A stretch of DNA of 51,367 nt, taken from Chloroflexota bacterium (GTDB lineage Bacteria; Chloroflexota; Anaerolineae; Anaerolineales; Villigracilaceae). Position 1 is the first letter of the stretch. Each line of letters begins with the position of its first letter. Where the stretch lies: positions 1 to 51,367 of the forward strand of contig VGNO01000001.1 of NCBI GenBank assembly GCA_016865985.1, read 5' to 3'. Position numbers and translations under genes: made by a program. The notes under the pieces were generated by a model. That model was not told the origin of the DNA, did no database searches, and worked only from the letters and a program-made list of their open reading frames with translations. Positions 1 through 51,367 of the stretch are shown piece after piece.

Positions 1-357
1 TACTTCGTCCTGATGCATGCCGCCAGCCGCGAGGCCACCTTCTGGCCGCTGATCGCCGCCCGGACGACAGGGGTGGCCGTCATGCTGGCTTACGTGCTCG
101 CCGCCCGACAACCCGCCGCGCCCCCCTCGCGCATCTGGCCGCTGGCCATGCTGGGCGGCATCCTGGATGTTGCGGCCAACGCCATGTATGTGCTTGCCGG
201 CCAGTCCGGGCGGCTGGATATGGCCGCCGTACTCGGCTCGCTCTACCCCGGCACGACCGTTCTGCTTGCCTGGCTGTTGTTGAAGGAAAAACTGACCCGC
301 CCGCAAATGGCGGGGGTACTGTCCGCCCTGGTCGCCATCATCCTGATCGCGGCCTGA
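1..357 (+). CDS. EamA/DMT-family transporter, C-terminal part (gene begins upstream of the window)
   Basis: Reading frame is open from nt 1 (YFVL precedes the listed ORF 13..357). Product is strongly hydrophobic helices with an EamA-like C-terminal pattern (LLLKEKLTRPQMAG). Confidence 0.7.
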   Translation, partial: YFVLMHAASREATFWPLIAARTTGVAVMLAYVLAARQPAAPPSRIWPLAMLGGILDVAANAMYVLAGQSGRLDMAAVLGSLYPGTTVLLAWLLLKEKLTRPQMAGVLSALVAIILIAA

Positions 358-390
358 ATCTTTCCATCCGGAAGACTATCGAAGGCATCC

Positions 391-1167
391 ATGGGAAAAC
401 TTACAGGCAAAGTCGCCCTCATCACCGGCGGGACATCGGGAATTGGCAAGGCTACCGCCCTCCTGTTCGCGGACGAAGGCGCGGGGCTGGTCATCACGGG
501 GCGGCGCGTGGGGTTGGGAACGCTCGTCGCAGCGGAGGCCCGCCAAAAAGGAGTCCGGTGCGAATTCGTCGAGGCCGATCAGGCGCGGGCGGAAGATTGT
601 CAGAAGGTGGTGGAGATCGCCTTGCGCGAATTCGGTCGCATTGACATCCTGTTCAACAACGCCGGCATCGTTACCAAAGGGACGGCGGAGACGACGGATG
701 AATCCGTTTGGCGCGAGACGATGGAGATCAATGTGACGGCGGTGTGGCGGATGAGCAAACTGGTGATCCCTCACATGAAGCGACAGGGACGCGGTGTGAT
801 CGTCAACAACGGCTCCGATTGGTCGCTGGTGGCGGGGCGGGATGCCTTCCCCTACATCGCCAGCAAGGGGGCGGTCGGGATGATGACGAAGGCCATGGCG
901 CTCGATTTTGCCAGGGACAACATCCGGGTCAACGCTGTTTGCCCCGGCGACACGTTCGTGGACAGGTGGCTTGAAAAGGGGTATTTCGAATACTCCGATC
1001 CAGCGACCCTGGAAGACGCCAAGCGCGAGGCCGGCGCCTACATCCCGATGGGACGGTTCGCCCAGCCGGAGGAGATCGCCCGCGCCGTGCTGTTCCTGGC
1101 CTGCGACGACTCGTCCTTCGTGACCGGCCACCTGTTGCTGGTGGACGGGGGCAATACGGCACAATAA
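391..1167 (+). CDS. SDR-family oxidoreductase (short-chain dehydrogenase/reductase)
   Basis: TGGTSGIG Rossmann motif, NNAG, catalytic YxxxK (YIASK), and typical 258-aa length. Confidence 0.9.
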   Translation: MGKLTGKVALITGGTSGIGKATALLFADEGAGLVITGRRVGLGTLVAAEARQKGVRCEFVEADQARAEDCQKVVEIALREFGRIDILFNNAGIVTKGTAETTDESVWRETMEINVTAVWRMSKLVIPHMKRQGRGVIVNNGSDWSLVAGRDAFPYIASKGAVGMMTKAMALDFARDNIRVNAVCPGDTFVDRWLEKGYFEYSDPATLEDAKREAGAYIPMGRFAQPEEIARAVLFLACDDSSFVTGHLLLVDGGNTAQ

Positions 1168-1189
1168 ACAAATCCCGCTCTACCGGTTT

Positions 1190-1314
1190 AACGGGGAGAT
1201 CCTTTCAAACACAAAGGGCACAACGGTCACGAAGGAAAAATCCGCGCGCGATCAAGGTTCTTTTCCCCCTTTGTGTACTTTGTGCCCGTCGTGTTAGGTG
1301 ATGGTCTCCCCGTT
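1190..1314. repeat. Imperfect long inverted repeat containing CAC(G/A)AA unit arrays
   Basis: AACGGGGAGA (1190-1199) is the exact reverse complement of TCTCCCCGTT (1305-1314). Inside, CACAAAGGGCACAACGGTCACGAAGG faces CCTTTGTGTACTTTGTGCCCGTCGTG. Confidence 0.4.
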
Positions 1315-1516
1315 GGGAGCAGTTGCGAAAACCGGCCACGAATTTCACGAATGGGCGCGAAATTTTCCCTTACCTTTCGAGAAAATTTGTGTCATTCGTG
1401 GCAAGAAATTGCGATCTGCTCTCGATAGGGAGATTACCTGTCAGGTCCTTTCCCGTCAAATACGGGAGAACTAAAACCTCTCTGCACTTTTCGGTCTCTG
1501 CGGTTAAAATTACCCC

Positions 1517-2917
1517 ATGCCCAATAATCCTTACGCTGATTTCATCTCCCGCTACCCCACCTATGACCGCACCCATAACCTGGACGACCTGCGCCGGCGC
1601 GAATACAGCCGCCTCGACGAACTCAGCCACATTTATCTCGACTATACCGGCGGCGGCCTGTACGCCGATTCGCAATTGCGACAGCACCACGCCCTGTTGA
1701 CTGGAGGCATCTTCGGCAACCCGCATTCGCTCAACCCGACCTCCCTGGCCGCCACTGAACTTGTGGAGGGCGCCCGCCAGTACGTGCTCAAGTTTTTCAA
1801 CGCCTCGCCGGACGAATACGTCTGCATCTTCACCCAGAACGCCAGCGGGGCCCTCAAACTGGTCGGCGAGGCCTATCCCTTCGGCAAGGGCTGCCACTAC
1901 CTGCTGACCTTCGACAACCACAACTCGGTCAACGGCATCCGCGAGTTTGCCCGCGTCAAGGGCGCCGATGTAACCTACATCCCGCTGATGCTGCCCGACC
2001 TGCGGGTGGATGATGCCATGCTGGACGAGTACCTCGACCAGGGGACCGGCGGCTGCGCGGACCTGTTCGCATACCCGGCCCAGTCCAATTTCTCCTCCGT
2101 ACAGCACCCGCTGGACTGGATCGAAAAGGCGCACGCCAGGGGCTGGGACGTGCTGCTGGACGCGGCCGCCTTCGCCCCCTCCAACCGCCTCGACCTCGGG
2201 CGGGTCCGGCCGGACTTCGTGCCGCTCTCCTTCTACAAGATGTTCGGCTACCCGACCGGCGTCGGGGCGCTGCTGGCGCGCAAGGCGGCGCTCGGAAAAC
2301 TGCACCGCCCCTGGTTCGCCGGCGGGACGATCACGGTCGCCTCGGTGCAGGGCGACAAGTACTACCTGGCCGACGGCCCGGCTGCCTTCGAAGACGGCAC
2401 AGTGGACTATCTCAACATCCCGGCGGTGGAGATCGGCCTGCGCCACCTCGAAGCGGTCGGCATCGAGACCATCCACGAACGGGTGCGCTGTCTCACCGGC
2501 TGGCTGCTGGACAAACTATCGGCCCTGCGGCACAGCACGGGCGTGCCGTTGGTGCGCGTCTACGGGCCGCTGGTGGCCGAGATGCGCGGCGGGGCGGCGA
2601 CGGTCAACTTCTTCGATAAGGACGGGAAGCCGGTCGACATCCGCGCCATCGAAAAGGCCGCCAACGGACACAACATCTCCCTGAGGACGGGCTGCTTCTG
2701 CAACCCCGGAGCGGGCGAGATCGCCTTGCAAATATCGAAAATGGAACTGGCGGCCTGCTTCTCGCAGCCGATGAAAGCCCAGCGCCTGACCTACGACGAC
2801 TTCCGCCTGTGCATCGACGACAAAGCCTCCGGCGCAGTGCGCATCTCGGTCGGGATGGTGAGCAATTTCGACGATGTGCAGGCGCTGCTGAAGTTCGCGG
2901 AGGGGTTGTTGGGGTAG
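1517..2917 (+). CDS. Class-V aminotransferase-fold PLP enzyme (molybdenum-cofactor-sulfurase-like / cysteine-desulfurase-like)
   Basis: N-terminus (LDYTGGGLY..., FGNPHS) and SFYKMFGYPTGVGALL lysine region resemble the PLP domain of Moco sulfurase-type proteins. 466 aa. Confidence 0.75.
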   Translation: MPNNPYADFISRYPTYDRTHNLDDLRRREYSRLDELSHIYLDYTGGGLYADSQLRQHHALLTGGIFGNPHSLNPTSLAATELVEGARQYVLKFFNASPDEYVCIFTQNASGALKLVGEAYPFGKGCHYLLTFDNHNSVNGIREFARVKGADVTYIPLMLPDLRVDDAMLDEYLDQGTGGCADLFAYPAQSNFSSVQHPLDWIEKAHARGWDVLLDAAAFAPSNRLDLGRVRPDFVPLSFYKMFGYPTGVGALLARKAALGKLHRPWFAGGTITVASVQGDKYYLADGPAAFEDGTVDYLNIPAVEIGLRHLEAVGIETIHERVRCLTGWLLDKLSALRHSTGVPLVRVYGPLVAEMRGGAATVNFFDKDGKPVDIRAIEKAANGHNISLRTGCFCNPGAGEIALQISKMELAACFSQPMKAQRLTYDDFRLCIDDKASGAVRISVGMVSNFDDVQALLKFAEGLLG

Positions 2918-2928
2918 AACCCCTCTAT

Positions 2929-2975
2929 CCTCGTTCCGCTGCTCGCGGCGGAACGCATACCCGGCGCCCTGCGCC
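2929..2975 (+). repeat. REP-like palindromic element, copy 1
   Basis: CCTCGTTCCGCTGCTCGCGGCGGAACGCATACCCGGCGCCCTGCGC. The 8-bp stem CGTTCCGC/GCGGAACG lies at 2932-2955. Nearly identical to 3631-3677 and sits just after a stop codon. Confidence 0.6.
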
Positions 2976-3028
2976 GCCCTGGGCGCTCGAAGAATCCGCC
3001 GATCACCCAAAATGCACAAGAAGAGAAA

Positions 3029-3562
3029 ATGGCCCGCTCCCGCTATAAATTCCTCCCCGGCGACACCTTGCCCTACTTCATTACTGCCACAACCGTGAAC
3101 TGGCTGCCGCTTTTCGGCAACCCGGACATCGCCAGGATTATTTTTGAATCCCTTGCATTCCTGCAAAAGGAGAGGCGCATTATTATCCACGCTTACGTGC
3201 TGATGGAAAACCACCTGCACCTGGTTGCAGCCTCGGAAAACCTATCGAAGGAAGTCGCAAATTTCAAGTCCTTTACCGCACGGCGAAGCATCGACTTTTA
3301 CAGAGAACGCGGCAACCAATTCATCCTCGAACAACTTGCCTTGCATAAACTGGCTCACCGCTCCGACCGCGATTACCAATTCTGGCAGGAAGGGGTCCAC
3401 CCGGAACAGATACACTCTCAAGAAATGTATGAACAGAAGATCCGGTACATCCACTACAATCCTGTACGACGCGGTTATGTAGATGAGCCGGAACACTGGC
3501 GGTATTCGAGCGCGCGTAATTATGCAAATCTGGAAGCCGTGTTGGATCTCGACCTGGATTAG
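3029..3562 (+). CDS. REP-associated tyrosine transposase (RAYT; IS200/IS605-like Y1 transposase family)
   Basis: HxH motif in VLMENHLHLV, catalytic Tyr region IRYIHYNPVRRGYV, 177 aa, G+C lower than the flanks, and REP-like hairpins on both sides. Confidence 0.8.
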   Translation: MARSRYKFLPGDTLPYFITATTVNWLPLFGNPDIARIIFESLAFLQKERRIIIHAYVLMENHLHLVAASENLSKEVANFKSFTARRSIDFYRERGNQFILEQLALHKLAHRSDRDYQFWQEGVHPEQIHSQEMYEQKIRYIHYNPVRRGYVDEPEHWRYSSARNYANLEAVLDLDLD

Positions 3563-3570
3563 CCGGAAAT

Positions 3571-3677
3571 CGGCGCGGAGCGTCTGAAGCAGTGACAACG
3601 CAGAGCATTGTCACCAGAAAAGGATGTCTCCCTCGTTCCGCTGCTCTGCGGCGGAACGCATACCCGGCGCTCTGCGC
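3571..3677 (+). repeat. REP-like element, copy 2 (two sub-units)
   Basis: 3631-3677 differs from copy 1 by one indel and one substitution, with the hairpin at 3634-3658. The upstream unit (...CTGAAGC...GAGCATTGTCACCAGAAAA) recurs at 35631-35668. Confidence 0.6.
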
Positions 3678-3703
3678 TGGACTTGACGAAGTGAGTTGGA
3701 ACC

Positions 3704-3898
3704 ATGAACGGCACTATTCGCTCCCACATCAAACCCGGGCTGCGCGTCCGCATCGTGCTGAAACAGGACCAGGCCAGCGGAAGATTGACCGAGGGGATCG
3801 TCCAGCGCATCCTGACCAACTCCCCAACCCACCGGCACGGCATCAAGGTTCAGTTGGTGACCGGGCAGGTCGGGCGGGTGAAGGAAATCGTGGCATAA
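3704..3898 (+). CDS. YwbE-family small protein (DUF2196-like)
   Basis: 64 aa. The pattern GLRVRIVLKQDQASGRLTEGIVQRILT...HGIKVQL..GQVGRV matches the YwbE family as I recall it. Confidence 0.7.
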   Translation: MNGTIRSHIKPGLRVRIVLKQDQASGRLTEGIVQRILTNSPTHRHGIKVQLVTGQVGRVKEIVA

Positions 3899-3942
3899 TT
3901 CGATCTGCATCCTTGACTGTTGGCTTTTAACCAGGAGGCAGT

Positions 3943-5958
3943 ATGTTCAATCGCAGTCCGTCCATTTTGTTGCTCTTCCTATTCATCCTTCCGGCGTGCG
4001 GCAGCCCGGCGCCCCCCACTGGGGAATCCGGCTCCGCTCCCGGCGCCCCGCCGGACAGCCCTGCCGGAACGCAATCCTCCCCGCCCGGCTCCGCAACCAC
4101 AACCATCCCTTCCAGTTCCCCAACCGGGACGGCCACTTCGACCCCTGAACCATCCCCTGTTCCCCTGTTGCGCACCATCCGGACGGACGGGCGGGCCGTC
4201 AACGGGCTGGCCTGGTCGCCGGATGGCAGCCTGCTGGCCGGCGCGCTGGCCGATGGCACGATCCTTGTCTGGGAAGCCTCCAGCGGGGAACAAGGGCTGT
4301 CCATTGATGCAAGTTATTCATTGAGCAGTGTGGCCTGGTCGCCGGACGGCAGGTACCTGGCCGCCGGTTACCTGGACGGGAACGGCAGCCTCTACGATGC
4401 CGCCAGCGGCGAACGCATCCACATGCTCTTCTCCCAGGATACCGGTTACGCCAGCGCCGCAGCCTGGTCGCCGAACGGCGGCAGCCTGGCGCTCGGCGGT
4501 TACGGGGTTGCGCTCTTCAACCCAGCCAACGGCGGCGCCGTCCGGACCCTGGAGCGGTATGAATCCACCTTATACGGGACGAGCGATTGGGCCACCCAAA
4601 CCTACGGCCTGGCCTTCTCCCCCGGCGGAAGCCTGCTGGCAGTAACCAGCCGGGACAACAAGGTCAGGATGATCGACATCTGGAACCCGTCCAGCGGCGC
4701 CTTCCTGGACGATGTGAGAAGCCTGAAGAACGGCTCCTGCGAAACCGTGGATGACCTGGCCTGGTCGCCGGATGGCGGGACACTGGCTGCCAGCCTCGGC
4801 AGCGGTACTATTTCCCTCCTGTCCACTTCCACCTGGACGGTGACGGTCAAGATCGATGCCACCAAGGATTGCATCAATGGCCTGGCCTGGTCGCCGGACA
4901 GCGCCATCCTGGCCGGCGCAGTCTATTTCGACGGGGTCCATTTCTGGAACGCCTATAGCGGCGATGAACTGCTCGAAATGGAAACCAATCTCGGGATCAT
5001 CAACGCCCTCGAATGGTCGCCGGACGGGGACCTGCTGGCCGCCAGCTGGGAGGACGGCGTCGTGACGCTCTGGGATGTAACCAATGTTGCGCAGTTACTG
5101 GTCGTCCCCACGCCCACCGCCACAACCGCGCGCACGCCAACGCCCCCGCCGCCGGTCGCAGCCGGGAGTGTAATGTGGTCCACGCTCGACCAACGCCCGC
5201 TGGTCTACGTCCCAGGCGGGACCTTCCTGATGGGCGCCGCCGCCACCGACCCGGATGCCGACCCGGATGAACATCCCCGGCACGAGGTCCTGCTGGACGC
5301 CTTCTGGATCGACCAGTACGAAGTGACCCATGAGGCCTATACCCTGTGCGTCGAGGCCGGCGCTTGCAATCCGCCGGCTGAAGCGGACGATAACGGGTTC
5401 CTGTATGAGTACGCGGCCGAGATCAGGGATGGCCCGGTGGTCAACGTCACCTGGAGCGACGCTCAGGCATACTGCGCCTGGGCCGGCCGCCGCCTGCCGT
5501 CCGAAGCCGAATGGGAAAAGGCCGCCCGCGGCGGCGATGGGCGCATCTATCCCTGGGGCGATGACCCGGACGCCTTCCACAAGGCCTGGTACTGCGAAGG
5601 CTGCATCTACGATCCCGACCACCCGGATGTGCTGGACGATTTCTCCCGCCCGGCAGCGGTGGGCAGTTTCCCGGATGGCGCCAGTCCCTACGGCGCGCTG
5701 GATATGGCCGGGAATGTCTGGGAATGGGTGGCGGACTGGTACAGTAAAACGACCTACAGCCAGCCGGCGCTGGTCAACCCGCCCGGCCCTGCCAACGGCT
5801 CCTACCGGGTGATGCGCGGCGGCGGTTGGACCTCGCCCGCCATCGACCTGCGCCTCACCTACCGCCAGGCCTACGTCCCGTTCAGCGCCTGGATCGATGT
5901 GGGTTTCCGCTGCGCCATGGACGACGACCGGACGCTGCTGACAGGGATGAAACCATGA
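3943..5958 (+). CDS. Lipoprotein with WD40 beta-propeller repeats fused to an FGE-sulfatase (SUMF1/EgtB/PvdO) domain
   Basis: AGGAGG RBS and lipobox LPAC. Repeated (L)AWSPDG..LA units. C-terminal FGE-type motifs: HEVLLDAFWIDQYEVT, RLPSEAEWEKAARG, GNVWEWVADW, RGGGW, GFRC. Confidence 0.85.
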   Translation: MFNRSPSILLLFLFILPACGSPAPPTGESGSAPGAPPDSPAGTQSSPPGSATTTIPSSSPTGTATSTPEPSPVPLLRTIRTDGRAVNGLAWSPDGSLLAGALADGTILVWEASSGEQGLSIDASYSLSSVAWSPDGRYLAAGYLDGNGSLYDAASGERIHMLFSQDTGYASAAAWSPNGGSLALGGYGVALFNPANGGAVRTLERYESTLYGTSDWATQTYGLAFSPGGSLLAVTSRDNKVRMIDIWNPSSGAFLDDVRSLKNGSCETVDDLAWSPDGGTLAASLGSGTISLLSTSTWTVTVKIDATKDCINGLAWSPDSAILAGAVYFDGVHFWNAYSGDELLEMETNLGIINALEWSPDGDLLAASWEDGVVTLWDVTNVAQLLVVPTPTATTARTPTPPPPVAAGSVMWSTLDQRPLVYVPGGTFLMGAAATDPDADPDEHPRHEVLLDAFWIDQYEVTHEAYTLCVEAGACNPPAEADDNGFLYEYAAEIRDGPVVNVTWSDAQAYCAWAGRRLPSEAEWEKAARGGDGRIYPWGDDPDAFHKAWYCEGCIYDPDHPDVLDDFSRPAAVGSFPDGASPYGALDMAGNVWEWVADWYSKTTYSQPALVNPPGPANGSYRVMRGGGWTSPAIDLRLTYRQAYVPFSAWIDVGFRCAMDDDRTLLTGMKP

Positions 5959-6527
5959 AAAGAGACCCCATCTCCGCCTGGCTCGACCGGAATGCCAGGG
6001 GCTGGCTGATCCTGCTCCTGCTGGGGCTGGCGCTCCTTTTCAACCTCGTCATCCTGCCCGCCGGCATGACCTGGCTGGGCGGGGCGGAACTGGAGGCCGG
6101 CCCGATCGACCTGACCTTCGCCGCCGCGCCGCCGGTCATCTTCGAAATGGTGGCATCCTACGGAGACGCAGGGCGCGCCGCCTACCGCCTCTCGTCCCTG
6201 ACCGTGGATGTGGTCTATCCCATCGTCTACTCGACCTGCCTGGCCCTGGCCATCACCTACTTCTTCCGCCGCGCATTACCATCCCAAAGCAGGTGGCAGG
6301 CCTTCAACCGGCTGCCCTTTGCCGTGCTGGCCTTCGATATCCTCGAAAACCTGGGCATCGCCGGGTTGCTCACCACCTACCCGCAGCAACTGACCTGGCT
6401 GGCCGGGTTGACCGTGGCGATGAACGTCATCAAGTGGCTGCTGGCAGGGGCAAGCGTGGCGCTGGCGCTGTCCGGTATCCTCTTGCTGGCATTTCGATTG
6501 CCATCCCGAAAGGGAAAAGTCTCATGA
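5955..6527 (+). CDS. Polytopic membrane protein, unknown function
   Basis: ATG at 5955 overlaps the upstream stop (ATGA). Several hydrophobic helices. The listed ORF start at 5826 would overlap the upstream gene and was not used. Confidence 0.65.
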   Translation: MKRDPISAWLDRNARGWLILLLLGLALLFNLVILPAGMTWLGGAELEAGPIDLTFAAAPPVIFEMVASYGDAGRAAYRLSSLTVDVVYPIVYSTCLALAITYFFRRALPSQSRWQAFNRLPFAVLAFDILENLGIAGLLTTYPQQLTWLAGLTVAMNVIKWLLAGASVALALSGILLLAFRLPSRKGKVS

Positions 6528-7669
6528 AAAACACCCTGCTCCGCAACAGCCTGGTCGCGGCTCTTTCATCCCTTTTCTTGCTTGCGGCCTGCCTTCCCGT
6601 CCCGCCATCGACCCCGTCCCCCTTCGCAACACCAGCGCCATCATCGACCCCGGCGCCCCTGCCCGGCCTCCCGCTCGTCCATTCCACGCCCCGCTTCCAG
6701 GTCTTCATCATCAGCCCGCTGACCGCCTGCCTGGTGGGCAACGAGTTCGCCAGCGGCAACGTCTGCGCCGGGACGGAATGCGGCGACTGCGACTGCGCCT
6801 GGGAGGACCACGACCCGCCTGCGCCGCAGGTCGGCATCCCGCCCGACCGGTTGGATGACCCACAATACAATGCCTACGCTCACAAAATCTGTGTTGACGT
6901 CACCCTCACCGATGAGGAAATCCAGGACATCATCGCCGACATGGAACTGGTGAAAGAACAGGCCTATGAATGGACCGGCGGCGCCCTCGACTTGCAAATG
7001 GAATACACCGTCCTGGCGCACACCTTCACCGGGTTCACCGCGCCGGATTTCGTCATCGGTCCCTTCGAAATCGACGACGACCTGCTCGATGCCTATGTCG
7101 CCACCGATACGGACTTCGTCTACGTGGTCAGCGGGGTCTACGACCGGGCGCAGGGACTGCAACTGGCCTACTGGTGCGGCGGTTCCTACGGCGAAATGGG
7201 CATCCGCGGCGCGGGCTATTCCTATGTCCAGTACAACCACGATGTCTGCGCCTCGGTCACCATCGCCGGGGAGACGGTCTACGAGCCGCTCATCCACGAA
7301 TGGATCCATAATCTAGACTGGGCGCTGTATTACATCAACGGCGTCCCGGACCTCTACCAGGATACCGGCCCCGACTGGGTCAACTGGAACCACGCTTCCT
7401 GGCCGGCCTGCGGGACGGGTTCGTCCAATCCCCTCGATTGGTTCCCGAGCATCGACTTCTGCGAGTGGGACCCCGACTGGCTGGACTGCAACAGCGCCAC
7501 CGCCACCATCGACTGCCACTCCGGCGAAACGGGCGGCGAAATATCCTGGTACGAGCACGTGCTGTCCGCCCATTACCCGCGCCATGTCCAGTTCAATGGC
7601 AATACATGCCGTGACGGGAAACAGGACTTCACCGAGACCGGCGTGGACAGCGGCTGGCCGTGTCCCTAA
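6524..7669 (+). CDS. Cys-rich secreted lipoprotein with HExxH motif (possible zinc metalloprotease)
   Basis: ATG at 6524 overlaps the upstream stop (ATGA). Signal and lipobox LLAAC, Pro/Ser/Thr linker, about 16 Cys, and the HEWIH (HExxH) motif. Confidence 0.7.
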   Translation: MKNTLLRNSLVAALSSLFLLAACLPVPPSTPSPFATPAPSSTPAPLPGLPLVHSTPRFQVFIISPLTACLVGNEFASGNVCAGTECGDCDCAWEDHDPPAPQVGIPPDRLDDPQYNAYAHKICVDVTLTDEEIQDIIADMELVKEQAYEWTGGALDLQMEYTVLAHTFTGFTAPDFVIGPFEIDDDLLDAYVATDTDFVYVVSGVYDRAQGLQLAYWCGGSYGEMGIRGAGYSYVQYNHDVCASVTIAGETVYEPLIHEWIHNLDWALYYINGVPDLYQDTGPDWVNWNHASWPACGTGSSNPLDWFPSIDFCEWDPDWLDCNSATATIDCHSGETGGEISWYEHVLSAHYPRHVQFNGNTCRDGKQDFTETGVDSGWPCP

Positions 7670-7747
7670 TGCGGCTCATCGAGGATCAACCTTAAAGGTC
7701 GCCCGCTGTCACAGGGATGTCCAGACCTGCGTGATATAATCCCGCCC

Positions 7748-8485
7748 ATGAACGAAACAACCCCGCCCATCACCAAGAACAACTCACCCCTGATCTACTT
7801 CATCCTGCTCATGATCGCCATGCCCATCTTCTTCGGGCTGGGGATGGGGACAGGCTATTTCATCTGGGGGAAGGATGTGGATACCCCAGCCGCGGCGCAG
7901 GCCGGCCCGACCGCGCTTGCCGTCACGCCCACCGTGGCCGTCCCGCAGCAGGCCACCCGTTACGATGTGCCGGTGGATGACGACCCGTCCATCGGGCCGG
8001 AGGACGCCCCGATCACCATCATCGAATTCAGCGATTACCAGTGCCCCTACTGCCAGAAATGGCATGTCGAAACATTCGAGCAGTTGATGGCAAACTACCC
8101 GGGGCAGATCCGCCTGGTGTATCGCGACTTCCCGCTCAACGGCCACCCGGAGGCCATCCCGGCCGCGGTGGCCGCCAACTGCGCCGGCGAGCAGGGACAA
8201 TACTGGGAATACCACAACGCCCTCTTCACATACGAATACGAATTGGGCAGCGAAGGTTACAACCAGTACGCCGCCGACCTGGGGCTGGATACTGAAGCCT
8301 TCCGCCTGTGCATCGAGGAGAACCGCTATTACGACGAGGTGATGGCCGACCTGCAATACGCCACCCAGATCGGTGTGCGCGCTACGCCCACATTCTTCAT
8401 CAACGGCATCCCGGTCGAGGGCGCTTATCCGTTCGCATATTTCCAGCAGATCATCGACCTGGAACTGGCCGGGGATCTCGATTGA
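7748..8485 (+). CDS. DsbA-family thiol:disulfide oxidoreductase (membrane-anchored thioredoxin fold)
   Basis: N-terminal TM helix, CPYC active site within FSDYQCPYCQKWH, and C-terminal (V)RATPTFFING motif. Confidence 0.85.
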   Translation: MNETTPPITKNNSPLIYFILLMIAMPIFFGLGMGTGYFIWGKDVDTPAAAQAGPTALAVTPTVAVPQQATRYDVPVDDDPSIGPEDAPITIIEFSDYQCPYCQKWHVETFEQLMANYPGQIRLVYRDFPLNGHPEAIPAAVAANCAGEQGQYWEYHNALFTYEYELGSEGYNQYAADLGLDTEAFRLCIEENRYYDEVMADLQYATQIGVRATPTFFINGIPVEGAYPFAYFQQIIDLELAGDLD

Positions 8486-8517
8486 TCGGCGCGGCTCCGG
8501 CCGCGCAGGAGGAGATC

Positions 8518-9183
8518 ATGAAAAAATTCATTGCGGTTGCCGGGAACATCGGCGTCGGGAAATCGACGCTGGTGGAAATGTTATGCGCCCGGCTGGGCTG
8601 GACGCCCTTCTTCGAACCGGTGGCCGAGAATCCCTACCTGTCGGACTTCTACCGTGACATGGAAGCCTGGGCCTTCCACTCGCAGATCTTCTTCCTGACC
8701 CACCGCCTGCGCGCCCACCACCAACTGGCGCTCCACCCCACCTCGGCCATCCAGGACCGCAGCGTGTACGAGGACGCCGAGATCTTTGCCCACAACCTGT
8801 TCCTGCAGGGACACATCCACCCGCGCGACTACGATACCTACCGCGAACTCTACCTGACCCTGATCGATTTCCTGCCGCCGCCCGACCTGGTGATCTACCT
8901 GCACGCCTCGGTCCCGACCCTGCTGCGGCGCATCGCCAGCCGCGGGCGGGATTACGAACGCTCCATCCCGCCCGACTACCTGAGCAGCCTGAATGCCCTC
9001 TATGAGAACTGGATCTCGAACTTCACCCTCTGCCCGGTGCTGACCGTCCCGGCGGACGATATTGACTATGTTGCCCACACCGGCCACCTGAACCTGATCA
9101 TCTCGAAGGCGGAAGAGAAACTGACCGGCAAGGACGAGGTCGTCTTCTACCCGGAGGAAGTGGCCCTGGCCGCTACGGTATAA
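8518..9183 (+). CDS. Deoxynucleoside kinase (dCK/dGK family), paralog 1
   Basis: AGGAGGAG RBS, P-loop GNIGVGKST, ENPYLSDFY and DRSVYED motifs. The listed ORF start at 8308 was rejected. Confidence 0.85.
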   Translation: MKKFIAVAGNIGVGKSTLVEMLCARLGWTPFFEPVAENPYLSDFYRDMEAWAFHSQIFFLTHRLRAHHQLALHPTSAIQDRSVYEDAEIFAHNLFLQGHIHPRDYDTYRELYLTLIDFLPPPDLVIYLHASVPTLLRRIASRGRDYERSIPPDYLSSLNALYENWISNFTLCPVLTVPADDIDYVAHTGHLNLIISKAEEKLTGKDEVVFYPEEVALAATV

Positions 9184-9203
9184 GAATGGTTTACAGCAAA
9201 CAG

Positions 9204-9230
9204 ACGGACGGCTGAAGCCGTCCGTTTTCT
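9204..9230 (+). terminator. Intrinsic terminator-like hairpin between convergent genes
   Basis: ACGGACGGC-TGAA-GCCGTCCGT followed by TTTCT. Confidence 0.6.
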
Positions 9231-11242
9231 TATCGGAACACCACCCCCCACTTGAAGCGCCCTTCCAACCAGAGTTCCGGGTTTTCCGGTCGGACGCCCC
9301 AGCCGGGAGCGTCAGCCTGGCCGCACTCCAGTTTAGCCAGGGGGTCTGGCAGGTAGGGCAGGGCGAGGCAGGCCGGCGCTGGAGCCTGCCCGCCGGGGCC
9401 CTTTCCATCCCCCGCTTCCCCGCCCGTCTCCAGCCGGGAGTTGGGACGTCCCGGGCTGGGGCGGCAGTCGAAGATCCAGCCGCCGCCGTCCGGCAGGCGG
9501 CACCAGGACACATCGGCGCTGGTTGCAACCGGGTAAGTGAAAATGTCGGCGGTGTAACCACCAACCCCGAACAGGCGCACCGTGTCCCCGCCATCGCTCA
9601 ACGAGAGATTGGTCTCGGATGCGTAGAAGACTGCAATCTGGCGCGGCTGGAGGGTGATATCCGGCAGTTTGAAGGCCGCCGAACCGCCTTCATCGTCGTC
9701 GAGTTTCCAGCCTTTCAGGCTGACCGCCGTCGACCCGACATTGATCAACTCGATGAACTCGTCTCCCACGCCGGTGCGCCCGTCGGCATTCCAGTCGCTG
9801 CGCGGGTGGGGCAGGAACTCGTTGATGATGACCGTCACCGTGACCTGGGTCGGGGCCTGGGTGGGGGTCTTCGTCCGGCTGGGCGTGGGAGTGACAGTAC
9901 GGGTCGGCGTGCTGGACGGGGTGGGTGTGACCGCGCCCGGGCAGACCGTCGCCGGGGCAGCGCGGTTCTGCGGGTTGGCCGGTGCGATCTGGCTGAAATC
10001 GGTTCTGTTGTCCCCCGTGTCCTGGCATCCCGCGGACCGGCGTTCGTAACTCTGGTTGGCTACGCCGCTGAGGGGCGGGAGGTTTGTCCCTTCCCGGTAG
10101 AGGGTCGCGGCGCACATGCCGGCCTGGTCCACCACCGCGCTACCGGAAAGGATGGCGATCCCGCCGTCGTCGGAGATGGTGGAGGAGAACGTCTGGTCGG
10201 CCCCGGTCACGCCAGAAGACGAGTTGGCGGCCAGGAAGCGCTGTCCCGGCTGGAGGATGGTGTCGGTGGCAATCGTCAACAGGGTGGAGACCGTCGAGCC
10301 GCAGCCGCTGGACTTCTTGACCTGCCAGCCGCCGATGTTGACCGCCGCCGCGCTGGGGTTGTAGAGTTCGATGAACTCGTCGCTGGAATTATCCGGGAGG
10401 GAGGTGCGGAACTCGCTGATGACGATATGCGCCGGCGGCATCAGGGTGGCGGTGGAGGTGGCGGTCGCGCTGGCGGTGGGACTGGACGTGGGTGTATATG
10501 TGGCGGTGGGCGTATCGGTCGCCGTCCCGGTGGCGGTCGGCGTGCCGGTATCGGTGGGGGTGTTGGTCGCAGTGGGCGTTTCGGTCGGGGTGGCGGTTGC
10601 CGCCCCAAAGCAAGGTGTGTAGGGCGCCGCTGAACTTTGCGGAGCGCTCGATGCAACGAAAACGAAATCCGCTGCATTATCCTGGGTGTCGTAACAACTT
10701 CCTGCCATCCCGCCCGGCAGGCGTTCGTATCCCTGGTTCAAGTTAGCGCCGAGTTCGGGTAAAGGCATCCCTTCGGACGCTCCACTGCTCATACCAACTT
10801 TGTCAACGATCGTGACGCCATCCGCCAGCGTCAGGGCGACGCCGCCGTTATCGGCGATCCCGGCCGATAGATCCCCATCCCGTGGCGTTATTCCGCTGAC
10901 GGTGGTGGCAGCGAGATAATGTTGCCCCGGGTGGAGGGTCACGCCAGGCGGGATGGTGTAGCGAGTGGTCATGCCGCCGGCGCTGCTGACAGACCGGATC
11001 AACATTCCCCCAACGGACAGGTCCTCCCCGGTTGGGTTGAATATTTCCACGAATTCATCCGACCCGAGCCCAACTCCTCGAGCCCGGAATTCACTAATGA
11101 CTACATGGTAAGGGGGAATGGGTGTATTCGCAGCCTGCCCCTGTGGCGCGGCGAGCGCCGCCCCGCCCAGGAGATCGCCAAGCAGGCTGGCGGCGAGCAG
11201 CAGGATCAATACAAGGGCCAAAACTCGGTTCCGTCCACGCAT
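9230..11242 (-). CDS. Secreted protein with three lamin-tail domains (LTD) separated by Pro/Thr linkers
   Basis: Signal peptide. Three repeats of the pattern (V/I)I(S/N)EF...DEF(V/I)E(I/L)(F/Y/I)N. TP-rich linkers. 670 aa. Confidence 0.85.
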   Translation of the reverse strand: MRGRNRVLALVLILLLAASLLGDLLGGAALAAPQGQAANTPIPPYHVVISEFRARGVGLGSDEFVEIFNPTGEDLSVGGMLIRSVSSAGGMTTRYTIPPGVTLHPGQHYLAATTVSGITPRDGDLSAGIADNGGVALTLADGVTIVDKVGMSSGASEGMPLPELGANLNQGYERLPGGMAGSCYDTQDNAADFVFVASSAPQSSAAPYTPCFGAATATPTETPTATNTPTDTGTPTATGTATDTPTATYTPTSSPTASATATSTATLMPPAHIVISEFRTSLPDNSSDEFIELYNPSAAAVNIGGWQVKKSSGCGSTVSTLLTIATDTILQPGQRFLAANSSSGVTGADQTFSSTISDDGGIAILSGSAVVDQAGMCAATLYREGTNLPPLSGVANQSYERRSAGCQDTGDNRTDFSQIAPANPQNRAAPATVCPGAVTPTPSSTPTRTVTPTPSRTKTPTQAPTQVTVTVIINEFLPHPRSDWNADGRTGVGDEFIELINVGSTAVSLKGWKLDDDEGGSAAFKLPDITLQPRQIAVFYASETNLSLSDGGDTVRLFGVGGYTADIFTYPVATSADVSWCRLPDGGGWIFDCRPSPGRPNSRLETGGEAGDGKGPGGQAPAPACLALPYLPDPLAKLECGQADAPGWGVRPENPELWLEGRFKWGVVFR

Positions 11243-11335
11243 ATTTTCAATTCATCCAGTCAGCCCGGGGCAGGGATAGCCGCGCCAAACCAGATTGAGG
11301 TCCGTAGCGTCAATTTTACTTGCAAAACAGGGGTG

Positions 11336-11596
11336 TTAGCGGGGCGCAACCACCAGTTTGATGGCGGTCCTGACCTTGCCTTCGATCTCCACGTCCACGA
11401 ACTCAGGCACGGCCACCACGTCGATCCCGTCGTTCTTCAGGTAGCCGGTAGCCAGCACCAGCGCTTTGACCGCCTGGTTGACCGCTCCCGCCCCGATCGC
11501 TTGCACGTCCGCCCGTTTGTGTTCACGGACTACGCCCGCGATTGCCCCTGCCACTGCGGAGGTTCGGGAGGTTGCAGAAACCTTGATCGTGTCCAT
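11336..11596 (-). CDS. spoVS: Stage V sporulation protein S (SpoVS) homolog
   Basis: 86 aa. KVSA.S....VAGAIAGV.RE....VQAIGAGAVNQAVKA..LA.GYL pattern typical of SpoVS. Confidence 0.9.
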   Translation of the reverse strand: MDTIKVSATSRTSAVAGAIAGVVREHKRADVQAIGAGAVNQAVKALVLATGYLKNDGIDVVAVPEFVDVEIEGKVRTAIKLVVAPR

Positions 11597-11639
11597 ATTG
11601 GTCTCCCTTGTTAGAAACGGTCCAATGGAACGGGGCTGC

Positions 11640-12091
11640 TTATCTATACAAGAGTTTACAATATATCGAGAGGCGATTCAAGCCGTAAATGGTACTACAG
11701 GAATCAAGTATGTATATATTTATTGATATCTTAGTAGTCGTAGTAGGGGCTGTGGATAGTGTGGAGAAAGCAGTCGCGCGGGTTGATTCGCCGTACATCC
11801 GGCGGCTGCGTCCCGGAGGCCTCCCGTATCTGGCGGATACAGCCGGCGGACCGGAGCGGCTTTCCTGTGGATAAAATCCCTGGAACCGGGGCGGCGGGAT
11901 CCGGCTGGCAGCAGTCCCCCACCCCGGAGGATCCGCTTTTGCCATATATTGGCGGGACGCTTGTTCCCTCCCCAGATATGGGGGTTCCACTCTCCGCCAT
12001 ATTTCGAACAATTGAGCAGTTTATCCACAGAAGGATGGGTTTATCCACAAGAATCTGCGAGTTATCCACAGTTATGGGTCGAAGGCAGGGA
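11640..12091. other. DnaA-box cluster plus AT-rich tract: candidate chromosomal replication origin (oriC)
   Basis: Perfect TTATCCACA at 12021-12029, 12041-12049 and 12062-12070. Perfect TGTGGATAA at 11866-11874. 8/9 boxes at 11751-11759 and 11760-11768. AT-rich tract at about 11641-11745. No credible CDS in the gap. Confidence 0.65.
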
Positions 12092-13120
12092 TTAAGGGAC
12101 CTTCCTGCCATCCCTATATATGGCATCCAACCCGTGCGCGCCGGCCAGGTCTTCGAGCAGGAGGTCCACTTCGTCCATGAATTGATCCAGTTCGGCCAGG
12201 CGGGGGGGCAGACCTTCTGAGTCCAGGGCGAAGAACTTGCAGGCCGCCTGCCACCCTCCCTGTTTCGCCACAGGCAGCGCCATGGCGGACAAGGTCCAGG
12301 TTTGCAGCAGCGGCCACAGGCTGGAACGGGACTGGCCGGCATCGAGCAGGGCTTGCAGGGCCTGCCGGTAATAGCCCAGGCGGGAAGGGTGCAGGCGGGC
12401 GTCGGCGCCCCGCCGGGAGCCGGCAGACAGGAAGGCTTTTTCCCACTGAGCCAGGAAGCCGGTCATGGCGCCGTCGTCGACCGTTTCCGCTCCCAGCATG
12501 CGGAACAGGAGGCCGGTCAGGCCGGGACGGCCGGCGGCCTCAGCGCGGGCCGGGAACTGGAGCAGGAAACGCCGCTCGGCCAGCGCCGTCCCGTTCAGGA
12601 TGGCGACGGCATTGGCGGCATGGCTGACGGCTTTGAAGAAGGCAAGCAACCGGGCTGGACCTTCGTTTGTTTCAGCGGGCAGGCCGGACCAGATCTGGCG
12701 CGCATGTTCCAGGTCCGTGCGGGAACGCTGGAGGCGGTTGAGCGGGTCGTTGAACTTGTCCCGCACCCCGGCCTGGACGAATTCGAAAAAGGACCCGGTC
12801 TCGTGGAGCAACATTGGGTCCCACATCTCCGGTCCCAGCCAGGGATGGAAGCGCACCCGGCGCGGGCTTTCGTAATCGCTGCGCGGGTTGTGCTGGATGT
12901 CTATATGGACTTCGGGGGTGAGCGGGACGATCTCGCGCCGGGCAGGCGGTTGCCGGTCGTGGATGAAGACCAGGTCGATATCGGCTACCCCGCCCAGGAG
13001 GGGGTCGTCGGTCAACAAAGACCCGGTCAGGTAGACGGCCAGGATGCTCTTGTCGCTGTGCGTGCGCTGGGCGGTGGTCTCGCGGGCGATGCGGAGCAGG
13101 GTCTCGCGGGTGATGCGCAC
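12092..13120 (-). CDS. Pol-beta-superfamily nucleotidyltransferase-domain protein, unknown function
   Basis: N-terminal GS...DIDLVF motif (LTGSLLTDDPLLGGVADIDLVFIHD) followed by a helical C-terminal region. 342 aa. Confidence 0.7.
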   Translation of the reverse strand: MRITRETLLRIARETTAQRTHSDKSILAVYLTGSLLTDDPLLGGVADIDLVFIHDRQPPARREIVPLTPEVHIDIQHNPRSDYESPRRVRFHPWLGPEMWDPMLLHETGSFFEFVQAGVRDKFNDPLNRLQRSRTDLEHARQIWSGLPAETNEGPARLLAFFKAVSHAANAVAILNGTALAERRFLLQFPARAEAAGRPGLTGLLFRMLGAETVDDGAMTGFLAQWEKAFLSAGSRRGADARLHPSRLGYYRQALQALLDAGQSRSSLWPLLQTWTLSAMALPVAKQGGWQAACKFFALDSEGLPPRLAELDQFMDEVDLLLEDLAGAHGLDAIYRDGRKVP

Positions 13121-13126
13121 GGCAGC

Positions 13127-13735
13127 CTACTTCCCGCCCAGTGCGGAGCGGATGCGGCCCTCGATCCACTGCCGGTGTTCCAGGTTGCGGACGAAGTCCA
13201 GCGGGTTGGTATCGATCACCAGCACGGGGGTGTCGTCGTAGGGGCGCGAGAAGAATTCATCGTAGGCCTGGTTGAGTTGGGCGATATAACCCTGTTCCAT
13301 GTTGCGTTCGTAGGGACGGTCGCGCATGGCGATGCGCTGCATGAGCGCCCCGGTATCGGCTTTCAGGTAGACCAGCAGGTTGGGCAGGGGGATCTTTTCG
13401 GCCAGCGCCTCGTGCACCCGGCGGTACATTTCGAGTTCATCGCCCTGCAGGTTGATGCCGGCGAAGAGCGAGTCCTTGGCAAAAGTGTAGTCCGAGATCA
13501 GCGGCCGCCCCTGTTCGAGCAGGGCCGGCGCGCTGCGCCGCTGCTGGTGGTAGCGGCTGAGGAGGAAGAAGATCTGGGTCTGGAAGGCGTAGCGCTGGCG
13601 GTCGGAGTAGAAATCGGAGAGGAAGGGGTTCTCCTCGAAGACCTCCAGGAGCAGTTCGGCGTCGAAAGCCGGCTGGAGCAGGCGCGCCAGGGTGGTCTTG
13701 CCCACCCCGATCACACCTTCAATCGCAATGTACAT
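13127..13735 (-). CDS. Deoxynucleoside kinase (dCK/dGK family), paralog 2
   Basis: Start MYIAIEGVIGVGKTT (P-loop), with ENPFLSDFY and ISDYTF motifs. The upstream part of listed ORF 13127..14284 was rejected because it is antisense to the MBL gene. Confidence 0.85.
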   Translation of the reverse strand: MYIAIEGVIGVGKTTLARLLQPAFDAELLLEVFEENPFLSDFYSDRQRYAFQTQIFFLLSRYHQQRRSAPALLEQGRPLISDYTFAKDSLFAGINLQGDELEMYRRVHEALAEKIPLPNLLVYLKADTGALMQRIAMRDRPYERNMEQGYIAQLNQAYDEFFSRPYDDTPVLVIDTNPLDFVRNLEHRQWIEGRIRSALGGK

Positions 13736-13849
13736 GGTCCGCGCTCCCTGGGGAAAGGATGGGTCAAGGATACCATAATCTTTTTCATTCGCTTGACTTT
13801 TGCCTCCGATTTTGCTATGTTTGGAGTACTTTCTGTGGAAGAGGTACTC

Positions 13850-14701
13850 ATGCATCGAGAGCGCGTATCTGAAAATGTCTACTGGTTCCAAAGCGAAGTC
13901 TATGCCCAGGTCACGGCGGGAGTGGTTGCAGGCCCGCAGTGGGCGGTGGTGATCGACACCCTGTCCCTGCCCGAAGAGACCCTGGCGATCCGCGAGTTCG
14001 TCGAACACGAACTGGGGATGGACATCCGCTATGTGATCAACACCCACTACCACGCCGACCATACCTGGGGCAACGGCTTCTTCACCGGCGCGACCATCAT
14101 CTCGCATGCCATGTGCCGCAGCCTGCTGAAAGAACGCGGCCTGCCATCCCTGGAGAATGCCCGCCGCGTGAGCGCAGCCTTCCGCCAGGTCAAGATCGTC
14201 CTGCCGCACCTGACCTTCGAGAGCGGGACGATGACGCTGCGGGTGGGAAAGAAGAACCTGACCATCGCCCCCACCACCGGACACAGCAACGACGGCATCT
14301 CGGTCCTGGTGGACGAGGACCGGGTGCTATTTGCCGGCGACGCCTTCATGCCCCTGCCCTACGTGGTGGATGGCAGCCTGGACGATATCGCCGCCTCCAT
14401 CAAGCGCATCGGAAAGATGGGGTTGGAGAATATCATACAGGGTCACGGCGACATCATCTTGCGGGGGGAGATCGACGCGGCGGTGAAGGAAAACCTCAAC
14501 TACCTGGCAAATATCCGCAAGGCGGCCCGCACCGCCGTCCGGCGTCGGTCGCCGGAGGAGTACCTGGAGGAAATGAGCATCGAGGCCTGCGGCAAGAGCC
14601 GGGTCTACCTGGGCGGGCTGGCGGAGGAACTGCACCGCCGCAACCTGCGCGCCGTCTACCAGCAGGTCAAGAACGGACAGGATACCGGCGGCGAGGAATA
14701 A
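13850..14701 (+). CDS. MBL-fold metallo-hydrolase
   Basis: HYHADH (HxHxDH) motif, later GH and D ligands. Only the C-terminal 283 codons of listed ORF 12302..14701 are credible. An alternative ATG lies at 13817. Confidence 0.8.
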   Translation: MHRERVSENVYWFQSEVYAQVTAGVVAGPQWAVVIDTLSLPEETLAIREFVEHELGMDIRYVINTHYHADHTWGNGFFTGATIISHAMCRSLLKERGLPSLENARRVSAAFRQVKIVLPHLTFESGTMTLRVGKKNLTIAPTTGHSNDGISVLVDEDRVLFAGDAFMPLPYVVDGSLDDIAASIKRIGKMGLENIIQGHGDIILRGEIDAAVKENLNYLANIRKAARTAVRRRSPEEYLEEMSIEACGKSRVYLGGLAEELHRRNLRAVYQQVKNGQDTGGEE

Positions 14702-14717
14702 CCCCCCCGGCAGGAAC

Positions 14718-14751
14718 CAAAAAACCCGGCGCACGAAGGCCGGGTTTTTTA
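14718..14751. terminator. Bidirectional intrinsic terminator between convergent MBL gene and plsY
   Basis: AAAAAACCCGGC-GCACGAAG-GCCGGGTTTTTTA. The A-run and T-run flank a GC stem. Confidence 0.8.
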
Positions 14752-14772
14752 TTGGATTATAGGCGGGTACAA

Positions 14773-15480
14773 CTACTTGGCGCTGTTCTGGCTCAGCGCC
14801 GCCCGGCTGTTCCTGGAGGGGCGCGTCCCCTTTTGCTGGCGTTTCGCCCGCCAGCCGTGCAGCCGCTCGGTGCCTTCCGCCAGGCGCTGGAGGTTCGGGC
14901 GCAGGGCCCACACCAGGAGCGCTTCGGCCAGAACGCCGTAGAGCACGTACTGCCAGGGGGAAAGCCCCAACGCCGCCCGGACCGTAAAGACCGCAATCGA
15001 CAGGACGGCGACGCTCATGGTTGTGACCGAAGCGTACCCGATCCCGAAGTAAATCAGCGCTGCCAGCGGCAGGATGACCAGGCTGGACGGCGCCCACAGG
15101 CCGATCGACCCGCCCAGGGCCGGCGCCCCCCCGGCCCCGCCGCGCAGGCGCCAGCGCCCGTCTTCCTTCCGCTCGGGCAGGAAGATCGAGTAGTTATGGC
15201 CGAGGATGGCGGCCACCGGGGCGAGCGCTTCGATCCAGGCGCCGGCGCCCACCGCGCGCGCCAGCCAGACTGAACCGGCGCCTTTCAGGATGTCGAAGGC
15301 GGCGGTCAACAACCCGGCGCCCAACCCGGCGGCGCGCATGGCATTCGTCCCCCCGGTGCGGCCGCTCTCCACCAGGCGGATATCCTTGCCGGTCTTCCAT
15401 TTCACCACCAGCAAGCCAAATGGGATCGAACCGATAAGGTACGCCACTAGCAGGATACCGATTTCAGAAAGGATTTGCAT
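14773..15480 (-). CDS. plsY: Glycerol-3-phosphate acyltransferase PlsY
   Basis: GGAGGA RBS. N-terminal YLIGSIPFG, SGRTGGTNA and GHNYSIF motifs. Polytopic membrane protein. Confidence 0.9.
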   Translation of the reverse strand: MQILSEIGILLVAYLIGSIPFGLLVVKWKTGKDIRLVESGRTGGTNAMRAAGLGAGLLTAAFDILKGAGSVWLARAVGAGAWIEALAPVAAILGHNYSIFLPERKEDGRWRLRGGAGGAPALGGSIGLWAPSSLVILPLAALIYFGIGYASVTTMSVAVLSIAVFTVRAALGLSPWQYVLYGVLAEALLVWALRPNLQRLAEGTERLHGWRAKRQQKGTRPSRNSRAALSQNSAK

Positions 15481-15625
15481 TTGGTTCCTCCGGACAGTCT
15501 CGATTGCACATGTGGAAACACAAATATTCGCACCAAGTTGCTCTGGATTAGGCCTGCCAGGGCGATTGTAAGGCGGGCGGCGAATAGCGCCCGGTGGATT
15601 GGATGGTTGGAGTACGGGAAAGTTG

Positions 15626-16441
15626 CTAGCGGAACCAGATGAACAGCCCCCAGATCAGCCCCAGCATCGCCAGCGGCTCGACCAGCGCCCGCCGCAGCGG
15701 CACCTGTTCCTTGAGGTTGGCGGCCAGGGCGGTCAGGGCGTAGACCGGGCCGAGCAGCGCCAGGCCGAATTGGACGGGCGTCAGCGGCCAGTAGTGGAGC
15801 GCCGCCGCCAGTTGCGTTCCCGCCAGCCCGATGCCGGCCGCCCAGCCGGCCTCCCAGCGCCCCTGCAGGCGCAGGTGCAGCGTCCGCAGGGAGGCCAGCC
15901 CCCCGGCCAGGAAGATGGCCGGGACCAGCAGGTAGAGCCGCGCTCCCATCGCTTCGAGCGCCGCTGCCAGCACCAGGTAGATGGCGAACGAGAGAGCGGT
16001 CAGGGCGGCGGAAGCCGGCGCATAACGGGCATCGGCGGGATCGACGGCGATGTACTCGGCCAGGAAGACCGCCGCCAGGATCAAGCCGCCGGCGCCAAAC
16101 CCGACCCACCAGACGGCGGTGGCCGGAAGGGAATAGAGGGCGATCCCGATCACCAGGGCGGTCAATGTCGGCAGCAGCAGGTATTCGTAGCGCCGGGCGC
16201 CGGCGGCTTCCGGGCGGTTGCGCAGCAGCCAGTTCATACCGCTGGCGGCCAGGCCGGCGGCAATGATCGCCAGGGCGGTATTCAAGTTTGCATTGACCGA
16301 GAGGGTCACGCCTGCCAGGTTGAAATCGAGCGGGCGGGGCGGGGCGTCAATGACGCGTGTCAGGGCAAAGGAGAGCAGGATGGAGGCGGTCAGGACGCTG
16401 ACCCGGCCGGCTTCCGGCAGGGAATTGTGGATGGTTGCCAT
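15626..16441 (-). CDS. Polytopic membrane protein, unknown function
   Basis: Hydrophobic helices throughout. Start taken at MATIHNSLPEAG (16441). The competing + strand ORF 15599..16531 is an R/G/Q/D low-complexity shadow. Confidence 0.6.
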   Translation of the reverse strand: MATIHNSLPEAGRVSVLTASILLSFALTRVIDAPPRPLDFNLAGVTLSVNANLNTALAIIAAGLAASGMNWLLRNRPEAAGARRYEYLLLPTLTALVIGIALYSLPATAVWWVGFGAGGLILAAVFLAEYIAVDPADARYAPASAALTALSFAIYLVLAAALEAMGARLYLLVPAIFLAGGLASLRTLHLRLQGRWEAGWAAGIGLAGTQLAAALHYWPLTPVQFGLALLGPVYALTALAANLKEQVPLRRALVEPLAMLGLIWGLFIWFR

Positions 16442-16487
16442 GTTGGGATTGTACCTGCTTGGATGGGGCCTGCCAAGCCTGTAAAGG

Positions 16488-17528
16488 ATGCTTATCATCG
16501 AACAGATGTGCCAATTTTGTGCCTGTGGTAGAATTGGCAGCGTGGAAAACCAGACCGCCAAATTCCCCCCGCCCCCGCGACTGATGACTGCGCTCGGCGC
16601 GGGTTTCGACACCACCGCCAACCACCTGCTCCTGATCTCCCTGCCGCTCCTGCTCGACATCTTCCTCTGGCTGGGACCGAGCCTGAGCGTGCAGGAACTC
16701 CTCCAGCCCTATGTGGACGGGTACAGCCTGCCCGAAGGACTGGCGATAGAAGGCCTGCCCGACCTGGCGCTTGTCCAGCAGGCCTGGACGGATATCCTGC
16801 AAGGCTTCAACCTTTTCTCGTTCCTGCGCACCGTCCCGCTGGGGGTCAGCAGCCTGGTGAGCGCCACCCTTTCCGGTGTGACCCCCTTCGGGGAGGCTAT
16901 GCGGCTGGAAGTGGGCTCGCTGGCGGGGGTCCTGGGCTGGCTGGCGCTGGTTGCCGCTGCCGGCTGGCTGCTGGGCGGGTTGTATTTCTACTGGATCTCG
17001 TCCGTGACCCTCAAGCCGGAGACCAGACTGCCGTTTGGCGCCGCCTCGCTCCAGGGCTTCATCCTGTCCCTGCTCTGGCTGGGGCTGCTGGTCTGCCTGG
17101 CGCCGCCGGCGCTGGTTTTCCTGGGACTCTTGACCATGATCAGCCCGTTCCTGGGACAGGCGGCCATGTTCCTGCTGGCGATGTCCTCGATGTGGATCAT
17201 CCTGCCGGTCTTTTTCTCCCCGCACGGCATCTATGCCCACCGCCAGAATGCGCTGGCGGCCATCTGGAGCAGCCTGCGCCTGGCGCGCTATACCCTGCCG
17301 ACCAGCGGCTGGTTCGTGACCGTGCTCGGTCTGATCTGGATCGGCCTGGACATGCTGTGGCGGCTGCCGGGCCAGGATACCTGGCTGACCCTGGTGGGCA
17401 TCGCCGGGCACGCCTTCATCAGCACGGCCTTGTTGTCGGCCAGTTTTATCTATTACCGGGACATCACCGCCTGGCTGGAAGTTGTCCTGGAACGAATGAA
17501 GACCCAAAAGCAATCGCTGCGGGCCTGA
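16488..17528 (+). CDS. Polytopic membrane protein, unknown function
   Basis: At least 7 hydrophobic helices. Alternative start at 16584 (MTALGAGFDT). The competing - strand ORF 16347..17534 is low-complexity. Confidence 0.6.
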   Translation: MLIIEQMCQFCACGRIGSVENQTAKFPPPPRLMTALGAGFDTTANHLLLISLPLLLDIFLWLGPSLSVQELLQPYVDGYSLPEGLAIEGLPDLALVQQAWTDILQGFNLFSFLRTVPLGVSSLVSATLSGVTPFGEAMRLEVGSLAGVLGWLALVAAAGWLLGGLYFYWISSVTLKPETRLPFGAASLQGFILSLLWLGLLVCLAPPALVFLGLLTMISPFLGQAAMFLLAMSSMWIILPVFFSPHGIYAHRQNALAAIWSSLRLARYTLPTSGWFVTVLGLIWIGLDMLWRLPGQDTWLTLVGIAGHAFISTALLSASFIYYRDITAWLEVVLERMKTQKQSLRA

Positions 17529-17588
17529 CCCCAACCGGCTGCCCCAATTATTCAGCGCTCAGTCGGAAATAAAAACAAGGAGACCGCC

Positions 17589-18248
17589 ATGGAGCGGAGC
17601 AAATTGCAGTTTTGTGTATTCTTGACAACCGGCCTTCTGACGCTGGCATGCCTCTCTGTTTCTCTCCCCCAGCAGGTTGCGCAAACCCAGGGCAGCCCGG
17701 GCGGGGATGCGGCAACACCGACTGCGACTCCCGGGAACAACCCAGACGTTTCATTCGCTTCCGTCCACGATTTCCTCATTCCGCTGGTACCCGAAATTTT
17801 CGAAAGGATAGGCTATCCGGCCACTGAGATGGATGTTGCCGAGGATTTCTATCGTTATTCATTTGTTGCTCCATGCGATCTCCCCACGGATATCCCCTGC
17901 CGTAGCGAGGATACCTCTTATTGTGAGAGTTACGAGATCCTGTTCCTGGCTGGTTTTATCGATGCCGACCTGGGCCAATTCACTGAGCCGGGGATGGTGG
18001 TACACGACTCGCAATCCTTCCACGAACGCGGCATGCCGGTCATCATTAAAATCTTCAACGGGACAGACCCTGATGATGACCTCGGCAGGACCAAAGTGGG
18101 ACTGATCCAACTCGACCAGGTCCGTTGGTTTGGATTCCGGACAGTTCAACCTTGCGTGGAGGCCCTGGGCGACAGGCTGCCGGACCCCTGGGCAATGATC
18201 CAGGCGATGATGGCTGTGATGGAAGAGCATGGCTGGATCTTTCCATGA
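17589..18248 (+). CDS. Secreted/lipoprotein-like hypothetical protein
   Basis: AAGGAG RBS, N-terminal signal peptide with LTLAC, and an acidic mature region. No motif recognised. Confidence 0.6.
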   Translation: MERSKLQFCVFLTTGLLTLACLSVSLPQQVAQTQGSPGGDAATPTATPGNNPDVSFASVHDFLIPLVPEIFERIGYPATEMDVAEDFYRYSFVAPCDLPTDIPCRSEDTSYCESYEILFLAGFIDADLGQFTEPGMVVHDSQSFHERGMPVIIKIFNGTDPDDDLGRTKVGLIQLDQVRWFGFRTVQPCVEALGDRLPDPWAMIQAMMAVMEEHGWIFP

Positions 18249-18268
18249 TACCTGTTTCGGGCGACTAG

Positions 18269-20224
<1,956 letters not shown>

Positions 20225-20254
20225 TTGATTGGCAATGGAAATTCGGTGAATGCA

Positions 20255-20560
20255 ATGCAAAAGAAGAAGTTCCGCATTCCGCGCAAGAAGATCAACGAAT
20301 TTTGCCGCCGCTGGGGAGTGGTGGAACTCTCGTTATTTGGCTCGGTTTTGCGCGCTGATTTTCGTCCCGACAGCGATGTGGACGTGCTGGTCACATTCTC
20401 CAAGGAGGCGCAGATCAGCCTGTTCGATTTGGTGCAAATGAAACTGGACCTGGAGGAAGTCTTCCATCGCCCCGTGGATATCATCGAGAAGGACGCGCTG
20501 GAGAACCCATTCCGCAAGCGGGAAATCCTCAGAACCGCGCAGGTGGTCTATGCTGCCTGA
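20255..20560 (+). CDS. MNT-type nucleotidyltransferase antitoxin (type VII HepT/MNT system)
   Basis: GSVLR.DF...SDVDVLV minimal-NTase motif. ATG at 20255 is preferred over the TTG at 20225. Overlaps the downstream HepT gene by 11 nt. Confidence 0.8.
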
Positions 20561-20891
20561 CGAGAGGAACCTGTCCTATTTGTGGGACATGCGGAAATAC
20601 GCTCTGGAAATCACGGAGATCGCCAAGGGCATATCGCATTCAAAGTTTGTCGAGAACAAAACGATTCGCTATGCCATCGAACGCCTGCTTTTGATCGTTG
20701 GCGAAGCGGCAAATCACATTTCCAGTGAATTCCAGGCTGCGCACCCCGAGATCGAGTGGGCGCAAATCATAGGTTTGCGGAATATTCTGGCGCACGAATA
20801 CGGTGAAATAAAGATGGACAAGGTCTATCTCGCGGCCACGAAGAGCGTCCCGGCATTATTGGAGCGTTTACACCCTCTTCTCCCAGAGTGA
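20550..20891 (+). CDS. HepT-like (DUF86/HEPN) ribonuclease toxin
   Basis: HEPN Rx4H motif in RNILAHEYGEI. 113 aa. Paired with the upstream MNT gene. Confidence 0.85.
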   Translation: MLPDERNLSYLWDMRKYALEITEIAKGISHSKFVENKTIRYAIERLLLIVGEAANHISSEFQAAHPEIEWAQIIGLRNILAHEYGEIKMDKVYLAATKSVPALLERLHPLLPE

Positions 20892-20900
20892 TTTTACCCA

Positions 20901-20981
20901 ATGCTCATGGGCGACGCTGTGGATCCGAGGAAGCGGTTCATCCAGACGCATGCCAGGAGTGTGAGGAATTTGGATATTTAG
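20901..20981 (+). pseudogene. Displaced duplicate of the gyrB 3' terminus (last 26 codons plus stop)
   Basis: Aligns codon-for-codon with 20144-20224 and encodes the identical peptide [26 protein letters not shown]. 8 of 81 nt differ: seven synonymous third-position changes plus TAA versus TAG. Confidence 0.85.
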
Positions 20982-21051
20982 AAAAGTAACTCCCGCAGGT
21001 TGAACTGAACCCAATAAACGAGACAAAAAAAAGACCCCGATGAGTTATTTG

Positions 21052-21090
21052 GACAGACACCTGGTTTCAAAGGGTGTCTGTCTTGATTTC
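21052..21090 (+). terminator. Intrinsic terminator downstream of the displaced gyrB end
   Basis: GACAGACACC-loop-GGTGTCTGTC followed by TTGATTTC. Confidence 0.65.
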
Positions 21091-21220
21091 AATTGTATCC
21101 TCTCGTAGTAGTAGCAAATGTAATCGCTAATGATCAGCCGCACGGCAGACCCATCTCCAGGCAGGCGCGCAAGGCGCCGGCCGGAAGAAGATGCATGCCC
21201 GCGGCGCAGTTGTCGAAGCG

Positions 21221-21249
21221 TTGAAATTCCCCTCCCGCCATGCTATGAT
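21221..21249 (+). promoter_or_regulatory. Sigma-70-like promoter for the downstream lipoprotein gene
   Basis: TTGAAA (21221-21226), 17-nt spacer, TATGAT (21244-21249). Lies 44 nt upstream of the ATG at 21293. Confidence 0.45.
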
Positions 21250-21292
21250 ATAGCCATACTTGGATCCGCTTACAAGACTCAAGGAGGCAAGA

Positions 21293-22333
21293 ATGGGCAA
21301 GAAATGGAGTTTCCATCCCCCTGTCATCGTCTCCATCCTGGTCATCTCCTCCATCCTGACTGGCTGTACTCTGTGTGGCCTGTATGACGATGAAGACGTG
21401 TTCGTAGCAGGCTCCGTCTGGATCGACGCCGACCGCGACGGGGTGCGGGATGACGACGAGGAGAACGCCAACGGCGTCACGGTCAATCTCGTCAGCCAGG
21501 ACGGCACGGTGATCGACTCCACGACCACCAACATCGGCGCCTATTCTTTCGAACGCCCCGATGACCTGCCCGAGGGAATGTACCACCTGGAGTTCATCCT
21601 GCCGGAGGGGCACGAGGCGATCCCCGAATTTGGACCGTATAGCAACCAGGTGGACCAGAACGGCAGGTCGGAGGACTTCTACATTGCCCCGGAACCGCAG
21701 GGCGATGAGCCGGAACAGCCGGTCCAGGAGGTCAACCTGGGGCTTGCGCGCCCGGGAACCACGGCCGCCGAGGAGCCGACGGCGACCGAGCCAAGCCTCG
21801 AGGACCTGCTGAGCAGCGAGTACGACCCGCTGGAGGATACGGTGGTCACCTCCATGGGCAGCGCGGTGAATTATGGCGAGGACCCCGCCCTGTGGGTGGA
21901 CGCCTACAGCGCCGTCTTCCTGCGCTTCCCGCTCGAACCCCTGCCGGAAAATGCCACCCTGGTCTCGGCTGTCCTCGACCTTTTTTCGGATGACAGCGGG
22001 ACGGCTGGAGGGTTGGTCGTGACCCTGGGCATTCCTGCGGCGCCCATGTCTTGGGCGGAGTCCGCCCTGACCTTCAACACTGCCCCGCGCATGATGGACA
22101 GCGCCCCTCCCCTGGAACAGCAGTTGATGCAGTACAGCGGTCCCGGCTCGAAGGATACATTCGATGTCGCCTCGCTCTACACAGCCACCGTACAGGCATA
22201 CCCCGGTATGCCTATCTTCGACATTATGATCGCCATCAGTCCCACCGGGGACCAGGGACATAGCCAGGGCTGGTCGAGCAGAGAAGGATTGAACCCGCCG
22301 AAACTGACCGTTACCATCAAGATGGGCGACTGA
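21293..22333 (+). CDS. Lipoprotein with SdrD-B/Cna-B-like fold and C-terminal DNRLRE-like domain
   Basis: AGGAGG RBS and lipobox LTGC. DADRDGVRDDDE...GVTVNLV...YSF pattern. C-terminal NYG...LRFPL...W.E..LTFNTAP pattern. Confidence 0.75.
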   Translation: MGKKWSFHPPVIVSILVISSILTGCTLCGLYDDEDVFVAGSVWIDADRDGVRDDDEENANGVTVNLVSQDGTVIDSTTTNIGAYSFERPDDLPEGMYHLEFILPEGHEAIPEFGPYSNQVDQNGRSEDFYIAPEPQGDEPEQPVQEVNLGLARPGTTAAEEPTATEPSLEDLLSSEYDPLEDTVVTSMGSAVNYGEDPALWVDAYSAVFLRFPLEPLPENATLVSAVLDLFSDDSGTAGGLVVTLGIPAAPMSWAESALTFNTAPRMMDSAPPLEQQLMQYSGPGSKDTFDVASLYTATVQAYPGMPIFDIMIAISPTGDQGHSQGWSSREGLNPPKLTVTIKMGD

Positions 22334-23009
22334 GGCGCTGGAGCGCCCATGCCATCCTCCACCCCATGACCGCCACCGGCGCGGCCATCAACGCCAGCGC
22401 CAGCCCGAAGAGCGGCCAGTTGAACGCTACCGGCAGCGCCTGCCGCACGGCGGTCTCGCCACCAGGCAGGGCGTGCAGGGAATCGGCCATGAAAGTATAG
22501 AGCGCCAGTCCCGCCCCGGCCAGGGCTGGCAGCCACGTCCGCCAGCGGGGCCAACAGGGTTCCGCCGACCGTTCGTTCACAGCCGCCAGCACGCCTCCCA
22601 GGATCAACAGCAGGGAGATCAGCGCCGGGGCCAGCGCCGGTCCCCACCACGGCAGGGGGATCAGGAATAGCACGTCCCAATCCAGCAGGGACTGCGGCCA
22701 CCCGCTCATTAGGACCAGGAATACATAGTAGAAGATGTCCCAGATTCCGAAAGCCAGCAGGGCATACCCGGCGCGGCCGCGCCACGTCTGCCCGGCCAGC
22801 CAGCCAACCGCCGCCAGCATCAGCAGGGTGGCGATCTCGCGTCCCACCTCGATCCAGCCCAACCCGGCGGAGACCGGCAGCGGCTCGGCCTGGTAGGGCA
22901 CAACCCGGTCGATCATCACCCGCAGGTAGAAGACCACCGCCGATTCGACCCAGGCCATGCCAATGGCATAGAGCGAAACACCGCCGAGTCGTCCATACAG
23001 GTCACGCAT
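22317..23009 (-). CDS. Polytopic membrane protein, unknown function
   Basis: Six or so hydrophobic helices. Start placed at MRDLYG (23009), which is preceded by AAGGAG. An upstream ATG lies at 23033. Confidence 0.65.
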   Translation of the reverse strand: MRDLYGRLGGVSLYAIGMAWVESAVVFYLRVMIDRVVPYQAEPLPVSAGLGWIEVGREIATLLMLAAVGWLAGQTWRGRAGYALLAFGIWDIFYYVFLVLMSGWPQSLLDWDVLFLIPLPWWGPALAPALISLLLILGGVLAAVNERSAEPCWPRWRTWLPALAGAGLALYTFMADSLHALPGGETAVRQALPVAFNWPLFGLALALMAAPVAVMGWRMAWALQRLSRPS

Positions 23010-23218
23010 ATGAGACTCCTTTTTGTGAGTCATTATCGGGCTGGGATGCTGTCAAAGGCTCACTTCCGGATGTCAGTTGCTATCATTTCCTGGCCGCCGG
23101 ATGTATGAACCGGCCATATGCTCGATGCTCGTCCTTCCAGGCGGGCAACCGCCGGTCCCGGCTTTGACCGCCATGCTATTATTTCACCGCAAGCATCCAG
23201 CCGCCGAGGAGGCCTTCA

Positions 23219-24124
23219 ATGACCCGCCTGAGCATCCGCGCCAAGTTGTTGATCGTCTTCATGCTGCTCTTCACCGTCGCCTTTGCTACGTCTTTCTATT
23301 GGTTCTACCAGTTTGCCACGGAAATGGCGACGAACTACCTGCGCCAGAGCCTGATGGCCTCCGCCGGGACGGCCGCCTCCATGGTGGATGCTGACCTGCA
23401 CACGCAGGTCTACACCAGCGGGGTGGAGAACGATGCCCAGTACACCCAGATCGCTCAACAACTGCGGCTGGTGCGTGACGGAAACCCACGCGTGGCGGCC
23501 ATCTACACCATGGTGCGCTCGGACAATCCCAATGAGTTGATCTTCGTCGTCACCGCGGAGGAGGACACGGAGGAGCGGGCTCACCTGCGCGAACCGTACG
23601 ATACCAGCAATGCGCCGGAGATGATCCTGGGTTTCGACGGGCCGGCAGCGGACGTGGAGATGGGCGCGGATGAGTATGGCGTCTGGCTTTCAGGCTATGC
23701 ACCCATCCGCGACTCCCAGGGGAAGGCGGTGGCCATCGTGGGCGTGGATATGGAAGCGGAGGATGTCCTCCTGGTCCAGACCCAGGTGCGCAACGTGAGC
23801 ATCCTGGTGTTCGTGATCGCCTACGCCGCCGTTTTTGCTGCGGCGATCATGCTTTCCGGCGCCATCACCCGTTCGCTGCGCGCCATCACCGGCGCGGCCC
23901 AGGCGCTCGAAGAGGGCGAACCGTTCGAACCCGAACGGCTGGCGCGCGTGGCGCGCGGCGCGGACGAGCTGGGGCAACTGGCGCGGGTCTTCAGCCACAT
24001 GGCCGTCCAGGTGCAGGCGCGTGAACAGAAATTGAAACAGGATTTGGAGAAATTGCAGATCGAGATCGACGAGGTGAAACGCGCCCACCAGGTGGCCGAG
24101 ATCACCGGAACGGAATACTTCTAG
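23219..24124 (+). CDS. Membrane sensor with extracytoplasmic Cache-like domain and HAMP/coiled coil, no output domain
   Basis: GAGGAGG RBS. TM1, a periplasmic region of about 170 aa, TM2, HAMP-like segment (ITRSLRAITGAAQAL...ELGQLARVFSHM), then a coiled coil. Confidence 0.75.
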   Translation: MTRLSIRAKLLIVFMLLFTVAFATSFYWFYQFATEMATNYLRQSLMASAGTAASMVDADLHTQVYTSGVENDAQYTQIAQQLRLVRDGNPRVAAIYTMVRSDNPNELIFVVTAEEDTEERAHLREPYDTSNAPEMILGFDGPAADVEMGADEYGVWLSGYAPIRDSQGKAVAIVGVDMEAEDVLLVQTQVRNVSILVFVIAYAAVFAAAIMLSGAITRSLRAITGAAQALEEGEPFEPERLARVARGADELGQLARVFSHMAVQVQAREQKLKQDLEKLQIEIDEVKRAHQVAEITGTEYF

Positions 24125-24171
24125 GACCTGCGCAGCAAGGCCACCGAAATGCGGAAGAAGAGGAGCGGGGG

Positions 24172-24555
24172 TTAGAACAACTTCGGCTGTTCCGGGCCGC
24201 CTTCAACATCATCCCAACCGAAATGTTTCAAGTCCACCCGGCCGCGGTCGTCGAATTCCACCCCTTCGGCTTCCAGACGGGCGCGCTGCTCCTGTGCCCC
24301 GGGGCGCAGGCTGATCTCCCCTTTGGCGTTGATGACCCGCCACCAGGGCACATCGGCGGGACATTGCGCCATCGCCCCGCCCACCCAGCGCGCCCCGAAG
24401 GCCAAATAGGATTTTGCGTCCATGCCCCCCGGTGGCGGGATCATTTGTGCGATCCGCCCGTAGGCCGTCACCCTGCCCGGTGGGACCCGGCGGACGATAT
24501 CCCAGACCCGGGCGTGGAAATCTTTCAGGTTCGGTGGGGAAGAAAATGCGGCCAT
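24172..24555 (-). CDS. MGMT-family DNA-binding protein lacking the acceptor Cys (alkyltransferase-like, ATL)
   Basis: VPPGRVTAYG helix-turn-helix region. The active-site position reads PWWRV instead of PCHRV. 127 aa. Confidence 0.75.
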   Translation of the reverse strand: MAAFSSPPNLKDFHARVWDIVRRVPPGRVTAYGRIAQMIPPPGGMDAKSYLAFGARWVGGAMAQCPADVPWWRVINAKGEISLRPGAQEQRARLEAEGVEFDDRGRVDLKHFGWDDVEGGPEQPKLF

Positions 24556-24563
24556 TCATCGCC

Positions 24564-25259
24564 TCAGGGAATTCCCAGTTCCTTTTTTTCCAGTTGCATC
24601 CCCTGGTGCTGCATGTAGAGAGCCAGGATCGAGGAGAAAAGCGCCACACATCCCCAGACCATTTCCGCAATCCTGGAGGGATAGATGTAAAGTTGCAGCG
24701 CCCCCCCCAGGCAAAGCAGGGCAAAGAATGCGTACAGGCGGTTGGACGCCTTGAACCTTTTGGTAAATTCCGGCGGGAAGATTTTCCACGCCCCGGAGCG
24801 TTCAAAATGTACCTGCAGCAGGAGGGCGCACAGGATCAGCGCAGCCGTTGCCGCCAGCCAGCCGGACGGGTTGGTGACCAGCAGGCATTGGATGGACTCA
24901 ACTAGCATGGAAAAAAGCACAATGACAGTGGAAACAATAGAAATCGGCCATTTCAAGACAAGGCTCCCCCAGGTAGTTTGCACCCAGGAGTTGGCCAGAA
25001 TCAAAATGGACGTCACGAGAAACATCGTGAGATGCCAGCGGCCTGCCTGGATTTCTGCCAGCAGCGGAGACAACTGGGTCAGCAGGGCGGCCATGGCCAA
25101 CCCGCCCAGCACGGTCCAGAAGTTGACCTGCGCCTCGCGCTGGAAGTAGACGGACTCCTCGCGATGCGTGGCCCACAGGCGGAGGTCGGAGTCCTTCTTT
25201 TTGCTCACCAACCTGGCAGGGGAGTCTTTTATTTTTGGGGTTCCAATGGTTCGCGGCAT
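24564..25259 (-). CDS. Polytopic membrane protein, unknown function (first gene at the left edge of the low-GC island)
   Basis: Charged N-terminal region of about 45 aa, then at least 5 hydrophobic helices. G+C is lower than the neighbouring ATL gene. Confidence 0.65.
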   Translation of the reverse strand: MPRTIGTPKIKDSPARLVSKKKDSDLRLWATHREESVYFQREAQVNFWTVLGGLAMAALLTQLSPLLAEIQAGRWHLTMFLVTSILILANSWVQTTWGSLVLKWPISIVSTVIVLFSMLVESIQCLLVTNPSGWLAATAALILCALLLQVHFERSGAWKIFPPEFTKRFKASNRLYAFFALLCLGGALQLYIYPSRIAEMVWGCVALFSSILALYMQHQGMQLEKKELGIP

Positions 25260-25305
25260 ATTATCCTCGGAGGTAGGGGCGGGGATGAAAATCCCCAGCA
25301 GAACT

Positions 25306-25971
25306 TCAGTTCAGGCTCTTTCGGAGGCCAGACAACATCATCCTTCTTAACCTTTTACTCAACGCAGCCATGAACTCCGCTCTATCGGGAAAACCAGAAT
25401 CGTTACGCAATGCTCGATATATTTCGTTTGCGCTGACAGAAACATAGCGCGTGATTCTTATGGGGACTCGGTTGGTCTCGGCGGTAACATCCTGGAGAGC
25501 AAATCTCACGGCATGTTCTGCCGAAAATCCATCTGGTTTGAAGCCGAAACGTTTGACCATGCTTGCATAGATCGGCTCTGGAATGACCCAATAAGATTTC
25601 ACTCCCCAGGCCTCGTAAACAATTCCCCTGTCAAGTAATTGGCATAGAAATGCTCTGAGTTTCCGTTCATAATCCGCCGAATGCGGGGATGCTGGCTTGG
25701 AAGTATTCCCACCTGTCATAGACTCTTTAGTGGGTAGAAATGCTCTCAACTCAACCGGAACGAAATCGTCAATCTCCCGAGTAAAAGGCTTGTGCCTGGC
25801 AAGTACAAAATCAATTGTTACATAATCGGGCAATTTCACGTTGGAAAATGTTACCAGGTTGGTTGGCTCTCCAAAGTAATTGAGAGCGATGGTTTCCAAT
25901 ACCAAAGGGATACCTTCAACGCTTCCTTCGCCTGCACCGATAAGATCAAAGGCAAATATCTGTGCTGGCAT
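25306..25971 (-). CDS. Hypothetical soluble protein, no recognisable motif (island gene)
   Basis: 221-aa ORF in low-GC DNA with no competing ORF of similar length. Same strand as the R-M genes. Confidence 0.6.
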   Translation of the reverse strand: MPAQIFAFDLIGAGEGSVEGIPLVLETIALNYFGEPTNLVTFSNVKLPDYVTIDFVLARHKPFTREIDDFVPVELRAFLPTKESMTGGNTSKPASPHSADYERKLRAFLCQLLDRGIVYEAWGVKSYWVIPEPIYASMVKRFGFKPDGFSAEHAVRFALQDVTAETNRVPIRITRYVSVSANEIYRALRNDSGFPDRAEFMAALSKRLRRMMLSGLRKSLN

Positions 25972-26112
25972 TTGACTATCACCTAACTATCGCGCTCTGT
26001 CCGTACATGGCAACTTTACCCGAACGAATCTGGCGGACGAGGACCCAGACCTTATGGTCACAGACGTTTGGATCGAGAGGGGATGTAAATTGCACGGGCT
26101 AATCCATTTCGG

Positions 26113-26151
26113 ACAAGAAAACGCCCTGTCAGAAAAGGAGAACAGGCGTTT
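26113..26151 (-). terminator. Terminator-like hairpin after the restriction-enzyme gene
   Basis: On the minus strand: AAACGCCTGT-loop-ACAGGGCGTTT followed by TCTTGTCC. Confidence 0.45.
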
Positions 26152-26169
26152 ACAAGGAAACTGGTTATT

Positions 26170-26883
26170 CTATAGTTCCCAATGAAACTCGTCTGGCAGG
26201 AGAGATATTCGTTGAACGCGCCATTTTGCCTTTTCTTTCAGCCGATGAAAACTCAGGCGAACGCGGAATTCCTCTCCCAAAGTTGGCGCGTTGCGTCCCG
26301 CGATCCAGATCGTATCCTGTGCGTTGGGATTATATTGTTCCTGTAACATCCCATTCGGCACAGCTGCAACCGTTATGATGTGCAATATGTTAATGCCATT
26401 CTTCTCTTCATAGTTGTATTTCACGAACAAAGTCGTTGTCAGATAGGATACGCCTTTGAGTCTGATGATTGTCGGAATCTTGCCCTGTACCTCTACTTCC
26501 TTTCCAAAACGAACTTGCTTCACAATCATAGAAAATTGCGATGTCTGTAAAGTGGCTGTACCTTGTCCGCTAACCTTCTCAGCCTTGGAATCAACGAAAA
26601 GCGCTTGCTTGACTGCGTAATCGGGATGAAAGAGATAACAGGCACGCTTGTAATCAACCTTGCCGAACAAGCGTTGCTCTATTTTTGACATGCCCAATGA
26701 GTCAATCGCTTCTCGCGTGATATCCTCGCCGATGTCTGCTACCAGGTCGCTTTCCTCCTGGAAGATTTCTTGGGCGGCGACTCGGTAATCGTAAATCGCT
26801 TGCGTGACCAATCGTAAGGACACTTTTTCGATTTCTTCCAAACGATCAGGGTTATGACTGAGTTCTTGGGGATTGATAAGCAT
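26170..26883 (-). CDS. Type II restriction endonuclease, SfiI-like (PD-(D/E)xK)
   Basis: HPD...FVDSKAEK fits PD-(D/E)xK. FGKVDYKR, LQTSQFSM, QYNP..D and RLKEKAKWRVQ segments align with my recollection of R.SfiI. ATG at 26883 lies 4 nt after the MTase stop; alternative GTG at 26904. Confidence 0.7.
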   Translation of the reverse strand: MLINPQELSHNPDRLEEIEKVSLRLVTQAIYDYRVAAQEIFQEESDLVADIGEDITREAIDSLGMSKIEQRLFGKVDYKRACYLFHPDYAVKQALFVDSKAEKVSGQGTATLQTSQFSMIVKQVRFGKEVEVQGKIPTIIRLKGVSYLTTTLFVKYNYEEKNGINILHIITVAAVPNGMLQEQYNPNAQDTIWIAGRNAPTLGEEFRVRLSFHRLKEKAKWRVQRISLLPDEFHWEL

Positions 26884-26887
26884 GGGG

Positions 26888-27937
26888 CTACTCTTCCGAA
26901 TCACGTATCAGCCGGATTTGTATTCCGGGTGAAATCCTCGAGCGCGCCAATTGAACGTATTTTTTCTCGAGTTCAATTCCAATGTATCGACGGTCCTCTT
27001 GAATGGCAGCCAGAGCGGTTGTCCCACTGCCCATAAAACAATCGAGCACAACATCGCCTGGTTCTGTCAGCAGACGAATGGTTCGCGAGGGTAATTCCAA
27101 GGGGAACTTAGCCTCATGATCATCATTGGCCCGGACCGACGGGAAGCGCCACACGGCTCTCGACCCCCAGTCTTTCCATTCATCCGAGGATAATCTTCCC
27201 CGGTCGAACTTTGTGATTCCCGGCTTCCAAAAAAAGTACAGATATTCGAATTCATCAATAGCGCGATAAGACAAACTGGCCCAGCGCGAATTCTCCCAAG
27301 CCGCATCCTTTACCCAAACCCGCCTGTCGTAGGGATAGAAGCCAGCTTTTAAGGCCCATTCTTCCACCAAACCGCCAACAATCTTTACTCGCGTTTGTGG
27401 CTCATGCTTTCCACCGCGTATGTTATTACCGTGAAGCCTGCGGTCAATGGTTTGCTCGCTACATCCCAGTAATTTTGCCAGTTGGTAGCGGTTGTAATTG
27501 GGATGTTCCGTCAATGCTCGATGCACGTCCTCTCTTGTTACATGGGAACGCTTTTTATTGACCGCATCAGCCTGGATGCGAGGCATATCCGTATCTTTGA
27601 AGCACAAAATATCGGCGATGTTCACCACGAGGAAGCCGCCGGGCTTGATTAAGGGAAAGTGTAAACCGATAACTTGCTCCAACAAAACCTGCCATGCATC
27701 GAAAGTCAGATAGGCTTCGTAATCTTTGCCAACAAAATAAGGAGGCGACCAAACGCTTAAGGCAATACTGTTCGGTTCGATCTGCGGCAGGAGTTCGCGC
27801 GCGTCACCCTGATAAATCTCATCTGGACTCAAATACTTTGTCCATTTGTTTCCATCAGAATAAAGCAGGCGAAAAGTATCCTGTAATCCCTTTGGTAATC
27901 TTTCAATTTTGAAGTCGGGTAGACTTTGTTCACTCAT
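26888..27937 (-). CDS. Beta-class DNA methyltransferase, SPPY motif (probably N4-cytosine), with internal HTH-like insert
   Basis: Motif IV SVWSPPYFVG is N-terminal to motif I VVLDCFMGSGTTALAA (beta-class order). The segment YQLAKLLGCSEQTIDRRL between them looks like a helix-turn-helix. Confidence 0.85.
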   Translation of the reverse strand: MSEQSLPDFKIERLPKGLQDTFRLLYSDGNKWTKYLSPDEIYQGDARELLPQIEPNSIALSVWSPPYFVGKDYEAYLTFDAWQVLLEQVIGLHFPLIKPGGFLVVNIADILCFKDTDMPRIQADAVNKKRSHVTREDVHRALTEHPNYNRYQLAKLLGCSEQTIDRRLHGNNIRGGKHEPQTRVKIVGGLVEEWALKAGFYPYDRRVWVKDAAWENSRWASLSYRAIDEFEYLYFFWKPGITKFDRGRLSSDEWKDWGSRAVWRFPSVRANDDHEAKFPLELPSRTIRLLTEPGDVVLDCFMGSGTTALAAIQEDRRYIGIELEKKYVQLARSRISPGIQIRLIRDSEE

Positions 27938-28056
27938 AGCAACACCTTGAGATTAAAAAGCGACAACCCAATTATACTATTTGCTGTTTTCGAAAGTTGA
28001 TTCACACGGCTTGGGAGTGGCTAATTCCGTGGGCTTCTTCATTCCTGTTTTTATTT

Positions 28057-28821
28057 TCACCACTCCCACTTCCTCAACCTCTCCATCGCCTCGCGCGCCG
28101 TCAGGTCCAGTTGCAGCGGGGTGATGGATACGTACCCGGCCTTCAGCGCGCCGAAGTCGGTGCCTTCCTCGATGACGCCGGTCGGGAAGTCGCCGCCGAT
28201 CCAGTAATACGGTTTGCCGCGCGGGTCCTTGCGGGCGTCCAGTTCGTCGCGGTAGAGGCGCAGTCCCTGGCGGGTGACCGCGTAGCCCTTGATCTCATCA
28301 TCTTTCAGGTACGGCACATTGACGTTCAACAGCACCCCCTCCGGCAGTCCACCGGCCAGCGCTTTTTGCGCCACGCGCCGGGCAACACGGGCCGCCGTGC
28401 TGTAATCGAGCGGGTCGAGATGCTCCTCCGGCGAGTTGAGCGAGACGGCAATGCCCGGCACGCCGCCGATGACCGCCTCCATGGCCGCCGTGACCGTCCC
28501 GGAATAGGTGACATCGTGGCCGATGTTCTCGTGCGGGTTGATGCCGGAGAGCACCAGGTCGATCTTTTCCTTCACCACGCCCAGCAAGGCCAGCGCCACG
28601 CTGTCGGACGGGGCGCCGTCGGTGGTCAGGGCGGGGGAGCCGTCCGACAGGGTCACCTGGCGGGCGCGCAGCGGGCGGTCCATCGTCTTGACATGTCCGG
28701 AGGCGCTCCAGTTGCGGTCCGGCGCGAACACGGTCACCGTCCCAAGGTCGCGCACCGCCTGCGCCAGAGCCAGCAGGCCGGGCGCCTGGACCCCGTCGTC
28801 GTTCGTTACCAGGATGTGCAT
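28057..28821 (-). CDS. surE: 5'/3'-nucleotidase SurE
   Basis: MHILVTNDDGVQAPGL N-terminus and GINPHENIG and YSGTVTAAMEA motifs. Confidence 0.93.
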   Translation of the reverse strand: MHILVTNDDGVQAPGLLALAQAVRDLGTVTVFAPDRNWSASGHVKTMDRPLRARQVTLSDGSPALTTDGAPSDSVALALLGVVKEKIDLVLSGINPHENIGHDVTYSGTVTAAMEAVIGGVPGIAVSLNSPEEHLDPLDYSTAARVARRVAQKALAGGLPEGVLLNVNVPYLKDDEIKGYAVTRQGLRLYRDELDARKDPRGKPYYWIGGDFPTGVIEEGTDFGALKAGYVSITPLQLDLTAREAMERLRKWEW

Positions 28822-28903
28822 GTTGCCTCTCGATAGGAAGTTTAGCCGGATTATATCGCGCCTGGCGCGCCGTTATAATCAGTTCAATCCAATGGAGGCT
28901 GAT

Positions 28904-30133
28904 ATGAACCGCATCCTGCACACCATTTCCATACTGACCCTGGCCGGCCTGCTGGTCTCCTGTGCACCGGCAGGTGATGCAACCCCGGCGGTCCCCCCCG
29001 AGTCGGCCGCAACGCCGCCGGCCGCAGCCACACCGGTCGAAGCGGCGACCGCCACGGCCACCAGCGCCCCGCCCTCCTACCCGGAACGGGACGACCCGGC
29101 GGGGATGACCGTCGTCCAGGACAAGGGCACAACCCTGGCCTTCTATGATTTACGAGGCGGCCTGCTCGGTTCACGCGCCCTCCCGCCCACCGGCGGCTCC
29201 TCCAGCCGTCTCCACATTTCCGGGACGGCGGCGGACGGTGTGGAAGCGCTGGATGTCCTGCGGTTCGTGCAGGACGGCCACGCGGTCGCTATCTTCTCCG
29301 GTCAGGCGGAGATCCTGCGGCTGGAGGGCAGCCTGAACGGGGTCGTTGGCGTTCCCGGCCAGCCGCTGGTCGCCTTCGGGCTGCTCAATCCCAGCGCGGA
29401 TGGCGGTCAACTGGTCTCGCAGATCTATCTTGGCACACCGCAGACGCTGGCCGGGGCGCAACCGGTATTCGAGCACACCGGCTCGTTCGGCGGGGCGTTC
29501 GGTCCGCTGCGGATCGAGATCGAAGCCGGGCAGCCGGTGGGCATCTGGTATACCCTGCGGGCGTATGGCATCGGCGGCCACATCATCTACGACCCGACCA
29601 ACGGCCTGTATTTCCTCGACCTGGCGACCGGGCTGGGGGTCGAATTCACCATCCCCGACAGCGACATCCACCAGGCGGCGTTCTCGCCGGATGGCTCCTG
29701 GCTCTCGTACGTGTCGATGGGCAGCATCGAATTCTTCAACCTGCAGGACGGCTCGACCTTCTCCATCCCGCAACTGCCGGAAAGCGATCGCGGCGGCGGG
29801 GATGTGACCATCGCGCCCGGTAACCAGTATGTCGCCTGGAAGGAGGCGCACGGCTCATTCCTTGCCGCCGACGGCGAGCCGGATTATTACGCCCTCTTGC
29901 GGGTAGGAGTCATCGACCAGGGGCCGGTGCACGACTTTGCCGAGGCTTTCTTCGAGCAGGCGGCTGGATATGTGGTCAACGATATGTCGCCCGTTGCCTG
30001 GCTGGACGACCAGACCCTGCTGGTCAGCCTGTCCAATGAGTACGGGGCGCGCCAGTTGTGGATGCTCGACCTGTCCGGTCCGACCCCGCGCCTGTTGGCC
30101 GACGGGGACCTCGCCGGGTTCATATATCCCTGA
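28904..30133 (+). CDS. Lipoprotein, probable beta-propeller (TolB/PD40-like), unknown function
   Basis: GGAGG RBS and lipobox LVSC. FSPDGSWLSYVS-type repeat. The listed ORF start at 28508 was rejected because it is antisense to surE. Confidence 0.7.
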   Translation: MNRILHTISILTLAGLLVSCAPAGDATPAVPPESAATPPAAATPVEAATATATSAPPSYPERDDPAGMTVVQDKGTTLAFYDLRGGLLGSRALPPTGGSSSRLHISGTAADGVEALDVLRFVQDGHAVAIFSGQAEILRLEGSLNGVVGVPGQPLVAFGLLNPSADGGQLVSQIYLGTPQTLAGAQPVFEHTGSFGGAFGPLRIEIEAGQPVGIWYTLRAYGIGGHIIYDPTNGLYFLDLATGLGVEFTIPDSDIHQAAFSPDGSWLSYVSMGSIEFFNLQDGSTFSIPQLPESDRGGGDVTIAPGNQYVAWKEAHGSFLAADGEPDYYALLRVGVIDQGPVHDFAEAFFEQAAGYVVNDMSPVAWLDDQTLLVSLSNEYGARQLWMLDLSGPTPRLLADGDLAGFIYP

Positions 30134-30218
30134 GCCACCTTGGAACAGGGCGCAGGCTGCCCGCTGTCCCCGGGCAGCCTTTGCGCGCCTGCCAATGGTA
30201 GAATCACGCCCGAATATC

Positions 30219-30809
30219 ATGTGCGCCAGACTGCTGATCGCTTCGTTGATCGTATCCATTTGCTGCGGGTGTGTCGCGCCGGCGGCTTCCATACAGCCGG
30301 CTTCGCCCAGCCCCACGCCGCCTCCCACGCTCCTGCCGACCGGGACCCTCCCGTCCGCCTCCGGGACACCGCTCCCGCCGACCCGGACGCCCCGGCCTGC
30401 CACGCCGGTGATCGAGACCTGGAGCGGCCTGCCGGTGTTCGTGGAATCGCAGCCCGGGGCGCGCTTCAGCCTCGAGTTCGACTCCAACCGCTGGGGGCGG
30501 GTGGCGGACACCTTCGGTTTCCCGGCCCTCGCTCATCGCCACCTCCCATCCTGCCAATTTGGGACGCTGGTCGGGCGCGGCCTGCCAGCGGGCGCGAGCG
30601 CCACCCAATCCTTCCGCAACCTGGGCGGGATCCGTTTCGAGGTCATCCGGGTCAGCGAGGGAGGCGCGCTGCGTTATGTCAACTACATCGGCGGGGACGG
30701 CGTCATCCTGGCCGGTTTCAGGGTCTCCTTCGGTGAACAGGTGGAACCCTGCATCGGAGAGGCAGAGACCATCCTCTCCACCCTGCGTTCGAACCCCGCT
30801 GTGCCCTGA
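30219..30809 (+). CDS. Lipoprotein, unknown function
   Basis: Start MCARLLIASLIVSICCGC (lipobox) followed by a Pro/Thr/Ser linker. The listed ORF start at 29937 overlaps the previous gene. Confidence 0.6.
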   Translation: MCARLLIASLIVSICCGCVAPAASIQPASPSPTPPPTLLPTGTLPSASGTPLPPTRTPRPATPVIETWSGLPVFVESQPGARFSLEFDSNRWGRVADTFGFPALAHRHLPSCQFGTLVGRGLPAGASATQSFRNLGGIRFEVIRVSEGGALRYVNYIGGDGVILAGFRVSFGEQVEPCIGEAETILSTLRSNPAVP

Positions 30810-30816
30810 GGCAACC

Positions 30817-32133
30817 ATGAACCGATCTGCCTGGAAACGCCTTTCGATTTTCCTGGTCGCCGGGCTGCTGCTGGCGGCGTTCTGGCCGCCCATGCGCCTG
30901 GCGTCTGCCCGGCCGGCGGCGCTGGTGCAGCCGTTCCTCTTCCCGCCGTATCCCGGCCCTGCCAGCCTCGAAGGGCTTTTCGACCATGCCGGCCCGTTCC
31001 AGCCGGCCTCCGACCGGCGGTTGGTCGTCTTCACTGGCGACGAGGCGGCGGCGGACTGTCCGTCCCCGCTCCCGGCGGGATACACCCCGCCGCCGCTGGC
31101 AGGGCAATGCGACGGCGGTTCCGGCATCTACTGGAGCGCGGGCGCCGGGGACTGGCTGGCATCCGATGGGCATAGCGGGGTCGATTTTGGTATTTTCTAC
31201 CGCCCGGTCTACGCCGCCGCCGCCAGCGACCAGGCGCTGGCCGCCGGTTGGGATGACCCGCAGGACCACCGCGCCGGGCTGGGACTATCCATCACCCTGC
31301 GCCACGCCAACGGCTACCGGACCACCTACGGCCACTTGAGCGCCGTTTTCGTGCAGGCCTGCGACGCGCCCGGCTGCGCCGCCTTGAAGGCCGGGGATGT
31401 GATCGGATTCAGCGGCAACAGCGGCAACTCGGCCGCCCCGCACCTGCATTTCGAAGTCACCGCCCCCGGCGGGCAGGCGGTCGATCCCTACGGCTGGAGC
31501 GGGGAATTTACCGATCCCTGGCCGTTCAACCCGGGACACCCGCTCTGGGCGGCTTATCCCGCCGTCCTTCCTTATGGCGGAGGGCAGGTGCGGCTGGCGC
31601 CTTCCGGGGACGAACTGGCCTACCCGGCACAGGGCGGTGAAGGGCTGGTGGTGGATGACGACAGCGCCGGTTTCAGCGAGTCCCCGCCCGGCTGCTGGAT
31701 GGACATCCCCACCGAAGCCGGGCAAAGCCAGGGCGGCGGGATGCGCTTCACCCGCCCGGTTTCGAGCGGACTTGCCACCTGTTCGGCGCGCTGGGACTTC
31801 CCGGCCGGGGAGCCGCCGGGCGTCTATGCCGTCTACCTGCGCATCCCGGCGCGCCATGCCAGCAGCGACTCAGCCGGCTACACCGTCGCCCATGACGGGG
31901 AGGCCGCCCTGCTCATCGTCAGCCAGGCAGCCTTCCAGGATTCACCCTTCCTGCCGGGCGGCTGGCTCTACATCGGGGAATTTGTTTTTTCGGGGGATGG
32001 GGGGGAGTACATCTCCCTCTCGAACCTGACGCAGGACCCGCCCGCCGCAGTCCGCTCGCTCGAACTGGGGGCGGACGCGGTGCGCTTCGTCTTCGTGGCG
32101 ACGCTCCAGCCGGAGGCCGCGCCCGGGCCGTGA
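30817..32133 (+). CDS. M23-family metallopeptidase with C-terminal extra domain
   Basis: Signal/TM segment. HSGVDFG (HxxxD) and HLHFEV (HxH) zinc ligands. Start MNRSAWKRLSIFLVAG. Confidence 0.85.
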   Translation: MNRSAWKRLSIFLVAGLLLAAFWPPMRLASARPAALVQPFLFPPYPGPASLEGLFDHAGPFQPASDRRLVVFTGDEAAADCPSPLPAGYTPPPLAGQCDGGSGIYWSAGAGDWLASDGHSGVDFGIFYRPVYAAAASDQALAAGWDDPQDHRAGLGLSITLRHANGYRTTYGHLSAVFVQACDAPGCAALKAGDVIGFSGNSGNSAAPHLHFEVTAPGGQAVDPYGWSGEFTDPWPFNPGHPLWAAYPAVLPYGGGQVRLAPSGDELAYPAQGGEGLVVDDDSAGFSESPPGCWMDIPTEAGQSQGGGMRFTRPVSSGLATCSARWDFPAGEPPGVYAVYLRIPARHASSDSAGYTVAHDGEAALLIVSQAAFQDSPFLPGGWLYIGEFVFSGDGGEYISLSNLTQDPPAAVRSLELGADAVRFVFVATLQPEAAPGP

Positions 32134-32242
32134 ATCCCAGGCCGGGGGGCGGGACGGTCCGCCGTCCTCCCGACACCGGCGGGGCATTCCCCCAGGATGA
32201 TGATCCCCGGTCCGCCAACCGGGCTTCCGTTTCGAACGGGGG

Positions 32243-32866
32243 CTAGAGGTCCACCCTGCGCTGCACCACCCGGTGGTGCTCGGCCTGGATGACGGCGATC
32301 ACCGTGTCCACCGTCTCGTCCAGGTGGCAGTCGCTGTTGATGACCACGTAGTCGAACTCGTCGATCCGTTTCAATTCCTGGCGGGCGGTGGCGATGCGCA
32401 ACTTCAGCCCCTCCGGGGTTTCGGTCTTGCGCCCCATCAGGCGTTCCACCAGTTCGCTCTCGTTGCGGGTGGTCAGGAAGATGAGCAGGGCTTCGGGCGC
32501 TAGTTTGCGGATGCTGGACGCGCCCTGGACATCGACCCGCATCACCACGTCCTTGCCGGAGGCCAGCGCCTCGCGCACCTGCTGTTTCGGGATGCCCTTG
32601 TAGTCGTTATAGACGATGGCATATTCCAGCAGTTCGTTGCCCTCGACCAGGCTGGCAAATTCATCATGGGTGACGAAGAAGTAGTCCTGGCCGTGGATTT
32701 CGTTGGTGCGCCGCTCGCGGGTGGTGGCGGTGACCACGAAGTGGAACGGCAGGCCGCGTTCCTTCATGCGCTGCAGCACCGTATCCTTGCCCACCCCGGA
32801 TGGTCCGGAGATGACGATCAACAAGGGCTGCGGTTTATGGAATTCGAAATCGGGGTCGGAAGTCAT
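32243..32866 (-). CDS. gmk: Guanylate kinase
   Basis: P-loop SGPSGVGKDT, TTR..R..E..G.DYFFV and IVYNDYKG motifs. Confidence 0.93.
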   Translation of the reverse strand: MTSDPDFEFHKPQPLLIVISGPSGVGKDTVLQRMKERGLPFHFVVTATTRERRTNEIHGQDYFFVTHDEFASLVEGNELLEYAIVYNDYKGIPKQQVREALASGKDVVMRVDVQGASSIRKLAPEALLIFLTTRNESELVERLMGRKTETPEGLKLRIATARQELKRIDEFDYVVINSDCHLDETVDTVIAVIQAEHHRVVQRRVDL

Positions 32867-32908
32867 GTCCCTATTTTACCCGATGCCGGGAGCGGTTATA
32901 ATTTCGCC

Positions 32909-33307
32909 ATGCCATCCTACGACTATACCTGCCTCGAATGCCGCCAGCGCTTCGACATCTTCCTGACCTATGCCGAATACGGGACGCGCCCCGTGGCCTG
33001 TTCCCATTGCGGCAGCCGCAACGTCCGCCGCCGCCTGAACCGCGTCCGCCTGGCGAAATCGGAGGACAGCCGGATCGAATCGCTGGCCGGGGATTTCTCC
33101 GGTCCCTCCGCCCTGGCGGGGCTGGAGAACGACCCACGGGCGATGGGACGCATGATGCGCAAAATGGGGAACGAACTGGGCGAGGAGATGCCGCCCGAGT
33201 TCGGCGAGGTGGTGGACCGGCTGGAAAAAGGCCAGAGCCCGGAGGAGATCGAGAAGGACCTGCCGGACCTGGGATTGGGGGATGAAACCGGGATGGGAGG
33301 CGAGTAG
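32909..33307 (+). CDS. FmdB-family zinc-ribbon putative regulatory protein
   Basis: MPSYDYTCLECRQRF...CSHCGS (CxxC...CxxC). TATAAT ends a few nt before the ATG, so the mRNA may be leaderless. Confidence 0.8.
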   Translation: MPSYDYTCLECRQRFDIFLTYAEYGTRPVACSHCGSRNVRRRLNRVRLAKSEDSRIESLAGDFSGPSALAGLENDPRAMGRMMRKMGNELGEEMPPEFGEVVDRLEKGQSPEEIEKDLPDLGLGDETGMGGE

Positions 33308-33332
33308 CCGGAAGCCGGCATGGACGGGGCGC

Positions 33333-34628
33333 TTACTCGCCGGATGGACCCACGAACACATCGAACTGGCGGCTGAAATCCAGGTCGGGGCGTTCGGGAT
33401 CCTGGAATGCCACTACCTGGCGGGCTTCCATTCCCGGCCCGGCCAGCCAGATGGCTGATAATGTGTGGTGCACGAGAATGGGGTGTTCCGCGTCCAGCCA
33501 CGCCAGGCGGGTCGCCACAGGGGCAGTTGGGGGGATGGCCGGCAGTTCGCTGGTGTTCTCGTTGAACAACGACCGCCGGACGAAACGGCCTTGCAGATCC
33601 CGGTAGACAAAACTGGCCGAGTCGGGACCCCAGCCCAGGAAGGTAACCCCGCCGTAGTCCGGCCGGACTGCTGAATAATAAACCTTATCTTCTGAACCGT
33701 CCCGGCTGGCGATGTGCAGTTCCAGCGGGCTGTCCACGAAGGTCCCCTGCTCGAGGAAATACGCATAATGGGACAGGTCGGGCGGGAAGACCAGCCCGCT
33801 GGCAGGCGCCTGGAATTCCAGGGCGGACGAGCCGTCCACGGCGACGCGCCAGATGCTTCCGCCTTCTTCGGTCCGCAACTCGGCCAGGAGGGACTGCGAA
33901 TCGTCCGCCCACCAGAGGGCCGGGAAGTACGGGGTCAGCCCTTCCCGATATTCCGGGTACTCCAGCGCCACCTGTCTCCCGCTGCCGTCAGGCTTCATCA
34001 ACAGGGTCCGTTCCGGCGAGACAACCGCCAGCCATTCCCCGTCGGGGGAGGGATGTGCCAGGCCGCCCGCGCCGGGAGGAAAGATGATTTGCATCTCACC
34101 GCTGCCGGCATCGACAAGCGCCAGGTCCTGCCGGGGCGGATATCCGAGGCCGGAGCCATCCAATGTGGACAACATCAGCAGCGGCCTGCCGGGCAGCCAG
34201 GAGAATACCAGCAGGCGCTCGGGATTTTGCGGGGCGATGGATGCCATCTGCGCCGCGTCCACCAGCAGGCGCTCGTCCGTCCCATCGCTGTGGATGGCCC
34301 ATAGTTCGCCATCCCGCAGGAAAGCGATCTGCCCTCCGTCGCTCGAAAACGTCAGGCGCGATGATGGGCTGGCCCGGGTCAGGGCCTGCGGGAGGCCGTT
34401 TTCCCAGACCCACAGTTTACCCTGGTCAGTGTATGCAATTTTCAACGGGGGATAAACCGGCGACGGTGCGGGCGATGGTGTGGGCGAAAGTGTAGCGGGC
34501 GCAGCGACTGCCGGGCCGGTCTCTGTGACGGAAATGCCAGCCGGGGTCGGCGGCTGGCAGGCAGACAACAGGAGCGCCAGCAGGAGGCCAAGCCATAAAG
34601 GCTTCTTTACAAGAGGGACGGTTTCCAT
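33333..34628 (-). CDS. Lipoprotein, TolB/PD40-like beta-propeller, unknown function
   Basis: Start METVPLVKKPLWLGLLLALLLSAC (lipobox). Repeated SxDG..(I/L)AF units. The N-terminal extension of listed ORF 33333..34973 was rejected. Confidence 0.7.
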   Translation of the reverse strand: METVPLVKKPLWLGLLLALLLSACQPPTPAGISVTETGPAVAAPATLSPTPSPAPSPVYPPLKIAYTDQGKLWVWENGLPQALTRASPSSRLTFSSDGGQIAFLRDGELWAIHSDGTDERLLVDAAQMASIAPQNPERLLVFSWLPGRPLLMLSTLDGSGLGYPPRQDLALVDAGSGEMQIIFPPGAGGLAHPSPDGEWLAVVSPERTLLMKPDGSGRQVALEYPEYREGLTPYFPALWWADDSQSLLAELRTEEGGSIWRVAVDGSSALEFQAPASGLVFPPDLSHYAYFLEQGTFVDSPLELHIASRDGSEDKVYYSAVRPDYGGVTFLGWGPDSASFVYRDLQGRFVRRSLFNENTSELPAIPPTAPVATRLAWLDAEHPILVHHTLSAIWLAGPGMEARQVVAFQDPERPDLDFSRQFDVFVGPSGE

Positions 34629-34759
34629 GAGAAAGAAGGATGGCGAAGCGGTGGCGCGATTGAGCGGGGGGAGGATGGCTGATGTGGGATGGGATGTGGG
34701 AGAGGCGTGAGAGGTCTGTAAACCAAACGGCGCCCAGGCCTGTTCTTCGGCAAGGCGGA

Positions 34760-35035
34760 TCACTTCTCTGACAGCGCTCCGGTGGTGTATTTGTGCAGGA
34801 TGCTGGAGATCAATGTCTGGTAGGGGAGGCCTTCCCGGAGGGCGCGCTTTTGCAGGCTCAGCAGGTCTTTTTCGGAGATGCGGATGTTGACCCGCCTGTC
34901 CTTGCGGAATGCTGCGCGGGCATAGGCGCCGTAGCGCGCCTTCTCTTCCGCGATCTTTCTGGCCGCGGCCCACTCATCCGCCTCGTAGGAGGCGAGCAGT
35001 TCCAGTTCCTCCTGGTCGAATTTGATCCCGGTCAT
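34760..35035 (-). CDS. brnA: BrnA-type (CopG/RHH) antitoxin
   Basis: 91 aa. C-terminal RVNIRISEKDLLSLQKRALREGLPYQTLISSILHKY pattern. Lies immediately downstream of the BrnT-like gene. Confidence 0.75.
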   Translation of the reverse strand: MTGIKFDQEELELLASYEADEWAAARKIAEEKARYGAYARAAFRKDRRVNIRISEKDLLSLQKRALREGLPYQTLISSILHKYTTGALSEK

Positions 35036-35036
35036 T

Positions 35037-35312
35037 TCAGTTTCCTTTCAGGTACTTGCGCGTCGCTTTACGGCTGGGGATGATGGTCTTCAGGGAGATT
35101 TCCTCTTCGCTTTCGATAAAAGGTACGAGATACACATACTCATCAGCGAGGACGACAAAAATACGCTGGCCTTTGTACTTTTCCTGGTTGGGATGTTCCA
35201 GAACATCCAGCAAGCCGCCCGCACCGATGGAAAGGACAACGTCATCGAAAGAAAACTGTCTTTCCTGCTTGAGACCCTCGTTTTTCTCTTCGTTCCAGGA
35301 AAAGCGTTTCAT
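35037..35312 (-). CDS. brnT: BrnT-family (DUF497) toxin
   Basis: MKRFSWNEEKNEGLKQERQFSFDDV matches the F.WD..KN......HG.SFEE pattern. 91 aa. Its stop lies 1 nt before the antitoxin ATG. Low G+C. Confidence 0.75.
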   Translation of the reverse strand: MKRFSWNEEKNEGLKQERQFSFDDVVLSIGAGGLLDVLEHPNQEKYKGQRIFVVLADEYVYLVPFIESEEEISLKTIIPSRKATRKYLKGN

Positions 35313-35597
35313 GCGCCGATTGTAATCGAATGTGTGCCTATTGGCAACAGGTTGTCTTTGTTGCTGAAGTAGAGTCGATTTCTCGACGAGATCGAGCAGG
35401 AGTTGCCGGATTTGGGGGGAGGGTCGGCTGGGAATTATGTGGCGGCGTTGGGCATACCCGTCCTGGGTGGCCCTGACCCCATCGGGGAATACCATCAATT
35501 CGAAAAGGAATACGGGCACACGGCAAGTCTGGCTGAGCGCAGCCGGCTCCTGGCGCTCCTGATGCGCGATTGGATGAAATAGAAAGCGCCCATTTTT

Positions 35598-35672
35598 CTC
35601 GTTCCGACGCTCTGCGTCGGAATGCCCCGCTGGCGCTCCGCGCCTGAAGCGGGACGCGGAGCATCGTCACCA
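35598..35672 (+). repeat. REP-like element, copy 3 (both sub-units)
   Basis: CTCGTTCCGACGCTCTGCGTCGGAATGCC, with the hairpin TTCCGACGC-TCT-GCGTCGGAA at 35602-35622. Followed by ...CCTGAAGCGGGACGCGGAGCATCGTCACCAGGAAA, which resembles 3571-3625. Confidence 0.55.
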
Positions 35673-35762
35673 GGAAATAGGGACGGCTCCCACGCCGTCC
35701 CGCCGGGGCATGGGGCCCAGCTAAATTATCGGACAGTCATTGAGATGGCATACAGGGAGAGT

Positions 35763-36380
35763 TTACAGTTTTGGGATATGTTCCAGAAGGAGTGATCCCA
35801 ATTCTTTTTGTACTTCCTCCCATTTGCGTCCCGCGTCCACCAGTACCCACCTCCCCGGCTCCTGCTTGACCATCTCCAGGTATCCGTTCCGCACCCGCTG
35901 GTGGAATTCCACCGTGTAGGCATCCAGCCGGTTCCACTCGTCGGCTTTCTTTTTACGCTTCAGGCCGGTCTCCACATCCACATCCAGCAATATCGTCAGG
36001 TTGGGGACCAGGCTGCCGGTAGCATACTTGATCAGGGCGCGCACCTGCTCCAGGTCCTGCTGGTGGCCGTAACCCTGGTAGGCCAGGGTGGAATCGGCGT
36101 AACGGTCAGACAGCACGATCTCGCCCAGCGCCAGCCGCGGGCGGATGACCTGCTCCACGAACTGCGCCCGCGCCGCCTGGTAGAGCAGGGTCTCGGTGCG
36201 GGCGTGCATCTCGGTGTTCTTCAGGCTGTGCAGCACCTCGCGGATCTGCTCGCCGATGGACGTGCCGCCCGGTTCGCGGGTCGGGAAAACAGTGTACCCC
36301 TTCTCGCGCAGGAATTCCACGAGAGAGGGGATGTGGCTGGTCTTGCCGGAGCCTTCGGGGCCTTCGAAGGTAATGAACAT
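35763..36380 (-). CDS. tmk: dTMP (thymidylate) kinase
   Basis: MFITFEGPEGSGKTS P-loop, REPGGT, DRY.DS..AYQG. Confidence 0.93.
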   Translation of the reverse strand: MFITFEGPEGSGKTSHIPSLVEFLREKGYTVFPTREPGGTSIGEQIREVLHSLKNTEMHARTETLLYQAARAQFVEQVIRPRLALGEIVLSDRYADSTLAYQGYGHQQDLEQVRALIKYATGSLVPNLTILLDVDVETGLKRKKKADEWNRLDAYTVEFHQRVRNGYLEMVKQEPGRWVLVDAGRKWEEVQKELGSLLLEHIPKL

Positions 36381-36461
36381 CGGTGTGATTATTCCATCAA
36401 CGGATGCAATCGGAGATGACGATGGACGGTTGACCGTGGTCTGCCGTCCATCGTCCGCGGT

Positions 36462-38069
<1,608 letters not shown>

Positions 38070-38093
38070 GTTCTGGTATTTCTTCGAGGTTTC

Positions 38094-38534
38094 TTATTCG
38101 AGGCTTTCGATATCCGCCAAATCCTGATGCCGACCGACTGCCTTCTTGTTGAGGATCAAATTCCCCAAGTCAATGAAGTTGACCTGGGTACCGTCAACCT
38201 CCGCCTGGACGCGGGCGGTGTAGCAGGTATCGAAGTCCACGCCAGGTGTGGATGTGATTATGTCAATGCGGTTGGGGGGATAACCTAACTGGATAATCTG
38301 ATCTGGCGTGGTGAAATCTGATTCCTTGAGTCCCAGCGAGGCAAAACCGAACTGCTCCAATGCCTTAATGATGTTGGCCGCGTTTTCAGCATCCATGGCA
38401 ACCCAAACATCCATATCTTTGGTGTAGCGGGGATGGCCGTGAAACGCAACCGCGAAGCCGCCGATAACCAGATACCGGACGCCGTTATCGTTTAACGATT
38501 GAATAAACTCTTTGAAATCTTGGTTCAGCACCAT
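38094..38534 (-). CDS. Small nucleotidyltransferase-fold protein (possible TA/Abi-type module component)
   Basis: 146 aa. VRYLVIGGFAVAFHGHPRYTKDMDVWV has the GG...D.D NTase pattern. Low G+C. Confidence 0.65.
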   Translation of the reverse strand: MVLNQDFKEFIQSLNDNGVRYLVIGGFAVAFHGHPRYTKDMDVWVAMDAENAANIIKALEQFGFASLGLKESDFTTPDQIIQLGYPPNRIDIITSTPGVDFDTCYTARVQAEVDGTQVNFIDLGNLILNKKAVGRHQDLADIESLE

Positions 38535-38676
38535 ATCTCCAGCGGTGATATTCCCGGCGTATCTCTTCCAGCGCGGCGAGGCGCACCGCGGGCGGCTGCG
38601 TCTGCCAGTATTTCAGGTCGAACGACCTGTCCAGCTCCTGGATCTTACCTTTGCGGACGAAGGCTTTTCTTTCCAT
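38485..38676 (-). CDS. Small conserved-looking protein, partner of the downstream NTase-fold gene
   Basis: 63 aa, ...YWQTQPPAVRLAALEEIRREY...FQRVYSIVKR. Its 3' end overlaps the NTase gene start by 50 nt in another frame. Confidence 0.5.
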   Translation of the reverse strand: MERKAFVRKGKIQELDRSFDLKYWQTQPPAVRLAALEEIRREYHRWRYGAEPRFQRVYSIVKR

Positions 38677-38688
38677 GCCGGTATTGTA

Positions 38689-39624
38689 TCACTTCTCACT
38701 TTCGACCCGGCTGGCCGGCGCGGCCGGCTTGGCCTTGGCCAGCGCCTTCTCCATCGCCGGGACCGCCTGCGGCTCCTTGATGGCCTTTGCCAGCCGTTTG
38801 ACCATCACCGCCTGGCGCGCTCCCGCCTTTGCGCCCAACTCTTCCAGGGCGGATTCCAGCCAGGCCTGGTAGGAACGGACGCAGATGTAGACCGGGCGGG
38901 CGCCCCATCCGGGCAGCGCCGCCAGTTGGGCGGGACCGCACCCGGAATCGGGCAGGACAAGCGGCTGGAGCCAGACGCCGAGCGCCCCGCTTGTCACCGC
39001 CATGTAGGCCTGCAACTCGCCCTGGGTCGATTGGTGTGACCCGGCGGGCAGGCGGCAGACCAGCCCGGAGGCCTGTTTCGGCAGGTTCTCGATGGGCTGG
39101 AGCAAGGCCGGGACGATCTGCCCGCGCAGCGATTGGACTGCCGCCCAATCGCCGTCCACGGAGTCGCGCCAGGCCTGCCCCGCCGGGCGGGGAACCGCCC
39201 GGGGCAATTGCCACACCCGCTGCCAGGCATAAATGGCAAAACCCGCCTGGCGCAGGGACTTGAATACCGGCGACTCCTCCTCCACCTCGGCGATGATGTG
39301 CAACGCCCCCCACTCCCCGGCCTGGGACGAGAGATGTTCGAGCAAGGGGAGCGTCTGGCCGTCCAGGCTGGCGGCCGGGGCGAGGAAGGTCAGGCGCGCC
39401 AGAGCGTTGTCCCCGCCCAGGACGACCTGTCCCATCAGGGAATCGCCGTTGGCAGCCGCAACCGCGGTGTATATATTCCGGCGCGGGTCGAGGTAGGCGA
39501 GCAGGGCCGCCGCGCCGAGTGGGTTGCCGCGCGTCAGGAGACGGGCGCTGTCGAGGCAGAGCACATCATGGCGGTAGCGTGAGAGGAAGGGCAGGTCGAG
39601 CAGGTCGAGGGAGCGGACGGTCAT
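38689..39624 (-). CDS. Hypothetical protein, possibly GNAT-like acetyltransferase fold
   Basis: 311 aa. The segment HIIAEVEEESPVFKSLRQAGFAIYAWQRVW resembles a GNAT C-terminal core. Otherwise unassigned. Confidence 0.55.
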   Translation of the reverse strand: MTVRSLDLLDLPFLSRYRHDVLCLDSARLLTRGNPLGAAALLAYLDPRRNIYTAVAAANGDSLMGQVVLGGDNALARLTFLAPAASLDGQTLPLLEHLSSQAGEWGALHIIAEVEEESPVFKSLRQAGFAIYAWQRVWQLPRAVPRPAGQAWRDSVDGDWAAVQSLRGQIVPALLQPIENLPKQASGLVCRLPAGSHQSTQGELQAYMAVTSGALGVWLQPLVLPDSGCGPAQLAALPGWGARPVYICVRSYQAWLESALEELGAKAGARQAVMVKRLAKAIKEPQAVPAMEKALAKAKPAAPASRVESEK

Positions 39625-39654
39625 GGTTTCGGGTTGGGCGGGGTTGCCCCTCCC

Positions 39655-40221
39655 TTACTTTGCCAACGAGAGAAAATATTCGTGGAAGCGTGTGTCCTGC
39701 GTCAGTTCCGGGTGGAAGGAGGTGGCCAGTAATTTTTCCTGCCGGGCGGCAACGATGCGTCCATCCGGCAGGGTGGATAGGATGCGCGCCTCCCCGCTCA
39801 CCGCCTCGATGATCGGGGCGCGGATGAAGACGGCAGGGTAGGGCGCGCCTCCGCTAAGTTCGGGGATTTCGAGTTCGGCCTCGAACGATTCGACCTGCCG
39901 CCCGAATGCATTGCGTTCCACGCTGATATCCATCAGGCCGAGCAGGGGCTGGCTGCGGCGGGCGTCCTTCGAGAGGAAGATGGCCCCGGCGCAGGTACCC
40001 CAGATGGCGTATGTTTTACCGAACTCACGCAACGGCTCCAGCAGGCCAAAATCCACCGCCAGTTTTCCAATGGTGGTCGATTCACCGCCGGGGATGATCA
40101 GGCCGTCCAACCCGGCCAGGTGGTTGGGCAGGCGCACCTCAGCGGTCTGCACACCGAACCCCTTGAGCATGGCGAGGTGTTCGGCAAAATCGCCCTGGAT
40201 GGCGAGGACTCCGATGTTCAT
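39655..40221 (-). CDS. pdxT: Pyridoxal 5'-phosphate synthase glutaminase subunit PdxT
   Basis: MNIGVLAIQGDFAEH, GLIIPGGESTT, GTCAG and FHPE motifs. Start at 40221 rather than 40260. Confidence 0.92.
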   Translation of the reverse strand: MNIGVLAIQGDFAEHLAMLKGFGVQTAEVRLPNHLAGLDGLIIPGGESTTIGKLAVDFGLLEPLREFGKTYAIWGTCAGAIFLSKDARRSQPLLGLMDISVERNAFGRQVESFEAELEIPELSGGAPYPAVFIRAPIIEAVSGEARILSTLPDGRIVAARQEKLLATSFHPELTQDTRFHEYFLSLAK

Positions 40222-40293
40222 AATCAGACCGTTGACCATGGACGATGGACGGTAAGCCACACGGTCTGCGGTCCATCGTCCACGGTCGGTGTT

Positions 40294-41181
40294 TTACCAT
40301 CCCCTCCCGGCGATCTTCTCGTCTTCCGGCATCTGCGATACGTTGCGCCCGACCATCGGATCGCCGAGGTTCTTGCTGACCTCGGCCAGGATGGCAGCGT
40401 CCTGGTAATGCGTGGTGGCCTTGACGATGGCCGCGGCGCGTTTGGCGGGGTCGCCGGATTTGAAGATGCCGGAGCCGACGAACACGCCGTCCACGCCCAG
40501 TTGCATCATCAGGGCCGCGTCCGCAGGGGTGGCGATTCCGCCGGCGGCAAAGTTGACCACCGGCATGCGGCCCAGTTCCTTGGTCTCCTTGACCAGTTCG
40601 TAGGGCGCGCCGGCCTCCTTGGCGTAAGCCATCAACTCTTCGGCGGCCATGGTGGTCAGGCGGCGGATCTCGCCCAGCACGGTTCGGGCGTGGCGGACAG
40701 CCTCGACCACGTCGCCGGTGCCGGCCTCGCCCTTGGTGCGGATCATCGCCGCGCCCTCGCCGATGCGCCGCAGCGCCTCGCCCAGGTTCCGGCATCCGCA
40801 GACGAACGGGACCTTGAAGTTGTGCTTCAGGATGTGATGCTCCTCATCGGCGGGGGTGAGAACTTCGGACTCGTCAATGTAATCCACGCCAAGCGCCTCC
40901 AAAATCTGCGCTTCCACGAAATGCCCGATGCGGCACTTGGCCATGACCGGGATGGAGACCGAATCCATGATCTTGAGGATCAGTTCCGGGTCCGACATGC
41001 GCGCCACGCCGCCCTGGGCGCGGATGTCGGCCGGGACGCGTTCCAGCGCCATGACGGCGCAGGCGCCGGCCTCTTCCGCAATTTTGGCGTGTTCGGCGGT
41101 CACCACGTCCATGATGACGCCGCCTTTGAGCATCTGCGCCAGGCCTTTTTTCACGGCAATTGTACCGGTTTGCTGTTCCAT
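40294..41181 (-). CDS. pdxS: Pyridoxal 5'-phosphate synthase lyase subunit PdxS
   Basis: [28 protein letters not shown] and GEAGTG motifs. 295 aa. Confidence 0.95.
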
Positions 41182-41243
41182 AGGAAACTCCTTCTGTTGA
41201 TTTGCAGGCGTATTCTACCACGCCCGTCGGGCAGGCTATGGGC

Positions 41244-41288
41244 TTGACAAAACCAGAATTATGTATACAATTAGTACAATTATACAAT
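41244..41288 (+). promoter_or_regulatory. Near-consensus sigma-70 promoter with overlapping repeated TACAAT units (possible GntR operator)
   Basis: TTGACA (41244-41249), 16-nt spacer, TACAAT (41266-41271). Further TACAAT copies at 41275-41280 and 41283-41288. Palindromic TGTATACA core at 41263-41270. Confidence 0.55.
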
Positions 41289-41313
41289 CAAACAAAACGC
41301 AATATATGAACCT

Positions 41314-41706
41314 ATGAACCTTGAACTCGACTTCCGCTCCGGTATCCCCATCTACCTCCAGGTCGTTGACAGGATCAAGGAGATGATCGCCGACGGACGG
41401 CTCAAACCTGGAGGCCAGTTGCCCACCGTCCGCGCCCTGGCGGCCGACCTGCGCGTCAACTTCAACACCGTCGCCCGCGCCTACCGCATCCTGGACGAGG
41501 CCGGCGTCATCTCCACCCAGCAGGGACGCGGCACCTATATCCTGGATGAGCCTCCGCCCGAAACATCGGAGGCGATGCGCCGCACGGCTTTCGAGACCCT
41601 CACGGACCGTTACCTGGCCGACGCTCTCCGGCTTGGCATCCCGCTCAAGGAGATTCCGGAGATCATCCTCCGCCATTCGAATTTGAAGAAAAAAGGAGAT
41701 TCATGA
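41314..41706 (+). CDS. GntR-family (YtrA-like, short) transcriptional regulator
   Basis: PIYLQVVDRIKEMIADGRLKPGGQLPTVRALAADLRVNFNTVARAY winged-HTH. 130-aa short form. Confidence 0.88.
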   Translation: MNLELDFRSGIPIYLQVVDRIKEMIADGRLKPGGQLPTVRALAADLRVNFNTVARAYRILDEAGVISTQQGRGTYILDEPPPETSEAMRRTAFETLTDRYLADALRLGIPLKEIPEIILRHSNLKKKGDS

Positions 41707-42134
41707 TGTCGACAAAACAATCTGTTTCACTGGTGGGCTTGCTGCTCGTCGTAGCCCTCCTGGCAACCGGGTGCGGTCCGGCCAGCCCGGCCGCCCTGAC
41801 CGATGTGGAGGTGTTGGAAGTCGCCAGGAATGTGCTGGCCGCCATCGATGCCGGTGATTACCCGGCCTTCACCCGCGACTTCAGCGCCGAGATGCTGGCG
41901 GCTTTTACCGAAAGCCAGTTCACGGAGTTGGGCGACCTGCTCCATTCGACCAGCGGGAACTTCGTTGCATCCGGCGAGGCCAGTCTTTCGAACAAGCAGG
42001 GCTACGCCATCTACCGCATCATCTGCGCCTACGAATTGGAAGATGTGGTGGTGACGATCGTTTTCAAGATCGATGGGACGCAGGTCGAAGGTCTGTTCTT
42101 CGACTCGCCCAACCTGCGCGCCGCCTCGGAATAA
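41703..42134 (+). CDS. Lipoprotein, DUF3887-like
   Basis: ATGA overlap with the GntR stop. Lipobox LATGC. Size and pattern (...GDY..F...F...M) are as recalled for DUF3887. Confidence 0.65.
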   Translation: MMSTKQSVSLVGLLLVVALLATGCGPASPAALTDVEVLEVARNVLAAIDAGDYPAFTRDFSAEMLAAFTESQFTELGDLLHSTSGNFVASGEASLSNKQGYAIYRIICAYELEDVVVTIVFKIDGTQVEGLFFDSPNLRAASE

Positions 42135-42156
42135 CGGTAAGCGAAAGGAGAATGCC

Positions 42157-43095
42157 ATGCCCACCCCTGCTGTCTCGAAAACCGCAACCCCAACCAAACC
42201 GGCGCAAGACCCCCACATCCCGGGGATTGCCGGCACCCTGTTCCTGGTCCTCCTCCTCGCCAGCGCCATCGGCGGAATATTACTCGTGGATGTGGCGGGA
42301 GATTATTGGGTCGTGGCCTGGATCTTCGGCTGGCTGCTGGTCGGATTGTACTTCCTGTTCGGCCTGAAAGTGGCCTCCCAGTGGGAGAAAGCCGTCGTCC
42401 TGCGCCTGGGGCGTTTCAGGAAACTGGCCGGACCGGGAGCCTTCTGGATCATCCCCATCATCGACAACATCCCGAACTGGATCGACCACCGCGTGATGGT
42501 CACGCCCTTCTCGGCCGAGAAGACGCTCACTAAGGATACCGTCCCCGTGGACGTGGACGCGGTCCTTTTCTGGGTCGTCTGGGACGCGGAGAAGGCCGCC
42601 CTCGAAGTGGCCGACTACCGCGCCGCCATCGCCTGGGCCGCCCAGACCGCCCTGCGTGAAGTCATCGGTCAGAGCATGCTGGCCGATATCCTGGTCGGCC
42701 GCGCCAGGATGGATGCCGACCTACAGAAGATCATCGACGAGCGCACCACGCCCTGGGGCATCACCGTCCAGTCGGTCGAGATCCGTGACGTGGTCATCCC
42801 GCCCGACCTGGAAGACGCCATGTCGCGCCAGGCGCAGGCCGAACGCGAGCGCCAGGCGCGCGTCATCCTGGGCGAATCCGAAAAACAGATTGCCGACTCG
42901 TTTGCCGAAGCGTCGAAGGCCTACATCAACAATCCCACCGCCCTGCACCTGCGCGCCATGAACATGCTTTTCGAGGGGCTGAAGGAAAAGGGAGCGCTGG
43001 TCATCGTCCCCTCCAGCGCGGTGGATACGATGAACCTCGGCGGCATCAGCGGCATCGTTTCGATGGCGCAGCAGAACACGCCGAAAGGAAAGTAG
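42157..43095 (+). CDS. SPFH/band-7 (stomatin-like) membrane protein
   Basis: AAGGAG RBS and two N-terminal TM helices. WEKAVVLRLGRF..L.GPG, TKD.V.V.VDAV and EAQAERERQA motifs. Confidence 0.88.
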   Translation: MPTPAVSKTATPTKPAQDPHIPGIAGTLFLVLLLASAIGGILLVDVAGDYWVVAWIFGWLLVGLYFLFGLKVASQWEKAVVLRLGRFRKLAGPGAFWIIPIIDNIPNWIDHRVMVTPFSAEKTLTKDTVPVDVDAVLFWVVWDAEKAALEVADYRAAIAWAAQTALREVIGQSMLADILVGRARMDADLQKIIDERTTPWGITVQSVEIRDVVIPPDLEDAMSRQAQAERERQARVILGESEKQIADSFAEASKAYINNPTALHLRAMNMLFEGLKEKGALVIVPSSAVDTMNLGGISGIVSMAQQNTPKGK

Positions 43096-43100
43096 CAACT

Positions 43101-43129
43101 TGTGGAGCGAGATACTATCTCGCTCCACA
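43101..43129. repeat. Perfect 14-nt-arm palindrome in the SPFH/SdpI intergenic region
   Basis: TGTGGAGCGAGATA-C-TATCTCGCTCCACA. No U-tract follows. Confidence 0.8.
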
Positions 43130-43150
43130 TGCTGCGATAAAGGAGAAAAC

Positions 43151-43801
43151 ATGTCCACTCGCATAACACTCACCATTTCTCTCATCCTGATCCTTGCGGC
43201 TTCCCTTGCCGGCCTCTTGCTCTGGGACCGCCTGCCCGACCTCGTGGCTTCCCACTGGAACGAGCACAACCAGGTGGACGGCTACATGTCCAAATTCTGG
43301 GGCGTCTTCCTGATGCCGCTCGTCACGATCGGGATGCTTGCGCTCTTCCTGGTCATCCCGTCCATTGACCCGCTCAAGGCCAACATTGCCCAATTCCGCG
43401 AGGCCTTCAACCTGTTCATCGCGCTGATCATCGCGTTCATGGTTTACATCCATGCGCTGACGCTGGCATGGAACCTGGGATTTCAGGACTTCGAGATGGG
43501 CAGGGCTATGCTCCCGGCCATGGGACTGCTGTTCCTCTTCATCGGCTATCTGCTCCGCAAGGCGAAACGAAACTGGTTCATCGGCATCCGCACGCCCTGG
43601 ACCTTGAGCAGCGACCGCGTCTGGGACCAAACCCACCGCCTCGGCTCGATCCTGTTCCTCGCCTGCGGCCTCCTGACCATCGCCAGCGGTTTCTTCGGCG
43701 GGAGCATCGCCTTCTGGCTGCTCCTCGCGCCGTTGCTCGGTTCGGTCGTTTTCCTCGTGGCCTATTCGTACGTGCTGTACCGCCGCGAAACACGCCCATA
43801 A
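43151..43801 (+). CDS. SdpI-family / DUF1648 membrane protein
   Basis: AGGAGAA RBS. ...SHWN..NQVDGYMSKFWGVF... (DUF1648-like) then NWFIGIRTPWTLSSDRVW (SdpI-like). Confidence 0.8.
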   Translation: MSTRITLTISLILILAASLAGLLLWDRLPDLVASHWNEHNQVDGYMSKFWGVFLMPLVTIGMLALFLVIPSIDPLKANIAQFREAFNLFIALIIAFMVYIHALTLAWNLGFQDFEMGRAMLPAMGLLFLFIGYLLRKAKRNWFIGIRTPWTLSSDRVWDQTHRLGSILFLACGLLTIASGFFGGSIAFWLLLAPLLGSVVFLVAYSYVLYRRETRP

Positions 43802-43878
43802 GTTTCACGTGGAACAGCCGCTGTAGAGGCCGTGGCTGGAAATAGCGCCCTCTTCCCGCCCGATTTTTGGAGGTAAGA

Positions 43879-44094
43879 ATGTCAGAACTCAATCAATGGG
43901 AATACCGGGTAAAAACCTTTGGATCGTTCTTCAAAGGCGTTAAAGACGCTGACCTGGAGGCCGAACTCGACCAGTGGGGCGAAGAAGGCTGGGAGGTCGT
44001 TGCCTACCGCATGATCGAGAACAGCAACCAGGGACAGGTGATCGCCAAACGTCCGCTCGACCGCACCGCCCGCCGCTGGCGCTCGATGCCGTAA
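43879..44094 (+). CDS. DUF4177-like small protein
   Basis: GGAGG RBS. 71 aa. WEYRV...L...GEEGWEVV pattern. Confidence 0.65.
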   Translation: MSELNQWEYRVKTFGSFFKGVKDADLEAELDQWGEEGWEVVAYRMIENSNQGQVIAKRPLDRTARRWRSMP

Positions 44095-44124
44095 TCCATT
44101 CGTCTTACCGAACAGGAGCCGCCC

Positions 44125-44328
44125 ATGAATGCTTCCGAACTCACGCAATACATTCCCTTCCTCATCCCGGTCGTGATCATCCAACTGGGTCTGGTGATCG
44201 CCGCCCTCTTGGACCTCATCCGCCGAGAGCGCACGCGCGGCCCCAAGTGGGCCTGGGCGCTGGTCATCGTGCTGGTCAACTTCATCGGGCCCATCCTCTA
44301 CTTCGTCGTCGGAAGGAAGGACGAATGA
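44125..44328 (+). CDS. PLD-nuclease N-terminal domain (PLDc_N) small membrane protein
   Basis: 67 aa, two TM helices, KWAWALVIVLVNFIGPILYFVVGRK motif. Confidence 0.8.
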   Translation: MNASELTQYIPFLIPVVIIQLGLVIAALLDLIRRERTRGPKWAWALVIVLVNFIGPILYFVVGRKDE

Positions 44329-45254
44329 TCCGGGTCGAAAATCTTCACAAACACTACGGCGTTGTCCGCGCCCTCGACGGACTGGACATGACCGTGGAGG
44401 AGGGGACGATCTACGGCTTCCTCGGACCGAACGGCGCCGGCAAGACGACAACCCTGCGCATCCTGGCCGGGCTGGCGCGTCCCGCCTCGGGACGGGCAAG
44501 CGTGGCGGGCGTGGACCTGGCCGCGGACGGCCGCGCCCTCTCCCGCCGCCTCGGATACCTGCCCGAGGAGCCGGCTTTCTATCCCTGGATGACGCCGCGC
44601 GAATTCCTCGACTACCTTGGCCGGCTGCACGGACTTTCCGCCGCCGAACGCGCTGCGCAGATCCGCGAACTGCTCGAACTGGTTCACCTCGCGGAAGCGG
44701 CGAAGCGCCGCATCGGCGGGTTCTCGCGTGGGATGCGCCAGCGGCTGGGGCTGGCCGCCGCCCTCGTTCACAACCCGGAGGCTCTGCTGCTGGACGAGCC
44801 CGTCAGCGCCCTCGACCCAATCGGGCGCAAGGAGATGCTCGAAACGATCGAAAACCTGCGCGGCCAGTGTACCGTGCTGATGTCCAGCCACATCCTGGCA
44901 GACGTGGAACGCGTCTGCAACGCCGTCGGGATTATCGCCAGGGGCCGGATGGTCGTCCAGGCGCGGCGCGAGGCGCTGTTGGAGCGGTACGCGCAGCCGG
45001 TCTTCACGGCCGAGACCGCAGATGCCGCCTCGGCCCAGCGTTGGGCAGGCCGGCTCCAGGTCCAGCCGTGGGCCGCCGCCGTCAGCGTTGAGGGGGAGAG
45101 GGTGCGCGTTACCGTCAACGAAATCGCCCGCGCCCGGCGCGAGATCCTGCCGTCCGCCGTCGCGGCAGAAATCGTGCTGCGGCGGTTTGAAGAGATGCGT
45201 CCCTCGCTGGAGGATGTGTTCCTGCAATTGACCGGGAAGGAGGCGGCGCAATGA
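44325..45254 (+). CDS. ABC transporter ATP-binding protein
   Basis: ATGA overlap with the upstream stop. Walker A GPNGAGKTTT, signature FSRGMRQRL, Walker B LLLDEP. Confidence 0.92.
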   Translation: MIRVENLHKHYGVVRALDGLDMTVEEGTIYGFLGPNGAGKTTTLRILAGLARPASGRASVAGVDLAADGRALSRRLGYLPEEPAFYPWMTPREFLDYLGRLHGLSAAERAAQIRELLELVHLAEAAKRRIGGFSRGMRQRLGLAAALVHNPEALLLDEPVSALDPIGRKEMLETIENLRGQCTVLMSSHILADVERVCNAVGIIARGRMVVQARREALLERYAQPVFTAETADAASAQRWAGRLQVQPWAAAVSVEGERVRVTVNEIARARREILPSAVAAEIVLRRFEEMRPSLEDVFLQLTGKEAAQ

Positions 45255-46012
45255 ACTTCTTCGTGGTCCTTCGCAAGGAATTGACCGAGCAGTGGTGGAC
45301 GAAGCGCCTGTTGATCGTGGCGGCGGCGCTGGCAGCCTTCGGCCTGGCCTCGCCGCTCTTGGCAAAGTTCACGCCGGAACTGCTCAAATCGGTCCCCGAC
45401 CTGCCCGCCGGCCTGGCCGACCTGATCCCCGCGCCGACCCTGGCCGACGCGGTGGCGCAGTACGTGAAGAACATGAGCCAGTTCGGGATTTTGTTGGCGG
45501 CGCTGATGAGCATGGGCGCGGTGGCGCAGGAGAAGGAACGCGGCACGGCGGCGATGATACTGGCGCGGCCGGTGGCGCGGCTGGAATTCCTGCTTGCCAA
45601 GTTCGCCGCGCTGGCGCTGACCTTCACGGCCAGCCTGGCGCTGGGCGCCCTCGGTTGCTGGTATTACACCCTGTTGTTGTTCGAACCGCTGGCGTGGGGA
45701 CCGTTCCTGGCGCTGAACGGGTTAATGCTGGTTGCCTTCCTCGTCTACGTTGCCGTGACACTGCTGTGCAGCACGCTGGCGCGGACGCAGGCCGCCGCGG
45801 CCGGGCTGGCCTTTGCCGGGCTGCTGCTGGTGGCGGGTGTCGGCTCGCTGCCGCGCCTCGAGGAATACTCCCCCGGGCGGCTGTTCACATGGGGGGCGGG
45901 GCTGGCGCTGGGGAACGCCGACCCGGCCTGGCCGGCGTTGTGGGTCAGCCTCGGCTCGATCTTCGCCGCGCTGGCCGCGGCCTGGCTGGTATTTCGCCGG
46001 CAGGAAGTGTAA
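45251..46012 (+). CDS. ABC-2-type transporter permease
   Basis: ATGA overlap with the ATPase stop. Six hydrophobic helices. 253 aa. Confidence 0.85.
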   Translation: MNFFVVLRKELTEQWWTKRLLIVAAALAAFGLASPLLAKFTPELLKSVPDLPAGLADLIPAPTLADAVAQYVKNMSQFGILLAALMSMGAVAQEKERGTAAMILARPVARLEFLLAKFAALALTFTASLALGALGCWYYTLLLFEPLAWGPFLALNGLMLVAFLVYVAVTLLCSTLARTQAAAAGLAFAGLLLVAGVGSLPRLEEYSPGRLFTWGAGLALGNADPAWPALWVSLGSIFAALAAAWLVFRRQEV

Positions 46013-46031
46013 CCAGTCCCATCCTCCAGGC

Positions 46032-46063
46032 TGGAGCGCGAGCCGTTGCGCTCCACTTTTTTA
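46032..46063 (+). terminator. Intrinsic terminator ending the GntR-ABC locus
   Basis: TGGAGCGC-GAGCCGTT-GCGCTCCA followed by CTTTTTTAT. Confidence 0.8.
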
Positions 46064-46127
46064 TCCGGGAACAGAACATATATTCTATCTTGATTAAGCG
46101 TCGAATCGAGGCTACACTATAGGCGCT

Positions 46128-47390
46128 ATGGACGATCATCGAACGCAGGACCGCATCGCCGAATTGCGCCGGATGGCCGAACAACTGGCGCGGCTGGTTG
46201 AAGTCAGCATCACCCTCAACTCCACCCTCAACGTGGAGGAACTGTTGCGCTTCATCATCCGCACCGCCCTCGAATTGCTGGAGTGCGAGGCGGTATCCAT
46301 TCTGCTGCACGATGAGAAGAGCGGGCGTCTGTTCTTCGCCGATTCCGCCGGATCCGACCAGGAGAAACTCTCGAAACTCTCCATCCCACTCGAAGGCAGC
46401 ATCGCCGGGACCATCTTCCGCGAGAACCGCCCCATCATCCTGAACGATGTCATGAGCGACCCGCGCCATTATGTGCAGGTGTCGAAATACATCAACTTCG
46501 AGCCGCGCAACCTGCTGGGAGTCCCGATGCGCATCCGCGACCGGGTGACCGGCGTGCTGGAGGCCCTCAACAAGAAGGAGGGAGGATTCACAGAAGCCGA
46601 CCAGGACATGCTGGCGGTGATCGCCTCCCAGGCGGCAGTCGCCATCCACAACGCCCACCTGTTGCAGGCATTACAGGTCGCTTACGATGACCTGAATGAA
46701 GCCGACAAGTTGAAGACGAATTTCCTGGCGCTGGCCTCCCACGAACTGCGGACCCCGCTCGGCATCATCATCGGTTATGCCTCCTTCCTGCAGGATGAAT
46801 CCCACGGGGAGTTGTCCGAACATGCCGAGCATGTGTTGAACGCCGCCATGCAGATGCGCTCCCTGGTGGACGCCATGACCAACCTCAACATGCTGCGCGC
46901 CAAGGGACTGGTCCTGCGGACGCTGGTGATGCCCATCCAGAAGGTGTTGCGTTCGGCCTGCGACGAGATCCGTCCCCTGGCGGAAGCCAAGAACCAGGAG
47001 TTGTTGATCGTCCTGCCGGAGAAATCCATCCCGGTCCAGGCCGACCCGGAGCGGCTGGCGACCGTCTTCAGCAACCTGTTGAACAACGCCATCCGCTTCA
47101 CCCCCGAGGGCGGACGGATCATGGTCGGCGCCCAGGAGCAGTTGGGCAATGTCCTGGTCTGGGTGGAGGATAACGGGATCGGCATCCCGCCCGGCGAGTT
47201 GAAGCGCATTTTCCAGCCCTTCCACCAGGCCGAGCCGCACATGACCCGCCGCCACGGCGGGCTTGGCATCGGGCTGGCCATCGCCCAGGGACTGGCCGAG
47301 GCGCACGGGGGCAAGATGTGGGCCGAGAGTGAGGGGCAGGGCAAGGGCGCCTGCTTCAAAGTCTCCCTGCCGCTGGCGAAGACGGAGTGA
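46128..47390 (+). CDS. GAF-domain sensor histidine kinase (cytoplasmic)
   Basis: GAF region, H-box LASHELRTPL, N-box NLLNNAIRF, G1 DNGIGI, G2 GGLGIGLAI. No adjacent response regulator. Confidence 0.9.
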   Translation: MDDHRTQDRIAELRRMAEQLARLVEVSITLNSTLNVEELLRFIIRTALELLECEAVSILLHDEKSGRLFFADSAGSDQEKLSKLSIPLEGSIAGTIFRENRPIILNDVMSDPRHYVQVSKYINFEPRNLLGVPMRIRDRVTGVLEALNKKEGGFTEADQDMLAVIASQAAVAIHNAHLLQALQVAYDDLNEADKLKTNFLALASHELRTPLGIIIGYASFLQDESHGELSEHAEHVLNAAMQMRSLVDAMTNLNMLRAKGLVLRTLVMPIQKVLRSACDEIRPLAEAKNQELLIVLPEKSIPVQADPERLATVFSNLLNNAIRFTPEGGRIMVGAQEQLGNVLVWVEDNGIGIPPGELKRIFQPFHQAEPHMTRRHGGLGIGLAIAQGLAEAHGGKMWAESEGQGKGACFKVSLPLAKTE

Positions 47391-47644
47391 AAGAAAAATA
47401 GAGACCTTCGGTCAAAACCCGGCGGGGTCGGAGACCCTCGCCGGACGAGAGCGGGATTCACTTATGTGACCAGGATTGGGCGGGTCAGGAGACATCGCCA
47501 TAGCAAGTTTTGCTCATGCACTTGGTTAGCCATCTCTATCGGTTGGTGTGAGCCGCGCCCACCCGCCCCCGCGAGCAAGACCCGGTAGTTTAAAGACAAG
47601 GGTGGGCGTCGGCTCCACACGATGTTGGGCGGCCGGGGGCGGTA

Positions 47645-49621
47645 TTAGCGACTCCGCATAAGGAGCGGTAAGTATGCTTCATAGGTAGGAGTACTCGTAA
47701 CATTCACAGTGACGATATCAAAGTTGGAAGCGCCCCAGTTTTCGACGCGGATGGATTTCAGCCCGTCGGCGGAATAAAAGGGGTAGACGGCGGAGGTCGC
47801 GCCGCTTCCGTTGGTATTGGTTGTGATGACGGCGAGGTGTTCACTCCCGGCATAGAGGTTGAGGTCAATGGGCGCGGAGGAGCGGTATTCGATCCAGACT
47901 TTGTAGTAACCCGCAACGTCCGCGTCGAAGTGGTAGGCGCGCCAGGCATTGGGTGAGATTGTGGTTGCGCCCGCGTGAGGCGATTCCCAGTCGCCCCCGA
48001 TCAGGCTGAATTGCCCGCCGTCGCTGTGCATGGGCAGGACCGCGCCGTACGTGTTCGACCAGCCCTGCGCCTGCTGCGAGAGTTGGACGATGCCGTTGTA
48101 TTTGGGCGTGTTCAAATTGCGGATGGTTCGCACGTGGCCGAGGCCGTTTTCCCAGGTGGCGGCCAGGGTGAAGAACATGAAGAGATGTCCGCCGTGTTCT
48201 TCGTAGAAGCGCTGGCGATCCAACATGCGTTGCGTGACCCAGGGCGCGTCCCAATCGGGGTCGGTGTCGCTGTCGAAGTACATCGCGCCTTCGTAGTTGC
48301 AGAAGTGAATGCCGTAGGCCGAGGCGTATTTGGAATCGGTGATGACCGCGCTCTGCCAGTCGGCGTCTTCGGCGACGGGTTTTTTGTGATAATACAGCGC
48401 GCCGCCTCCGCACCACAAGTAGTAGTCGACCGGGTGCGGGTTGGCGTAGCCCCACTTGCTCGCGCCGTAATATTTTTGGATGAAGTCGAGTTGCTGGGAA
48501 GCAGTGGCCTGGCCGTTGTCCATCTGCCATGCCAGCACGGGACGGATGCGCGTCATCATTTGCGCGTCGCCGAAGGCGGCGCGGAACTGGTCGCTGATCT
48601 CGACGATGCGCTTGCCGACGCGCCGCCATGCCCAATACCACTCGTTGGTCTCGCCGTCGAAGTTGAGCGGCGAACCGCCCGCGTTGACCTCGGCCACGGC
48701 GCGCTCGTGATTGAACTGCGCCTGGTCGAATATCCCGTTCCAGACTTCGTTGCTGTATTCGATGTAGAGTTTGCGTTCGGCTTCGAGCGGGGCGAAGCCG
48801 TTGCCGCCGTTTTTGATGAGATTGATTAGGCTTGCCACGTAGGCGTCGCTGGCTTCGGCGGGGATGTTGATCCAGCCGTCCTTGTCCGTGACGTTGAGCA
48901 GGTCAATCGCGTATTCCCAGGCGATGCCCTTGCCCTGCCAGCCGTAGCCGGGCGGGTAACTTTGCTGCGTGGCGGCGTCGGGCTGGGTGCGCTCCGACCA
49001 GTTCACGTCGTGATTCCAGTTCGTCGCGGTGAAGTCCATCAGGCGGATGACCTTGACGGGCGCGAGCGCGGCCAGGAAGGCATGGTTCCACGTCTCGCCG
49101 AAGTTGTGGCCGGGCATCATCAACTGGACGTTCTTCACGCCGCCGCTCGCGCCGGTGAAGGTGAGGTACAGCGCGTTCGAGCCGTCGAGCAAAACGTCGG
49201 CGGTGGTGGTGTTCGTCCCGGCGTCGTATTGGATGTTCGCGATGGCCGCGCCGATGGCGGTGATGGACGCGGCGCTGCCGGTGAATTTCAGGCGATACGT
49301 CTCCACCGGGCGCGTGATTCCATGCCAGACGAGGAAGCGGCAATCGGCCAGCGGCCAGCCTTTGGCGTCCTTCGCCACCGCGGTGACGCCGTCGGGCGCG
49401 GTCACTTCGCGGAAGGTCTTCATCACGTCGGCGAACATTTCCGCCGGGTCGTAATCCATGGCGCCGACGCCGGCGTTCAAGCCGAAGCGGGAGAGTTCAA
49501 CTGGCTGGCTCTCCATGGGCGAAGGGGCGCTGGAAGCAAGCGTTTGCGGGGAAGTCGCACACGAGAAGGTCACAAACAAAAGAATCAATGACGCTGAAAA
49601 CAAAGCAAAATGCTGCTTCAT
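47645..49621 (-). CDS. Secreted protein, probable clan-A-like glycoside hydrolase with C-terminal carbohydrate-binding-like domain
   Basis: AAGGAGAA RBS, signal peptide with FSC, and YIEYSNEVWN (NE acid/base-type motif). The C-terminal beta-rich region resembles a CBM. The function call is weak. Confidence 0.6.
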   Translation of the reverse strand: MKQHFALFSASLILLFVTFSCATSPQTLASSAPSPMESQPVELSRFGLNAGVGAMDYDPAEMFADVMKTFREVTAPDGVTAVAKDAKGWPLADCRFLVWHGITRPVETYRLKFTGSAASITAIGAAIANIQYDAGTNTTTADVLLDGSNALYLTFTGASGGVKNVQLMMPGHNFGETWNHAFLAALAPVKVIRLMDFTATNWNHDVNWSERTQPDAATQQSYPPGYGWQGKGIAWEYAIDLLNVTDKDGWINIPAEASDAYVASLINLIKNGGNGFAPLEAERKLYIEYSNEVWNGIFDQAQFNHERAVAEVNAGGSPLNFDGETNEWYWAWRRVGKRIVEISDQFRAAFGDAQMMTRIRPVLAWQMDNGQATASQQLDFIQKYYGASKWGYANPHPVDYYLWCGGGALYYHKKPVAEDADWQSAVITDSKYASAYGIHFCNYEGAMYFDSDTDPDWDAPWVTQRMLDRQRFYEEHGGHLFMFFTLAATWENGLGHVRTIRNLNTPKYNGIVQLSQQAQGWSNTYGAVLPMHSDGGQFSLIGGDWESPHAGATTISPNAWRAYHFDADVAGYYKVWIEYRSSAPIDLNLYAGSEHLAVITTNTNGSGATSAVYPFYSADGLKSIRVENWGASNFDIVTVNVTSTPTYEAYLPLLMRSR

Positions 49622-49697
49622 GGTTTTCTCCTTGTTGAGTGTAGTATGGAGATGGTAGGCTCGTCCATTTCCTTACAGAGTTGGGCGGGCTTAATTG

Positions 49698-50915
49698 CTA
49701 TCGCGATACGTATGGCAGATAAACCTTGATAGCAGAGGGAAAGGCAGAAAATTCAAGAAATGCCGCCACACAGAATCCTGCTACGTTTGGATATTTTTCG
49801 CTGTTCGGGTCGAGTGTGTCGCGAACGCCGCCATCCTGATCATCGAAAGTATTGGCGATGAGCCAGTCTAATGGCTGCGTCGGAAGCGATTCCCCCAGCG
49901 CAACAGCCGCCATGGCGTAGATGGCTGCGCTCAAACTGAAACGCGGGTCGCCGGGATAACATACGAGGCTGCCGTCTGTTTGAACACAGGAAGTCAACCA
50001 CTCGAACGCCGCGTGATTGCTTTGATTGTCTCCGAACACCCAGGGGAGGTATCCTTGTGGAAAGATACCATCGAAACCATCAAGCTCGGATTCAAAACTG
50101 CCATCTTCGTAGATGCCAATGGCATATCTTTCCTGTGATGTGTCGAAAAATATGACCGGTGTTTGGCTATGCAAATGAATGGCGACATCACGGTAGAGTG
50201 CGTCGTTGTAAAGTAACCAACCTGCTTGCATTCCAAGATACACGTCACTCTGGTCGGCGGCATAGCGGAACGGCCACAAATGCCACTCGCCGTCGCTGGC
50301 CCATTTTTGCCACGAACTGTAAAAGAAACCATCCGCGCTCTGATTATGGGTGAGAACAAAATCCAACGCGGCGCGGGCGTTGTCTTCATATTCCAACGCC
50401 AGCGCATTCGAGCCGCTCAACGTGGAGTGCAGATAGAGCAAATAGACAAACAGCGCGCTGGTGGCGTCCACGCCGCGCACGTCAAGGATGGCGGGGTCGT
50501 CGGGCGAGGTGGGAATGGGGGCATAGGGCGGCGTGGACGAATAGGCGTAGAACCAACTACCGCGCCACTGCGCGTCGGACATTTCTTCGCGGGCGGCCAG
50601 CCAGCGGATGCCGTTTTCCAAGCCGGACAGGTAACGTGAGTCGCCGCTTTGCCGATAGGCGGCGGCCAGACCCATCAGGGCGTATTCCATGTTGGAATCC
50701 ATGTTCACGCTTTCGCCGTTGGGAACATCGGGAATCGCGCCGTCGGCGTTTTGCTGGTTGAGGAGGTAGTCGGCGATGAGCAAGGCATAGACGCTATATC
50801 TGCTGTTCGGAGACGTGGCAGACACGGGCTGCGTACCATTACAACCAGCCGTCAAAATGACCGTTACAAAGCAGGAGAGAAGGATGGCGAGGAGTTTTTT
50901 GACGTTTTCGTTCAT
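49698..50915 (-). CDS. Lipoprotein, possibly (alpha/alpha)-toroid (prenyltransferase/GH-like) fold
   Basis: Lipobox LTAGC and repeated aromatic-rich helical segments (e.g. DYLLNQQNADGAIPD). Lies upstream of, and is probably co-transcribed with, the hydrolase gene. Confidence 0.6.
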   Translation of the reverse strand: MNENVKKLLAILLSCFVTVILTAGCNGTQPVSATSPNSRYSVYALLIADYLLNQQNADGAIPDVPNGESVNMDSNMEYALMGLAAAYRQSGDSRYLSGLENGIRWLAAREEMSDAQWRGSWFYAYSSTPPYAPIPTSPDDPAILDVRGVDATSALFVYLLYLHSTLSGSNALALEYEDNARAALDFVLTHNQSADGFFYSSWQKWASDGEWHLWPFRYAADQSDVYLGMQAGWLLYNDALYRDVAIHLHSQTPVIFFDTSQERYAIGIYEDGSFESELDGFDGIFPQGYLPWVFGDNQSNHAAFEWLTSCVQTDGSLVCYPGDPRFSLSAAIYAMAAVALGESLPTQPLDWLIANTFDDQDGGVRDTLDPNSEKYPNVAGFCVAAFLEFSAFPSAIKVYLPYVSR

Positions 50916-50938
50916 GCTGAAAAATTTGATAGACGATG

Positions 50939-51018
50939 CTGCCGCCCAACGGTCGGGTTCAGGCGCGTTGCGGAGCGCAGCGGAGCAACGTCGGTTGCAA
51001 CCCCTTGTTGGGCGGCAG
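50939..51018. repeat. 80-nt nested inverted-repeat element (REP-related?) upstream of the lipoprotein gene
   Basis: CTGCCGCCCAAC (50939-50950) pairs perfectly with GTTGGGCGGCAG (51007-51018). Inner hairpin CGTTGC-13 nt-GCAACG (50966-50990) and palindrome GGTTGCAACC (50993-51002). Confidence 0.55.
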
Positions 51019-51079
51019 TTTGCCGCACGGTGACATATTCTACTTGTCCAAGTCCGTTAATGAGAATAACCCTTCAACA

Positions 51080-51223
51080 TTACATCACCACAAATATCAA
51101 TAGGGCAAAAATCGGCAACACGCTGATGAGAAATACCAGCAGCGATTTTAACAGCGTAATACGATACAACTGAGCCAGTGCAACAACTGTAACACTCAAT
51201 GACCACAGGATAGGAGCAAACAT
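51080..51223 (-). CDS. Possible 47-aa two-helix membrane peptide (absent from the ORF track)
   Basis: Hand translation of the minus strand gives MFAPILWSLSVTVVALAQLYRITLLKSLLVFLISVLPIFALLIFVVM-stop. It competes with the listed Cys-rich ORF 51057..51329. Confidence 0.3.
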   Translation of the reverse strand: MFAPILWSLSVTVVALAQLYRITLLKSLLVFLISVLPIFALLIFVVM

Positions 51224-51367
51224 GACAACCGCCGCATAAATTCTGAACCCTGGATTCTCTACCGGACAAAAAGCGCATAGAAGTTGATGAAATGGTGGCT
51301 GACATCTGGTAAGCTTCAGCTCCTACCACAGAGCCAGGAGCGAACCATGAATGACAACCACCGACGC

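Follow-up and report, generated by a model that had tools for sequence, protein, structure and literature searches.

The order dnaA-oriC-dnaN is a common arrangement of bacterial chromosomal origins, but it is not a defining feature of oriC. Origins lying apart from dnaA include E. coli oriC, which is found between mnmG (gidA) and mioC, Caulobacter Cori, the origin of Thermotoga maritima, and the origins of cyanobacteria, which lie beside dnaN. The Anaerolineales, the group discussed here, grow slowly and are abundant in sediments, soils and wastewater sludge, and most of them are uncultured. Of the origins separated from dnaA, the T. maritima oriC and the cyanobacterial origins are the subjects of PMC10316083 and PMC7198777, respectively.

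The closest described system is the basal unwinding system (BUS), which was defined in B. subtilis and consists of DnaA-boxes 6 and 7, a GC spacer, DnaA-trios and an AT-rich tract (PMC6669920, PMC8287927, PMC10721633). The rules derived for it require a DnaA box with at most two mismatches, ideally one of a co-oriented pair, beside the trios; a distance of at most 16 bp (mode 13) from the better box to the first trio, with a GC-rich gap of about 4 bp; and at least three consecutive 3'-NAN-5' trios, of which 3'-GAT-5' is preferred (PMC8287927). In Supplementary Table S2 of the same survey, the B. subtilis entry reads AATAGGTGT TTAGGTGT CCGG GATGATAATGAAGATGAT, with trios GAT GAT AAT GAA GAT GAT, while the entry for Deinococcus DSM 21211 reads AATAGGTGT CAAAGGTGT CGGG AATGATAATGAT..., at coordinates 1832-1878, near the start of the record (PMC8287927). 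A curated Thermotoga entry in the training table of the survey also has an interrupted trio array (PMC8287927).

Our literature search found no description of an origin from the Anaerolineae, and for the class we found a single prediction, that of DoriC 6.5 for Anaerolinea thermophila UNI-1 (ORI94030346), at approximately 420-460 of the genome record (in PMC8287927). Its best unwinding candidate is weak, with a box, AAAAGGGGT, that has two mismatches, a 16-bp spacer and a score of 7, compared to 24-25 for Deinococcus and B. subtilis (PMC8287927). The other Chloroflexi entries that we looked up (Dehalococcoides, Roseiflexus, Caldilinea and Thermomicrobium) also score low (PMC8287927).

The DNA analysed here (the window, 51,367 bp) comes from an uncultured Anaerolineales bacterium. 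It contains a non-coding gap of 495 bp (11597-12091) between spoVS (11336-11596, minus strand; Pfam PF04232, E = 4.9e-34) and a gene on the same strand (12092-13120) that encodes a nucleotidyltransferase-like protein of 342 aa. The 342-aa protein has no match in Pfam or NCBIfam, but its family has an invariant GS...DxD signature, and there is a weak PDB match to 2rff, a putative nucleotidyltransferase. The gyrB gene is located at 18314-20224, 6.2 kb from the gap. Gene calls on an identical public contig (L001) placed no gene in the gap. Open reading frames of 102-203 aa overlap it on both strands, and were rejected as genes for this reason. A coding reading of the gap was likewise rejected, in that conservation in relatives takes the form of short motifs with variable spacing, and is thus motif-shaped rather than codon-shaped. 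Rfam and tRNA scans of the window returned no matches, and hence no known RNA lies in the gap.

The gap contains six DnaA boxes. Four are perfect copies of TTATCCACA, one at 11866-11874 on the minus strand and three on the plus strand at 12021-12029, 12041-12049 and 12062-12070, with spacings of 20 and 21 bp. They are the only four perfect copies in the window, where 0.18 would be expected, and none of 100 shuffles reached four. Allowing up to one mismatch there are 11 sites in the window, and six of them fall within 320 bp. The remaining two boxes in the gap each match at eight of nine positions and abut each other on the minus strand. These are CTATCCACA at 11751-11759, whose position is occupied by TATCCACA in most relatives, and TTCTCCACA at 11760-11768. 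The box at 11866 has the same orientation as this pair, and in relatives it belongs to a conserved TTATCCACAGG block, while the three phased boxes at 12021-12070 have the opposite orientation to the other three and are likely to be a DnaA-oligomerisation region. The first-pass annotation, made from the sequence alone, had described a gap of this length lacking any credible coding sequence, with these flanking genes and gyrB about 6 kb away, and had listed the four perfect boxes, judged to be beyond chance, the 20-21 bp phasing and the two abutting imperfect boxes. All of this is borne out by the analysis.

Next to the box pair, the minus strand reads 5'-TTCTCCACA CTATCCACA GCCC CTA CTA CGA CTA CTA AGATATCAATAAATATATACATAC-3'. 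In the notation of the survey, this corresponds to AAGAGGTGT GATAGGTGT CGGG GATGATGCTGATGAT, with trios GAT GAT GCT GAT GAT. The 4-bp GC-rich spacer (GGGC on the plus strand) lies at 11747-11750, between boxes and trios, and is GTCC, GGCC, GGCT or similar in relatives. The trio array occupies 11732-11746 on the plus strand, which is read 3' to 5', and trio 1 (11744-11746) is nearest to the boxes. The distance from the first trio to the proximal box is thus 4 bp (GCCC), and that to the distal box is 13 bp. The trios are on the strand complementary to the 5'-TTATCCACA-3' of the adjoining boxes, an orientation shared with the B. subtilis and Deinococcus entries, and AT-rich DNA follows them. By its sequence, the combination of box pair, 4-bp GC spacer, trios and AT-rich tract is arranged as in the BUS of B. 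subtilis and Deinococcus origins. It agrees with the published rules for the boxes (one mismatch in each, abutting), for the spacer and for the trio strand. The rule of three consecutive NAN triplets is an exception, because the third triplet is non-consensus. Of the first five triplets in the window four are exact GAT and the third is GCT, giving a longest 3'-NAN-5' run of two plus two. The first-pass annotation overlooked this module, which is the strongest feature of the locus.

The predicted DNA unwinding element is at 11686-11735, where the A+T content is 76%, compared to 38% in the window. The segment 11693-11737 is the least stable duplex in the whole 51 kb on scales of 30, 45 and 60 bp. 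When folded as single-stranded DNA, the AT-rich region showed no structure above that of shuffled sequences (z = -0.07). An unwinding element had previously been suggested for a longer AT-rich tract, and the stability calculation agrees with its right-hand part. The left-hand part, 11640-11685, is probably better read as a spoVS promoter. The putative promoter (11653-11681, minus strand) has TTGAAT at -35 (11681-11676), a 17-nt spacer and TAAACT at -10 (11658-11653), and it reads away from the origin. The assignment comes from the consensus and from the pattern cTTGAAt-17-TACAAT, which is conserved in the relatives that have spoVS; a consensus promoter scan chose a neighbouring and weaker match instead of the TTGAAT/TAAACT pair.

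Homologues of the 342-aa protein carry the names Anaerolineales or Anaerolineae. Related loci were collected by using an alignment of them to scan bacterial genomes, with each species represented by one genome. This gave 80 loci (L004-L083), almost all labelled Anaerolineales or Chloroflexota, with 44-60% protein identity to the query. In 59 of the 80 the module is present directly after the stop codon of the 342-aa gene, always with the polarity and the order of elements seen in the window. Examples on long contigs are CAWJHP010000001.1 (3.24 Mb, module near 2,136,400) and CAVXCH010000004.1 (1.51 Mb, module near 494,400). Two or three perfect boxes, phased at 21 bp, come right after the stop, as they do in most of the 80 relatives, followed by a GCTCAATTGTTCGAA block and a perfect box in the opposite orientation, and then by the box pair, the spacer, CTACTA-NNN-NTACTA and the AT-rich stretch. 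The first-pass annotation had proposed comparing the gap upstream of spoVS in related genomes, and the outcome of this comparison is that the module is conserved, and that where it is conserved it invariably follows the 342-aa gene. A degenerate form of the module pattern gave only 0-1 chance matches on shuffled copies of all 1.3 Mb of the loci.

The motif order of the gap is conserved in an alignment of 56 relatives, and the box pair is kept with a start-to-start spacing of 8-9 bp. When 57 relatives are aligned at the first trio and read on the box strand, CTA occupies each of the first two triplets in 93-95% and the fifth in 79%, the fourth is NTA in 93%, and the third varies. The longest run of consecutive NAN trios is therefore two in 47 of the 57, for the same reason as in the window, and three to five in the other 10. 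The 45 nt following the trios have a mean A+T content of 73%, against a background of 44% (57 relatives).

The gene context is constant on one side of the module and variable on the other. In 79 of the 80 loci, including all 59 that carry the module, the 342-aa gene comes after a gene for a deoxynucleoside kinase; the exception (L080) is a sequence that begins 124 bp before the 342-aa gene. On the AT-rich side, the neighbour is spoVS in 22 of the 59 loci, a creatininase-family gene in 15, and a gene for a substrate-binding lipoprotein in 12, while the remaining 10 have a small membrane-protein gene (3), a cold-shock gene (1) or something else (6). The box-side gene runs toward the module in all 59, and in at least 53 the gene identified on the AT-rich side shares its strand and points away from the module, which is the gene geometry of dnaA-oriC-dnaN.

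These observations bear on one of the alternatives raised at the outset, that the gap is a DnaA-controlled promoter region that regulates spoVS or, in a variant of the idea, terminates or insulates the 342-aa gene. The start of spoVS is 137 bp from the trios, with a plausible sigma-70-type promoter between them, and DnaA is a known transcription factor. However, the module is unchanged while its neighbour varies, and the fact that this neighbour is spoVS in no more than 22 of the 59 argues against a role as a spoVS operator. In addition, four of the six boxes are 190-470 bp upstream of the promoter, and the proposal leaves unexplained both the trios and the skew switch described below. We regard it as extremely improbable as an account of the locus, although the module may have a secondary regulatory effect on the downstream gene.

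Some features are particular to this lineage, namely the gene context, the conserved non-consensus third triplet, and palindromes of the type CC(A/T)6GG. The best copy of the palindrome in the window is CCCCAGATATGGGGG at 11966-11986, and weaker, degenerate copies occur at 11823-11833, 11941-11953 and 12113-12123. In relatives the density of CC(A/T)6GG is 1.29 per kb inside the oriC segments and 0.032 per kb outside, a 40-fold difference, and the copies occupy fixed positions, typically as CCCCCATATATGGGGG. No such palindromes were found in BUS origins of other bacteria. A conserved block, TTCGAACAATTGAGCA (12003-12018; GCTCAATTGTTCGAA on the other strand), lies beside the three phased boxes, is more than 75% conserved in its columns of the 56-sequence alignment, and occurs once in the window.

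A tentative interpretation, which we consider possible but rather doubtful, is that the Anaerolineales oriC is a distinct variant with a second, lineage-specific layer of control. The four fixed CC(A/T)6GG palindromes, typically CCCCCATATATGGGGG, and the CAATTGTTCGAA block might bind an origin-specific regulator, or might form cruciforms, and the conserved break at the third trio (GAT GAT NNN NAT GAT) might mean that the DnaA filament is set in another register. If this were true, origin databases may misplace origins in the Anaerolineae.

A second search was made without reference to neighbouring genes. The pattern TCCAC-N3-4-TCCACA-N4-CTACTA was run on a public metagenome collection, and matched at least 119 stretches, of which at least 77 are at dnaA and/or dnaN. 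At least 55 have the exact order dnaA-[pattern]-dnaN, with the end of dnaA 100-450 bp before the pattern and the start of dnaN 50-350 bp after it. At least 10 are in the context of the 342-aa gene and spoVS, and at least 32 have no marker gene on the available sequence. The GC content of the dnaA/dnaN loci among the matches listed ranges from 24 to 71%. Because the matches sit mostly at dnaA or dnaN, the pattern of box, spacer and trio can be taken as a specific marker of chromosomal origins. A chloroflexal locus of the form dnaA-[module]-dnaN, which would bridge the two contexts, was not seen: among the matches listed no DnaN is more than 42% identical to the DnaN of Anaerolineales, except at one locus (L158), which is of the Anaerolineales type and has no dnaA.

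As had been noted in the first pass, the window contains neither dnaA nor dnaN, a result obtained here with Pfam on all main ORFs and with tblastn. In the 80 relatives, tblastn found no dnaA within 10 kb of the module. The DnaA probe was a B. subtilis sequence, and it is validated by the metagenome control, in which it detected dnaA in at least 62 loci. In nine relatives a dnaN gene, confirmed by Pfam, lies at a distance of 3-9 kb, on one side of the module or the other. The canonical adjacency to dnaA and dnaN is therefore lacking at the window locus and at the loci of its relatives.

The presence of dnaN and gyrB nearby in some genomes might suggest that the module is one of two origins, or is the inactive remnant of an ancestral dnaA-oriC-dnaN region, most initiation now taking place elsewhere. 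Such a history would fit with the approximately 19 related genomes, including Candidatus Villigracilis, that have the 342-aa gene but no module within 10 kb, other genes following directly, which implies that the position of the origin has changed within the order. On the other hand, perfect boxes, phase and trios are all kept where the neighbouring protein has diverged to 44-60% identity, which indicates ongoing selection and argues against a relic, and the skew switch points to current or recent use. We therefore consider a second or relic origin to be very unlikely.

The cumulative GC skew of the window alone mirrors the orientation of the local genes and carries no information beyond 14 kb. 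The window profile was replaced by a test for a sign flip across the module in relatives, within ±10 kb, in which the coding-strand GC skew of plus and minus genes was compared on each side, using genes at a distance of more than 2.6 kb. Shared phylogeny and partial synteny among the relatives mean that the p-values overstate independence; with this limitation, the plus-minus difference in coding-strand skew is -0.035 (p = 5e-4) on the side of the 342-aa gene and +0.036 (p = 6e-4) on the AT-rich side, and the two flanks differ in top-strand skew by 0.034, in a direction shared by 30 of 36 loci (Wilcoxon p = 4e-4). In a regression, there was an effect of side (0.017, t = 4.0) and none of gene orientation. 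Averaging over 264 gene families gave -0.032 (p = 0.005) and +0.044 (p = 0.003), and the comparison of leading with lagging at the level of gene families gave p = 6e-5; only 10 families occurred in both orientations, too few for a comparison of skew within families. The polarity of the skew at the module, in aggregate over the relatives, is that of an origin, with a G-rich leading strand, and not that of a terminus.

A caveat attached to the original proposal was that the genes on the spoVS side mostly oppose a fork leaving the site. The caveat is correct, in that 76% of coding bases are co-oriented with the outgoing fork on the side of the 342-aa gene and 37% on the spoVS side. It is answered by the switch of the skew at the module in relatives.

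The skew also bears on the proposal that the gap is a cluster of DnaA boxes that is not an origin but titrates or recycles DnaA, like datA, DARS or the B. subtilis clusters, with the true oriC elsewhere, for example beside dnaA. Dense high-affinity boxes far from dnaA are typical of such loci, and the DoriC 6.5 origin of A. thermophila (PMC8287927) is at the start of the record, in a different context. Against this, the gap has the full unwinding module, conserved in register; the other places where this pattern occurs, among the matches listed, are dnaA-dnaN origins; the GC skew switches at the module in relatives; and the module predicted for the database origin of A. thermophila is weak (score 7). 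Titration is accordingly a very unlikely explanation of the locus.

It is concluded that the gap at 11597-12091 is very probably a DnaA-dependent chromosomal oriC, which is monopartite and adjacent to neither dnaA nor dnaN. The conclusion draws on the excess of boxes over chance, the architecture of the gap, its conservation in 59 species, the identity of this module with that of dnaA-dnaN gaps in other bacteria, the minimal stability of the duplex, and the skew switch in relatives, along with the nearness of dnaN in nine relatives and of gyrB in the window. The idea of a candidate oriC away from dnaA, put forward in the first-pass annotation, is thus supported over the two alternatives offered with it, titration and a DnaA-regulated spoVS promoter, by the module, its conservation, the pattern scan, the skew, and the lack of a dnaA gene in the window and within 10 kb of the module in relatives. 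As an element it is well supported but of an ordinary kind, in a lineage that has not been studied, and origins detached from dnaA are already known.

We infer that in vivo DnaA binds at the gap, where the DNA would be unwound and replication initiated. On the B. subtilis model, DnaA would bind to the six boxes, and the phased distal boxes at 12021-12070 together with the middle box at 11866 would nucleate a DnaA-ATP oligomer. The pair at 11751-11768 would then steer the oligomer past the 4-bp GC spacer to the plus-strand trios at 11732-11746. The adjoining AT-rich element, at approximately 11686-11735, would be stretched and opened, and the helicase would be loaded there. The opening would thus be placed within 11686-11746.

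An origin defined by sequence provides a reference point for estimating growth rates from metagenome coverage (the peak-to-trough ratio), and its position is useful for orienting and closing Anaerolineales assemblies. It also allows database origin calls to be corrected, given that the Chloroflexi survey entries that we looked up all score poorly. More generally, it shows the box-spacer-trio module, little changed from that of B. subtilis, in a deep-branching phylum and at a locus without adjacent dnaA or dnaN. This supports the view that what bacterial origins conserve as their core is the module rather than the surrounding genes.

The gap shares with E. coli datA and DARS and with the B. subtilis DnaA-box clusters the property of being a cluster of consensus boxes away from dnaA. 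To our knowledge these loci have no trio array and no unwinding element and are not at a skew switch, and the window locus differs from datA and DARS in having trios, an unwinding element and (in relatives) a skew switch. With the origins separated from dnaA it shares, as judged by sequence, DnaA dependence with the initiator gene elsewhere. Its flanks are different from those in E. coli, Caulobacter, Thermotoga and cyanobacteria, as they consist of a deoxynucleoside kinase and nucleotidyltransferase-like pair with a variable gene opposite. The box is also the plain E. coli consensus, whereas Thermotoga uses a 12-mer. The DoriC origin of A. thermophila does not resemble the module in the window.

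The greatest similarity is to B. subtilis and Deinococcus. B. subtilis and the window both have a co-oriented pair of boxes with a spacing of 8-9 bp, then a 4-bp GC spacer, then 3'-GAT-5' trios, which lie on the strand opposite the 5'-TTATCCACA-3' of the boxes, and finally an AT-rich tract. They differ in the third triplet, whose central adenine is missing in the window and in most relatives, in the extra CC(A/T)6GG palindromes of the window lineage, and in overall organization, since the B. subtilis oriC is bipartite around dnaA and lies beside dnaN, whereas that in the window is monopartite and has neither gene adjacent. The entry for Deinococcus DSM 21211 is presumably from the usual dnaA-dnaN gap, judging by its position near the start of the record. 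Its box pair, CGGG spacer and trio layout are almost identical to those of the window, except that the run of trios in Deinococcus is uninterrupted.

The array of DnaA-trios (11732-11746, plus strand) in the basal unwinding system (BUS) of the candidate origin has a systematic irregularity. Positions 1, 2, 4 and 5 are almost invariant in the 57 relatives used for the trio statistics, while position 3 (11738-11740 in the window) is systematically non-consensus, with the central adenine present in just 18% of them. The array can therefore be written as GAT GAT NNN NAT GAT.

Two further elements occur among the DnaA boxes. The first is a CC(A/T)6GG palindrome, typically CCCCCATATATGGGGG, which is lineage-specific and occupies about four fixed positions between the boxes. 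It is found in the window (at 11823-11833, 11941-11953, 11966-11986 and 12113-12123) and in the origin segments of the relatives, for example L015:11000-11330. Its density is 1.29/kb within the relatives' origin segments, compared to 0.032/kb outside them, and it was found in none of the BUS origins of other bacteria. The second is a conserved block, TTCGAACAATTGAGCA (opposite strand GCTCAATTGTTCGAA), at 12003-12018, which directly adjoins the three phased perfect boxes, is kept in most relatives, and occurs as a single copy in the window.

The origin is flanked by deoxynucleoside kinase genes, at 8308-9183 (plus strand) on one side and 13127-14284 (minus strand) on the other, and a thymidylate kinase gene is located 24 kb away (35763-36380, minus strand). 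The pair consisting of the kinase gene and the nucleotidyltransferase-like 342-aa gene that borders the boxes is kept in essentially all 80 related genomes, with or without the origin module after it. In one sub-clade, with Candidatus Villigracilis among its members and 44-47% identity to the window's 342-aa protein, other genes directly follow the 342-aa gene, and no origin module was found within 10 kb of it. The loci lacking the module are L045, L046, L048, L049, L051, L052, L055, L058, L059, L061, L063-L066, L071, L072, L074, L082 and L083. It is concluded from this sub-clade that the position of the origin relative to the 342-aa gene has changed within the order. Nine relatives carry dnaN at a distance of 3-9 kb from the module, on either side and with no adjoining dnaA (L042:13982-15109, L044:7418-8545 and L077:4130-5254, and also L054, L031, L034, L047, L062 and L078), implying that dnaA and dnaN are unlinked in these genomes.

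Two unusual large proteins are encoded near the origin: a WD40 β-propeller fused to a formylglycine-generating-enzyme-like domain (3943-5958), and a protein of 670 aa (9230-11242) that contains three lamin-tail domains and is located after spoVS in many relatives too. A nucleotidyltransferase/HepT-like toxin-antitoxin pair (20225-20891) directly follows gyrB, its start overlapping the gyrB end. The region 25000-28000 is 47-49% GC, compared to 62% for the window, and was probably acquired horizontally; it contains genes for an SfiI-like restriction endonuclease (26170-26904) and an N4/N6 DNA methylase (26888-27937), both on the minus strand. A 535-aa protein (36462-38069, minus strand) combines a SpoIIIAA-like ATPase region with phosphotyrosine-phosphatase-like and R3H nucleic-acid-binding domains. 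A parS-like site, AGTTTCACGTGGAACA, is found 32 kb from the origin at 43801-43816, and matches the consensus TGTTTCACGTGAAACA at 14 of 16 positions. A match of such quality arose at least once in 7 of 100 shuffles, so the site is weak evidence on its own.

Published origins were compared using the Chloroflexi entries looked up in Supplementary Table S2 of PMC8287927, namely Dehalococcoides, Roseiflexus, Anaerolinea, Caldilinea and Thermomicrobium. The unwinding modules predicted for these entries are weak, with scores of 4-10, and those listed there for B. subtilis and Deinococcus score 24-25. Some of the database origins for this phylum may be misplaced.
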